IMG/VR virus record: IMGVR_UViG_3300015369_000076 | Coordinates: 1 to 38,129 of that record | Origin: a virus | Reading direction: 5' to 3' (one strand) | Length of the DNA: 38,129 bases | In this document: piece by piece, positions 1-38,129 of the stretch | How positions within the stretch are numbered: position 1 is the stretch's first letter | Layout of the letters: each line of letters opens with the position of its first letter | Notes under the pieces: model-generated | Told to the model about the DNA's origin: nothing | Database searches by the model: none | What the model saw: only the letters and a program-made list of their open reading frames with translations | Program-made: the position numbers and the translations under genes

Positions 1-141
1 CGGGACAATCGAGGCTTCGGGGGTCGCATCCAGGGCGGAAGGCTACGTCAACAACGGGGCGTCGATAAAGGCCGAGGGTGACGGGTCGAGTGCGGGCGGA
101 TGGACGGGGACCGGTTTCATCCAGGCATCGGGCGCCGGGTC
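1..141. repeat. Terminal direct repeat copy A (identical to 37989..38129); overlap of a circular or circularly permuted assembly
   Basis: Compared by eye, nt 1-141 equal nt 37989-38129 base for base. One ORF crosses the junction in frame. Confidence 0.9.
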
Positions 142-592
142 ATTCGCGCACGGTATGACGGCAAGCGGGTCCATCATCTCATCGGGTCACGGTTCCGTGG
201 CCATGGGCATCAACGTGACCGCCCAGAACGGAGGTGAGGCGGCGTTCGGAAAGTTCAACGAATCCCACGCGGATGACGACAACGACCTGCACACCCAGTT
301 CTCCGTGGGCATCGGGACCACGCCCAAAGACACGAAGAACGCCCTTGAGGTCATGAGCGACGGGCGGGCCTACCTCTACGGTGCTGGGAATTACGACGGG
401 ACGAACCCAGGGGAGGCGAAGGACCTCGCATCCCTTCTGGCGAGCCATGAGGCGAGCGTGGAGGACCTCACCGGAGAGACGGGGCACGCAATAGCCAAGA
501 TAACCGTGGGGGAAACGGAAACCACCCTCTACAACAACATGGTCGCCCTGAGCGACTCGCAGATAGACGCGGCATGGGCGTCGGAGAGCTAG
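1..592 (+). CDS. Tail fibre protein, 3' part (continuation of the ORF starting at 37378 across the circular junction)
   Basis: The frame starting at nt 2 is open to TAG 590-592 and continues the 37378 ORF. It carries Gly/Ser/Ala beta-repeat sequence (ASGAGSFAHGMTASGSIISSGHGSVAMG) typical of fibre or adhesin heads. Confidence 0.75.
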   Translation, partial: GTIEASGVASRAEGYVNNGASIKAEGDGSSAGGWTGTGFIQASGAGSFAHGMTASGSIISSGHGSVAMGINVTAQNGGEAAFGKFNESHADDDNDLHTQFSVGIGTTPKDTKNALEVMSDGRAYLYGAGNYDGTNPGEAKDLASLLASHEASVEDLTGETGHAIAKITVGETETTLYNNMVALSDSQIDAAWASES

Positions 593-622
593 GCACAAGA
601 ACATAGATAATAGAATAGCAAT

Positions 623-2128
623 ATGGCATCACCACAGTATTATATCGACGCCGATGGAGTCAAGAGGATCCGTGAGAAGGTGGATGAGGCGCTCGCTCCC
701 CTTGACGCATCGATAAAGGCGAATGGGACCGCGATAGCGGAGCTTCAGGAAAGTGCGTCCTCCCAGGGGGAAGAAATCTCGGCATTGCAGGAAAAGGTCA
801 GTTCCAATACGGGGGCAATCGAACAGAACGCTGCGGATATAGAGAACAACTCGGCTTCCATAAAGCAGAATGCGGCTGACATAGCCTCCAATAAGGATGC
901 AATTGCGCAGAATACCGCTGACATCGAAAGCAATTCGCAGTCGATAGCGACCAACGCATCCAACATCGCATCCAATGCCGCGGCAATCGAGCAGAATGCT
1001 ACAGACATTTCCGGCCTTAAGACGGATGTGGCTGCAAATACATCCAATATCGCGTCCAATGCCTCGGCGATTGAACAGAATTCTTCTGACATTGCAAGCA
1101 ACAAGGACAGTATTGATGCGAATTCGGCTCTTATAGCGGCGAATACTGCGGCTATTGCGGCTAATACGACGGATATAGCAAGCAACAAGGAAAGCATAGA
1201 ACAGAATGCCTCCGACATTTCAGATCTCAAGCTCGGCGTGGCTACAAACGCTTCTGACATTTCGGATCTCAAGACCAGTGTGGCTGCCAACGCTTCTGAC
1301 ATCTCCAGTCTCAAGACTGATGTGGCTACAAACGCTTCCGACATCTCCAGTCTCAAGACTGATGTGGCTGCGAACACCACGGCCATAGCGGCCAATGTTA
1401 CAGACATAGCATCGAATAAGGCCGCCATAGAGCAGAACGCCACGGATATCGCAAGCAACAAGGAGAGCATTGGCACACTTAGTACCAAGCTCGACACCGT
1501 GGAGGAGGGGGCGCAGGTCAACGTGTTGGAGACCGTCAAGGTCAACGGGGCCGCCCTGACCGTCACGGATAAGGCCGTGGACGTGACCGTGGAGAGCGGA
1601 AGCGCCGAAGGCACCCTTTCGGTCAACGGTACGGACGTGGCCGTGAAGGGGTTGCAGGCAGCCGCCTACAGGGAAGTCACCGACGACGAAGTGGCTTCCG
1701 AACAGGAAGGGGAAGCGTTGGTGAGCACCACGGCCCTCGGGAAGACTGTCAAGGCCATAGAGGATAAGATAGATGATCTGGACGTCGCCCAGCTGCAGGA
1801 GGACGTATCGGACGGGCAGATGGCCCTCAGTGCGAAGGTGGCCGCCCTTGACATGCAGGTCGAGGACCTTACTGAGAAGGCGTCAGATACCAGGGCGCTT
1901 GATCTCGCCGAACAGAACCTTGAGATACAGATATCCGAGAGAGTCCAGGCGGCTGCGATGGAGGCCAATCTGGAGGATGCTCAGTATCAGACTAACCTTA
2001 ATACGGAGAACATAGCCGCCCTTGGCAGCGATATCGCCAATGTCATGCCTGTACTCGCAAGGAAGATAGCTGAACTTAGTGCGAGGGTGGAGGACCTTGA
2101 ATACGCAATTGAGCAATTAACATCATAA
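623..2128 (+). CDS. Tail fibre shaft protein, long trimeric-coiled-coil-like heptad array
   Basis: ATG at 623, 501 aa. Residues about 20-292 form 39 consecutive heptads (NxxxIxx or LKTxVAx), followed by a beta-rich C-terminal part (VKVNGAALTVTDKAVDVTV). The gene sits between fibre genes. Confidence 0.8.
   Translation: MASPQYYIDADGVKRIREKVDEALAPLDASIKANGTAIAELQESASSQGEEISALQEKVSSNTGAIEQNAADIENNSASIKQNAADIASNKDAIAQNTADIESNSQSIATNASNIASNAAAIEQNATDISGLKTDVAANTSNIASNASAIEQNSSDIASNKDSIDANSALIAANTAAIAANTTDIASNKESIEQNASDISDLKLGVATNASDISDLKTSVAANASDISSLKTDVATNASDISSLKTDVAANTTAIAANVTDIASNKAAIEQNATDIASNKESIGTLSTKLDTVEEGAQVNVLETVKVNGAALTVTDKAVDVTVESGSAEGTLSVNGTDVAVKGLQAAAYREVTDDEVASEQEGEALVSTTALGKTVKAIEDKIDDLDVAQLQEDVSDGQMALSAKVAALDMQVEDLTEKASDTRALDLAEQNLEIQISERVQAAAMEANLEDAQYQTNLNTENIAALGSDIANVMPVLARKIAELSARVEDLEYAIEQLTS
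1205..1372 (+). repeat. Four tandem 42-bp units (two heptads each, NASDISD-LKTxVAx) inside the shaft gene
   Basis: Near-identical 42-nt units read directly in the sequence (aatgcctccgacatttcagatctcaag... x4). Confidence 0.8.
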
Positions 2129-2139
2129 AACGACAAGAT

Positions 2140-2445
2140 ATGGCAAAGAAAAAAAGGACAGTGGTCAAGGCCGTAGTTGAGATGGTCGGGGAACACATCA
2201 CGCTGAGCGCCGAAGCGGGAAAGGTGAACGACAGGTTCACAGGCATCGCCTTCGGGGTAGTTACTGAAGACGGGGTGGTGCTCCCCTGTACGCTCTCTCT
2301 AGATATCTATGGACCTGTAGCTAACGGCTACGGAGGGGAGTATACCGATGAGATGGACTCTCTTCTCAAGGGCTTCAGAACAAGACTCATTGAAGACTTC
2401 GGGGCTGAATTCGAAGATCAACCGACTAATGACAAGGAGGATTAA
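2140..2445 (+). CDS. Hypothetical protein (fibre module, 101 aa)
   Basis: ATG ORF tightly packed between the shaft gene and the DGR target. No motif recognised. Confidence 0.6.
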   Translation: MAKKKRTVVKAVVEMVGEHITLSAEAGKVNDRFTGIAFGVVTEDGVVLPCTLSLDIYGPVANGYGGEYTDEMDSLLKGFRTRLIEDFGAEFEDQPTNDKED

Positions 2446-2447
2446 TT

Positions 2448-3731
2448 ATGGCGACGAATAACACGAAATACTATTCTCTCCGTTTTGCGACCAAGGATGA
2501 ATATCTTGCATCCAAGGCCAGCGGGAAAATCTATACCACTCTCATGGACAGCACCTACGTCTCAAGGGCGGTGGTGAGCTACATCGAAGAGATCGGGCGT
2601 TCTGTCACTGACGCTATCAACATCATTGCGCCCATCTCGCGAGTACAGGTAGGCGACTGCGTCCTCTATAATGCAGATGACGGCAAGCATTACGCCTTGA
2701 AGGGCCATGAGGAATGGGACGCCACGAAGCTTGGTGGATTCAGCTACAATGCCACCGACTGGGCGGAAGCGGGCTACACCTTGCTCGGATGGCTCTACAA
2801 GAGGGAAGGCAAGGAGGGAAGGATTCTGTCCAACGCCGACTTCGGGGCTCTCCAGTATGACAGCGAGAATACATCCGATAGCAAGGTATCGTCCTATACT
2901 TCGATGACCAGGGCGGACGGGCAGTCCATCAACTGCCAGGACTCCAAGAGCACGAGGGTCTGCATCTCCCTCGACTGGACGGACATCGCCTACACTTCGA
3001 ACAGCTATTACAACTGGCCCCTCCTGAGGGACAACTGGGATACCATCATGACCGCCTACGGACAAGGCACGGACACCGACGGATGGGTGGCCGTGGTCGA
3101 CAAGTTCGCGGAGGCGACCTCGGGAACGGCCCTCTGTTATGTGGCCTACAAGATAGAGGGAGGAAAGCTCACCATAGCCATGACAGGGAACGCCTTCTCC
3201 GCCGGGGACGAGACCATCACCGTGACCTACTCCGACGGGGAGACCACCGTGGACATCACGCCCCACCTCATCTACCCCGCGGACTGGGACTACTCTTTCG
3301 ATAAGTGGGCTAAGGGCGAAGCCCTGGCCGAATTCCCCGCGACCAGCGGTGTGCTGACCGACATGGACGGGAAGCGCAACACCACCTCCCAGTGCATTGC
3401 GAGCACGAAGGCGGTCGCACCGCTGAAGGTCATAGCATATGCCATAAAGGACGTTGACGGCAACGCCATCCCCGGCGTGCAGGCGGGAGACTGGTGGATC
3501 CCCTCGGCTGGGGAATGGGCGGAATACCTGTTTGCTGCGAAGAGGCTTTATGAGAAGGGCTTCAGGCCGGCAAACGCATGGATGAACACCAGCTCTCAGA
3601 ACGGAAGCTTGAATTGGAAAGCGCCCATACTTTTTGCGACCAGTTCAGCCGCGTCATCGAACATGTACTGGGGCAATAAGAATCACCGCAACTGCAGGGC
3701 ACGCGGTATCGCCGCCTTTCACATTGATTAA
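2448..3731 (+). CDS. DGR variable (target) protein, putative receptor-binding tail protein with a C-type-lectin/DUF1566-like C-terminus
   Basis: ATG at 2448 lies 2 nt after the previous stop codon. The C-terminus GDWWIPSAGEWAEY...NAWMNTSS...NMYWGNKNHRNCRARGIAA resembles DUF1566/FGE-type DGR targets. The VR occupies the last codons before the stop. Confidence 0.85.
   Translation: MATNNTKYYSLRFATKDEYLASKASGKIYTTLMDSTYVSRAVVSYIEEIGRSVTDAINIIAPISRVQVGDCVLYNADDGKHYALKGHEEWDATKLGGFSYNATDWAEAGYTLLGWLYKREGKEGRILSNADFGALQYDSENTSDSKVSSYTSMTRADGQSINCQDSKSTRVCISLDWTDIAYTSNSYYNWPLLRDNWDTIMTAYGQGTDTDGWVAVVDKFAEATSGTALCYVAYKIEGGKLTIAMTGNAFSAGDETITVTYSDGETTVDITPHLIYPADWDYSFDKWAKGEALAEFPATSGVLTDMDGKRNTTSQCIASTKAVAPLKVIAYAIKDVDGNAIPGVQAGDWWIPSAGEWAEYLFAAKRLYEKGFRPANAWMNTSSQNGSLNWKAPILFATSSAASSNMYWGNKNHRNCRARGIAAFHID
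3649..3716 (+). repeat. DGR variable repeat (VR)
   Basis: Aligns without gaps to 4365-4432 (offset 716). There are 8 mismatches within 67 nt, all opposite TR adenines, plus one more A-to-C at the 3' edge. Confidence 0.85.
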
Positions 3732-3750
3732 TCCTTAATCCTTCAACCTT

Positions 3751-3772
3751 GGGCGGGGCCCCGTCCCCGCCC
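3751..3772 (+). promoter_or_regulatory. GC-rich hairpin downstream of VR (candidate DGR target-recognition hairpin/cruciform)
   Basis: gggcgggg-ccccgt-ccccgccc gives an 8-bp all-G/C stem and a 6-nt loop, 35 nt after the VR end. No T-run follows, so it is not a typical intrinsic terminator. Confidence 0.6.
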
Positions 3773-3784
3773 CATCAGTCAGAC

Positions 3785-4315
3785 ATGCCGAAGAGACAGC
3801 AGAGCATATCATTCGCAGATCAGGAGAACTATCCTCTTGAGGGGAAAGTGACCGTGCAGACGATTGCCAGGAGCAACAAGATAGATACAACCGCTTTTGC
3901 TCCTCCCACTTCTGTACTGGATGCGCTCCCTGTCTACAGGGTAGTCAAGAACCTCAGGGATAACTACGTCAAGAATGTCTACGACCATCTGAAGGTCAAG
4001 TACCGGAGGACCGTGGGCGACAGGCTCCTTGACCTGCTCTTCGACAGTGTGGGCTATCTGGCAATTATCGGCACGAGTACCGACTTAGGGGATAAGCTGA
4101 GGGCTACCGGGGCATTCCTTCGCACTTACGCACAGGTGCAGGACTGCATCGGCTTCCTCTGCTCCGACCCGGACATCGGGCTCCCGCTCAAGAAAGCTGC
4201 GACACTTTATAGACAAATCGGAAATATAGAAGCGCAAATGCAGGGCTATAAGAACTCTCTAAGGGTCAGGGCGTCGGAGGCTGAGGCGGCCAATGGCGGA
4301 GAAACTCGTCAGTGA
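3785..4315 (+). CDS. avd: Avd-like accessory variability determinant (small basic helical protein)
   Basis: Located between target and TR. The helical, basic sequence (LPVYRVVKNLRDNYVKNVYDHLKVKYRRTVGDRLLDLLFDS...) resembles the four-helix-bundle Avd family. The first ATG is 3785; the TTG at 3749 lies inside the hairpin. Confidence 0.65.
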   Translation: MPKRQQSISFADQENYPLEGKVTVQTIARSNKIDTTAFAPPTSVLDALPVYRVVKNLRDNYVKNVYDHLKVKYRRTVGDRLLDLLFDSVGYLAIIGTSTDLGDKLRATGAFLRTYAQVQDCIGFLCSDPDIGLPLKKAATLYRQIGNIEAQMQGYKNSLRVRASEAEAANGGETRQ

Positions 4316-4364
4316 AAGGGAGCCCTCCACTCATTTAGTGGTTTCAACGGGCTTTGAAATACTT

Positions 4365-4432
4365 CCGCGACATCGAACATGAACTGGAACAATAAGAATA
4401 ACAACAACTACAGGGCACGCGGTATCGCCGCA
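4365..4432 (+). repeat. DGR template repeat (TR), adenine-rich, AAY-codon design
   Basis: ccgcgacatcgaacatgaactggaacaataagaataacaacaactacagggcacgcggtatcgccgc(a). I counted 25 adenines and 8 AAY codons in the VR reading frame. The 3' GC-rich block is identical to the VR. Confidence 0.85.
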
Positions 4433-5647
4433 TCTCGCTGCAACGAGAGTAGTCCTTTGCGCTTCTCCATTTCCGACATCGACATGCTCAAGAGTGCCAT
4501 GGCGTGCCAGAAAAACAAGACATCATCGCTGGATGAGATAAGGTTCGAGATGAAGGGAGGCACGGCGGTTCTGGGCATTGTCGATGACATGAACGCCGGA
4601 ACATATTCATTTATCCCTGCCTCGGCCTTCGTTCTCAGGAGGCCGGTCCCCAGGGAAGTCCTCGCGGCCGCCTACAGGGATCGTGTGAGGCAGACCTGGG
4701 AGATGGAGCGCATGGAGAGAATTCTCGAAGGCATTCTCCCGACGAATGTCACTGCGAACAGAAAAGGAGGGGGATGCCTCTATGCCACGAACCGGGTATT
4801 CGAGCTCTTCGATGCATACCCCGACGGCTGGGTTGCTAAGTTCGACCTGCAGGGCTTCTTCATGAGCGTCGACAAGAACATCCTTCTGAAGCTCGCACTA
4901 GATGCGATAGACCTTCACTATGAAGGAGAGGATAAGGAGGCACTAGCCTACTATGTCAAGGACGAACTGGGGCATAGGGTCCAGAATGACTGCAAGCTCC
5001 GTTGCTCCCCGAAGGAATGGAGGAGGCTGCCCGCCCATAAGAGCATGTTCACCCAGCCCGAAGGGAGGGGGCTTCCCATCGGCAACCTTCCCAGCCAGGT
5101 GCTGGTGCAATTCCTCCTGAAGGAGATAGTGGACTTCATCGAAGGCTACGGTCTCGGGGTGGTGGACTTTGCGGATGACTTCGTAACCGTGGGGGACAAA
5201 GGTACGATACTCAGGATGATGGGCGAACTCAGGAGATGGCTTGCGAGCGAGCTCCACCTGACTCTCCATCCTGCGAAATTCTATATGCAGCCGGTACGAC
5301 ACGGAGTGACCTTCGGGGGCTACAGGTTGAGTCCGGGAAGGAGAATCATCGGAAAGCGGACTGAAAGGAGAGCGCTGGCTAAGGCGCATTGGATTTGTTC
5401 GCATTCTGATACCCTGCCACCGGAGAAGGCCGCCGCCACTCTGAATTCATACTTGGGGAGAGCAAGATACTGTGAAGCGGGAAAGATGGTGAAGGGAATT
5501 AGGGAAGAACTGGAGGGGTCGGAGCTTCAGAATATTCTCTGGTATGATTGGAGGCGGTGTATCGTAAGAGTAAGGACGAGAGAGCGCTTGAAAAGGACAT
5601 GCGCCAGGGAAGTGATAAGAATGAGAAAACAATACAATAGAATATGA
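4379..5647 (+). CDS. DGR reverse transcriptase (true start possibly ATG 4484; the 5' extension overlaps the TR)
   Basis: RT motifs read in the translation: GFFMSVDKN, LPIGNLPSQVLVQFLL (the I/LGxxxSQ hallmark of DGR RTs), VVDFADDFV (xADD catalytic motif) and LHPAKFYMQPVRHGVTFGGY. Confidence 0.9.
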   Translation: MNWNNKNNNNYRARGIAASRCNESSPLRFSISDIDMLKSAMACQKNKTSSLDEIRFEMKGGTAVLGIVDDMNAGTYSFIPASAFVLRRPVPREVLAAAYRDRVRQTWEMERMERILEGILPTNVTANRKGGGCLYATNRVFELFDAYPDGWVAKFDLQGFFMSVDKNILLKLALDAIDLHYEGEDKEALAYYVKDELGHRVQNDCKLRCSPKEWRRLPAHKSMFTQPEGRGLPIGNLPSQVLVQFLLKEIVDFIEGYGLGVVDFADDFVTVGDKGTILRMMGELRRWLASELHLTLHPAKFYMQPVRHGVTFGGYRLSPGRRIIGKRTERRALAKAHWICSHSDTLPPEKAAATLNSYLGRARYCEAGKMVKGIREELEGSELQNILWYDWRRCIVRVRTRERLKRTCAREVIRMRKQYNRI

Positions 5648-6114
5648 CGACGGTCAAGATAGCACCCCTCGCAGCAAAGACTGTGACAGTGGCGCTCTCC
5701 GTGGCGTGGTTCATGGAGAGTCTGCAGTCCATGCTCCCATGGCTCATCGCCTGCGTCCCCCTCATCCTCCTGGACCTCCGGTGGGGCGTCAAGGCGGCAC
5801 GACACCGCCACGAGCTCGTGAGGGTATCCAAGGGGATACGCGCCACGGTGGGCAAGGCGTTCGAGTACGTCTGCTGGGTGTCCGTGTCAGTACTCCTCGC
5901 CGAGACGTTCGGCAAGGAATGGATAGAGCCTCTGGTGCTGGCCCTCGTCATCCTCAACGAGTTTTCCTCCATCGTGGGGAACTACATGGAGACGAAGGGC
6001 TACAGGCTGAACAGGTCGGAGATCTGGAAGGCGCTAGCCAAGAAGGGGAGCGACGCCGTGAGCCTCGACCTCGACACGAGCGAACTCATAGAGAAGGAGA
6101 AGGATGGAGAATGA
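5644..6114 (+). CDS. Holin-like membrane protein
   Basis: Three hydrophobic segments, the LNEFSSIVGNYMETKG motif resembling the Phage_holin_4_1 family, and a position immediately upstream of the endolysin. Its ATG overlaps the RT stop (ATGA). Confidence 0.6.
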   Translation: MTTVKIAPLAAKTVTVALSVAWFMESLQSMLPWLIACVPLILLDLRWGVKAARHRHELVRVSKGIRATVGKAFEYVCWVSVSVLLAETFGKEWIEPLVLALVILNEFSSIVGNYMETKGYRLNRSEIWKALAKKGSDAVSLDLDTSELIEKEKDGE

Positions 6115-6224
6115 CTTCACGGACATCTACGGGAGGATAGCAGACTCGGAATGGTTCCGGAGGGCCTACTCCGGCAAGTCCGTGGGCGACGTGATACCCG
6201 TAGAGGACCTAACACCGACAAAGG

Positions 6225-6836
6225 ATGATAGCTGACAAGGTAAAGATATACATCGACGCCGGCCACGGCATACACACGGCCGGCAAACGCTCCCCCGACG
6301 GGCTGCTCCGCGAGGGAGTGTGGAACCGCAAGGCGGCACGGCTCCTCGTGGCTCGGCTGGAAGACTCCGCCATACCCGTGACGTGGATAAACGACTACGA
6401 CACCGACGACCCCTTGTGGTACCGGTGCCGAAAGATAAACGAGCTGGCGTCCGAGTGGCCGTACGGCTACCAGAACTGCCTCGCACTTTCCGTCCACTGC
6501 AACGCACACCTTGACAACAGGTGGACCGACGCCCACGGCTGGGAGGTGTTCACATACACGTACGCCTCGCCCCTCTCTACGGAGGCGGCGGTCCTCATGT
6601 CGTCCGAGGCGCTCTCTGCAGGGCTGACCGTCCGGAGGACCTATCCGGACCGGTATTACAAGACGGCCAACTACGCCATGGTGAGGGACACGATCTGCCC
6701 GGCGATCCTCGTGGAGAACGCCTTCATGACGAACCGTGCCGACTGCGAGATGCTCCTCTCCGACGAGGGCACGGAGAAGCTCGTGGACGTGATGTACAGG
6801 GGTCTGAAGGACTACTGCCAGCTATACGGAAGATGA
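6225..6836 (+). CDS. N-acetylmuramoyl-L-alanine amidase (Amidase_3) endolysin
   Basis: KIYIDAGHG...SVHCNA...AILVENAFMTNRADCEML matches the Amidase_3 zinc-amidase pattern. Confidence 0.85.
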   Translation: MIADKVKIYIDAGHGIHTAGKRSPDGLLREGVWNRKAARLLVARLEDSAIPVTWINDYDTDDPLWYRCRKINELASEWPYGYQNCLALSVHCNAHLDNRWTDAHGWEVFTYTYASPLSTEAAVLMSSEALSAGLTVRRTYPDRYYKTANYAMVRDTICPAILVENAFMTNRADCEMLLSDEGTEKLVDVMYRGLKDYCQLYGR

Positions 6837-7020
6837 TCCCCTCCAAGGGGTTTTCGTTCATACTACATAAACGCTTTCGAATTCACAATTTCATTGGATG
6901 GATTCCCCTCGGCCGCGAGGTCCAGGGGGATTTTCATATATATAATAGGTATGGCGAAAAAAATTTTCAAAAATTCGTGAAAAAAATCTTGAAATCGCTT
7001 GCGAATTCAAATATTATGCG

Positions 7021-7028
7021 TATCTTTG
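7021..7028 (+). promoter_or_regulatory. TATCTTTG, matches the Bacteroidota -7 promoter consensus TAnnTTTG
   Basis: Motif sits in the AT-rich intergenic region 6837-7063, 36 nt upstream of ATG 7064. Confidence 0.4.
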
Positions 7029-7063
7029 TACCAGAGTTAAGAACGAAACAAAATCCAATCACC

Positions 7064-7357
7064 ATGAAGACATTCAATTACCCTACATTCCTCTGCACCG
7101 TAAAGAAGGAGACCGAGAAGGCATACCAGCTGTCCTACAAGGCTGAAGTGAGCGGAGAGCTCATACCTATTACTGCCTGGTATCCCAAGAGCCAGGTGGA
7201 GATCACCGAGGACGAAGGCAGGACCTACTGCTCCGTGAAGAACGACTGGATCTACGCCGCCAAGGCAAGGGACTACGCCAAGTGGGCCGTAGCCAACGGC
7301 AGCGGCAACCTTACGCTCCTGGCAGTGTCCAACGGGATACTCACTGCGAGTCTGTAA
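7064..7357 (+). CDS. Hypothetical protein (97 aa), accessory block
   Basis: The internal ATG of track ORF 6521..7357 lies after the AT-rich spacer. The upstream part of that ORF overlaps the amidase out of frame. Confidence 0.6.
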   Translation: MKTFNYPTFLCTVKKETEKAYQLSYKAEVSGELIPITAWYPKSQVEITEDEGRTYCSVKNDWIYAAKARDYAKWAVANGSGNLTLLAVSNGILTASL

Positions 7358-7421
7358 GCGAAATCAAGAACTCAAATAAATTTGAAAACGTAAACATAAA
7401 CAATCTAAAAATCCAAAAGCC

Positions 7422-8342
7422 ATGACAAAAGAGATCTATTACTTCGAGAACCACGCACTGAAGGCCGCAAAGTCCTATGAGAACGCCACGATAGAGCGCT
7501 CGTCCTGCGAGCCAGTATGCTACGACTACGGCAACGACTCGTCCGCCCACATGCTCCGCCACGGAACATCGGGCGAGACCGGATGCTTCAACGTATACCA
7601 GGGGGGCGAGCAGGTGGCGCAGATAGCCTTCTGGGTGTCCAACGGAAACCAGGACCTCGAGGACATAAGGGACTACGTCGACTACTACGACCTGTCGGAT
7701 GACTTCCCCTCCGACCTTGACGAGGTGGTGGCAGACCACATCCTCCTTCTTGACGACGACAAGGTGGCGATGAACACGTGGGGGAGCGTGCTTGACATCG
7801 ACGGGCGCATCACATCCTCCGCCGGCGACATACAGGACGGCTCGGACAAGGGGCTTCTCTATGAGATAGAGAGGAAGGCTTCCCAGAGCTTCATAGACGA
7901 GCTCATGCTCAACCTGTTCAAGGGCTCCCTGGTGGAGACCGACGGCAAGGTCACGCTGGTGACTACGAGGGAGGAGGCGAGGGAGATCTTCGACCTCGTC
8001 AAGGACTCCCAGGCGAGCAACTGCATACATCCCGGGGACCCCATGTTCGCACACAGCTGCGAACGGCTCGACCTCGACCCCGAGGCCAACAAGGTGCGCC
8101 AGATAATCGCCTTCAGGGACCTGCGGAGCGTGACAAGGCTCCTGTGCCTTGACGGGTTCTGGCGATACACCCATGGCGGAGCGAGGAAGGGGGCCGGAAG
8201 GAAGCTCAGGGGGAGCGCCCCAAGGGTGACAGTGTCAGCCCGTGTGGATGCGGAGACCGCAAGGAAGATAGCGCTCATGAAGAAGGGCGGGTGGGACCTC
8301 GGAGCCGCCATCGACACAATGGTGGACAACATTGCGGAATAA
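7422..8342 (+). CDS. Hypothetical protein (306 aa) with a basic GGARKGAGRK motif and a possible RHH-like C-terminus
   Basis: Clean ATG ORF followed by a terminator-like hairpin. No family recognised by eye. Confidence 0.65.
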   Translation: MTKEIYYFENHALKAAKSYENATIERSSCEPVCYDYGNDSSAHMLRHGTSGETGCFNVYQGGEQVAQIAFWVSNGNQDLEDIRDYVDYYDLSDDFPSDLDEVVADHILLLDDDKVAMNTWGSVLDIDGRITSSAGDIQDGSDKGLLYEIERKASQSFIDELMLNLFKGSLVETDGKVTLVTTREEAREIFDLVKDSQASNCIHPGDPMFAHSCERLDLDPEANKVRQIIAFRDLRSVTRLLCLDGFWRYTHGGARKGAGRKLRGSAPRVTVSARVDAETARKIALMKKGGWDLGAAIDTMVDNIAE

Positions 8343-8386
8343 TGGCTATATTTGCAGGTGCATCGTGAATAATTTCACAGGTTCGT

Positions 8387-8426
8387 GGGGGCGCTTCCGG
8401 TCGTGAGACCAGGGGCGCCTCTTTTT
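8387..8426 (+). terminator. Rho-independent terminator-like hairpin after the accessory block
   Basis: ggggcgc...ggtc-gtga-gacc...ggcgcc, an interrupted stem with a GUGA loop, followed by tcttttt. Confidence 0.5.
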
Positions 8427-8561
8427 AGACCTAAAAAATTCCCTAGTTAACCGAAATCATTTTACTAGGGTTGAAAGGCTTTGCCGCGGAAAATTCGTAC
8501 CTTTACAAGGGGATAAAATTCCATGAATTCTTTTCATATTTTTTACGGGTAAATTCTGAAA

Positions 8562-8590
8562 GGCTCCGTTGTGAAACGGGGCCCTTTTTC
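8562..8590 (+). terminator. Terminator-like hairpin (GUGA loop) plus T-run
   Basis: ggctccgtt-gtga-aacggggcc (9-bp stem including one G-U pair) followed by ctttttc. Confidence 0.5.
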
Positions 8591-8680
8591 GTATCTTTGT
8601 ACACGGTGCTTTTGCATCTTGTTTTTGTCCATATGGTAGATTGGATTTAGTTTCAGATTGTTATGGTATTTGGTTTTCGG

Positions 8681-8711
8681 CCTTCCTCGTCGTGAGACAA
8701 GGGAGGTTTTT
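8681..8711 (+). terminator. Terminator-like hairpin (GUGA loop) plus T-run, abutting the integrase stop codon
   Basis: ccttcct...gtc-gtga-gac...agggagg followed by ttttt. It is oriented for + strand transcripts, convergent with int. Confidence 0.5.
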
Positions 8712-9801
8712 ACCACTCCGGCTTCCGTTTCCCCTTTACGAAGTCCAGTGTCCATCGCATGCCCTTGTCCGCCTTGGATTCGTCCGGATCTACATATACC
8801 ATGGTGACGGCCCTCGAAGTGTCCGAGTGCCCCAGCATCTGGGCTATGACCTCCAGGGGGACGCCTACCTGGGACGCCAGTGTGGCCACTGAGTGGCGGG
8901 CCTCGTAGGTCGTGTGCCCGATGTCCTTCTTCATCTGCCTGCAGGCATTGATGTACCAGTTCCTGTAGGAGGACGTCCCCTCGCAGAACGAGAACAGCCT
9001 CTCGGTGCCTCTCCACTTCCTCATCAGGTACGCCGCCTCCGGTTCTACCTTGACCGAGTACCTCTTGCCTGTCTTGCTCCGGACGTAGGTGATGCGGCCG
9101 TTTTTGTAGTCCCCTGGCCGGAGGTTGTAAAGGTCAATCGCATTGATACCTCGGAGACAGAATATCAGCACCCAGACATCCCTCCACTTGCCGTGCATGC
9201 TGTTGAATATCCGCCGGACCTCCCTGATTGGCAGCGCCCTCTTCTCGGTCTCCTCGTTCTTTATCTTTATCTTGCTGAACGGATAGCAGTCCGTCAGGCC
9301 GGTGTCCCTGGCATGGTTGAACACGGCCCTCATGTTGCGGAGGTGGATGTTTACCGTATTGATAGTGTTCCCGCGGCCCTCCAGCCAGCTCCTGAACTTG
9401 GATATGTAGGGCGCATCGATTTCGAAGAAGTCCCTCTGGGCTATCATGGGATCGAACCGATGAAGGAGCTTGCTTGTACGGACGTATGTCTCCACGGTCC
9501 TCGGCTTGTTCCTTGACTGGGCGAATTCTTCATAGGCCTTGAGGAACGCTCCCCTGACTACCTTTTCGACTCCCATCAGGGAGCGAATCTTGCCGGTAAG
9601 CGTATCATTGTCGATGGCCTTCAGCCTGCCTGCCAGGGCGAGGTCCGCAAGGTAGGTGTTGACTCGGGACGCCATCATCTGTACCGCCGGATCTGTCGCA
9701 GGCCGGCCGGTGGAGACGAAGATATACTTGCGGTTGTGGCGGAGTCTCAGGAATGCGCTGCTGCACCCCTTCTTGGTGAATATCGTGACTGTCTGTTTCA
9801 T
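8710..9801 (-). CDS. int: Tyrosine recombinase / phage integrase
   Basis: C-terminal catalytic pattern (ARHSVATLASQVGVPLEVIAQMLGHSDTSRAVTMVY) and N-terminus MKQTVTIFTKKG...LRLRHNRKYIFVSTG, typical of Bacteroidota-type phage integrases. The start at 9801 is chosen because the longer ORF (to 9945) reads through the arm repeats. Confidence 0.9.
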   Translation of the reverse strand: MKQTVTIFTKKGCSSAFLRLRHNRKYIFVSTGRPATDPAVQMMASRVNTYLADLALAGRLKAIDNDTLTGKIRSLMGVEKVVRGAFLKAYEEFAQSRNKPRTVETYVRTSKLLHRFDPMIAQRDFFEIDAPYISKFRSWLEGRGNTINTVNIHLRNMRAVFNHARDTGLTDCYPFSKIKIKNEETEKRALPIREVRRIFNSMHGKWRDVWVLIFCLRGINAIDLYNLRPGDYKNGRITYVRSKTGKRYSVKVEPEAAYLMRKWRGTERLFSFCEGTSSYRNWYINACRQMKKDIGHTTYEARHSVATLASQVGVPLEVIAQMLGHSDTSRAVTMVYVDPDESKADKGMRWTLDFVKGKRKPEW

Positions 9802-9809
9802 GCCGTTTT

Positions 9810-9830
9810 GGTTTAACTTTGGTTTAACTT
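9810..9830. repeat. attP arm-type repeat pair (GGTTTAACTT x2)
   Basis: Direct tandem copies at 9810-9819 and 9821-9830. Confidence 0.6.
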
Positions 9831-9875
9831 TCGGCCGGTCCGGGGCGTAACTCCCTGACATGCCGGCACGGCCTT

Positions 9876-9897
9876 GGTTTAACTTTTGGTTTAACTT
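9876..9897. repeat. attP arm-type repeat pair (GGTTTAACTT x2)
   Basis: Direct copies at 9876-9885 and 9888-9897. Confidence 0.6.
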
Positions 9898-10000
9898 TTT
9901 TCTCCGAAAAGCCCCAAAACGCTCCAAAATGTCCCAAAATGACACATGAAGAGCGTCAAGGATAAGCAGTATACCCTTGACGTAACAGATTGATATTCAG

Positions 10001-10061
10001 CGGAAAGACAGGGATTCGAACCCTGGAGCCGCATACGCGACTACCGGTTTTCGAGACCGGT
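10001..10061 (-). other. attP core: 3' ~61 nt of a tRNA-Ser(CGA) gene (anticodon arm, long variable arm, T arm, acceptor 3' strand, G73)
   Basis: The reverse complement reads CCGGT-CTCGAAA-ACCGG / TAGTCGCGTATGCGGCTC / CAGGG-TTCGAAT-CCCTG / TCTTTCC-G. No D arm or 5' acceptor strand is present, so it is a fragment rather than a gene. Confidence 0.7.
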
Positions 10062-10117
10062 TAATCTTCCGTATAATCCCTTAGTGGCTAGTCTGTTACG
10101 GAGGGAACTTTTCTCTT

Positions 10118-10139
10118 GGTTTAACTTTCGGTTTAATTC
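10118..10139. repeat. attP arm-type repeat pair on the other side of the core (GGTTTAACTT, GGTTTAATTC)
   Basis: Copies at 10118-10127 and 10130-10139, the second with two mismatches. Confidence 0.55.
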
Positions 10140-10151
10140 TTTTTACCTGAT

Positions 10152-10487
10152 TCAGGCATTCGGGATCTTCTTAAGGAGCTCCTGGATTGTCGCATAATAC
10201 TCCGAGTTCTGCCTCCGGAGCGATTCGACCATGTCCTGAAGGAGTCTTATGTAGGCATCCTGCGATACGGCCGTATCCGCCAGGGGCGGAATGTTCGTCG
10301 TGCCGTCCGTCAGGGCGGACACATCCCATCCCATGTTGTTGTTGACGAGTTTATGAAGGTTCACCGGGTCGGGCTTCGTCCGGCCTGCCACCCAGCTTGA
10401 GACTGACGCCTTGGAGATCCCAAGGTAGTTGCTGATGTCGACTTGACGCAAATTATTATCCGCCAAGAAGTTAAGAATTTTAGACAT
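10152..10487 (-). CDS. XRE/CI-like HTH transcriptional repressor
   Basis: N-terminal HTH_3 pattern LRQVDISNYLGISKASVSSWVAGRTKP. Divergent from the early operon and adjacent to int/attP. Confidence 0.8.
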   Translation of the reverse strand: MSKILNFLADNNLRQVDISNYLGISKASVSSWVAGRTKPDPVNLHKLVNNNMGWDVSALTDGTTNIPPLADTAVSQDAYIRLLQDMVESLRRQNSEYYATIQELLKKIPNA

Positions 10488-10615
10488 GACGCGGTTAAAA
10501 AAGTTAGGTCTGATTAGTTAATTTTTTGTGCAAAAAGTTTGGAAAGTAAATTAATTCGCTTAACTTTGCACTTAACAACTTAATTAACTAATTACTTAAC
10601 AAAAAACGTACCGAC
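10488..10615. promoter_or_regulatory. Divergent lysogeny-switch intergenic region with repeated CTTAAC boxes and a TAACTTTG -7-like motif
   Basis: CTTAAC at 10559, 10571 and 10595 (plus CTTAAT at 10579). TAACTTTG at 10561-10568, 48 nt before ATG 10616. Confidence 0.45.
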
Positions 10616-10996
10616 ATGACACCATTGGAATTCGAAAACATGACCGGGGAGACCAGCGCCGAAAGGGATTACAAGAAGGGCAACCTCATATATACATATT
10701 CGTCTCTGCCGCTCAAGGTGTTCGCCGAATACTACAGGGACGGCAAATTCTACGAGATAGCCCTTGAGTGCGCAAGGATGGCCAGCAAGTTCGACAATAA
10801 CTGCAAGCTGTATCAGGAGCAGATAAGGATTCTCGAGGGGGCGGTGGATGACCAGGACAAGCGGATTAGCGAACTGATGCAGGAGAGGGACCTCTACAGA
10901 AGGGACCTGTTCCTTCAGAAGATATCCGGGAAGCTGACTCCCTCAGAGGTGATCGAACTGAGGAAATGGATGGACCTGACGAATGAGAATGAATGA
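10616..10996 (+). CDS. Hypothetical early protein (126 aa, coiled-coil C-terminal half)
   Basis: First ATG ORF of the rightward early operon. Confidence 0.65.
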   Translation: MTPLEFENMTGETSAERDYKKGNLIYTYSSLPLKVFAEYYRDGKFYEIALECARMASKFDNNCKLYQEQIRILEGAVDDQDKRISELMQERDLYRRDLFLQKISGKLTPSEVIELRKWMDLTNENE

Positions 10997-11014
10997 CAAA
11001 CTATAAGATAACAA

Positions 11015-11215
11015 ATGAAGACAGTAAAGGAAAAAGGGACGTTGAGGGCCGCGATGCTCTCAATGAATACCGGAGAGATGATAGCGGTGGACAAGAGTAC
11101 CTTCACGGCATCGACCGTAAGGATCCTTGCGGCCCAGCTGAAATCCGACGGAAAGGGCGAGTGGAGCGTGAGCGCTCCGAGTGACGGGCCAATGACAGTG
11201 GAGAGGAAGGCATGA
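11015..11215 (+). CDS. Hypothetical protein (66 aa)
   Basis: Preferred over the overlapping 10993..11184 frame because of its more protein-like composition and the ATGA coupling to the next gene. Confidence 0.5.
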   Translation: MKTVKEKGTLRAAMLSMNTGEMIAVDKSTFTASTVRILAAQLKSDGKGEWSVSAPSDGPMTVERKA

Positions 11216-11400
11216 CACTGCAGGAACCCGAGGTGCTTGAGAGAAGGCACTATACCGAGGCGGAGGCAGCCTCCTTCCTCGGAGTCGACCGGCACACTGT
11301 CGGACATTGGAGAAGATCCGGACTGATGCAGCCGGCAAAGACCGCACCAAAGGTGCTCTACACCGGGGCCGAGATACGCCGGATCTGGATGAGAAGATGA
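11212..11400 (+). CDS. Excisionase-like / MerR-type HTH (HTH_17) DNA-binding protein
   Basis: YTEAEAASFLGVDRHTVGHWRRSGL...LYTGAEIRRIW matches the Xis/HTH_17 pattern. Confidence 0.65.
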   Translation: MTLQEPEVLERRHYTEAEAASFLGVDRHTVGHWRRSGLMQPAKTAPKVLYTGAEIRRIWMRR

Positions 11401-11487
11401 CACGCCGCCTGGGAAGGCCACGGCCCCGGAAAGCAGTAGACATGACGTTATGAGATTGATGCCTCACAGGTTCTTTAAGTTTTGCGC

Positions 11488-11518
11488 GGGGAGCAACCCG
11501 GGGCGCTCCCCTTTTTTT
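11488..11518 (+). terminator. Rho-independent terminator
   Basis: ggggagc-(10 nt)-gctcccc stem followed by a T7 run. Confidence 0.65.
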
Positions 11519-11545
11519 AAAAAGGAAATTTTAACACTTCAGACC

Positions 11546-11701
11546 ATGAAAGCAAGATTCGCAGCAACGTACTTCATACTGTCACTGGTATCGGTGATGC
11601 TGTTCTCCGGAGGACCGCTCTGGCTGGTATCACTCACGGTTGCTAACCTCTGCCTGTCAGTCAGGATGATGAACAGGCACGGGGAAGAGTTCGAAAAGTA
11701 A
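11546..11701 (+). CDS. Small membrane protein (51 aa, two hydrophobic segments)
   Basis: Internal ATG of track ORF 11450..11701, downstream of the terminator. Sequence MKARFAATYFILSLVSVMLFSGGPLWLVSLTVANLCL. Confidence 0.5.
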   Translation: MKARFAATYFILSLVSVMLFSGGPLWLVSLTVANLCLSVRMMNRHGEEFEK

Positions 11702-11726
11702 AGTTTAACACTATAATCCAAGACTT

Positions 11727-12170
11727 ATGATTGAGATCAATGTAAACGTCACGCTCCATCCGGGAGAAGGATGGAAGAACGTGCTCTCCGTCTTCGGGCA
11801 GAAGATGGAGGAAAGGACTGCCGAGAAGGCGGTCGCCCAGAAGGTCGCCAAGGCGACCGTGAAGGATGCTCCGGCCAAGCCAGAGAAGCCCAAGGAGGCT
11901 CCCAAGGCCGAGCAGGAGATCACCGAGGTCCGCCGTGCCATGAACGAGTGCAGGGCCCGCATCGAAGGGGCCGACTGGACCGAGAACACTGAGAGCGAGA
12001 GCTATGTCAAGTACCACAAGCCTCTGACGAGACTCTTCAAGAGCTATGCCCGTACCCTTGGTTCTGACGTTCCCTCGCAGCTCCCCGAGGACAAGATCCA
12101 GGAGTTCGTCGAGATGGTGGGCGGGACCTACGTCGACAAGGACGGAGTGCTAATCGAATATCCCATGTAG
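11727..12170 (+). CDS. Hypothetical protein (147 aa, Lys/Ala/Pro-rich linker)
   Basis: ATG ORF immediately upstream of the DUF2800 gene. Confidence 0.65.
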
Positions 12171-12172
12171 CC

Positions 12173-13336
12173 ATGGCTGCCAACGGACACGCACTGCTTA
12201 GCCCTTCAGGGGCGCACAGGTGGCTGAACTGCACGCCATCCCTCCGGCTGGAGGAGAACGCACCGGATGCCGAGAGCTCCTTTGCGATGGAGGGCTCCCT
12301 GGCACATGCCCTGGGGGCCAAGAAGATAAAGAGGGCCCTCGGGATGAACACCAACGCCGAGGATACCGAGATGGTGACATATACCATAGGGAGGGGCATC
12401 GAAGTCACGGAGGAGATGGAGCAGTGTACCGACACCTACAGGGACATAGTCATTGAGAAGCTTTCCAAGGCGAGGACCACTACCAAGGATGCAAAAGTCT
12501 TCATCGAGACTCGCCTTGACTTTTCCGAGTTCCTCACCGACTCGTTCGGTACGGCCGACTCCATCGTCATATCTGACGGACTTCTTGAGGTCATCGATTT
12601 CAAATACGGAAAGGGAGTCAAGGTCGACGCTTTCCGCAATCCCCAGATGATGATATACGCCCTCGGAGCCTATGACGAATACTCCATAGAGTATCCTGTC
12701 AACAAGGTAAGGATGACCATCGTCCAGCCGAGGATGGACAACCTCTCCGAGTACGAGATGGACATCAAGGAGCTTCTGGCATGGAGGGATGAGATTCTCG
12801 TACCCACTGCGAAGAGGGCCTACGATGGAGAGGGCGAGCAGACTCCGGGCGACTGGTGCAGGTTCTGCAAGGTCAAGGGGGCCTGCAAGGCTCTGGCCGA
12901 AGTGGGAATGAAGGTCGCAAGGGCCGACAACCCGAAGCTCCTGTCGGACTCCGAGATCCCCGGATACCTTGCAATCATACCGCTTGTCAAGTCATGGGTG
13001 GCCGACTTCGAGGCGTTCGCGTTGGAACGCGCCCTGGACGGGGCCGACATCAAGGGCTACAAGGTCGTGGAGGGAAGGAGCATCCGCCAGATCACGGAGC
13101 CGATGAAGCTCGCAAACGCCCTAATCGCCAAGGGCTACTCCCCTGAAAACATTTACAGGCCGCAGGAGCTCCGCCCGATAGGCGAGCTCGAGAAGCTGAT
13201 GGGCAAGAGGAACTTTGCCGACGTGGCGAGGTTCTATGTTGAGAAGCCCCAGGGCCGACCGACACTCGTTCCAGAGAGCGACAAGAGGGAACCTTACAAC
13301 AGCAGTAAATCAGATTTTAAGGGCATTGAAATTTAA
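12173..13336 (+). CDS. DUF2800-family PD-(D/E)XK (Cas4-like) nuclease
   Basis: [46 protein letters not shown] and the C-terminal Cys cluster [13 protein letters not shown]. Confidence 0.8.
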
Positions 13337-13379
13337 GAATGGCCTAGTAGAACAAAAATATCAAAAAAAAAAACTAATC

Positions 13380-13592
13380 ATGGATTTTCAGATTGACCCT
13401 TCGTTCGAAAGCAGGAAGGACGTGTTCTGGGTGAAGTTCGCCCTGTCTGACGAGCTGGCCCGCAAGTGGATATACGGCGAATCAATTGACGACATGGCGG
13501 TCAAGATACGCATAGAACATCAGATCAAGGGAGCCATAGCAAGCGCCCTGAAAATGAGGGAAGCCGAAAAGAACAATCCTGACAAGAAATGA
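13380..13592 (+). CDS. Hypothetical protein (70 aa)
   Basis: Internal ATG of track ORF 13215..13592, after the DUF2800 stop. Confidence 0.55.
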   Translation: MDFQIDPSFESRKDVFWVKFALSDELARKWIYGESIDDMAVKIRIEHQIKGAIASALKMREAEKNNPDKK

Positions 13593-13900
13593 AGTACGGC
13601 GTATCTTACGAGGATATGAACGAGTTCACGTTGACAGTGGACCAGCTCATAGCGCTCCTTACCCGGATATCCAAGGACGACAAGGGCCAGTGCCTGGTGG
13701 TATATGGAGTGTCAGACGACCTGATGCTGTGCCTTGACGGAGTGAGGAACAAGGTCGACAACCTCACCGCACCCATCTGGAAGGCCAAGACCTGCCCGGT
13801 GATGGCGCTCACTGACGAAGGTGACATGGTAGACCATGGGCTGGTCATACTGACAACGGGGCCCCTGAAGATAAGAACCGATAAAATCAGGCAATCATGA
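13589..13900 (+). CDS. Hypothetical protein (103 aa)
   Basis: ATGA-coupled to the previous ORF. Confidence 0.6.
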   Translation: MKYGVSYEDMNEFTLTVDQLIALLTRISKDDKGQCLVVYGVSDDLMLCLDGVRNKVDNLTAPIWKAKTCPVMALTDEGDMVDHGLVILTTGPLKIRTDKIRQS

Positions 13901-14163
13901 ATGTCGACTGGCGGCCCGAGGGGTATGTGGCGGTCCAATACGTAGATGGAAAGGGATTCATACCGCTCTATAATTTCGGAGAGAAGCAAGGGGATGCCAT
14001 CCTCTTCTGCAGGAACCCCGGGCGATATGTCTCCGAGAGCAAGATGGAAAGAAGAATGGGCAATTACGCCCCGGAGGAGATCTACATGATCAAGACCAAC
14101 CACATAACCGCCAAGGCCGTACTCTACAGAGATTACGAAGAAGAACGTTTAAGAGATAGATGA
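13897..14163 (+). CDS. Hypothetical protein (88 aa)
   Basis: ATGA-coupled to the previous ORF. Confidence 0.6.
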   Translation: MNVDWRPEGYVAVQYVDGKGFIPLYNFGEKQGDAILFCRNPGRYVSESKMERRMGNYAPEEIYMIKTNHITAKAVLYRDYEEERLRDR

Positions 14164-14164
14164 G

Positions 14165-14569
14165 ATGAACGAATTGTACTGGATAACAAGGCTGGACTCC
14201 ATACGGGAATTCCTCTCCGTCGTCACGACGGTATGCGGAGTGCTCACCTTCGGCGCACTGCTGGCAGTGTTCTTCGCCCATCTGGAGGAGAAGCCCGGGC
14301 TTGCAAGGAAGTCCGGGAAGTGGGGGCTGGCCCTCTTCGCAGGGGCGCTCATGTTCGGGCTGGTCTACGTGTTCGTACCGAGCACCAAGGATGCATACGT
14401 CATGTACGGCGTCGGCGGAACCATCGAATATCTGAGGGAGAACGACACGGCCAAGCAGCTCCCCGACAAGGCGGTCAAGGCGCTTGACTCCCTACTAGAC
14501 GAGATCAACAACACCGAGAAAAACGACAAGAAACATGGAAAAACCAAGGCAGACAATGAAAACGACTGA
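14165..14569 (+). CDS. Hypothetical membrane protein (134 aa, two TM segments)
   Basis: Hydrophobic stretches FLSVVTTVCGVLTFGALLAVFF and WGLALFAGALMFGLVYVFV. Confidence 0.6.
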   Translation: MNELYWITRLDSIREFLSVVTTVCGVLTFGALLAVFFAHLEEKPGLARKSGKWGLALFAGALMFGLVYVFVPSTKDAYVMYGVGGTIEYLRENDTAKQLPDKAVKALDSLLDEINNTEKNDKKHGKTKADNEND

Positions 14570-14801
14570 CGATGCAGGGCACACCTTCCTGAGCCTGTTC
14601 AGTGTGGACGGCGTACAGATATTCAGCAGCCTGAACGCGATAACCTCAGAGGAAGCTCGTATACTCAAGAATCCGGATGACAAGCTATTCAGCGAGAAAT
14701 GGTACTGGATGATTGAGAAAGCCATAAAGGGGCTCCAGAAACTGCAGGACGAGCTAAAGTTAAAAGACGCAAGAAAAGAACTGAGTGATGGAGAGAACTG
14801 A
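14535..14801 (+). CDS. Hypothetical protein (88 aa; alternative start ATG 14556)
   Basis: ATG ORF overlapping the previous stop. Confidence 0.55.
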   Translation: MEKPRQTMKTTDDAGHTFLSLFSVDGVQIFSSLNAITSEEARILKNPDDKLFSEKWYWMIEKAIKGLQKLQDELKLKDARKELSDGEN

Positions 14802-15108
14802 CGAGAACCTGCGGGTGATGCTCATCTGCGACACGACAAAGGTCATGCTGGGAGTAAACGACAAGCTCCCCGAAAGCTCCCTGGTGGCAGCGCTGGTGAT
14901 ACTGAGGACCGTCATCCGGGACGACTTATCCAAGGGGCTGGGGGTAAGGCACAGATATGTACTTGACAGGCATGCCGTGCAGTCGACCGGCAACGCATAC
15001 AAGGTCACATTCATAGTGACATACGTATCGTACGGTCGAACTGAAAGCCTCAAGGATGTGAAGGTATGGTACAGGATGAACGCTGAAGAGATTGCAGACA
15101 ATGGGTAA
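14788..15108 (+). CDS. Hypothetical protein (106 aa)
   Basis: The track start at 14785 is GTG; the first ATG is at 14788. Confidence 0.55.
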   Translation: MERTDENLRVMLICDTTKVMLGVNDKLPESSLVAALVILRTVIRDDLSKGLGVRHRYVLDRHAVQSTGNAYKVTFIVTYVSYGRTESLKDVKVWYRMNAEEIADNG

Positions 15109-15589
15109 GAAAGTAGAGAATACCCTGTTTCCCATATGGAGGGATACGGACGAGACCTTCTGGCCGTGGTTCAAGCGGCAGGTCGAGGATGCCGGACTGT
15201 GGGGCGAGTATTGCGAGGCCGTGTGCCGGACGATAGAGGACAAGCAGAGGGTGGAGCGCTCCTATCCGCCGGAGGTGCACAGGGAGTGGCAGGGAGTGAA
15301 GATACCGCCGAGGGAGGACACCGATGCAAGGAGGGAGTTCGCCGAGGACCGGATACTGACACGCTTCAACCACATGTGCCGAATGTGGGGGCTGGCCCTA
15401 CGGAATGAGACCGGATGCACGAAGCCGGACCCATGGATGACATTCACCATACACGGACCCTTCACGCCGATGGACGGGGGAGTGTTCTCCATGATATTCG
15501 TCCCCAACGACAGGGACAGGGAGTTTCGGAGGATGATAACAAGCATCGAGAGCGAATTCGAGAAGAGGGTAAGAATTTTTAAGATCTAG
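15101..15589 (+). CDS. Hypothetical protein (162 aa)
   Basis: The track start at 15092 is TTG; the first ATG at 15101 overlaps the previous stop. Confidence 0.6.
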   Translation: MGKKVENTLFPIWRDTDETFWPWFKRQVEDAGLWGEYCEAVCRTIEDKQRVERSYPPEVHREWQGVKIPPREDTDARREFAEDRILTRFNHMCRMWGLALRNETGCTKPDPWMTFTIHGPFTPMDGGVFSMIFVPNDRDREFRRMITSIESEFEKRVRIFKI

Positions 15590-15596
15590 ATACGAC

Positions 15597-15773
15597 ATGA
15601 AAAAGAGTGAACTGACTCAACTGATAAACAAGTTCAACGACGACTGCGAGATTGCGGCGGCCGTGAAGGACTCGGAGATGATCACCTACCACTACGACAT
15701 ATCCGGAGTGGACATGGTGGTGACGAGGGACGGAAAGAAGACGATAATCCTTAAGACCGAGAACTATGGATAA
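15597..15773 (+). CDS. Hypothetical small protein (58 aa), absent from the ORF track
   Basis: Hand translation gives MKKSELTQLINKFNDDCEIAAAVKDSEMITYHYDISGVDMVVTRDGKKTIILKTENYG*. It fills the gap between neighbouring genes and overlaps the next start. Confidence 0.5.
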   Translation: MKKSELTQLINKFNDDCEIAAAVKDSEMITYHYDISGVDMVVTRDGKKTIILKTENYG

Positions 15774-16104
15774 GCCACTTTGCCTTGGAGAGAAGACGTT
15801 CTACCTGCGGCAGCTGGTAAGGGCCCTCGGACTGGACCTTGCGGACTACCTGGCATACGTCAACCATGGCGCGACATACGCATGGTGGAAATGCACCCTT
15901 ATCATGGAAGCCCTGCCTGAGGATGGATACTATGGAATGCGAACATTCGTCAAGGAGCTCCGGGGGATAATCCAGAGGGGAAGCATGAGGGCAAGCGCCT
16001 GCAACAGGATGGTCGACCTCTATGAGAAGATCCTCGAGATCGCAGGTATCGAAGGATATAACTGGCGAGAGGAAAGCGCCAAAGTAAGGAGGGAGGAGAA
16101 GTAG
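15766..16104 (+). CDS. Hypothetical protein (112 aa)
   Basis: ATG ORF in the same operon. Confidence 0.6.
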   Translation: MDKPLCLGEKTFYLRQLVRALGLDLADYLAYVNHGATYAWWKCTLIMEALPEDGYYGMRTFVKELRGIIQRGSMRASACNRMVDLYEKILEIAGIEGYNWREESAKVRREEK

Positions 16105-16106
16105 CC

Positions 16107-16256
16107 ATGTGGGCATTCTACAAGACATTCTGCCTGGTGATAGGCTTCATAATAGTCACGAGCTTAATAGCGATAATTGTGAGCCTTCTGGTGATAATCC
16201 TCATCGAGTCCATACGCCGGTATGTCCGATATCGCCGAACCGGAGAGAGGGACTAA
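16107..16256 (+). CDS. Small single-pass membrane protein (49 aa), absent from the ORF track
   Basis: Hand translation gives MWAFYKTFCLVIGFIIVTSLIAIIVSLLVIILIESIRRYVRYRRTGERD*. It starts 2 nt after the previous stop. Confidence 0.45.
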   Translation: MWAFYKTFCLVIGFIIVTSLIAIIVSLLVIILIESIRRYVRYRRTGERD

Positions 16257-16263
16257 GACATCC

Positions 16264-16353
16264 GCCGCCCCTGGCGACTCGGTAGCCGTGCATTAGAATT
16301 AAAGGTGAAGGCAGGAGTATATTTCAACAGGGGTTCGACTCCCCGGGGCGGCA
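16264..16353 (+). ncRNA. tRNA-like element (acceptor, D and T arms present; no canonical anticodon arm)
   Basis: GCCGCCC(C) pairs with (G)GGGCGGC. D arm GGC-GACTCGGTA-GCC. T arm GGGG-TTCGACT-CCCC. The central ~40 nt do not fold into a 5-bp stem with a 7-nt loop. Confidence 0.4.
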
Positions 16354-16416
16354 CAAGGTTATGCCTTAACGATAATTAACATTTTCGCATTACTAACTTT
16401 TTTAACATCTTAAACC

Positions 16417-17130
16417 ATGCAAGTAAAAAGCATCACACCAAAGATCGTAGGTGACACCAAGGTCATCTTCGGACCGGTCAGACTGTCATTCGCACATGTC
16501 TGGGAACCCAAAAAAGACAAAAATTCAGACAAGCCAAAGTATTCCGCGGACCTCATTATCCCCAACAGTGACAAGGCCACTCTCAAGGCCATCCGAAAGG
16601 CCATCAAGGCGGCCAAGGAGAAGGGCAAGCTCACCAAGTGGAGCGGGAACCTCCCCCAGAACCTCACAGATCTGCTGCACGATGGCAACGAGAAAGTCAA
16701 AGGCGATCCTGACAAGTATGCCGCCTATCGTGACACATATTATATTACAGCATGGAGCTATAAAAAGCCCGAGATCGTGGACACCGAGCGCCACCCGATA
16801 ATCGACCAGAGCGAAGTCTACTCCGGCTGCTGGTGCGTGGTCTCCGTGACGTTCATCCCGTACAACAACCCCCACAAGAAGGGAGTGCTCGCAGGTCTAA
16901 ACAACCTCATGAAGGCAAAGGACGATGCCAAACTCGGAGAAAGCAACACCAATGCCAGCACCGACTTTGCCGACGTAGACACCAGCGGATTCGTCAATGC
17001 GAACGATGACGATGACGACGTAGACACCAGCGGATTCGTCAATGCGAACGATGACGATGACGACGTAGACACCAGCGGATTCGTCAATGCGAACGATGAC
17101 GATGACGACGATGACGATGACGCTCTCTAG
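16417..17130 (+). CDS. DUF2815-family phage ssDNA-binding-like protein with a triplicated acidic tail
   Basis: N-terminus VIFGPVRLSFAHVWEPKKD...KYSADLIIPNSD matches the DUF2815 pattern. The C-terminus is (VDTSGFVNANDDDDD)x3 followed by a D-run. Confidence 0.75.
   Translation: MQVKSITPKIVGDTKVIFGPVRLSFAHVWEPKKDKNSDKPKYSADLIIPNSDKATLKAIRKAIKAAKEKGKLTKWSGNLPQNLTDLLHDGNEKVKGDPDKYAAYRDTYYITAWSYKKPEIVDTERHPIIDQSEVYSGCWCVVSVTFIPYNNPHKKGVLAGLNNLMKAKDDAKLGESNTNASTDFADVDTSGFVNANDDDDDVDTSGFVNANDDDDDVDTSGFVNANDDDDDDDDDAL
16972..17106 (+). repeat. Three perfect tandem 45-bp repeats encoding DVDTSGFVNANDDDD units
   Basis: gacgtagacaccagcggattcgtcaatgcgaacgatgacgatgac read three times without mismatch. 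Confidence 0.85.
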
Positions 17131-17133
17131 GCG

Positions 17134-19122
17134 ATGAAGGAGCTGGGAATAGACATTGAGACTTATTCAAGCTTCGACCTTATGGAGTGTGGGGTCCACA
17201 GATATGTAGAGGCTGTGGACTTCACCATCCTTCTGTTCTCATACAAGAGGGACGACGACTCCGAGGTAAGGACCGTCGACCTCGCATCCGGAGAGGAGCT
17301 CCCCGGAGAAATCGCCTCTGCGTTGACCGACCCTGATGTCGTCAAGACCGCATACAACGCCATGTTCGAAAGGACATGCCTGTCCAAGTACCTTGGAGTC
17401 ATGCTCCCTATAGAGCAGTGGCGGTGCACCATGGTCCAGGCTGCAAGGATGGGACTCCCTCTGGGACTCTCCGCCTGTGCTGAGGCACTGGGTCTGCCTG
17501 TCAACAAGATGAGGGAAGGCAACGCCCTGATAAGGCTCTTCTCCACTCCGCAGAGAAAACGCCGGAGGACACTGATGGGGGAGGAGCCCGAAAGGGTGCT
17601 TCCATCGGAGAACCCAGAGAAGTGGGAGATATTCAAGGCGTACAACAAGCGTGACGTGGAGGTGGAGCAGGCGGTCCTCGCCAAGGTGCGGAGATTCCCT
17701 GTGCCCGAGTTCGACCAGAGGCTCTACGTGCTTGACCAGGAGATAAACGACCGAGGGGTGCTGCTTGACAGGCGGCTCGCAGAGAACGCCGACAGGTTCT
17801 ACCACACCTACACGGACGAACTCATGGAGCGGCTCAGGGCCCTTACAGGCCTTGACAACCCAAACTCAAACACCCAGATGAAGGAATGGCTCAAGGGCCT
17901 TACCGGATACGGCATCGACTCCCTCGGCAAGGGGAATGTCTACGAGCTGGAAAGGAAGCTAGGGAGATACCCTCAGGCGGTCGAGGCACTGAGGCTCCGC
18001 AGGGAGCTCGCCAAGACATCCAACGCCAAGTACGCTTCGATGCTTGACTGCGTGAATGACGACGGCCGTATCAGGGGGCTGTTCCAGTTCTACGGGGCCG
18101 CACGCTCCGGACGCTGGAGCGGCAGGCTGGTCCAGCTGCAGAACCTCCCTCAGAACCACATGAAGAACCTCGGCGATGCAAGGAACATAGTGCTCCGTGG
18201 AGACTATGACGAATTCACCCTATGCTACGACAAGGTGAACAACGTACTCTCCGAGCTCATCCGCACGGCCTTCATAGCAGGTCCGGGATGCACCCTCCAT
18301 GTATGCGACTTCTCCGCCATCGAAGCGAGGGTGGTCGCATGGCTGGCGGGCGAGGGCTGGGTGCTGGAGGCGTTCAGGGCCGGCAAGGACATATACTGCG
18401 AGACAGCCTCCCAGATGTTTGGCGTTCGCGTCGAGAAGCATGGCGAGAACGCCGAGCTCCGGCAGAAGGGAAAGATCGCGGTACTCGCCCTGGGATACGG
18501 GGGAGCCGTGAACGCACTTGACGCCATGGGCGGTCAGAGGCTCGGACTCTCCGAAGAGGAAGAGAAGGACATCGTCTACAAGTGGCGAAACGCCAACAGG
18601 AACATCGTCGCCCTCTGGGGGATATTCGAGCGTGCGGCCATCGGGGCGCTGAAGGACCCCGGGCATCCCAAGCCATCCACAAGGGGAATAACCTTCACCG
18701 GGAAATGGGGAGGACTCATGGTGACACTGCCATCGGGAAGATCCATCTTCTACGTGAGGGCGCAGGTCATACCCGAGCACCTCAGGACCAGGAAGGGGGA
18801 AGTGTATGAAAAAGACGGACTCGCTTATGAAGGGGTGAACCAGACTACCAGGCAGTGGACTGTGATTCGCACGTTCGGCGGTAAGCTGACCGAGAACATA
18901 GTGCAGGCAGTGGCGAGGGACATCCTAGGAGAGATCCTTCTCAGGTGCAAGGAACACGGGTTCGACGTGGTGTTCCACGTACATGACGAAGTGATTGTTG
19001 AGGCGAAGAAAGGTCAGACGCTAGAAGAGCTCGAAAGCCTGTTCTCACAGCCGATAGGATGGTGCGAAGACCTGCCACTGAAGGGGGCGGGCTATTCCAC
19101 GCCATATTATCTGAAGGACTAA
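17134..19122 (+). CDS. Family A DNA polymerase with N-terminal 3'-5' exonuclease domain
   Basis: Exo I GIDIETYS, motif A CDFSAIEARV, motif B RQKGKIAVLALGYGG and motif C VFHVHDEV. Confidence 0.9.
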   Translation: MKELGIDIETYSSFDLMECGVHRYVEAVDFTILLFSYKRDDDSEVRTVDLASGEELPGEIASALTDPDVVKTAYNAMFERTCLSKYLGVMLPIEQWRCTMVQAARMGLPLGLSACAEALGLPVNKMREGNALIRLFSTPQRKRRRTLMGEEPERVLPSENPEKWEIFKAYNKRDVEVEQAVLAKVRRFPVPEFDQRLYVLDQEINDRGVLLDRRLAENADRFYHTYTDELMERLRALTGLDNPNSNTQMKEWLKGLTGYGIDSLGKGNVYELERKLGRYPQAVEALRLRRELAKTSNAKYASMLDCVNDDGRIRGLFQFYGAARSGRWSGRLVQLQNLPQNHMKNLGDARNIVLRGDYDEFTLCYDKVNNVLSELIRTAFIAGPGCTLHVCDFSAIEARVVAWLAGEGWVLEAFRAGKDIYCETASQMFGVRVEKHGENAELRQKGKIAVLALGYGGAVNALDAMGGQRLGLSEEEEKDIVYKWRNANRNIVALWGIFERAAIGALKDPGHPKPSTRGITFTGKWGGLMVTLPSGRSIFYVRAQVIPEHLRTRKGEVYEKDGLAYEGVNQTTRQWTVIRTFGGKLTENIVQAVARDILGEILLRCKEHGFDVVFHVHDEVIVEAKKGQTLEELESLFSQPIGWCEDLPLKGAGYSTPYYLKD

Positions 19123-19135
19123 CAATTCTGTTACA

Positions 19136-21604
19136 ATGGACAAGAACAAGACAATATATATAGCGACGGCCAAGACCAGGAAGGCAACCCAGTGGAGAAT
19201 CCGCAATGTCCGCTGGGCCGAACTGGCGAAGAGGTGCATGGAGGTCACCCGCACCAAGGAGACTGTCGCCGAATACTTCAAGATGACGAAGGACGAGCAG
19301 TCCCTGATAAAGGATGTGGGCGGATTCGTCGGAGGATACCTGAGAGATGGCATACGCAGGAAGGACCACGTGTCGTTCCACTCGGTCATCACCCTTGACT
19401 TCGACTTCATAAGGGGCCTGATAGAGGACTTCTGGGATGACCTCTGCATGCTGTTCGAAAATGTCGACATGTTCATATATACGACCCACAAGCACACGGC
19501 CCAGAAGCCGAGGGCGAGGATAGTGATTCTCCTGGACCGCAACGTTTCCCCTGATGAGTATGAACCACTGGCCAGGTGGGTGGCGGGCAAGATAGGCATA
19601 GAGATGATAGACGACACGACCTACGACCTTACCCGCCTGTTCTACTGGCCGAGCGCAAGCTCCGACGGGCCGTTCTTCTCGAGGATACAGAGGGGCGAGC
19701 CGCTGAAGGTGGATGATATCCTTGAAGGGGAGTATGTCGACTGGCACAACGTGGCCGAGTGGCCGAGATCCTCCAGGGAGAAGGACCTCGTAAGGAAGGA
19801 GACGAAGAAGGCGCAGGACCCGACCGAGAAGGGCGGACTCATAGGAGCGTTCTGCAGGTGCTATACCATAGAGGACGCCATAGACAAGTTCCTCCCTGAC
19901 ATATACACTCCTACCAGCGTGACCGGGCGGTACTCATACGCCAAGGGGAGCACTGTCGGGGGTCTGGTATGCTACGAGGGCAAGTTCGCCTATTCGAACC
20001 ATGATACCGACCCGGCAAAGGGGCTCCACAACGCCTTCGACTTGATACGCATCCACAAGTTCGGGGACCGTGACGCAGGACCCTACGATGACATCACCAA
20101 GGCTCCTTCGTTCAGGGCGATGGAGGAATACATATCGGATGACCCGGAGATAAAGAAGCTGGTCCTTGCGGAGGGGCTGTTCTCCGCAAGCGCCAAGGAA
20201 GATTTCAAGGACGTAGACCTTTCGGTGATAGACTCGTCATGGATGGATAACATAAGTACGAAGTTCTCGAAGGGAAAGGACAAGATACCCGCGAACTCCA
20301 TCGAAAACATCGTGAACCTGCTTGAGACGGACCCGAAGCTGAGGGGCCGGTTCAGGACCAACACATTCTCCGGGCAGGACATAATAGTGGACGCACCCTG
20401 GGAGAGGTCGGACCCGACCGAGGACATCGGCCTGAAGGACATATCGAACCTCTCTGGATACGTGGAGCACATATGTGGCAAGATATCCAAGGGGGTGCTG
20501 AACGACGCACTGAACATAGTTCTTTCAAGGCACTCGTTCAACCCCGTGAAGGAATACTTCGAATCCGTGGGGGAGTGGGACGGAAAGCCGAGGCTGGACA
20601 TGATCCTGATAGACTACCTCGGAGCCGCCGACACTCCCTATACGAGGACCGTATCAAGGATGCAGTTCGTGGCGGCCGTGGCGAGGACGTACAGGCCGGG
20701 AATCCAGTACGACTACATGCTGGTCCTGTACGGGAAGCAGGGCATCGGTAAGTCCGCAATCGTAAGGAAGATGGGATGCGACAGCTTTTCCATCGAGATA
20801 TCCAACGGGCTCGCCGGGAAGGACGCAATGGAGAACCTGAGGATAGCCCTGCTGGCCGAGTTCGCCGAACTCGCCTCGCTGAAGCGCTCAGACCTTGAGG
20901 GGGTGAAGGCCTTCATAACGAGGGAGCGGGACACCTTCAGGGAGGCCTACGGAAAGAGCTCCAAGTCATACCCAAGACACTGCGTATTCTTCGGGACTAC
21001 CAACAGACCCGACTTCCTGACTGACGAGGACAACAGGAGATTCCTGGTCGTGGAGGCCGGAATCAAGAAGCCGGTCGCAAGCATCTGGGAAGACCTCCCA
21101 AGGGAGAGGGACCAGATATGGGCCGAGGCGATACACTACTACAAGGAAGGCTCTCCCCTGTACCTTACCGGGGCGATGAAGGAAGAGGCGGCCCGGATCC
21201 AGAAGAAGTTCACATCGATCATGAACGACGACAACCGGGGAACGATAATGGAGTTCCTTGACATGCCTCTCCCTCCTTCATGGGAGTCCAGGACCATGCC
21301 TGAGAGAAGGGCCTACTTCGACTGCAACGACCCTACCAGGACGGCGGGGGAGGTCAGACGAGACAAGATATGTGCGCAGGAGCTGAAAAACGAACTGCTC
21401 CATGAGAAGATATCCGAGAACGGTAAATTCACGAGCCAGTACATAAACAGACTCATGGACACCATACCTGGATGGAAGAGGATGGACACCCTTGCGGAGT
21501 TCGGACCTTACGGCAAGCAGAGGGGCTACGAGAGGATCAAGGAGGCGGAACAAACCGGTGAAAATCCCGGAACAAATCCGGACAAAACGGAACAAAAAAT
21601 TTAG
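19136..21604 (+). CDS. Primase-polymerase / VirE-type P-loop helicase fusion (822 aa)
   Basis: N-terminal VITLDFDF and YTTHKHT...PRARIVILLDR (AEP/VirE_N-like). Walker A LYGKQGIGKS and Walker B-like RRFLVVE. Confidence 0.8.
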   Translation: MDKNKTIYIATAKTRKATQWRIRNVRWAELAKRCMEVTRTKETVAEYFKMTKDEQSLIKDVGGFVGGYLRDGIRRKDHVSFHSVITLDFDFIRGLIEDFWDDLCMLFENVDMFIYTTHKHTAQKPRARIVILLDRNVSPDEYEPLARWVAGKIGIEMIDDTTYDLTRLFYWPSASSDGPFFSRIQRGEPLKVDDILEGEYVDWHNVAEWPRSSREKDLVRKETKKAQDPTEKGGLIGAFCRCYTIEDAIDKFLPDIYTPTSVTGRYSYAKGSTVGGLVCYEGKFAYSNHDTDPAKGLHNAFDLIRIHKFGDRDAGPYDDITKAPSFRAMEEYISDDPEIKKLVLAEGLFSASAKEDFKDVDLSVIDSSWMDNISTKFSKGKDKIPANSIENIVNLLETDPKLRGRFRTNTFSGQDIIVDAPWERSDPTEDIGLKDISNLSGYVEHICGKISKGVLNDALNIVLSRHSFNPVKEYFESVGEWDGKPRLDMILIDYLGAADTPYTRTVSRMQFVAAVARTYRPGIQYDYMLVLYGKQGIGKSAIVRKMGCDSFSIEISNGLAGKDAMENLRIALLAEFAELASLKRSDLEGVKAFITRERDTFREAYGKSSKSYPRHCVFFGTTNRPDFLTDEDNRRFLVVEAGIKKPVASIWEDLPRERDQIWAEAIHYYKEGSPLYLTGAMKEEAARIQKKFTSIMNDDNRGTIMEFLDMPLPPSWESRTMPERRAYFDCNDPTRTAGEVRRDKICAQELKNELLHEKISENGKFTSQYINRLMDTIPGWKRMDTLAEFGPYGKQRGYERIKEAEQTGENPGTNPDKTEQKI

Positions 21605-21849
21605 GGGCCAAAAAAAGCTCGGAACAAACTGAAAAAATTTGTTCCAAGATTTGTTCCAAGTTTTTCCGCTGATTATCAATTTATTAAGGTGTTTTAGAAC
21701 AAAAAACAAAAAAATATGATAAAAATAAAAAATATAATAGGGTATGGATATAATGGTAAAAAATGGAAAATACAGGTAAATCCGCATATGAGGGTATGGG
21801 GGTATGCAAAATTATAGGGGTATACGCGCGAGATTTTTTTTGTTCCAAG
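21547..21849. repeat. Iteron-rich, AT-rich region (GGAACAAA direct and inverted copies; GGGTATG repeats): candidate replication origin or regulatory hub
   Basis: GGAACAAA at 21547, 21569, 21589 and 21621. TTTGTTCCAAG at 21638, 21650 and 21839. GGGTATG at 21740, 21792 and 21800. An A/T-rich tract lies at about 21690-21740. Confidence 0.5.
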
Positions 21850-22158
21850 ATGAGTGAAGCTAGCAAATACGCACTCACGAGCGAGAAGGCGATAGAGAGA
21901 TACCTGGTGGACTCGGTCACCAAGGCAGGCGGGCTGTGCCTGAAGTTCGCATCGTCGAACATGACGGGCTATCCCGACAGGATTGTCCTTCTCCCTTGCG
22001 GCGTGTCTGCATGGGTCGAGGTGAAGGGATACTCGGGAAGGATAACAACCAAGCAGACCCTCCGGATCCAGCAGCTCGCCCTGCTGGGGCAGAAGGTCTA
22101 TGTGGCGGACTCGAGAGAGAGCGTCGACTGGCTGCTTGAAGACATGAGGAGGATATGA
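21850..22158 (+). CDS. VRR-NUC domain nuclease
   Basis: GYPDRIVLLPCGVSAWVEVKG...KQ matches the PD-(D/E)XK VRR-NUC pattern. The ATG at 21850 is preferred over the track start at 21763, which lies in the repeat region. Confidence 0.75.
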   Translation: MSEASKYALTSEKAIERYLVDSVTKAGGLCLKFASSNMTGYPDRIVLLPCGVSAWVEVKGYSGRITTKQTLRIQQLALLGQKVYVADSRESVDWLLEDMRRI

Positions 22159-23552
22159 GGTTCGTGCCGTACCAGTATCAGAAGCAGGCGATGTCCTGGA
22201 TCGGGGAGCATCCGAGATGCTGTCTCTTCCTTGACATGGGCCTCGGGAAGACCGTGATAACACTGACCGCCATCCAGAGGCTCATCGACGACGCGGAGCT
22301 CTCCAAGGTCCTGGTCGTTGCGCCCAAGAAGGTGGCCGAGTCTACATGGGCTACGGAGAATTCCAAGTGGGATCATCTGGGTCTCAAGGTCTCTGTAGTT
22401 CTCGGCTCGGCGGCCCGGAGGGTCAAGGCCCTTTCCGATGACGCCGATGTGTATGTGACAGGGAGGGACAACTTCGTCTGGATGGTGGACTACTACAGGA
22501 GTTCTCTTCCTTTCGATGCCATCGTGCTTGACGAGCTGACCTCCTTCAAGTCCAACACGTCCCAGAGGTTCAAGGCCCTTCGCAGGGTGGCTCCCTCCTT
22601 CAGGCGTGTGATAGGCCTTACCGGCACTCCGGCTCCCAACGGTCTAATCGACCTCTGGGCCCAGATGTATGTCATCGACGGCGGAGAAAGACTCGGCAAG
22701 TCCCTCACCCGGTATCGCGATACGTACTTCTCAATCCACAAGTGGAACAACATCATAATCCGGTGCACGCCCAAGGCGGGAATGGAGAAGGTGATACGCG
22801 AGAGGATATCCGACATATGCCTGTCAATGCAGGGCAGGGACTATCTGCAGCTCCCTGACATGATAGTGCACGATTACCCTGTCGACCTCGGTGATGCCTA
22901 TGAGGGATACGAGAGGTTCGAGCGTGAGGAGGTCCTGTCGTTCGAGGAGGACGATACGAACATCATAGCGAGCAATGCGGCCGGACTCCTGAACAAGCTC
23001 CAGCAGTATGCATCGGGAATGGTGTACGACTCGGAGCACAATGTCCATGTCGTGCACACAAGGAAGGGTGAGTGTCTCCGCGAGATTGTCGAAGGTGCCA
23101 TGGCATCCGAGTGCCATGTCCTGGTGTTCTATGCCTATGTGGCCGAGATACCCATGATAGCCGACGCCCTGAAGGGATTCAAGGTCCGGAACTATACGGG
23201 CGCCAAGGACCTTGATGACTGGAACGCCGGCAAGATCGAGGTTCTGTTGGCCCATCCTGCATCCACTGCATATGGGCTGAACATGCAGCAGGGCGGACAC
23301 TACATCGTGTGGTATGGCTTGACATGGAACCTCGAGCTGTACCAGCAGGCCAATGCGAGGCTCCATAGGCAGGGGCAGCCATACCCTGTGCAGGTGTACC
23401 GGCTGATAGCCAGCGGTACTGTCGACGAGAGGATATGCCAGGCGCTTTCCGGCAAGGGTACGACCCAGGAGAGGTTGCTCTCGGCCCTTTCGGACCTGAG
23501 AAGGTTTTATGAACAAGATAACAACAATGTTAGTCAAGATGATGACAAGTGA
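22155..23552 (+). CDS. SNF2-family helicase/ATPase
   Basis: Motif I LDMGLGKT, motif II DELTSFK, motif III LTGTPAPNG and motif VI QANARLHRQGQ. Confidence 0.9.
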   Translation: MRFVPYQYQKQAMSWIGEHPRCCLFLDMGLGKTVITLTAIQRLIDDAELSKVLVVAPKKVAESTWATENSKWDHLGLKVSVVLGSAARRVKALSDDADVYVTGRDNFVWMVDYYRSSLPFDAIVLDELTSFKSNTSQRFKALRRVAPSFRRVIGLTGTPAPNGLIDLWAQMYVIDGGERLGKSLTRYRDTYFSIHKWNNIIIRCTPKAGMEKVIRERISDICLSMQGRDYLQLPDMIVHDYPVDLGDAYEGYERFEREEVLSFEEDDTNIIASNAAGLLNKLQQYASGMVYDSEHNVHVVHTRKGECLREIVEGAMASECHVLVFYAYVAEIPMIADALKGFKVRNYTGAKDLDDWNAGKIEVLLAHPASTAYGLNMQQGGHYIVWYGLTWNLELYQQANARLHRQGQPYPVQVYRLIASGTVDERICQALSGKGTTQERLLSALSDLRRFYEQDNNNVSQDDDK

Positions 23553-23730
23553 TGAGATCGGGAAGGTAAGGTGCCTTCTCGTCATGGCGGGCTATCCCGC
23601 CGGGCAGGTCGAGGACCTGTTGAGAATGGTTGCTGACGACAAGTGTCCTGTCAAGGCCGTACAGGATGCCTGTGACTCTTATGCACGGCCGAGACAGAAG
23701 GAATGGAACGACATAGCCAGAAAGAGCTAG
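23509..23730 (+). CDS. Hypothetical protein (73 aa; alternative starts at 23527 and 23539)
   Basis: ATG ORF overlapping the SNF2 3' end. Confidence 0.5.
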   Translation: MNKITTMLVKMMTSDEIGKVRCLLVMAGYPAGQVEDLLRMVADDKCPVKAVQDACDSYARPRQKEWNDIARKS

Positions 23731-23963
23731 ACATGACAAAGAACGAAGAAGCGAGGATAAGGATTATCCTCAGGCACGAGGGATACTCTCGTGATGCGAT
23801 GGTCGAGGAGATCATGGCGGGCATCAAGTCCAAGTCCATATCGGACGGGCAGTTCGAAGGAAGGTATCGGACAGTTCACAACCTCAAGTACCGTCCTCTC
23901 CCTCTGGGGTGGAACGACTGGAAGGATGTGAAGGAACCCGAGGAATCCAAGGAGGCTGAGTGA
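23703..23963 (+). CDS. Hypothetical protein (86 aa; alternative start at 23733)
   Basis: ATG ORF between the small ORF and the HNH gene. Confidence 0.55.
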   Translation: MERHSQKELDMTKNEEARIRIILRHEGYSRDAMVEEIMAGIKSKSISDGQFEGRYRTVHNLKYRPLPLGWNDWKDVKEPEESKEAE

Positions 23964-24295
23964 TGAAGCTCGCCTGGGATTCAAAGAAGAGTAGGAGTGT
24001 TCGGACCGGATACCATCGGGAAAGGTCCGACTCTCCCTACCATACCGACAGGTGGACTCGCCTGTCAAGGACATTCAGGGCGCTCCATCCGCTGTGCGCC
24101 GAGTGTGCGAGGAACGGGATAGTGAAGGCGTCCGAATGTGTCGACCACGTGATACCCTGGCCGGCATGGAAGAGGATGGGCGGAGACTTCTTCGATACGG
24201 CCAATTTGCAGGCTCTGTGCCACGATTGCAACGTGACGAAGGGTAACAGGGACCGCGAGCGATTGAAGGTGTGGAGGCCCGGTATGCGATGGTAG
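23963..24295 (+). CDS. HNH endonuclease (packaging-associated)
   Basis: CAEC...VDHVIPW...NLQALCHDCNVTKG. Located upstream of terS/terL. Confidence 0.85.
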   Translation: MKLAWDSKKSRSVRTGYHRERSDSPYHTDRWTRLSRTFRALHPLCAECARNGIVKASECVDHVIPWPAWKRMGGDFFDTANLQALCHDCNVTKGNRDRERLKVWRPGMRW

Positions 24296-24430
24296 GGGCA
24301 TGTTTCTCCGGGCGTCCGGCGCCGGGCCCTCTCGGCCGGACCCCCGGGGGGAGGGGTGAATCTCTCGCCGAAATCTGCTCAAGACCGCTGCCCCCGTTTT
24401 ACGCAAACAGTGTCAAAATTTGATAAACCC

Positions 24431-25099
24431 ATGGCCAAGCGTTCGGGTTTGTTCTCGGGGGGCGGAATAGGGTCCGCCAGGAAGCTCCAGGGCGGGAGCC
24501 GGGAGGAGATGAAGCTGACATACCGCATGAAGAGGAACGACTACAAGTTCCGTGGCAAGATCATGCGTGACATGGAGGAGATAAGGGCCGTCATATCGGA
24601 CATGTCGGACACAGATTCGGTCATGATGATAACGAACGCCTTCGATCTGCCCAATATCCTGAGGGCCTATGTCGATGAGATGGAGTCTCTGTACATGTGC
24701 ACGTTCTCCATAGGTGCGACCGGTCTCGCAGCCATAAAGGAGGCGGTCAGTTCTGGAGTCCACGTTCTCTGCCTGCTTGACGACTTGTTCCTCCACAAGA
24801 ACTATTTCGCCTTGGGCGGTGTCGAGGTTCTGGGGGATAACGTGAAGTTCAAGTTCGCCAAGACCCACGCCAAGTTCGTGGCGTTCTCCCTGAGGGGCGG
24901 AGGCTGCATATGCGTGACTGGCTCGGCCAACATGACGAAGAATCCTCGAATCGAGGTGATACACATATCCAGGAGCAGGGACGAGTTCGAGTTCCTGCGG
25001 AAGGTGATAACCGATGTAAAGGACATAAGGGAGATAAGAAATGGGAAGACACAAGATACCGGCGGAGCTCCAGAAGCTCCGGGGGACCGCAAGGGCTGA
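24431..25099 (+). CDS. HKD/PLD-like (phospholipase D / Nuc-type nuclease superfamily) protein
   Basis: Single motif THAKFVAFS...VTGSANMT (HxK...GSxN). The track start at 24356 is GTG inside a GC-rich structured region; the first ATG is at 24431. The 3' end overlaps terS by 59 nt. Confidence 0.55.
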   Translation: MAKRSGLFSGGGIGSARKLQGGSREEMKLTYRMKRNDYKFRGKIMRDMEEIRAVISDMSDTDSVMMITNAFDLPNILRAYVDEMESLYMCTFSIGATGLAAIKEAVSSGVHVLCLLDDLFLHKNYFALGGVEVLGDNVKFKFAKTHAKFVAFSLRGGGCICVTGSANMTKNPRIEVIHISRSRDEFEFLRKVITDVKDIREIRNGKTQDTGGAPEAPGDRKG

Positions 25100-25577
25100 C
25101 AGGCCGAGGGCATCCTCGGTCGAGGTTTCCATGAAGATCACGGACCTGAAGGATTATTCGAGGGTATCCGGATACGGGAACCTCACCCCTAGGGCCAAGA
25201 GGATATACAGGCGGGTGTGCCAGGACCTGTTCACGGCCGGCATGCTCCAGAGGGACCAGCTCTACCAGCTGATAATATATGCAACCGAGTACGACACGTA
25301 CCTTGCTTGCTGCGAGGACATCGCCAAGAACGGGATGTACGTTGCCAGATACAATGACGTGGGAGATGTCTCCGGTACTATCGTCAATCCGGCGTATGCC
25401 ATCCGCAACAGGGCCTATACTGCGATAGCCTCCATAGGCGCCAAGTACGGGTTCACCCCTGTCGACCGCCAGAGGATAAGGCAGCAGGCGGAGGGCGGCT
25501 CCAAGATAGCCGAGGTGCTGAACGTGTTCGTAAACAATGCCCAGAGGAATGAAAAGGAATTACCCGATAACCAGTAA
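25041..25577 (+). CDS. terS: Terminase small subunit (P27 family)
   Basis: N-terminus GRHKIPAELQKLRGTARADRP and the C-terminal KYGFTPVDRQRI pattern. Confidence 0.8.
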   Translation: MGRHKIPAELQKLRGTARADRPRASSVEVSMKITDLKDYSRVSGYGNLTPRAKRIYRRVCQDLFTAGMLQRDQLYQLIIYATEYDTYLACCEDIAKNGMYVARYNDVGDVSGTIVNPAYAIRNRAYTAIASIGAKYGFTPVDRQRIRQQAEGGSKIAEVLNVFVNNAQRNEKELPDNQ

Positions 25578-27219
25578 GGTCGACGAGTACGCCGAAGGGG
25601 TCCGCTCCGGCAGGATCGTGGCGTGCCATAGGATCAGGCAGGCCGTGGACAGGTGGTATGCCGACCAGAAGAGGGATGACCTGTACTTCGATGAGACCGA
25701 TTTCGTCCTTATCGTGAACGTGGCCCACAACCTCCGGCACTTCAAGGGCGACTATGCCGGGAAGCCGCTTGACCTGGAGCCGTGGCAGCTGTTCATTCTG
25801 GCTAATATTCTCGGATGGAAGAGGAAGGCTACGAAGAAGAGGCGCTACACCTATGCGGATGTCTACGTCCCCAGGAAGAACGGCAAGACTACCATAGCGG
25901 GGTTGCTCGCCCTGTACTTCCTGATATTCGACCGTGAGAATGCGGCCGAGGTGTATGCGGCCGCCGTTGACAAGGAGCAGGCCAAGATATGTTTCGAAAC
26001 TTCCAAGGAGCTTATCACCCGGAGCGAGTTCTCCGGGGAGGTCGATGTATACAGGGGTTCGATTGTGTACCGGCCGACTGCGAGCTCTTACAAGCCCCTC
26101 ACCAAGGATACCAAGAACAAGGATGGACTTAATCCATCGTGCGCCATCTGTGACGAGCGCCATGCCTGGGCGACGAACGAGATCTACGATGTCATCAAGA
26201 CAGGTATGGGCGCGAGGTCCCAGCCTATGCTTTTTTCCATATCGACTGCTGGTACTGACACGTCCGTGCCATACTTCTCGGATCTGGAGTTCCTTCGTGG
26301 TGTGCTTGACGGCATTCATGAGAAGGACAATCACTTCATAATGCTCTTTGAGCCCGACGATGGCGATTCGTGGGGTGATCCGGCCGTGTGGCGCAAGGTC
26401 AACCCGAACTACGGGGTCTCTCTGTCCCAGGAATACTTCGAGAGCGAGTTCAGGGAGGCGAAGATGAAGGGCGGTACGACTCTGGCGGCCTTCTGCACCA
26501 AGAACCTCAACATGTGGGTTGACGCTCCGGACGTGTGGATTCCCGACGATGACGTGAAGGCGTGTACTGCGACATTCGACGAGGAGCAGCTCAGGGGCGC
26601 CGATTGCTATGTCGGCATCGACTATGCCTCCAAGACTGATATCTGTGCTGTCGCATTCTGGTTCCCCGCCTACCATGTGGCCAAGTTCCTCTTCATGGTG
26701 CCGTCCGAGAAGGTTGCGGCTGACAGTGGCGACAGGGTGGACTATCGCAAGTGGCAGGAGGAGGGGTTGCTTACCGTCATTCAGGGGAAGGTCATTGACG
26801 AGGACTGGTTCGTGGAGACTGTGACGAGGGAGATGCAGAACTACAGGGTGAAGGCCATAGCCTACGACCCTTGGGGTATGTGGAATGTCATACCGAGGTT
26901 CCCTGCTTCGTATCAGGACTGCCTCATGGAGTACCAGCAGAGCATCAAGTACATGTCGGTCCCTACCAAGGAGCTCGAGAAGATGGTGCTCAAGCACGAC
27001 ATCAACTTCCTTGGCAATCCTATCATCCGGTGGATGTTCGCCAACGTGGTCATCTGGGTCGATCCCAACGCAAACATAAAGCTCAACAAGGGGAAGTCAC
27101 GTAACAAGATTGACGGGGTAGTGGCTCTTGTGGACGCGTTTGGGGCCTGGCTCAACAAGACATCCGGAGATGACGGGCAGATATATGCGTCGCACTCCCT
27201 GAGGACTATCAGTATCTGA
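25537..27219 (+). CDS. terL: Terminase large subunit (Terminase_1 type)
   Basis: LEPWQLFILANILGW and the Walker A YVPRKNGKTT. 560 aa. Alternative ATG at 25549. Confidence 0.9.
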   Translation: MPRGMKRNYPITSKVDEYAEGVRSGRIVACHRIRQAVDRWYADQKRDDLYFDETDFVLIVNVAHNLRHFKGDYAGKPLDLEPWQLFILANILGWKRKATKKRRYTYADVYVPRKNGKTTIAGLLALYFLIFDRENAAEVYAAAVDKEQAKICFETSKELITRSEFSGEVDVYRGSIVYRPTASSYKPLTKDTKNKDGLNPSCAICDERHAWATNEIYDVIKTGMGARSQPMLFSISTAGTDTSVPYFSDLEFLRGVLDGIHEKDNHFIMLFEPDDGDSWGDPAVWRKVNPNYGVSLSQEYFESEFREAKMKGGTTLAAFCTKNLNMWVDAPDVWIPDDDVKACTATFDEEQLRGADCYVGIDYASKTDICAVAFWFPAYHVAKFLFMVPSEKVAADSGDRVDYRKWQEEGLLTVIQGKVIDEDWFVETVTREMQNYRVKAIAYDPWGMWNVIPRFPASYQDCLMEYQQSIKYMSVPTKELEKMVLKHDINFLGNPIIRWMFANVVIWVDPNANIKLNKGKSRNKIDGVVALVDAFGAWLNKTSGDDGQIYASHSLRTISI

Positions 27220-27276
27220 CTTTTAAGGCTGAATGTTAGAAAAGTTAAAATTTTTCGCTTTGTAAGGTGAAAATAC

Positions 27277-27305
27277 TTGATTTTTCGAACTGAATTCGCT
27301 ATAAT
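27277..27305 (+). promoter_or_regulatory. Sigma70-consensus-like promoter (TTGATT - 17 nt - TATAAT) upstream of the portal gene
   Basis: Read directly: ttgatt at 27277-82, a 17-nt spacer, tataat at 27300-05. The portal ATG is at 27332. Confidence 0.4.
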
Positions 27306-27331
27306 TGCACTTGGAGTGTATATTAGCGAAG

Positions 27332-28603
27332 ATGGCAGTTAGCAAAGTTAGTTTCTGGCGCAGGATTCAGGCCGCAATCAGTCCGAAGGCGGCCGCTAGG
27401 CGCGGCATAAGGATAGGGGTTGCTCCCCTGTCCACTGACGGCCTTCTCCCTATATACCCCCCGATTGATTTTGGCATCGACGTAAATAACGACTCCGCTC
27501 TCAGGATAACCGCCTTCTATGCGGGTATCCGTCTTATCGCAGACAACATCGCATCACTCCCAAAGAGCGTGAAGAGATCTACGTCGAACGGCCTTGTCGA
27601 CTACTCCGAGCATCCTGCTTGGAAGGCGATATCGGAGACTCCGAATGAATACACCAACGCATTTTCCTTCTGGAAGACCATGGCTACATGGCTCAACGGC
27701 TGGGGGAACGCCTATGCGTATATTCGGGAGATGCCTGACGGCTCCATCGAACTTCACCAGGTGCACCCGGCATGCGTACAGGTCGCTCTCATAGACGGAA
27801 AGAAATGGTTCAAAGTCTATGCATGCGACACGGACCGACCGTTCCTTGATGGCGTGCATCCGGCAAGGAAAATGCTTCATTTCATGCTTCTCACCCTTGA
27901 CGGGGTAGAGGGTGTGAATCCGGTTGTGTACAACGCCATCGCGCTCGGGAAGTCACTCGCCCAGGAGAAGTTCGGGGCGGACTTCTACAGCAAGGGCGGA
28001 AATGTCCGGGCGGTCATGGAGACTGACGGCCATCTTGGAGACGATGAGTACGAGAGGTGGATGAAGCACTTCAAGGCTGCGTCCGGCAACTTCGAGACTC
28101 CGCTTCTTGAGTATGGCATCAAGTACAAGCAGCTTACCATCGACCCCGAGGCTGCATCCCTGCTTGACAGTGAGAACATGTCGCTGCAGGACATCTGCAG
28201 GATTCTGAACATTCCTCCCCACATGCTGGCGGACCTATCCCATGCTACGTTCAGCAATATCGAGCATCAGACGATACAGTTCGTTCAGTACACCCTCCGG
28301 CCCATTGCCAAGATGATCGAGGTGGAGCTCCGGACGAAGTTGTTCGATTCCCGTGAGCGCGTCGACGTCGAGTTCTCAATGAACGGCCTTCTCAGGGGTG
28401 ACACTGCGGCAAGGAGCGCATTCTACCATAACGCTATCCTTGACGGCTACATGTCGCGCAACGAGGTGAGGGATCTTGAGGGATTCGAGCACAGGGAGGG
28501 CCTTGACGACATGCTCTATCCGCTCAACACGGGAATTGTTAAGGACGACGGTACGCTCATTAATCCTAACGCAAACACGAACAAGGATGAAAAAGATTTT
28601 TAA
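27332..28603 (+). CDS. Portal protein (HK97 family)
   Basis: TAFYAGIRLIADNIASLPKSV matches the Phage_portal pattern. Located after terL. The first ATG is at 27332; the track start at 27305 is TTG. Confidence 0.85.
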   Translation: MAVSKVSFWRRIQAAISPKAAARRGIRIGVAPLSTDGLLPIYPPIDFGIDVNNDSALRITAFYAGIRLIADNIASLPKSVKRSTSNGLVDYSEHPAWKAISETPNEYTNAFSFWKTMATWLNGWGNAYAYIREMPDGSIELHQVHPACVQVALIDGKKWFKVYACDTDRPFLDGVHPARKMLHFMLLTLDGVEGVNPVVYNAIALGKSLAQEKFGADFYSKGGNVRAVMETDGHLGDDEYERWMKHFKAASGNFETPLLEYGIKYKQLTIDPEAASLLDSENMSLQDICRILNIPPHMLADLSHATFSNIEHQTIQFVQYTLRPIAKMIEVELRTKLFDSRERVDVEFSMNGLLRGDTAARSAFYHNAILDGYMSRNEVRDLEGFEHREGLDDMLYPLNTGIVKDDGTLINPNANTNKDEKDF

Positions 28604-29246
28604 GTCGATTACCCCTGAGTTCAGGAAGAAGGAGGGGACCGAAAGGACCTACACCTTCATAGCCTCTGACTCTACGAGGGATTCATATGGAACGGTAGTC
28701 AACCAGGATGGCTGGGACCTTGACCGTTACAACAAGAATGGCATTGTGGGATATCAGCACAATGTGTATGGCGGAAACGACCCTGACAACGTGATAGGGA
28801 AGGGCCGTGCCTACCTTGAGGACGGAAAGCTCATGCTTGATGTCGAGTTCGAGCCTGAGGACGTGAACCAGCTGGCGGAGAAGATTCGCAGGAAGGTTGA
28901 GTTCGGTTCGCTCAAGGCCGTGTCGGTAGGGTTCATCCCTACGGGCAAGGGGCATTATGGAGCCGGTAACGAGGGTGTAAACAAGCCTGATGAGACCTAC
29001 TATTACGGAGGGCAGGAGTTGCTTGAGGTCTCCATCGTGAATATTCCGGCCAACCCTAACGCGGTAAGGGTACGCAGTGAAGACCCCGATGTCGTTGATG
29101 AAGGCTCCTACGTGGCGGAACTGAGGGCCGCCGAACTTGCAAGGCAGGGTGAAGAGGAAGAGAGGAAGGCGAGGGAGATCGCGGTGGCCAACGCCGAAAA
29201 GGAAAGGAAGCTCAAAATAGCGGAGGCTATTTACAATATTTCATAA
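28587..29246 (+). CDS. Prohead protease (HK97 / S78 family)
   Basis: YTFIASDSTRDSYGTVVNQDGWDLDRYNKNGIVGYQHN pattern. Internal ATG of track ORF 28476, overlapping the portal end. Confidence 0.8.
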   Translation: MKKIFKSITPEFRKKEGTERTYTFIASDSTRDSYGTVVNQDGWDLDRYNKNGIVGYQHNVYGGNDPDNVIGKGRAYLEDGKLMLDVEFEPEDVNQLAEKIRRKVEFGSLKAVSVGFIPTGKGHYGAGNEGVNKPDETYYYGGQELLEVSIVNIPANPNAVRVRSEDPDVVDEGSYVAELRAAELARQGEEEERKAREIAVANAEKERKLKIAEAIYNIS

Positions 29247-29278
29247 GTTTTGGTTATAGTGTTAAATTTCAACTAGTT

Positions 29279-30463
29279 ATGCGAAAAATTGCAGAAATCC
29301 GCAAGGATTACAAGGCCAAGGTAGACGAGGCGAGGAATTACTCCGTCGGAACCGAGGAATGGACTAAGTGCTCCGCCGAGCTTGACGCTCTTGGAGCAGA
29401 ACTCAAGGCTGCTCAGGACCTCGAGGCTCACGAGCAGAAGGCGGCAGAGCAGGCGCTCAGCAACAAGGAGAAGGCGACTGGAAAGCGTTTCTCCCTTGTT
29501 AAGTTTATCCGCGAGCTCTCCCAGGGTGGAAAGCTTACCGGCATCGAGGCAGACGTAGCCAAGGCAGGAGAGGACGAGTACAGGCGTTTGGGTCTGTCCC
29601 AGCAGGGCGTCGTTCTCCCTTCGTTCGCTCTCTCAAGGGCCGCCGACGGACAGAACTACACCGAAGACAAGGATGGTGGCTACCTCATCGAGACCATGAA
29701 GGCCCGTTACGTGGAGACTCTTCGTGACAAGCTCGTCGTTTCCAAGCTTGGCGCGACTGTGCTTACCGACCTCATCGGTACCCTCCCTGTCATCTCTTCG
29801 AGTGACATTGAGGCTGCATGGGGGGCAGAGGGCGACGAGGCCGACTTCAGCAAGGTTGAGTTCGGGAAGGCTACCATGACTCCCCATCGTTCTTACATTG
29901 CTGTCGCCCTTACCAAGGACCTTCTTCGTCAGACTTCCTACGATGTCGAGAGGATGCTCATGGACAAGATCACCAGCGCACACGCCCAGCTTCTCGAGAA
30001 GGCCGCTATCCAGGGAAGTGGATCTGACAATGAGCCTCTCGGAATCGTCAACACCACCGGCATCGGTTCGGTTAGTGGTGACGTATCATGGGACAACATC
30101 GTCGCGCTTGAGACTAAGATCAATGCAGAGAACGCCAACAGGGGCAAGATGGCATATCTTACCAACGCTACCCAGTGGGGTGCCCTCAAGACCGCCAAGA
30201 AGGACGCCGGCTCCGGTCTGTTTGTGCTTGACAGTCCTTACACCCACATGAACGGCTATCCTGTTGATTGGACCAACGTATGTCCTGATGCGGTTATCTT
30301 TGGTAATTTCGAGGATCTTTACATTGGACAGTGGGGCGGTATCGATATCGTGGTTGACCCTTACACCTCCGCAAGGAAGGCTCAGGTCAACATCGTTCTC
30401 AACGCATGGAACGACTGCCTGGTTGCAGAGCCTAAGAGCTTCGCAGTTCTCAAGAGCGCATAA
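29279..30463 (+). CDS. Major capsid protein (HK97 fold)
   Basis: N-terminal coiled delta-like region, then GGYLIETMKARYVETLRDKLVVSKLGATV. Located after the protease. Confidence 0.85.
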   Translation: MRKIAEIRKDYKAKVDEARNYSVGTEEWTKCSAELDALGAELKAAQDLEAHEQKAAEQALSNKEKATGKRFSLVKFIRELSQGGKLTGIEADVAKAGEDEYRRLGLSQQGVVLPSFALSRAADGQNYTEDKDGGYLIETMKARYVETLRDKLVVSKLGATVLTDLIGTLPVISSSDIEAAWGAEGDEADFSKVEFGKATMTPHRSYIAVALTKDLLRQTSYDVERMLMDKITSAHAQLLEKAAIQGSGSDNEPLGIVNTTGIGSVSGDVSWDNIVALETKINAENANRGKMAYLTNATQWGALKTAKKDAGSGLFVLDSPYTHMNGYPVDWTNVCPDAVIFGNFEDLYIGQWGGIDIVVDPYTSARKAQVNIVLNAWNDCLVAEPKSFAVLKSA

Positions 30464-30477
30464 ACTTACCGTAGCGT

Positions 30478-30987
30478 ATGGCAACAAGTGAGAAAATGCA
30501 GTGGGACGTCGCTTCCCTGGACCACATGATGTTCGTGTTCCGGAGGCACCTCCGCCTTACGACCCGTGACAATGATTCGCAGCTCCAGATATATCTGAGG
30601 GCGGCGATAACTGCTGCGGAGCATGAGATAGGCTGCACCATTCTCACTTCCAACATAACTCTTACCTCGGATTTCTCTTCCAAGTTGATCCTGCGGAGGC
30701 CGCTCTCATCGGTGGCCTCCGTGGAGGTCGACGGCACGGCCCTCGCGGAAGACGACTATGAAGTGGATGGCAGTACACTCACGTTCGGGGATAGCGTAAG
30801 CGGTGACACGGTCACTGTCGCCTACGTCGCAGGGATGGACCCCATACCCTCGGACATAGTGGCTGCGATTCTACTTCATGGCGGGGGGCTTTTCGCCAAT
30901 CCGCTTGACACGGTGGAGACTCTTCCCAAGGCTTCACGCAACCTCCTCCGGCCCTACAGGTCGTGGGGACTAGATGCAGGCAAGTGA
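30478..30987 (+). CDS. Head-tail connector (gp6-like)
   Basis: LRLTTRDNDSQLQIYLRAAITAAEHEIG pattern and position. Confidence 0.6.
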   Translation: MATSEKMQWDVASLDHMMFVFRRHLRLTTRDNDSQLQIYLRAAITAAEHEIGCTILTSNITLTSDFSSKLILRRPLSSVASVEVDGTALAEDDYEVDGSTLTFGDSVSGDTVTVAYVAGMDPIPSDIVAAILLHGGGLFANPLDTVETLPKASRNLLRPYRSWGLDAGK

Positions 30988-31318
30988 CATGGTTGAGATA
31001 GGCGAGCTTGATACTCTGGTTACTCTCCAGGAGTGTACCATCACCCGCAACGAGCGTGGTGCGAAGGTGTATTCCTGGGAGGATTTCCGGGACGTCTACG
31101 CCAAGGTGGACCGGAGTGTCGACGAGACCGTGACGAATGAGAACCTTGAGAGCGGACATCTGATGTCGCTCACCATATACAAGGTTCCCGAGCTTACGAC
31201 CAGGTGGAGGGTTATTCTGGAGGATGTTCCATATTCTATCGAATCTATCAGCAATCCTGAGAGGTTCTCACCTCTGTACACGCTTACAATTCGTGCAATA
31301 GATGGCTCGGCGAGTTAG
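30974..31318 (+). CDS. Head closure / head-tail adaptor protein
   Basis: VTLQECTITRNERGAKVYSWEDFRDVYAKV pattern. Alternative ATG at 30989. Confidence 0.6.
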   Translation: MQASDMVEIGELDTLVTLQECTITRNERGAKVYSWEDFRDVYAKVDRSVDETVTNENLESGHLMSLTIYKVPELTTRWRVILEDVPYSIESISNPERFSPLYTLTIRAIDGSAS

Positions 31319-31826
31319 AAGATACTCCGACAAGTGGGATACGCTTGCAATCGAGGGTCTTGACGATGTCCTCGAGGAACTTGAAGTGGCTCCTGACAAC
31401 GCTTTTACCATCATGAAGAAGTCCGCAAGGTCGGCTGGCACGACGGTGAAGAAGTACATTATGGCGAGGACACCTTCCAGATGGAAGAAGCTCGTAAAGA
31501 GCAGTACGAAGTCGAGGAAGAAGGATGCTGCCATACTCCAGCTCATAGGGCTGTTCCACACCGGGGCGGCAACCGGCCATCAGGGCAAGAAGGGCAAGAC
31601 TTACGACTGGTACAAGGCGTATTGGAACAATTACGGTACGCTTGGCCGTAGGGATCCGGCCCATAAGTTCGACAATCCGGTCCGTCACAGGGGGAAGTCC
31701 AGGAACAGGGCTGGCGTGCGCCCCAAGAGATTCTTCGAGAGCGCATCGCAGGGTGCGACCAAGGTGTATGAGAATGCGTTCGTAAGCGCATTCAACAAGA
31801 ACTTCAAACTCATCGTAAGCAAATGA
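31302..31826 (+). CDS. HK97 gp10-like tail-completion / neck protein
   Basis: Position and size fit. Motif similarity is weak. Confidence 0.5.
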   Translation: MARRVRRYSDKWDTLAIEGLDDVLEELEVAPDNAFTIMKKSARSAGTTVKKYIMARTPSRWKKLVKSSTKSRKKDAAILQLIGLFHTGAATGHQGKKGKTYDWYKAYWNNYGTLGRRDPAHKFDNPVRHRGKSRNRAGVRPKRFFESASQGATKVYENAFVSAFNKNFKLIVSK

Positions 31827-32167
31827 CGGAACAGATAGGCGAGAGGATTACGGAGGTCGTGGGCGCTTTGCTTCCCTGCTACTATGCGGAGGCCGAGGCC
31901 AACGAGTATCCCTTTGCGGTCTATTCGCAGGTCGTGACCCATCACTTTTCCAAGGATGGCATCTATAAGATTGAGTCCGACCTCTCGCTTAATATCGTCT
32001 CGAATGTTTACGAGGATGCCAAGGATTACGCGTCACAGGCGATGGATGCCATCGCGTCCGGAGCCAATGACGACCAGTTCACTTCGAGGGTCCTCTCCGT
32101 TGTGGAGGACTGCCAGGAGGGTATCTGGGTAATTACAATAGAATACAACATAAGACAAAAATCATAA
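31823..32167 (+). CDS. Tail terminator-like protein (hypothetical)
   Basis: ATGA-coupled; located immediately before the major tail protein. Confidence 0.45.
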   Translation: MTEQIGERITEVVGALLPCYYAEAEANEYPFAVYSQVVTHHFSKDGIYKIESDLSLNIVSNVYEDAKDYASQAMDAIASGANDDQFTSRVLSVVEDCQEGIWVITIEYNIRQKS

Positions 32168-32181
32168 AATTCTTTAAAACA

Positions 32182-32595
32182 ATGGTTGACGGTTACAATA
32201 TTCGGCTAAAGAAGGATGGAGCGGTATTCTGCGCGATTACCCAGGATGATCTCTCTATATCCGCCACTACCAAGGAGTCCATCACCAAGGACGACGAGGG
32301 TAACAAGCACTACAGGGTTGTATCCCACGAGACTACCTTCTCATGCTCCGGTATGATTGAGGTCGGTACTTCCACTTCCACCATGCTCTACAGGGACGAC
32401 ATCATAGCGCTCTCCCTTCTCAAGGGTGACGACGCGATCTTCGACATCACCTATACCTGCGAGGGCGGAAAGACCTATGGGGGCAAGGCCATCATAACTG
32501 GCTATAGCGAGAGTTCCAACGCCGATGACGAGGCTACCTACTCCCTTAATCTGCAGATTACTGGCGAGTTCGCAGAAGTATCTGACGAGAGCTAA
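32182..32595 (+). CDS. Major tail protein (TP901-1/phi13-like)
   Basis: Size, beta-rich sequence and position upstream of the G/GT chaperones and the tape measure. Confidence 0.6.
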   Translation: MVDGYNIRLKKDGAVFCAITQDDLSISATTKESITKDDEGNKHYRVVSHETTFSCSGMIEVGTSTSTMLYRDDIIALSLLKGDDAIFDITYTCEGGKTYGGKAIITGYSESSNADDEATYSLNLQITGEFAEVSDES

Positions 32596-32933
32596 TGAGG
32601 GACACGGTCAACATAGGCGGACAGGCTTACAGGGTTGAGGTGAACTTCAATTCGATATCCGGCTGGCTCGTATCCACGGGCCGGTCGGACCTCAACGCCC
32701 TGTCCAGGCTTTCGGATCTATCGCTCGAGGACTTCAGGTCTTTGCTCTACTATGCGGCCAAGGAAGGCGCAAGGCTGGATGGGGTTCCTTTCGGTCTCTC
32801 GGTTGAGGACGCGGGAACCATATCCGTATCCGAGCTCGGGCGCTTCATCCGTATCTATACGGTCCAGGTGTCTCCGGCCACGACCCCGGAGGATGATAAA
32901 AAAAAAGACGCGCCCCTGAAGAGCGGCCAATAG
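32595..32933 (+). CDS. Tail assembly chaperone (gpG-like)
   Basis: Position between the major tail protein and the tape measure. Contains a slippery A9 run near its 3' end. Confidence 0.7.
   Translation: MRDTVNIGGQAYRVEVNFNSISGWLVSTGRSDLNALSRLSDLSLEDFRSLLYYAAKEGARLDGVPFGLSVEDAGTISVSELGRFIRIYTVQVSPATTPEDDKKKDAPLKSGQ
32898..32906 (+). promoter_or_regulatory. Programmed -1 ribosomal frameshift slippery site (A9)
   Basis: The zero frame reads aaa aaa aaa gac. The -1 frame has a stop at 32897-99 and is then open from 32900 through ATG 32975 to 33310 (hand translated, no stops). Confidence 0.65.
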
Positions 32934-32974
32934 TCATCGGTGACATCCGTGGCTGGGCGTTCGGTCTTCTCCAT

Positions 32975-33310
32975 ATGTCACGCGAGACGTTCTACACTCT
33001 CCGCTATGGCGAGTTCTGGGAGGCGATGGCGATGTACCGGATGGAGAAGGAGGCGGACCGGAGGCACATAGGGGAGCTGGTAAGGGGAGCCACCATAAGG
33101 CTCTTCAACCTTCAGGTCCAGAAGGAGCACAAGTTCAAGGATCCATCCAAGTTCTGGCCGATGCCGTGGGATCCCGTGAACGAGGCAGAAGAGGTTGCAA
33201 GGACATTCAGCAGGCTCACGCCAGAGGAGCTTGACAGGAAAGCGAGAGAGTTTCTGGCAACATTGGAAAACAAGGAAAGCGATGGCTCAGCAGGCAACAT
33301 CCAAGCTTAA
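32975..33310 (+). CDS. gpT-like extension ORF, probably expressed as a G-T fusion (32595..32906 / 32906..33310) by -1 frameshift
   Basis: The ORF is in the -1 frame relative to 32595..32933 and contiguous with it. Confidence 0.6.
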   Translation: MSRETFYTLRYGEFWEAMAMYRMEKEADRRHIGELVRGATIRLFNLQVQKEHKFKDPSKFWPMPWDPVNEAEEVARTFSRLTPEELDRKAREFLATLENKESDGSAGNIQA

Positions 33311-35621
33311 GATACCGGTAGAGGTCGATTCGTCCAAGGTCAAGTCTGGGATGAATTCAGCGGCGAGCAGTGTTGAGACAGCATCGCAGAAGATTACCGC
33401 GTCTACCAGGAAGGCGGCCAACAGTTCTCAGTCGGCGTTCTCCGGGATGGCCAAGAGCATCCAGAGCGCCTTTTCGAAGACTCTGATAGCAGTCTATGCC
33501 GTTATCAAGGCATTTTCTGTATTCAAGGAATCATTCAAGGTCATAACCGAGTTCGAGCAGGCGAATGCCGACCTTTCCACCATCCTTGGAAAGTCGACGT
33601 ATGCCATGCAGGATCTTACCGATTCTGCGAGGGACCTCGGTAGGACCACGGAATATACTGCATCCCAGGTCACCCAGCTGCAGACCGAACTTGCCAAGCT
33701 GGGATTCGACCAGAAGGAGATAATGGGAATGCAGAAGGCGGTTCTCCAGTTTTCGACCGCCGTCGGCGCGGAGCTGCCTGAGGCGGCGGCCCTCGCCGGT
33801 GCGTCTCTCCGCATGTTCGGTCTGGAAGCGAATGACGCAGAGGACGCCTTGGGGACCATGGCAGTGGCCACTAACAAGAGCGCCCTCAGTTTTACATATC
33901 TTCAGACTGCCATGTCTATCGTGGGGCCCGTCGCCAAGACGTTCGGGTTCTCCCTCAAGGACACTGTCACCCTTCTGGGGACATTGGCCAATTCGGGATT
34001 CGACGCCTCGAGTGCGGCTACGGCCACGAGGAACATTCTTCTCAATCTAGCGGATTCGTCGGGCAAGCTCGCCCAGTCTCTCGGAAAGCCTGTCAAGACT
34101 TTTCCTGAACTTATCGAGGGGCTGAAGAAGCTCCGTGACCAGGGGGTGGATCTTGCATCGGCTCTGGAGATGACAGACAAAAGGAGCGTAAGCGCCTTTA
34201 CCGCCTTTCTTGATGGGGCCGATGCCTCCAATGCCCTGAGGGATGCCCTTCAGGATGTGGATGGCGAGCTGGAGAGAATATCACGTGACAGGCTCAATAC
34301 TGTAGAGGGCTCAGTGAAGCTCCTTCAGTCTGCATGGCAGGACCTCATCCTTACCTTCAGTAATTCCAAGGGGGTTATCAAGGACACCATCGATACCCTT
34401 ACCAATGCCCTTATCAGTTTGCAGCAGCTTGTTGCCGGTGACAAGGGCTCCGGGGCGTCAATAGCCGACAGGGCCAAGAAGAACGCCGAGTGGTATCATA
34501 ACTATTTCCAGACTGATGCTGACATGTACAAGGCCCTTACGGAGGACATACAGAAGCAGCAGCACCAGGTCGATGTCCTTACGAAGACTGCAGGTACGGG
34601 ATTTACCCTTGACCGTGCGGCCAAGAAGGCGAGGAAGGAGCTGCCGGAGGCCCAGGCGTATCTGGCCGTCCTTCAGGAGACCCAGAAGATCCTTCAGGGA
34701 GTGTCCAAGGCTGATGCATCTGCGGCTGGCGCTCTGGGGGATACTGATACTGTTACGACTACCGGCCTGCCGACCCTGTCAAGCCCCAAGTCAAGTACGG
34801 TGAAGCAGCTATCGGCGGAGGAACTTAGCCGCGAGAGCATCAAGATGATCAGTACCCTTGACGAACTCGAGGCTGCATGGAACGCCGGAACTCTGGTATG
34901 GTCCGACTACATATCAAAGCTCTCCCAGCTCGCAGGTGCGAGTGCGGCTGAGGCTGCCGAGATTGCGAAGGCGGACAAGGAGGTTGCGGACGCGGACAGG
35001 GAGATGTACGAGCAGTTCCGTTCCATGAACGGCCTTGACGCCATAAACGAGGCTCTGGACGAGAACGGTCTGAACTATGAGAGATGGGCCCTGCAGGTCG
35101 AGAAGTCTGTTGAGCAGTTCCAGAAGGCTCAGGAGAAAGCCAAAGAGCTCGCATCCGAGTTCAATACTGCAGTTGCCTCAGGTGTGTCCAGCGCGGTCCA
35201 GGAGATGACTGACTCCCTGTTCGGGCTCCAGGAGTTCAACAGCGGGAAGATCTTCCAGGCGCTGCTTGACCCTTTGGCCGACATGGCGATAAAGGAGGGA
35301 GAGCTTCTGGTCGCGTCCGGTGTCGGTGTAGAGGCCATAAAGAGCGCTTTGGAGAGCCTTAACGGATGGGCGGCTGTTACGGCCGGTACGGCCCTGATAG
35401 CCCTTGGAGCGGCCGTTAAAAGCGGTCTGGCGGCTTTGGCGTCGACGTCGAGTTCCGCCGCGTCCAATACGACCGCGGTCGCAAGTTCCAACACGACTAC
35501 TACGACCACTTCGATGGAGAGGGAGCTGACCGTGAATGTCACGGGAACTCTCCAGGCTAAGGGGTCGACACTGATAACAGTTCTCAACAACGAGAAGAAA
35601 CGTGCTGAATACACTAACTGA
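33282..35621 (+). CDS. Tape measure protein (779 aa)
   Basis: Long Ala/Leu-rich helical protein after G/GT. The ATG at 33282 is preferred over the track start at 33195, which overlaps the T ORF. Confidence 0.85.
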   Translation: MAQQATSKLKIPVEVDSSKVKSGMNSAASSVETASQKITASTRKAANSSQSAFSGMAKSIQSAFSKTLIAVYAVIKAFSVFKESFKVITEFEQANADLSTILGKSTYAMQDLTDSARDLGRTTEYTASQVTQLQTELAKLGFDQKEIMGMQKAVLQFSTAVGAELPEAAALAGASLRMFGLEANDAEDALGTMAVATNKSALSFTYLQTAMSIVGPVAKTFGFSLKDTVTLLGTLANSGFDASSAATATRNILLNLADSSGKLAQSLGKPVKTFPELIEGLKKLRDQGVDLASALEMTDKRSVSAFTAFLDGADASNALRDALQDVDGELERISRDRLNTVEGSVKLLQSAWQDLILTFSNSKGVIKDTIDTLTNALISLQQLVAGDKGSGASIADRAKKNAEWYHNYFQTDADMYKALTEDIQKQQHQVDVLTKTAGTGFTLDRAAKKARKELPEAQAYLAVLQETQKILQGVSKADASAAGALGDTDTVTTTGLPTLSSPKSSTVKQLSAEELSRESIKMISTLDELEAAWNAGTLVWSDYISKLSQLAGASAAEAAEIAKADKEVADADREMYEQFRSMNGLDAINEALDENGLNYERWALQVEKSVEQFQKAQEKAKELASEFNTAVASGVSSAVQEMTDSLFGLQEFNSGKIFQALLDPLADMAIKEGELLVASGVGVEAIKSALESLNGWAAVTAGTALIALGAAVKSGLAALASTSSSAASNTTAVASSNTTTTTTSMERELTVNVTGTLQAKGSTLITVLNNEKKRAEYTN

Positions 35622-37372
35622 TGTCTTACGCCAAGCACTTCATATTCACCTTTGATGCTCTCAATGATGTCGAGTACAGCATTGAGATCTGGACTGACGG
35701 ATATGAGGGTGACGTGATCCGCCGGGCACTAGGGTCATCCCCGGTTCTCAGGCAGGAGAGGTCAGGTGTGGTGTTCGGCACCTCTCTGGAATTCGATGCG
35801 GAGACTATTGAGGATGAGGAGTTCTCTGTCCTTTATACCGGCTCGCCGACTGAGCATATGGTATACCTGTATGCCACTAAGAATGGTTCGACGGTTCTCA
35901 TGTTCCAGGGCTTTGTGACTCCGGAGCTCTATTCTGAGAACCATGTCGCGCCTCCCTACGATGTCCATGTCACGGCGACAGACTGTCTGGGGGAACTGAA
36001 GCTCTATGAATGGGAGGCTCAGGGCAGGATGGCGCTCAAGGATCTTCTTGCGGCCATCCTCGCCAAGACCGGCCTTGACCTTGAGCTGGAATACTTCACG
36101 ACCCTGTATGTCACAGGCGGTGGCGACAAGGCGGACTTCTGGGACGACTGCCATCTGGATCTTGACGCATACGCCGATGGCGACAATACGTACTATGACG
36201 TGCTCGAGGCGATATTGAATACCTTCCACGCCAATATAAGGCAGATGTATTCATATAGTTCGAACTCGTCGCAGGGCCTGAGATGGCAGATTCTCAGGGA
36301 GACTGACATGTCTGCTCTGATGAAGAGCGGATATATCCGCACCAATAAGGATGATACTCTGACGAGTACGCATACGAGCAGGTATTTCCAGCCTGTGGGT
36401 CTTGCAGATTCGTACCCGATGTGGGTGATAGATTACCTTACCAGGGAAATTGAGCCTGCCAAGTATCGTCAGGATATCCTCTGCCCGAACCAGTGGATAA
36501 GTCCTCTGGCATCGACCGAGGGTACCAACTCATGCTCCTATTTTTTTGCCCCTTACGCCAATTCGTACTCCGGCATGAAGCTCCGGGTGGTGATAGCTGC
36601 CAGGGGCGGCTCCGGAACGGTGGCGACGCAGTTCATGAAGGTGCAGATAACTCTCTACATGGCTACGTCGGTGCCCGTGACTTCAACCTCTGATATGGAT
36701 AGCTACTATGTCATGGATGCAAGTTCGGGAAGGATATCTACTACGCCGACTTACATATACATCAATGTCGATCCGGAGGGTTCCGGGGACGAGAGCGATT
36801 CGACCGAGTTCGAGATTCCCATCCAGGGGGCCAACAAGGCTGTAGCATATCACTGCTACGGGATAATGGTGGAGGCCAAGAGCAACGACGGGAGCAGCGT
36901 GATTGTCGACAGCATAGGGATATATCCTTACAACGATTCCCAGCCTGAGTGGCAGGGTATACTGAGGCTCAACAACGGCGCCCGTGGGAAGGCTGATGAT
37001 GTGGAGCTGGCAGTGACGGGCTCCGACGAGATCTATGACATGAGATATGGGCTCCATAATGCCTTGTGGTTCGGCGGATACGCGGTGAACTACGTAGGCT
37101 CTGATGCCATCGACTATATGAGGGCGCTCAGGTGGGCCCTCAGGGATTACGCCCTCAGTATAGCGGTTCCGCGTATACGTCTTCTCGGTAAGGTATGGCA
37201 GCCGTTCGTTTGCATGCCTTTCGGGCTCAAGCTGGCGGATATCTACTATGCTTTCGAGGAGTGGACCCTTGACCTCCGCAACAGCGAGCTGGAGTTCACG
37301 GCCCTCAGCCTCCCTGCAGTCACGCTTGACGTGGAGAGCGAAGTCATTAGGATTGTAACTGAAGAATCATAA
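35621..37372 (+). CDS. Distal tail / baseplate protein (Dit/Tal position, 583 aa)
   Basis: Its ATG overlaps the tape-measure stop (TGATG). Assignment is by position only. Confidence 0.5.
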   Translation: MSYAKHFIFTFDALNDVEYSIEIWTDGYEGDVIRRALGSSPVLRQERSGVVFGTSLEFDAETIEDEEFSVLYTGSPTEHMVYLYATKNGSTVLMFQGFVTPELYSENHVAPPYDVHVTATDCLGELKLYEWEAQGRMALKDLLAAILAKTGLDLELEYFTTLYVTGGGDKADFWDDCHLDLDAYADGDNTYYDVLEAILNTFHANIRQMYSYSSNSSQGLRWQILRETDMSALMKSGYIRTNKDDTLTSTHTSRYFQPVGLADSYPMWVIDYLTREIEPAKYRQDILCPNQWISPLASTEGTNSCSYFFAPYANSYSGMKLRVVIAARGGSGTVATQFMKVQITLYMATSVPVTSTSDMDSYYVMDASSGRISTTPTYIYINVDPEGSGDESDSTEFEIPIQGANKAVAYHCYGIMVEAKSNDGSSVIVDSIGIYPYNDSQPEWQGILRLNNGARGKADDVELAVTGSDEIYDMRYGLHNALWFGGYAVNYVGSDAIDYMRALRWALRDYALSIAVPRIRLLGKVWQPFVCMPFGLKLADIYYAFEEWTLDLRNSELEFTALSLPAVTLDVESEVIRIVTEES

Positions 37373-37377
37373 GATAT

Positions 37378-38129
37378 ATGGCAAAGCCTAAATATACTGA
37401 ACCGAAGAAGCGGAGGATAGGCAACGACCTCTCCTTTGCCTGGAGCATAACGTACAAGGACAGCGGCGACCCCTTCGACCTTGAGGGCCTCACCTTGAAG
37501 CTTACCCTGTGTCACGGCGACTATGAGAAGAGGATTCCCGTGACGGACTTCGACGTGGAGGAGAACGTCATCAGCTGGAAGTGGGCGGCCGCCGACCAGC
37601 CTGTCTGCGGAAACTGGTACGCCCTTCTGGAGAGCGTCGACGACGTGGGCGAGGCTCATACGGTCGACATGTGCATGATAATATGCCTCGTTCCCCACAC
37701 CTATATGGAGACTGACGCGACTGATACGTCGGTGGATGTGGAGACTGTGGAGCTTAGTTCCGAACTGCAGGAGATCATGAGGGGCTATTCGGCCTACGAG
37801 ATCGCCGTGCAGCAAGGCTATGAGGGGACCGAAGAGGAGTGGATAGAGTCGCTTCACGCCAAGTGCCTCTGGGAGAGGGGTGGCGGAAACAATTCCCTCG
37901 TCGCAAAGAACAGCAACGCCGAAGCCCTGGGGGCTTTCGCCCTTGCAAGGGGGTACATCCCCCTGCTGCCCGTGACCCAGCAGCCCTACGGGACAATCGA
38001 GGCTTCGGGGGTCGCATCCAGGGCGGAAGGCTACGTCAACAACGGGGCGTCGATAAAGGCCGAGGGTGACGGGTCGAGTGCGGGCGGATGGACGGGGACC
38101 GGTTTCATCCAGGCATCGGGCGCCGGGTC
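37378..38129 (+). CDS. Tail fibre protein, 5' part (continues at nt 142 after the terminal repeat; the whole gene is 37378..38129 joined to 142..592)
   Basis: Hand translation from ATG 37378 is open to the window end. It contains the fibre motif SAYEIAVQQGYEGTEEEWIESL. Confidence 0.75.
   Translation, partial: MAKPKYTEPKKRRIGNDLSFAWSITYKDSGDPFDLEGLTLKLTLCHGDYEKRIPVTDFDVEENVISWKWAAADQPVCGNWYALLESVDDVGEAHTVDMCMIICLVPHTYMETDATDTSVDVETVELSSELQEIMRGYSAYEIAVQQGYEGTEEEWIESLHAKCLWERGGGNNSLVAKNSNAEALGAFALARGYIPLLPVTQQPYGTIEASGVASRAEGYVNNGASIKAEGDGSSAGGWTGTGFIQASGAG
37989..38129. repeat. Terminal direct repeat copy B (identical to 1..141)
   Basis: Base-for-base identity with nt 1-141. Confidence 0.9.

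Follow-up and report, generated by a model that had tools for sequence, protein, structure and literature searches.

The window analysed here is the whole stretch of DNA of IMG/VR virus record IMGVR_UViG_3300015369_000076 (38,129 nt), a circular 38-kb genome with a terminal overlap of 141 nt. At the end of its tail module lie the parts of a diversity-generating retroelement (DGR), which follow one another, all on the + strand, in the order target gene, hairpin, accessory gene (avd), TR and reverse transcriptase (RT) (Table 1). The three open reading frames of the cassette, those of the target, Avd and RT, are all intact. A first-pass annotation of this DNA had placed each of these parts on the + strand in this order and had likened the succession target-avd-TR-RT to that of Bordetella phage BPP-1; every part was located and the positions bear out both statements.

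Along the genome, the tape measure is followed by tail genes, fibre, target, DGR, holin, amidase and integrase. The target is preceded by an unbroken run of + strand genes comprising the tape measure and those encoding proteins of 583, 400, 501 (a coiled-coil fibre) and 101 aa. The cassette lies, as had been described, where the tail module ends and immediately before the lysis genes, and the holin start overlaps the RT stop. The integrase gene agrees with the temperate lifestyle also proposed earlier. The large terminase is at most 34% identical to that of any GenBank phage, and the phage appears, on sequence grounds, to belong to a lineage without cultured relatives.

Table 1. Positions of the cassette features and of neighbouring genes in the window
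Feature	Position	Strand	Description
DGR target gene	2448-3731	+	427 aa; final gene of the tail/fibre module
VR	3649-3715	+	67 nt, 22 codons; ends 13 nt before the target stop, four codons follow
IMH-like 3' end of VR	3695-3715	+	AGGGCACGCGGTATCGCCGC; GC-rich; same as TR even at adenines
GC hairpin/cruciform candidate	3751-3772	+	GGGCGGGG/CCCCGT/CCCCGCCC; stem 8 bp, all GC; loop 6 nt
Accessory gene, probable divergent Avd	3785-4315	+	176 aa, pI 9.2
Upstream arm of TR-bracketing duplex	4218-4238	+	In 3' part of avd, 126 nt before TR; inverted repeat I2
TR	4365-4431	+	67 nt, 25 adenines; fixed offset of 716 nt from VR
Small stem-loop	4433-4448	+	UCUCG/CUGCAA/CGAGA; in spacer just past TR; in MFE and centroid folds
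Downstream arm of TR-bracketing duplex	4456-4476	+	Begins 25 nt past TR end
DGR RT	4484-5647	+	387 aa from ATG 4484; RVT_1; PHROG 1423 (1e-44)
Holin	start 5644	+	Phage_holin_4_1; overlaps RT stop
Endolysin	6225-6836		Amidase_3
Integrase	8710-9945	-	Agrees with a temperate lifestyle

The VR/TR pair and the structured elements around it

Alignment of the VR with the TR reveals eight differences in 67 nt, and all eight fall on TR adenines (TR-A to VR-N), with zero mismatches at any other base. A ninth mismatch, A-to-C, is found just past the repeat at 3716/4432, the point from which the two copies part ways, so that nine of nine mismatches lie at TR adenines in 68 nt; the hypergeometric probability of nine mismatches all landing on the 26 adenines of these 68 positions is 6e-5. 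The adenine-specific relationship that had been claimed is thus borne out by a formal alignment, as are the adenine richness of the TR and the location of the VR at the extreme 3' end of an ORF of the fibre module. All eight mismatches within the repeat occupy positions 1 or 2 of VR codons, and the TR contains eight AAY (Asn) codons when read in the VR frame. A TR pattern with masked adenines occurs, with 0 mismatches, at exactly two sites of the 38-kb window, and 100 shuffles gave 0 matches. Both repeats, at 67 nt, compare with a median length of 99 nt at 75 related loci. One correction to the first-pass annotation concerns the TR, which shares sequence with the 5' portion of the longest RT ORF.

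The last 21 nt of the VR are a candidate IMH, by analogy to the IMH/IMH* of the BPP-1 DGR (PMC5758913). Beyond them, the GC hairpin that had been noticed between target and avd begins 34-35 nt past the VR end, and its DNA fold has an energy of -12.7 kcal/mol (z -2.55). It was not called a terminator by a terminator scan, and no T-run lies 3' of it. It has been reported that the consensus hairpin of phage DGRs comprises a GC-rich stem of 7-10 bp and a GRNA tetraloop, located 4-34 bp downstream of the VR (PMC3240598); the stem of the hairpin described here agrees with this consensus and its distance falls at the edge of the range, while the 6-nt loop CCCCGT is not GRNA. In BPP-1, enlarging the hairpin loop by 2 nt nearly abolishes homing (PMC3240598).

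At the RNA level, a 21-nt duplex (19 of 21 positions complementary) is predicted to bracket the TR. When 4200-4500 is folded (z -2.71), it appears in both the MFE and the centroid structure, and its ungapped score exceeds that of shuffled sequences with a z of 3.8. Duplexes of differing sequence exist at equivalent positions in loci L005/6, L008 and L011. A duplex between avd sequence upstream of the TR and the downstream spacer defines the cPRT Stop, which has been found in 207 of 278 Avd-type DGRs (Handa et al. 2024, bioRxiv 10.1101/2023.10.23.563531). Judged on the duplex alone, the window carries a predicted cPRT Stop. The small stem-loop in the spacer just past the TR is a possible counterpart, by analogy, of the spacer stem-loops in the BPP-1 DGR RNA.

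The three proteins of the cassette

The RT frame is open from 4358, following a stop at 4355, and its first ATG (4379) lies inside the TR, which gives a longest ORF of 4379-5647; ATG 4484, which appears homologous to the start of RTs that lack this extension, is the likely start of the protein. An RT frame open across the whole TR is found in 33-44 of the 75 related loci. Both the DGR motif LPIGNLPSQ and the xADD motif that had been read from the translation are present, the former within GLPIGNLPSQ ([I/L]GxxxSQ) and the latter as a catalytic FADD (DFADDF). The [I/L]GxxxSQ columns are invariant or nearly so in 20 RT homologues. The catalytic motif is FADD, not YxDD, and another RT of the clade, P0013, has YADD. 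In a search of all PDB chains, only the RT of the Bordetella DGR (8ub7_A) passed E<1e-10; at E<=0.01 there were still no chains from group II intron, retron or Abi RTs, which upholds the assignment of the enzyme to the DGR type rather than to any of these classes. Against BPP-1 Brt, BLASTP gives 5e-16 over residues 35-377. The enzyme has 781 homologues, and of the 80 IMG/VR loci whose RTs resemble it most, 75 carry an adenine-specific repeat pair, most of these related loci having the order target-accessory-TR-RT.

The accessory protein has no direct sequence match in Pfam, NCBIfam, PHROG or PDB and almost no relatives. An AF2 single-sequence model contains four helices spanning residues 49-171; residues 1-43 are unique and predicted to be disordered, and residues 44-171 are modelled as a four-helix bundle. 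If translation starts at ATG 3785, the Avd-like core would be preceded by an N-terminal extension of ~43 aa. The top Foldseek matches of the model are 2gsc and 2rld (S23/IVP family), the Avd chains of 8ub7/8ub8 and the Avd of 4dwl, with target-length-normalised TM-scores of 0.7-0.8 and E values of 0.03-0.7. The bAvd family PF22296 is matched over its full length by four of nine distant homologues, the best at 1.1e-6, which is below the 40-bit cut-off, and hhalign of the accessory protein against BPP-1 Avd reaches a probability of just 14%. Avd proteins have a mean pI of 9.5 (PMC5758913). Because of its position, its pI, the four-helix model, the Foldseek matches and the sub-threshold PF22296 matches of its homologues, the protein is likely a divergent Avd (PF22296 bAvd / PF05635 family fold), albeit with weak scores. 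The earlier description of a small basic helical Avd-like protein was right about charge and helicity and reaches Avd through these weak scores, but at 176 aa the protein is not small.

The target matches nothing in Pfam, NCBIfam, PHROG or PDB, and a search against 5.8e9 proteins returned only the protein itself. Five distant homologues with 22-27% identity (loci L005-L008 and L011) share a conserved N-terminal region of ~125 aa, and the closest of them sit likewise, after tail/fibre proteins of 921-979 aa. By a chain of profiles, the C-terminal ~130 aa would constitute a divergent Lcl_C (DUF1566)-like domain. Lcl_C (PF07603) is matched by one of the five members of the target family, at 0.0034, and the C-terminal profile of the family matches other DGR targets whose own matches to Lcl_C (4e-8 to 3e-4) all fall short of the 34.9-bit cut-off; among target C-termini from related loci, 32 of 65 match Lcl_C. 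With hhalign, the family C-terminus aligns to Lcl_C-type DGR targets at 96% probability (E 3.4e-9), over the first half of the domain only (residues about 303-359). The AF2 model of the target is unusable (pLDDT 31). The DUF1566/C-type-lectin scaffold suggested by the first-pass annotation is thus backed by the family profile chain, but neither a Pfam match of the window protein itself nor its structural model corroborates it. Both the C-type-lectin fold and the receptor-binding role of the target are putative.

Relationship to known retroelements

DGRs are well known, and published surveys catalogue them in many phage genomes. The element described here is a divergent instance of this system, with unusually divergent parts. 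It resembles the mtd-avd-TR-brt cassette of BPP-1 in gene order and strand, in the placement of the VR at the very 3' terminus of a gene of the tail module, in the adenine-specific differences, in the 8-bp GC hairpin after the VR, in the basic four-helix accessory protein, in an RNA duplex joining the 3' part of avd to the spacer after the TR, and in an RT of which almost the whole length can be aligned with Brt. In contrast, the two RTs are just 23% identical, with an insertion of ~30 aa between motifs and FADD in place of the YMDD of BPP-1. The TR has 67 nt versus 134 nt, the hairpin loop is CCCCGT instead of GAAA, and the upstream arm of the duplex lies 126 nt from the TR whereas in BPP-1 this distance is about 10 nt. 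At its N-terminus the accessory protein is longer by as many as ~43 residues, its sequence shows no pairwise similarity to that of BPP-1 Avd, and the target is unrelated in sequence to Mtd.

Closer RTs (28-41% identical) belong to DGRs that have targets of the Lcl_C/DUF1566 type and form the RT clade in IMG/VR; their phages are uncultured and for the most part associated with the gut. These elements share the order target-avd-TR-RT and a TR just upstream of, or overlapping, the RT ORF. Unlike theirs, the target in the window has no Lcl_C match of its own, and its VR of ~22 codons ends in ...NCRARGIAAFHID rather than in the usual ...VRxV motif. A longest RT ORF that begins inside the TR is also a feature of the system of PMC3521204 (2012), although the ORF in the window takes in only part of the TR.

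Proposed mechanism, alternative readings and significance

Taken together, the locus is very probably a complete DGR of BPP-1 architecture in a circular ~38-kb temperate tailed phage, for which a mode of operation can be proposed. An RNA transcribed from the 3' part of avd through the TR and the spacer would fold so that the duplex 4218-4238/4456-4476 brackets the TR, and the folded RNA would be bound by an RT-Avd complex. The RT would then copy the TR into cDNA, misincorporating opposite adenines, and this cDNA would replace the target gene's 3'-terminal VR, guided by the GC-rich IMH-like end and the hairpin. The variable codons, 12-14 in number and including the eight AAY codons, would lie in the divergent Lcl_C/C-type-lectin-like C-terminal domain and would allow about 1e12-1e13 protein variants. 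Altered receptor specificity is the likely outcome of such diversification.

Three other readings of the locus have been weighed. One of them assigns the RT to a different class (group II intron, retron, Abi or DRT defence) and regards the 67-nt repeat as an unrelated duplication; it draws on weak matches to an NCBIfam group II intron model (3e-13) and to PADLOC DRT (7e-9, among weak generic RT/DRT matches only), as well as on the JGI label "retron-type reverse transcriptase" of some homologues. However, these scores are far under the family cut-offs (49.5 bits against the 300 required for group II), a Bordetella DGR RT is the best match among solved structures with no other class appearing, the DGR-specific IGxxxSQ motif is present, and the mismatches lie solely at TR adenines, a pattern shared by the repeat pairs of the nearest RT loci. 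The adenine statistics, the PDB match, the Brt alignment and these 75 of 80 loci rule out this combination, whose chances are close to nil. A cassette that is structurally complete but now inactive or barely active, with a VR frozen in one successful variant, is a more serious contender, though an unlikely one. In line with it, the hairpin loop departs from GRNA in a manner that nearly abolishes homing in BPP-1, FADD replaces YxDD, and no VR variation was observed, the target protein being identical in the only three other assemblies found (one at 100%, which is the window's own JGI contig, and the others at 99.99% and 99.77%), including L002, which shares the VR despite a patch of 20 differences in the holin gene. 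Moreover, the 90%-identity cluster of the target contains just the one sequence in a set of about 15 billion proteins, and the adenine-masked VR pattern has no match in viral, metagenome or genome collections. Against inactivity, the assemblies sample almost no evolutionary time because they are 99.77-100% identical outside one patch, and the identity of their VRs is that of consensus sequences, which conceal minor variants. Furthermore, the ORFs are intact, xADD also occurs in P0013, and a decaying pair would be expected to gather the non-adenine mismatches that are absent from the 67 nt.

The remaining reading accepts the DGR and holds that the diversified protein is not a receptor-binding tail protein but, for instance, a decoration protein or one linked to lysis or to modification of the host surface. 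The target lacks annotated homologues and owes its tail-fibre assignment solely to gene position, but it ends an uninterrupted + strand tail run starting at the tape measure, its closest homologues are equally placed and mtd of BPP-1 is arranged alike, so that a role of this kind looks improbable. About equally remote is a bolder version of the receptor-binding interpretation, in which the target (427 aa, five distant homologues, a lectin-like domain trimmed to a 22-codon patch) would be an unrecognised receptor-binding scaffold in a lineage with altered rules of target recognition and cDNA termination. The 6-nt non-GRNA loop and a stop duplex lying 126-162 nt upstream of the TR/VR homology boundary are the observations behind the altered rules, which, if true, would yield a cDNA far longer than the segment transferred.

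Returning to the favoured reading of a complete DGR, the element represents a compact, fully parsed example from a phage lineage without cultured relatives, and its practical value is modest. Standard domain libraries miss both Avd and target here, and Pfam-only annotation therefore under-detects accessory and target genes. In its hairpin loop, and in where its TR-bracketing duplex is placed, the cassette also offers natural variation that can be compared with rules derived from BPP-1. If the system is active, the phage would have about 1e12-1e13 versions of a tail-tip protein to explore, and it would constitute one more lineage among the many phages whose host range is adapted by means of DGRs.

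Adenine-specific repeats and the reverse transcriptase

At the DNA level, formal alignment of the window revealed two directly repeated copies displaced by a constant 716 nt, namely the variable repeat (VR) at the 3' end of the target gene and the template repeat (TR) that follows the accessory gene. Of their 67 positions 8 disagree, always with A in the downstream copy and T, G or C in the upstream one, and a ninth difference, A-to-C, lies just past the repeat (4432/3716). The probability that all nine differences fall on the 26 adenines among the 68 positions is 6e-5, which bears out the adenine-specific VR/TR relationship proposed in the first-pass annotation. When every A of TR was replaced by N, the masked pattern found exactly two sites with no mismatch in the 38-kb window, VR and TR themselves, and it had no match in 100 shuffles. 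The same search showed no further VR in the 38-kb sequence. An upstream continuation of TR was also rejected, since similarity at the same offset is absent and a stop codon occurs at 4355 in the VR frame. In the frame of the target ORF (2448-3731), the eight in-repeat differences all affect codon position 1 or 2. Translation of TR in the VR frame yields S-A-T-S-N-M-N-W-N-N-K-N-N-N-N-Y-R-A-R-G-I-A-A with eight AAY codons, and the 12-14 variable codons correspond to a computed repertoire of about 1e12-1e13 possible protein variants. VR and TR share a GC-rich 3' end of 21 nt with no difference even at adenines, and diverge immediately beyond; from this divergence, expected for IMH and IMH*, we infer that the two 3' ends are a putative IMH and IMH*. 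VR comprises only the last ~22 codons of the target, and TR in relatives spans 30-40 codons; the perfect adenine-tolerant run reaches 67-69 nt in the window versus a median of 99 nt across 75 related loci.

Features of the diversity-generating retroelement (DGR) and of its surroundings, in window positions
Feature	Position	Strand	Remarks
Fibre	623-2128	+	501 aa, coiled-coil; next a 101-aa gene, then target
Target ORF	2448-3731	+	427 aa
VR	3649-3715	+	
Hairpin	3751-3772	+	GGGCGGGG-CCCCGT-CCCCGCCC; starts 35 nt past VR end
Accessory ORF	3785-4315	+	176 aa, pI 9.2
Inverted repeat	4218-4238 with 4456-4476	+	21 nt, 19 paired; upstream arm inside 3' part of avd, downstream arm starts 25 nt past TR
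TR	4365-4431	+	
RT ORF	open from 4358, end 5647	+	ATG 4379 inside TR; ATG 4484 is the start matching homologues without extension
Holin	5644-6114	+	after the DGR; then Amidase_3 endolysin
Integrase	8710-9945	-	downstream of lysis genes
tRNA-Ser(CGA)	10000-10080	-	complete; between integrase and HTH repressor-like gene
HTH repressor-like gene	10152-10487	-	past tRNA-Ser
Tape measure	33195-35621	+	head of tail run; next a 583-aa gene
Tail-module gene	~37379 to 592	+	400 aa, across the junction; after the 583-aa gene

Regarding the reverse transcriptase (RT), a weak match to RVT_1 was accompanied by a match to PHROG 1423 at 1e-44. Against all PDB chains, its only strong match was 8ub7_A (2.7e-11), which belongs to a Bordetella DGR ribonucleoprotein according to the Foldseek description, and no structure of group II intron, retron or Abi RTs appeared at E<=0.01. 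BLASTP against Brt, the RT in the GenBank record of the reference Bordetella phage BPP-1, gave 5e-16 over residues 35-377. The NCBIfam group II intron model scored 49.5 bits versus a cut-off of 300, and PADLOC returned weak generic or DRT matches only. The DGR-type motif GLPIGNLPSQ is conserved over 20 RT homologues, and the catalytic box reads FADD. With the motif present, the Bordetella enzyme as best PDB match and no other RT class within that E-value, the initial assignment to DGR-type RTs is sustained. In fact, 75 of the 80 IMG/VR loci with the most similar RTs carry an adenine-only repeat pair, and most of these display the order target, accessory gene, TR and RT. By context and by motif, this RT clade is a DGR clade.

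The RT frame is open through the whole TR in 44 of the 75 related DGR loci (L005-L090), 33 of which have an ATG upstream of TR; the called RT proteins are consequently predicted to carry a TR-encoded N-terminal extension, such as ...QYSAxNAWNxNNNGNxNNNNK.... The RT and VR frames coincide in 39 of the 75 loci, versus one third expected by chance. Overlap between TR and the RT ORF as annotated has been described before, as DiGReF group 3 (PMC3521204).

Divergent accessory and target proteins

The accessory protein had no match in Pfam, NCBIfam, PHROGs, PADLOC or PDB sequences, and a word-indexed search of 5.8e9 proteins retrieved only the protein itself. HMMER, run in full over 1.8e9 representatives, matched 13 other proteins, nine of which have 133-168 aa and align to residues 44-166. 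Four of these nine showed full-length, sub-threshold matches to PF22296 ('bAvd-like'; best 1.1e-6, 29.5 bits versus a cut-off of 40). Comparison of the family with BPP-1 Avd by hhalign was weak (E 0.0019, probability 14%), and the family profile found only chance-level COMM-domain matches among PDB sequences. An AF2 model built from the single sequence (mean pLDDT 66) predicts a disordered N-terminus and helices at 49-72, 77-97, 101-127 and 135-171. Its best Foldseek matches in the PDB were 2gsc and 2rld (S23/IVP family), the Avd chains of 8ub7, 8ub8 and 8ube, and 4dwl (Bordetella Avd), with target-normalised TM scores of 0.7-0.8 and E-values of only 0.03-0.7. On the basis of these weak lines of homology and fold, together with charge and gene position, we regard the accessory protein as a very divergent Avd. 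In the literature, Avd genes are called 'very poorly conserved', and the mean pI given is 9.5 (PMC5758913). Residues 1-43 (3785-3913) have no counterpart in any homologue and are predicted to be disordered; this extension of ~43 aa would be reduced to ~20 aa if the GTG codon at 22 or 24 were the true start.

The target protein matched no family in Pfam, NCBIfam, PHROGs or PDB sequences and nothing in PADLOC, and it was also the only protein retrieved by its own word-indexed search of 5.8e9 proteins. Five homologues with 22-27% identity lie beside the closest RT relatives (viral loci L005-L008 and L011), sharing with it the N-terminal ~125 aa and a C-terminal domain that carries PG..W(W/F)(I/L)(P/G)(S/T)..(E/D); compared with them, the window target contains an extra insertion of ~55 aa. 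The C-terminal profile of this family matches 23 further DGR targets from related loci. Pfam Lcl_C (DUF1566) was matched by 32 of 65 target C-termini of related loci, and all nine targets individually examined scored under its curated cut-off. Comparison of the family C-terminus with the Lcl_C-type target set by hhalign gave a probability of 96% and an E-value of 3.4e-9, covering the first half of the domain only (residues about 303-359). The chain of family profiles favours the DUF1566/C-type-lectin scaffold first suggested for this protein; the window target itself never matched Lcl_C. The target-family profile found no match among PDB sequences, and the AF2 model of residues 285-427, from the single sequence with no alignment, reached a pLDDT of 31. 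Judging from the profile comparisons, a lectin fold of the target C-terminus is likely.

Hairpin after VR and predicted RNA duplex around TR

Hairpins of phage DGRs have been defined by a GC stem of 7-10 bp, a GRNA tetraloop and a distance of 4-34 bp from VR, and lengthening the BPP-1 loop by 2 nt nearly abolishes homing (PMC3240598). Compared with this consensus, the window hairpin has a fitting stem and lies at the edge of the distance range, but its loop does not conform. Close relatives carry canonical GNRA tetraloops in the hairpins 3' of VR, namely GGTGGGC-GGAA-GCCCACC in L005 (4575-4592), GGACAAC-GGAA-GTTGTCC in L007 (about 2336-2353) and TCCCCC-GTAA-GGGGGA in L013 (about 3299-3314), whereas the window has a 6-nt loop. 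A role of the hairpin as intrinsic terminator was rejected because a T-run is absent and the terminator scan makes no call. An A/C SNP at position 3774, 2 nt past the hairpin, is the sole difference from Logan assembly SRR350590 over 10 kb.

Both the MFE and the centroid structure predicted for 4200-4500 (z -2.71) contain the inverted repeat that brackets TR as a duplex. Since RNA duplexfold between the TR flanks failed to discriminate, an ungapped complementarity score was used instead, giving z 3.8 versus shuffles. Duplexes of 12-14 bp, with other sequences, occupy equivalent positions in L005/6, L008 and L011 (arms 159-162 nt before TR and 11-22 nt after), and this simple score detected none across the wider RT clade. 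The cPRT Stop duplex, formed between avd and the spacer, was observed by cryo-EM in the BPP-1 ribonucleoprotein, and 207 of 278 Avd-type DGRs are predicted to form one (bioRxiv 10.1101/2023.10.23.563531). The predicted window duplex corresponds to cPRT Stop; its upstream arm is much further from TR than in BPP-1. Rfam recognised no family in the whole window.

Genomic setting, activity and class membership

The window ends (37989-38129) with the same 141 nt with which it begins (1-141), indicating that the genome is a closed circle of 37,988 bp. The gene run from tape measure through fibre, target and DGR to holin and endolysin confirms the proposed placement of the cassette at the end of the tail module, directly upstream of the lysis genes. 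Inside the fibre gene, a 42-nt tandem repeat (1214-1369; 3.7 copies, 82% matches) encodes repeated ...NASDISxLKTxVA... units. An association of the tRNA-Ser(CGA) with the attachment site is possible. Shine-Dalgarno sequences are absent from most window genes and the close RT homologues include one from a Prevotella MAG, which weakly suggests a Bacteroidota host. The large terminase shares at most 34% identity with any GenBank phage, and megablast matched the cassette to none of the GenBank phages.

Three further assemblies contain the same phage: one identical to the window, one with the single SNP and one differing only in a 390-nt holin patch, VR being identical in all three. Among about 15 billion proteins, the target is the only member of its 90% cluster. 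The adenine-masked pattern retrieved no other VR variants from metagenome, genome and viral collections, nor were further phage copies found with the target protein (metagenome and genome collections) or with RT alone (viral collection); a literature search on sample SRR350590 found nothing. As the three assemblies are too similar, the invariance of VR does not count against activity. Intact ORFs and the lack of non-adenine VR/TR mismatches speak in favour of recent activity, and the off-consensus loop of the hairpin and the FADD motif against it. Over 8.5 kb the third assembly (L002, JGI 3300005362) matches the window exactly outside 5643-6033 in the holin gene, where it shows 19 substitutions and a 1-nt insertion; 12 of the 19 place A opposite a T, C or G of the window. 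Off-target DGR mutagenesis was rejected as their origin: with seven substitutions free of adenine and 11 synonymous, recombination is the better fit, and the patch resembles the product of recombination or of faulty assembly.

The DGR-defining features that are testable at the sequence level are all present except the loop consensus of the hairpin, and the window element belongs to the same class as the BPP-1 DGR and is predicted to work like it. DGRs are common in phage tail modules, with tens of thousands in large surveys, and the window DGR is a divergent addition to this known class, not a new kind of system.

Follow-up and report, generated by a model that had tools for sequence, protein, structure and literature searches.

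A divergent diversity-generating retroelement with a 67-nt template repeat in a temperate tailed phage

Introduction

Do two copies of a 67-nt sequence, one closing a protein-coding gene on its 3' side and the other directly in front of a reverse transcriptase (RT) gene, represent the variable repeat (VR) and the template repeat (TR) of a diversity-generating retroelement (DGR), and how far does such a cassette depart from the one known from Bordetella phage BPP-1? This question is raised by the circular, complete genome of a temperate tailed phage of about 38 kb, which was analysed over its full length of 38,129 nt (referred to as the window). DGRs are well understood elements by which phages can alter the sequence at the tip of a tail protein, and those borne by phages number tens of thousands. 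The analysis presented here leads to the reading that the locus is very probably a DGR with BPP-1 architecture (target-VR, avd, TR, RT) in a temperate tailed phage of a gut-type community. Its elements follow each other in the order target-VR, hairpin, avd, TR, and RT, as in the BPP-1 DGR (mtd-avd-TR-brt), and all features described below are located on the plus strand except for an inverted repeat, to which no strand is assigned.

The repeat pair

The first-pass annotation had aligned a VR (3649-3715) with a TR (4365-4431) over 67 nt without gaps at an offset of 716, and this pair was recovered twice, by a gapless comparison at the same offset and by a repeat search. The VR covers codons 401-422 of the 427-codon target gene. 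Both copies mismatch at eight of the 67 positions (TR 4370, 4382, 4388, 4389, 4400, 4403, 4404, and 4410), and the TR base is A in every case, with T, T, G, G, C, C, G, and G opposite in the VR. The earlier claim that all substitutions fall on TR adenines withstood re-alignment, which gave the same positions and no non-A mismatch inside 4365-4431. A recount confirmed 25 adenines in the 67 nt of the TR, from which a hypergeometric probability of 1.7e-4 results for eight of eight mismatches on A.

In the frame of the target gene, the TR translates into A-T-S-N-M-N-W-N-N-K-N-N-N-N-Y-R-A-R-G-I-A and the VR into A-S-S-N-M-Y-W-G-N-K-N-H-R-N-C-R-A-R-G-I-A. Recounting in this frame reproduced the proposed AAY design, with eight AAY codons and with A at codon position 1 or 2 in 14 codons. 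TR adenines are distributed over codon positions 1, 2, and 3 as 13, 10, and 2 (binomial P = 0.0035 for two or fewer at position 3). All eight VR/TR changes are at codon positions 1 or 2 and are non-synonymous, altering the target residues S403, Y407, G409, H413, R414, and C416. The VR contains no stop codon; AAY codons cannot become stop codons. Adenine-specific differences and an AAY-rich template are shared with the BPP-1 DGR, whereas the TR has 67 nt here and 134 nt in BPP-1; it is also short compared with the RT clade, in which TRs typically have 100-110 nt.

At the 5' edge, non-A mismatches are found at 4363 and 4364. At the 3' end, the final 21 nt (CAGGGCACGCGGTATCGCCGC) are identical in VR and TR, as had been noted, and the divergence that had been described past this segment as an IMH versus IMH* boundary is evident from non-A mismatches at 4434 and 4437, while 4433 matches. 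Position 4432, where the TR has A and the VR has C, had been proposed as a possible ninth site. It is a silent third codon position located beyond the 3' end of the invariant 21-mer. It probably does not represent a mutagenised adenine; a difference between IMH and IMH* is more likely.

Two similar copies would also result if a short segment from the 3' end of a gene had been duplicated in the ordinary way and had then diverged by normal point mutation, with a coincidental adenine bias, and some adenine bias is expected by chance in a TR that consists of 37% A. This explanation is extremely improbable, as it has to accommodate the hypergeometric probability given above as well as the exclusively non-synonymous nature of all eight changes. 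Moreover, the copy is enclosed precisely by an Avd homologue on one side and a DGR-type RT on the other, and the layout recurs in about 70 related loci, so that duplication is effectively refuted by context.

Target gene and VR boundary

The DGR target gene (2448-3731) is an intact ORF encoding 427 aa and the last gene of the tail/fibre module. The VR lies at its 3' end in a C-terminal domain that appears to be of the DUF1566/Lcl_C type, which is C-type-lectin-like. Sequence searches with the target protein gave no match in Pfam, PHROG, NCBIfam, or PDB, and 39 relatives were found among 1.84 billion representatives. The domain assignment is based on the family: Pfam Lcl_C is matched by 23 of 33 aligned members (best E 5e-9), and these proteins have the C-terminal motif G.WW(L/I)PS..E...YW.STQ...AW.V...K...VRAV.AF in common. 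It is further supported by an AF2 model (pLDDT 83, pTM 0.85), whose best BFVD match is a DUF1566 domain phage protein (E 8e-8); a Foldseek search of the PDB with this model gave no meaningful match. In BPP-1, too, the VR closes a gene of the tail-fibre module on its 3' side and belongs to a variable domain that is C-type-lectin-like, but the target is Mtd in contrast to the DUF1566/Lcl_C type found here. Targets of the Legionella type (DUF1566 / CLec2, Wu et al. 2018) likewise carry the VR in a DUF1566/Lcl_C-type C-terminal domain, but the Legionella element is chromosomal and has lipoprotein targets, whereas the present target belongs to the tail module of a phage, and its N-terminal domain is unrelated.

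The segment following the variable codons has properties of a DGR target site, for which a GC-rich VR 3' end (IMH) and a downstream GC-rich hairpin or cruciform with a stem of 7-10 bp were taken as defining. An IMH-like 3' boundary (3695-3750) consists of the shared 21 nt (3695-3715) followed by VR-specific AT-rich sequence that is unlike the flank of the TR. The 21-mer occurs at only two sites in the window even with three mismatches allowed (0.00 expected by chance), and 11 of the last 14 nt of the VR are G or C. By analogy, this region is a putative IMH equivalent like that of BPP-1 (PMC3240598).

At 34 nt past the VR end, folding predicts a GC-rich inverted repeat (3751-3772; GGGCGGGG-CCCCGT-CCCCGCCC) with an 8-bp all-GC stem and a 6-nt loop. 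A post-VR hairpin/cruciform is a known DGR target-recognition element (PMC3240598), and the inverted repeat is a candidate for this function. Among 65 related loci, 66% have a strong hairpin 31-44 nt past the VR, compared with 3% of background windows. In contrast to BPP-1, which also has a GC-rich hairpin past the VR, the loop has 6 nt (CCCCGT) and is not a GRNA tetraloop, which is a deviation from the known element. In BPP-1, a loop enlarged by 2 nt nearly abolishes homing (PMC3240598); 6-nt loops are found in several relatives of the present element, too. Interpretation of 3751-3772 as a terminator was rejected, as a T-run is absent and no terminator was called.

Accessory protein and reverse transcriptase

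Between VR and TR, an intact ORF (3785-4315, alternative TTG start at 3749) encodes a protein of 176 aa with a pI of 9.2 that is probably a divergent Avd. Avd, a basic four-helix-bundle protein, is found in about 74% of DGRs. The protein belongs to a family of 11 members, and sequence searches gave no match in Pfam (bAvd and 23S_rRNA_IVP included), PHROGs, NCBIfam, or PDB. Comparison by hhalign with 23 accessory proteins from related DGR loci, 19 of which match Pfam bAvd, resulted in a probability of 98.2% (E 3.7e-14). The AF2 model predicts a disordered N-terminal extension of about 43 aa followed by a helical bundle (helices 44-170). Its top Foldseek matches in the PDB are 2gsc and 2rld, which are S23-family four-helix bundles, and BPP-1 Avd (8ub7_E, 4dwl_C), with TM scores of 0.75-0.79 and rmsd values of 2.7-2.9 A. 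Profile comparison, fold, and pI thus all point to an Avd that shares the helical bundle with its BPP-1 counterpart but differs from it by the N-terminal extension and by being missed by Pfam. The assignments of both the target and the Avd-like protein rest on profile and structure comparisons, and both proteins are missed by all curated family models.

Directly downstream of the TR, a DGR-clade RT is encoded (4484-5647). Its start is uncertain and could be ATG 4484, TTG 4457, or ATG 4379, the latter being located inside the TR; the distance from the TR end to the RT start is about 25-52 nt. The protein matches the profiles RVT_1 and phrog_1423 (1e-44), and its best PDB match is 8ub7_A, the RT of the DGR RNP of Bordetella phage BPP-1 (E 2e-11). 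DGR RTs are recognised by the signature [I/L]GxxxSQ, which replaces the retroviral QGxxxSP, and by the catalytic xxDD motif. The motifs LPIGNLPSQ and FADD are both present, and every column that is invariant in 22 clade members is retained, including the catalytic DD. While the IGxxxSQ motif is shared with the RT of BPP-1, the alignment to bRT is weak and partial. Among 778 homologues, the nearest has 41% identity.

The ORF starting from ATG 4379 has the same frame as the VR, and Asn-rich N-termini that span the TR are annotated in 17 of 21 aligned RT homologues. The TR as a translated N-terminal RT extension was rejected, because only 18 of 59 unique TRs (31%) are in frame, which equals the chance expectation. 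In-frame TRs in RT ORFs look like a by-product of the absence of stop codons from the TR frame and of shared ancestry in a single subclade.

An RT could also belong to another retroelement or defence system, such as a group II intron, a retron, a DRT/UG system, or a CRISPR-associated RT, in which case the repeat would be unrelated to it. The group II intron RT/maturase model TIGR04416 does match the protein weakly, with 49.5 bits against a cut-off of 300, and weak PADLOC matches were obtained for a generic RT (60.6 bits) and RT_UG4 (33.6 bits) as well as for DRT models. All these scores are far under the family thresholds, Rfam finds no intron, retron, or other RNA family in the window, and the genes neighbouring the RT encode tail, Avd, and lysis functions. 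With group II introns and retron, DRT, or UG systems rejected on these grounds, with a DGR RT as the closest relative in the structural database, and with homologous RTs belonging to canonical DGR cassettes that contain bAvd and targets of the Lcl_C type, such an origin is hardly credible. The DGR reading that had been implicit in the first-pass annotation, including the IMH/IMH* boundary, is therefore corroborated by the adjoining DGR-clade RT, the Avd homologue, the DUF1566/Lcl_C-type target, the hairpin, and the related loci.

RNA elements flanking the TR

The TR is bracketed by RNA segments that can pair with each other. The 5' arm of this long-range duplex (4218-4238) is located within the 3' part of avd, 127-147 nt upstream of the TR, and the 3' arm (4456-4476) begins 25 nt past the TR and overlaps the RT start region. 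The arms are complementary to each other at 19 of 21 positions; the duplex is present in the MFE fold and has a shuffle P of 0.003. Equivalent duplexes with different sequences are found at equivalent positions in 10 loci of the subclade (Fisher P 2e-10). In BPP-1, RNA pairing also occurs between avd sequence upstream of the TR and downstream sequence, namely the avd:Sp 'cPRT Stop', which the present duplex resembles. Two differences are apparent. The 5' arm, which is adjacent to the TR in BPP-1, is remote from it here, and the spacer between TR and RT has only about 25-50 nt, so that any RNA elements in this spacer must overlap RT coding sequence.

The TR-adjacent position is filled by a separate conserved stem-loop instead. 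This structured RNA (4310-4363; alignment A7 and RNAalifold) abuts the 5' end of the TR and folds into an outer stem AGCCC/GGGCU around the hairpin CCACU-CAUUU-AGUGG. In the underlying alignment, 91.9% of cells are paired and compensatory changes occur in 9 of 12 pairs, a result that was equalled by none of 500 shuffles. The covariance model R1 of this 5' stem-loop has 18 matches at E values up to 1, of which 17 are full-length and located just upstream of a TR (the weakest up to about 50 nt off); eight of these 17 come from loci outside model building. The stem-loop of the window reaches 48 bits on the family model and is a diverged version, with compensatory changes in the hairpin and without the conserved UAUAUCAC segment. 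It does not belong to an Rfam family.

Just past the TR, the MFE fold contains a small stem-loop (4433-4448; UCUCG-CUGCAA-CGAGA). As an Avd-binding stem-loop has been described downstream of TRs (10.1101/2023.10.23.563531), this element is a possible counterpart and is regarded as a lead only. A 7-bp complementarity between TR positions 4414-4420 and 4502-4508 was left aside as a template:primer duplex, since by a hand estimate the search space is large enough for a match this long to occur by chance.

Taken as a whole, the organisation of the DGR RNA in this phage subclade may differ from the Bordetella paradigm, an idea that is put forward tentatively and is somewhat more likely to be wrong than right. 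It is based on the conserved, strongly covarying stem-loop abutting the TR and on the long-range duplex that closes the TR loop, whose 5' arm lies 125-210 nt upstream inside avd and whose 3' arm lies over the RT start region. These features occur together with Avd and target families that curated models fail to recognise. Were the stem-loop and not the duplex to set the cDNA stop or to recruit RT-Avd, it would constitute an undescribed DGR RNA module, which would also account for the delimitation of a TR of only 67 nt.

Relatives and sequence variation

When 80 IMG/VR loci encoding related RTs were compared, about 70 showed the same layout and TR/VR mismatches at A only. Close counterparts are loci L004-L008 (RT P0003/P0004), L013-L015, and L094-L096, which have the synteny of fibre, small ORF, target, accessory gene, TR, and RT, the divergent Avd and target families, and the 5' stem-loop as well as the long-range duplex in common with the window, but whose RTs have at most 41% identity to that of the window and whose TRs are longer (91-127 nt). 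In records of cultured phages, the closest RTs are those of the Bacteroides uniformis phages F1 (Bacuni_F1), F2, and F4, tailed phages of Bacteroidota hosts, with a low identity of 32-34% over 86% of the query in this comparison by RT. The hosts of the subclade are probably Bacteroidota. A near-identical contig originates from a hoatzin crop metagenome. A megablast search of INPHARED with 2400-5700 gave no nucleotide-level relative.

Evidence for variation comes from sister elements. Loci L006 and L008 have the same TR as L007 but different VRs, and the same applies to L009 versus L010 and L011. The sister elements L006/L008 and L007 show active diversification. The phage itself is carried by three contigs (L001-L003) from at least two samples of one kind, and both VR and TR are identical in all three. 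Neither close relatives nor VR variants were found by an exact 21-mer search of IMG/VR, and a single-protein search of IMG/VR with an RT pattern found nothing. In metagenome_contigs and genome_contigs, a degenerate TR pattern with A replaced by N gave no VR variants, and scans with target-protein patterns gave no population variants or prophage copies.

These results allow for a relic DGR, in which past activity left the A-only differences while the element no longer diversifies and the VR is a fixed allele. Besides the identical VRs and the large scans that yielded no variants, the atypical 6-nt non-GRNA hairpin loop and the short TR would fit this view. It is considered unlikely, because the RT retains all residues that are invariant in the clade together with the catalytic DD, neither the avd nor the target ORF is disrupted, the VR is free of stop codons, and the flanking RNA elements, including the 5' element with its score on the family model, are intact as well. 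Furthermore, a set of three contigs that all stem from a single kind of sample is too small for detecting turnover. An intact DGR, which may still be active, is the preferred reading.

Proposed mechanism

Homology to the system of the Bordetella phage suggests the following sequence of steps. A transcript that begins in the 3' part of avd and extends through the TR into the first part of the RT gene would fold in such a way that the TR is flanked by the duplex 4218-4238/4456-4476 and the stem-loop 4310-4363. This RNA would be bound by the RT together with Avd-like protein in multimeric form, and cDNA would be synthesized from the TR, with C, G, and U copied faithfully and random bases inserted opposite A. 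Subsequently, the cDNA would take the place of the homologous VR in the terminal part of the tail-module gene, presumably guided by the shared GC-rich 3' segment and the GC hairpin at 3751-3772. In this way, as many as 14 codons, most of them AAY, could be recoded on the ligand-binding face of the DUF1566/C-type-lectin-like domain, so that about 1e12-1e13 different peptides would be possible. Receptor specificity is presumably altered as a consequence, and through this the element may influence the host range of the phage.

Significance

The cassette is a genuine DGR of a well-known kind that is divergent but otherwise ordinary. Its RT appears to be contained already in the DGR catalogue of Roux et al. 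2021, as the RT cluster table of that study has the entry Meta_3300005362_Ga0074254_102915655, which may be understood as denoting the RT, gene 5, on the near-identical contig L003. With a known kind of element and an apparently catalogued RT, the discovery value is small. The value of the locus rather lies in its being a clean and compact example of a divergent subclade, with a 67-nt TR in a complete circular genome. As Pfam misses both the Avd and the target of this subclade, annotation pipelines would call both proteins hypothetical. In addition, covariation within the subclade supports the RNA elements that flank the TR, which could guide work on how cDNA boundaries are set in DGR RNAs.

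Organisation of the phage genome and the DGR cassette

The first and last 141 nt of the window (1-141 and 37989-38129) are identical, which marks the window as the complete, circularly permuted genome (about 37,988 bp) of a phage. Genes for capsid, tail tube, tape-measure and fibre-like proteins are followed by the cassette of a diversity-generating retroelement (DGR) and then by holin, amidase and integrase genes. The phage is present on three public contigs; the sample table of Roux et al. 2021 assigns one of these to a metagenome of the hoatzin crop. A tRNA-Ser(CGA) gene (10000-10080, minus strand) directly adjoins the tyrosine integrase gene (8710-9945, minus strand), an arrangement that points to a temperate phage with its attP site within or beside the tRNA gene.

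The cassette consists of a target ORF of 427 aa (2448-3731), which ends 16 nt past the variable repeat (VR), a GC-rich inverted repeat (3751-3772), an accessory ORF of 176 aa (3785-4315), the template repeat (TR, 4365-4431) and a reverse transcriptase (RT) ORF extending to 5647. Upstream of the target, the fibre-like protein (623-2128, 501 aa) contains short periodic repeats (…NASDIS.LKT.VA…) and matches fibritin and tail-protein PHROGs weakly; its gene has self-matches at an offset of 42-43 nt around 1201-1369. Between these genes lies a small ORF without family match (2140-2445, 101 aa). ORFs of 117-137 aa hold the equivalent position in related loci; the two resemble each other, and BLASTP found no similarity between them and the 101-aa ORF.

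Adenine-specific differences between VR and TR

The window element is a genuine, canonical DGR. Between 2 and 8 kb, a repeat search recovered one direct repeat that stands out (3649-3720 and 4365-4436, spacing 716). Gapless comparison of VR 3649-3715 with TR 4365-4431 gave exactly eight mismatches over 67 aligned bases, located at TR positions 4370, 4382, 4388, 4389, 4400, 4403, 4404 and 4410. The TR base is A in all eight cases, and the opposite VR bases are, in order, T, T, G, G, C, C, G and G. Given 25 adenines among the 67 nt, eight mismatches placed at random would all hit an A with a probability of 1.7e-4. Read in the frame of the target ORF upstream, the TR translates as ATSNMNWNNKNNNNYRARGIA with eight AAY codons, and its adenines are distributed 13/10/2 over codon positions 1/2/3 (P = 0.0035). 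All eight VR changes are non-synonymous, resulting in S403, Y407, G409, H413, R414 and C416. The last 21 nt are the same in both repeats and have no third site in the window when up to three mismatches are allowed, while on both flanks of the 67 nt the copies differ at non-A positions.

The first-pass annotation had reported this offset, the eight positions with A in the TR, the AAY codons, the 25 adenines and the 21-nt identical end, and the gapless comparison bears out all of these figures. It showed no non-A mismatch within 4365-4431, and the interpretation as a DGR stands as well. Position 4432 (A versus C), which had been proposed as a possible ninth site, lies 3' of the invariant 21-mer and the change is silent; it is read here as part of the repeat boundary rather than as a mutagenised adenine.

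The TR codon at 4392-4394 (VR 3676-3678) is AAG and encodes Lys411, a conserved lysine of the target family. Unlike AAY, this codon can mutate to the stop codon TAG; the VR retains AAG.

Reverse transcriptase, accessory protein and target protein

The RT matches RVT_1 marginally and PHROG 1423 strongly (1e-44). Among proteins of known structure, the top match is chain A of 8ub7 (E 2e-11), the Bordetella phage DGR ribonucleoprotein, labelled as DGR ribonucleoprotein reverse transcriptase in the fold library. It contains the motifs LPIGNLPSQ and FADD and retains every column invariant among 22 clade members. The protein collection holds 778 homologues, the nearest with 41% identity. Assignments to group II intron, retron or defence RTs were rejected, their model scores being far under the thresholds. 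The ORF starts with an ATG within the TR (4379), in the VR frame, so that gene callers predict a 422-aa RT with a TR-encoded, Asn-rich N-terminus. The same applies to 17 of 21 aligned homologues, while among 59 unique TRs only 31% are in frame with the RT, which is chance level.

The accessory protein (3785-4315) was recognised by none of the curated models and PDB sequence searches run. At the profile level, its 11-member family was compared with 23 accessory proteins that occupy the same position in related DGR loci and of which 19 match Pfam bAvd; the two profiles aligned over residues 45-162 (probability 98.2%, E 3.7e-14). The AlphaFold model (pLDDT 76) has helices at 44-170, and its top PDB fold matches include the S23-family four-helix bundles 2gsc and 2rld and the Bordetella phage Avd chains 4dwl_C and 8ub7_E (target-normalised TM-scores 0.75-0.79, 2.7-2.9 A). 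Its pI of 9.2 lies within the span of values that Wu et al. 2018 give for Avd proteins. The accessory protein is a divergent Avd, extended at the N-terminus by some 43 disordered residues.

A word-indexed search with the target protein recovered only itself; when 1.84 billion representatives were searched exhaustively with HMMER, 39 relatives emerged. Common to the aligned relatives are a conserved N-terminal domain and, at the C-terminus, the pattern G.WWLPS..E...YW.STQ.S..AW.V...K...VRAV.AF, and 23 of 33 family members match Pfam Lcl_C (DUF1566; best E 5e-9). The AlphaFold model is confident (pLDDT 83, pTM 0.85); a structure search with it found nothing in the PDB, and among predicted viral structures it matched a DUF1566 domain protein best (E 8e-8). 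VRs of the DUF1566 type form an established category among DGR targets (Wu et al. 2018).

Elements flanking the repeats

The inverted repeat GGGCGGGG-CCCCGT-CCCCGCCC is located 34 nt 3' of the VR and is followed by no T-run. A strong hairpin occurs within 90 nt past the VR in 66% of 65 related loci, compared to 3% of random windows, almost always at +31 to +44 and mostly with GNRA tetraloops. These hairpins match the hairpin/cruciform required for retrohoming in Bordetella phage BPP-1, which has a GC stem of 7-10 bp, a GRNA loop and a variable distance, and in which enlarging the loop by 2 nt nearly abolished activity (Guo et al. 2011). In contrast to BPP-1, the window hairpin has a non-GRNA loop of 6 nt; loops of 6 nt also occur in several relatives.

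The TR is bracketed by a 21-nt inverted repeat, which pairs 4218-4238 in the 3' part of avd with 4456-4476, 25 nt past the TR (19/21 complementary), and is the dominant feature of the fold predicted for 4200-4500. In each of the ten loci that form the closest subclade, the best helix joining the TR-upstream region to the 70 nt downstream lies at equivalent positions, with 5' arms at -124 to -209, 3' arms at +12 to +49 and sequences that vary between loci. Per-locus shuffle P values range from 0.003 to 0.19, with a Fisher's combined P of 2e-10 for a set in which some loci are related. Topologically, this duplex is the counterpart of the avd:Sp duplex ("cPRT Stop"), which cryo-EM revealed in the Bordetella DGR RNP and which is also predicted for 207 further DGRs (Handa et al., bioRxiv 10.1101/2023.10.23.563531), but the 5' arm of the window duplex is far from the TR.

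The TR-adjacent place is filled by a separate element (4310-4363), an outer stem around a hairpin. An alignment of seven loci yielded a consensus structure of 12 pairs, 8 of which covary. At E up to 1, the covariance model built from it matched 18 sites, each on the plus strand. Of these, 17 are full-length and sit just 5' of a TR (strong ones within about 15 nt, the weakest up to about 50 nt), eight of them in loci outside the model-building set; the eighteenth is a 17-nt partial match in locus L009. Besides the window, the element was located in the related loci L004 and L008 (both 5039-5097), L013 (2305-2363), L014 (754-812), L015 (2291-2351), L094 (2476-2533), and L095 and L096 (both 2500-2558). 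In the resulting alignment 91.9% of cells pair and nine pairs show compensatory changes; none of 500 shuffles reached the observed covariation, and slid registers scored far lower. A conserved, strongly covarying stem-loop abuts the TR 5' end in this DGR subclade. Rfam yielded no RNA family over the window and no match for the element, and a non-exhaustive literature search found no published description of it.

Related loci, prior cataloguing and activity

The loci of the nearest RTs (P0003 and P0004) have the same synteny, with target and accessory genes homologous to those of the window, and slightly more distant RTs reside in textbook cassettes annotated Lcl_C, bAvd and RT. An RT-alignment scan of IMG/VR found 558 relatives. 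In about 70 of 80 fetched loci, a repeat-pair search recovered a TR/VR pair near the RT; the two copies differ at 7-22 adenines and at 0-1 other positions. Most TRs measure 100-110 nt, with the VR 600-900 nt upstream; the 67-nt window TR is at the short end of the range.

Roux et al. 2021 include "Meta_3300005362_Ga0074254_102915655" in their RT-cluster table, where it forms a singleton cluster and its target is phage-structural. Since the hoatzin crop contig (L003) is Ga0074254_10291565 and its fifth gene is the RT, the identifier can be read as the L003 RT gene. Should the identifier have been parsed correctly, an automatic catalogue already includes the element, although without a description. 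Over 8.5 kb, L003 and the window differ only in the holin gene that directly follows the RT, where 19 substitutions and one 1-nt indel are tightly clustered (window 5643-6033, L003 4130-4521). The differing bases are mostly A or C in L003, the indel breaks the holin ORF, and the pattern is not adenine-specific; the cluster is probably a sequencing or assembly artefact.

The window DGR adds a divergent member to a well-known type of element. Novelty is mild and confined to the Pfam-invisible families of its Avd and target, its very short TR and the covarying stem-loop that adjoins the TR. The VR is the same on all three contigs of the phage, and four further scans for other copies of the element found none. 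All components are intact, and the restriction of VR/TR differences to adenines shows that mutagenic homing has occurred in this lineage; we infer that the DGR is active at present. Identical TRs with different VRs occur in L006/L008 versus L007 and in L009 versus L010/L011. In the former case, the loci come from different samples and share an identical 91-nt TR, from which the VRs (L006/L008 2182-2272 / 4439-4529; L007 4439-4529) differ at 15 and 9 TR-adenine positions, respectively. Thus, the clade to which the window DGR belongs is demonstrably diversifying.
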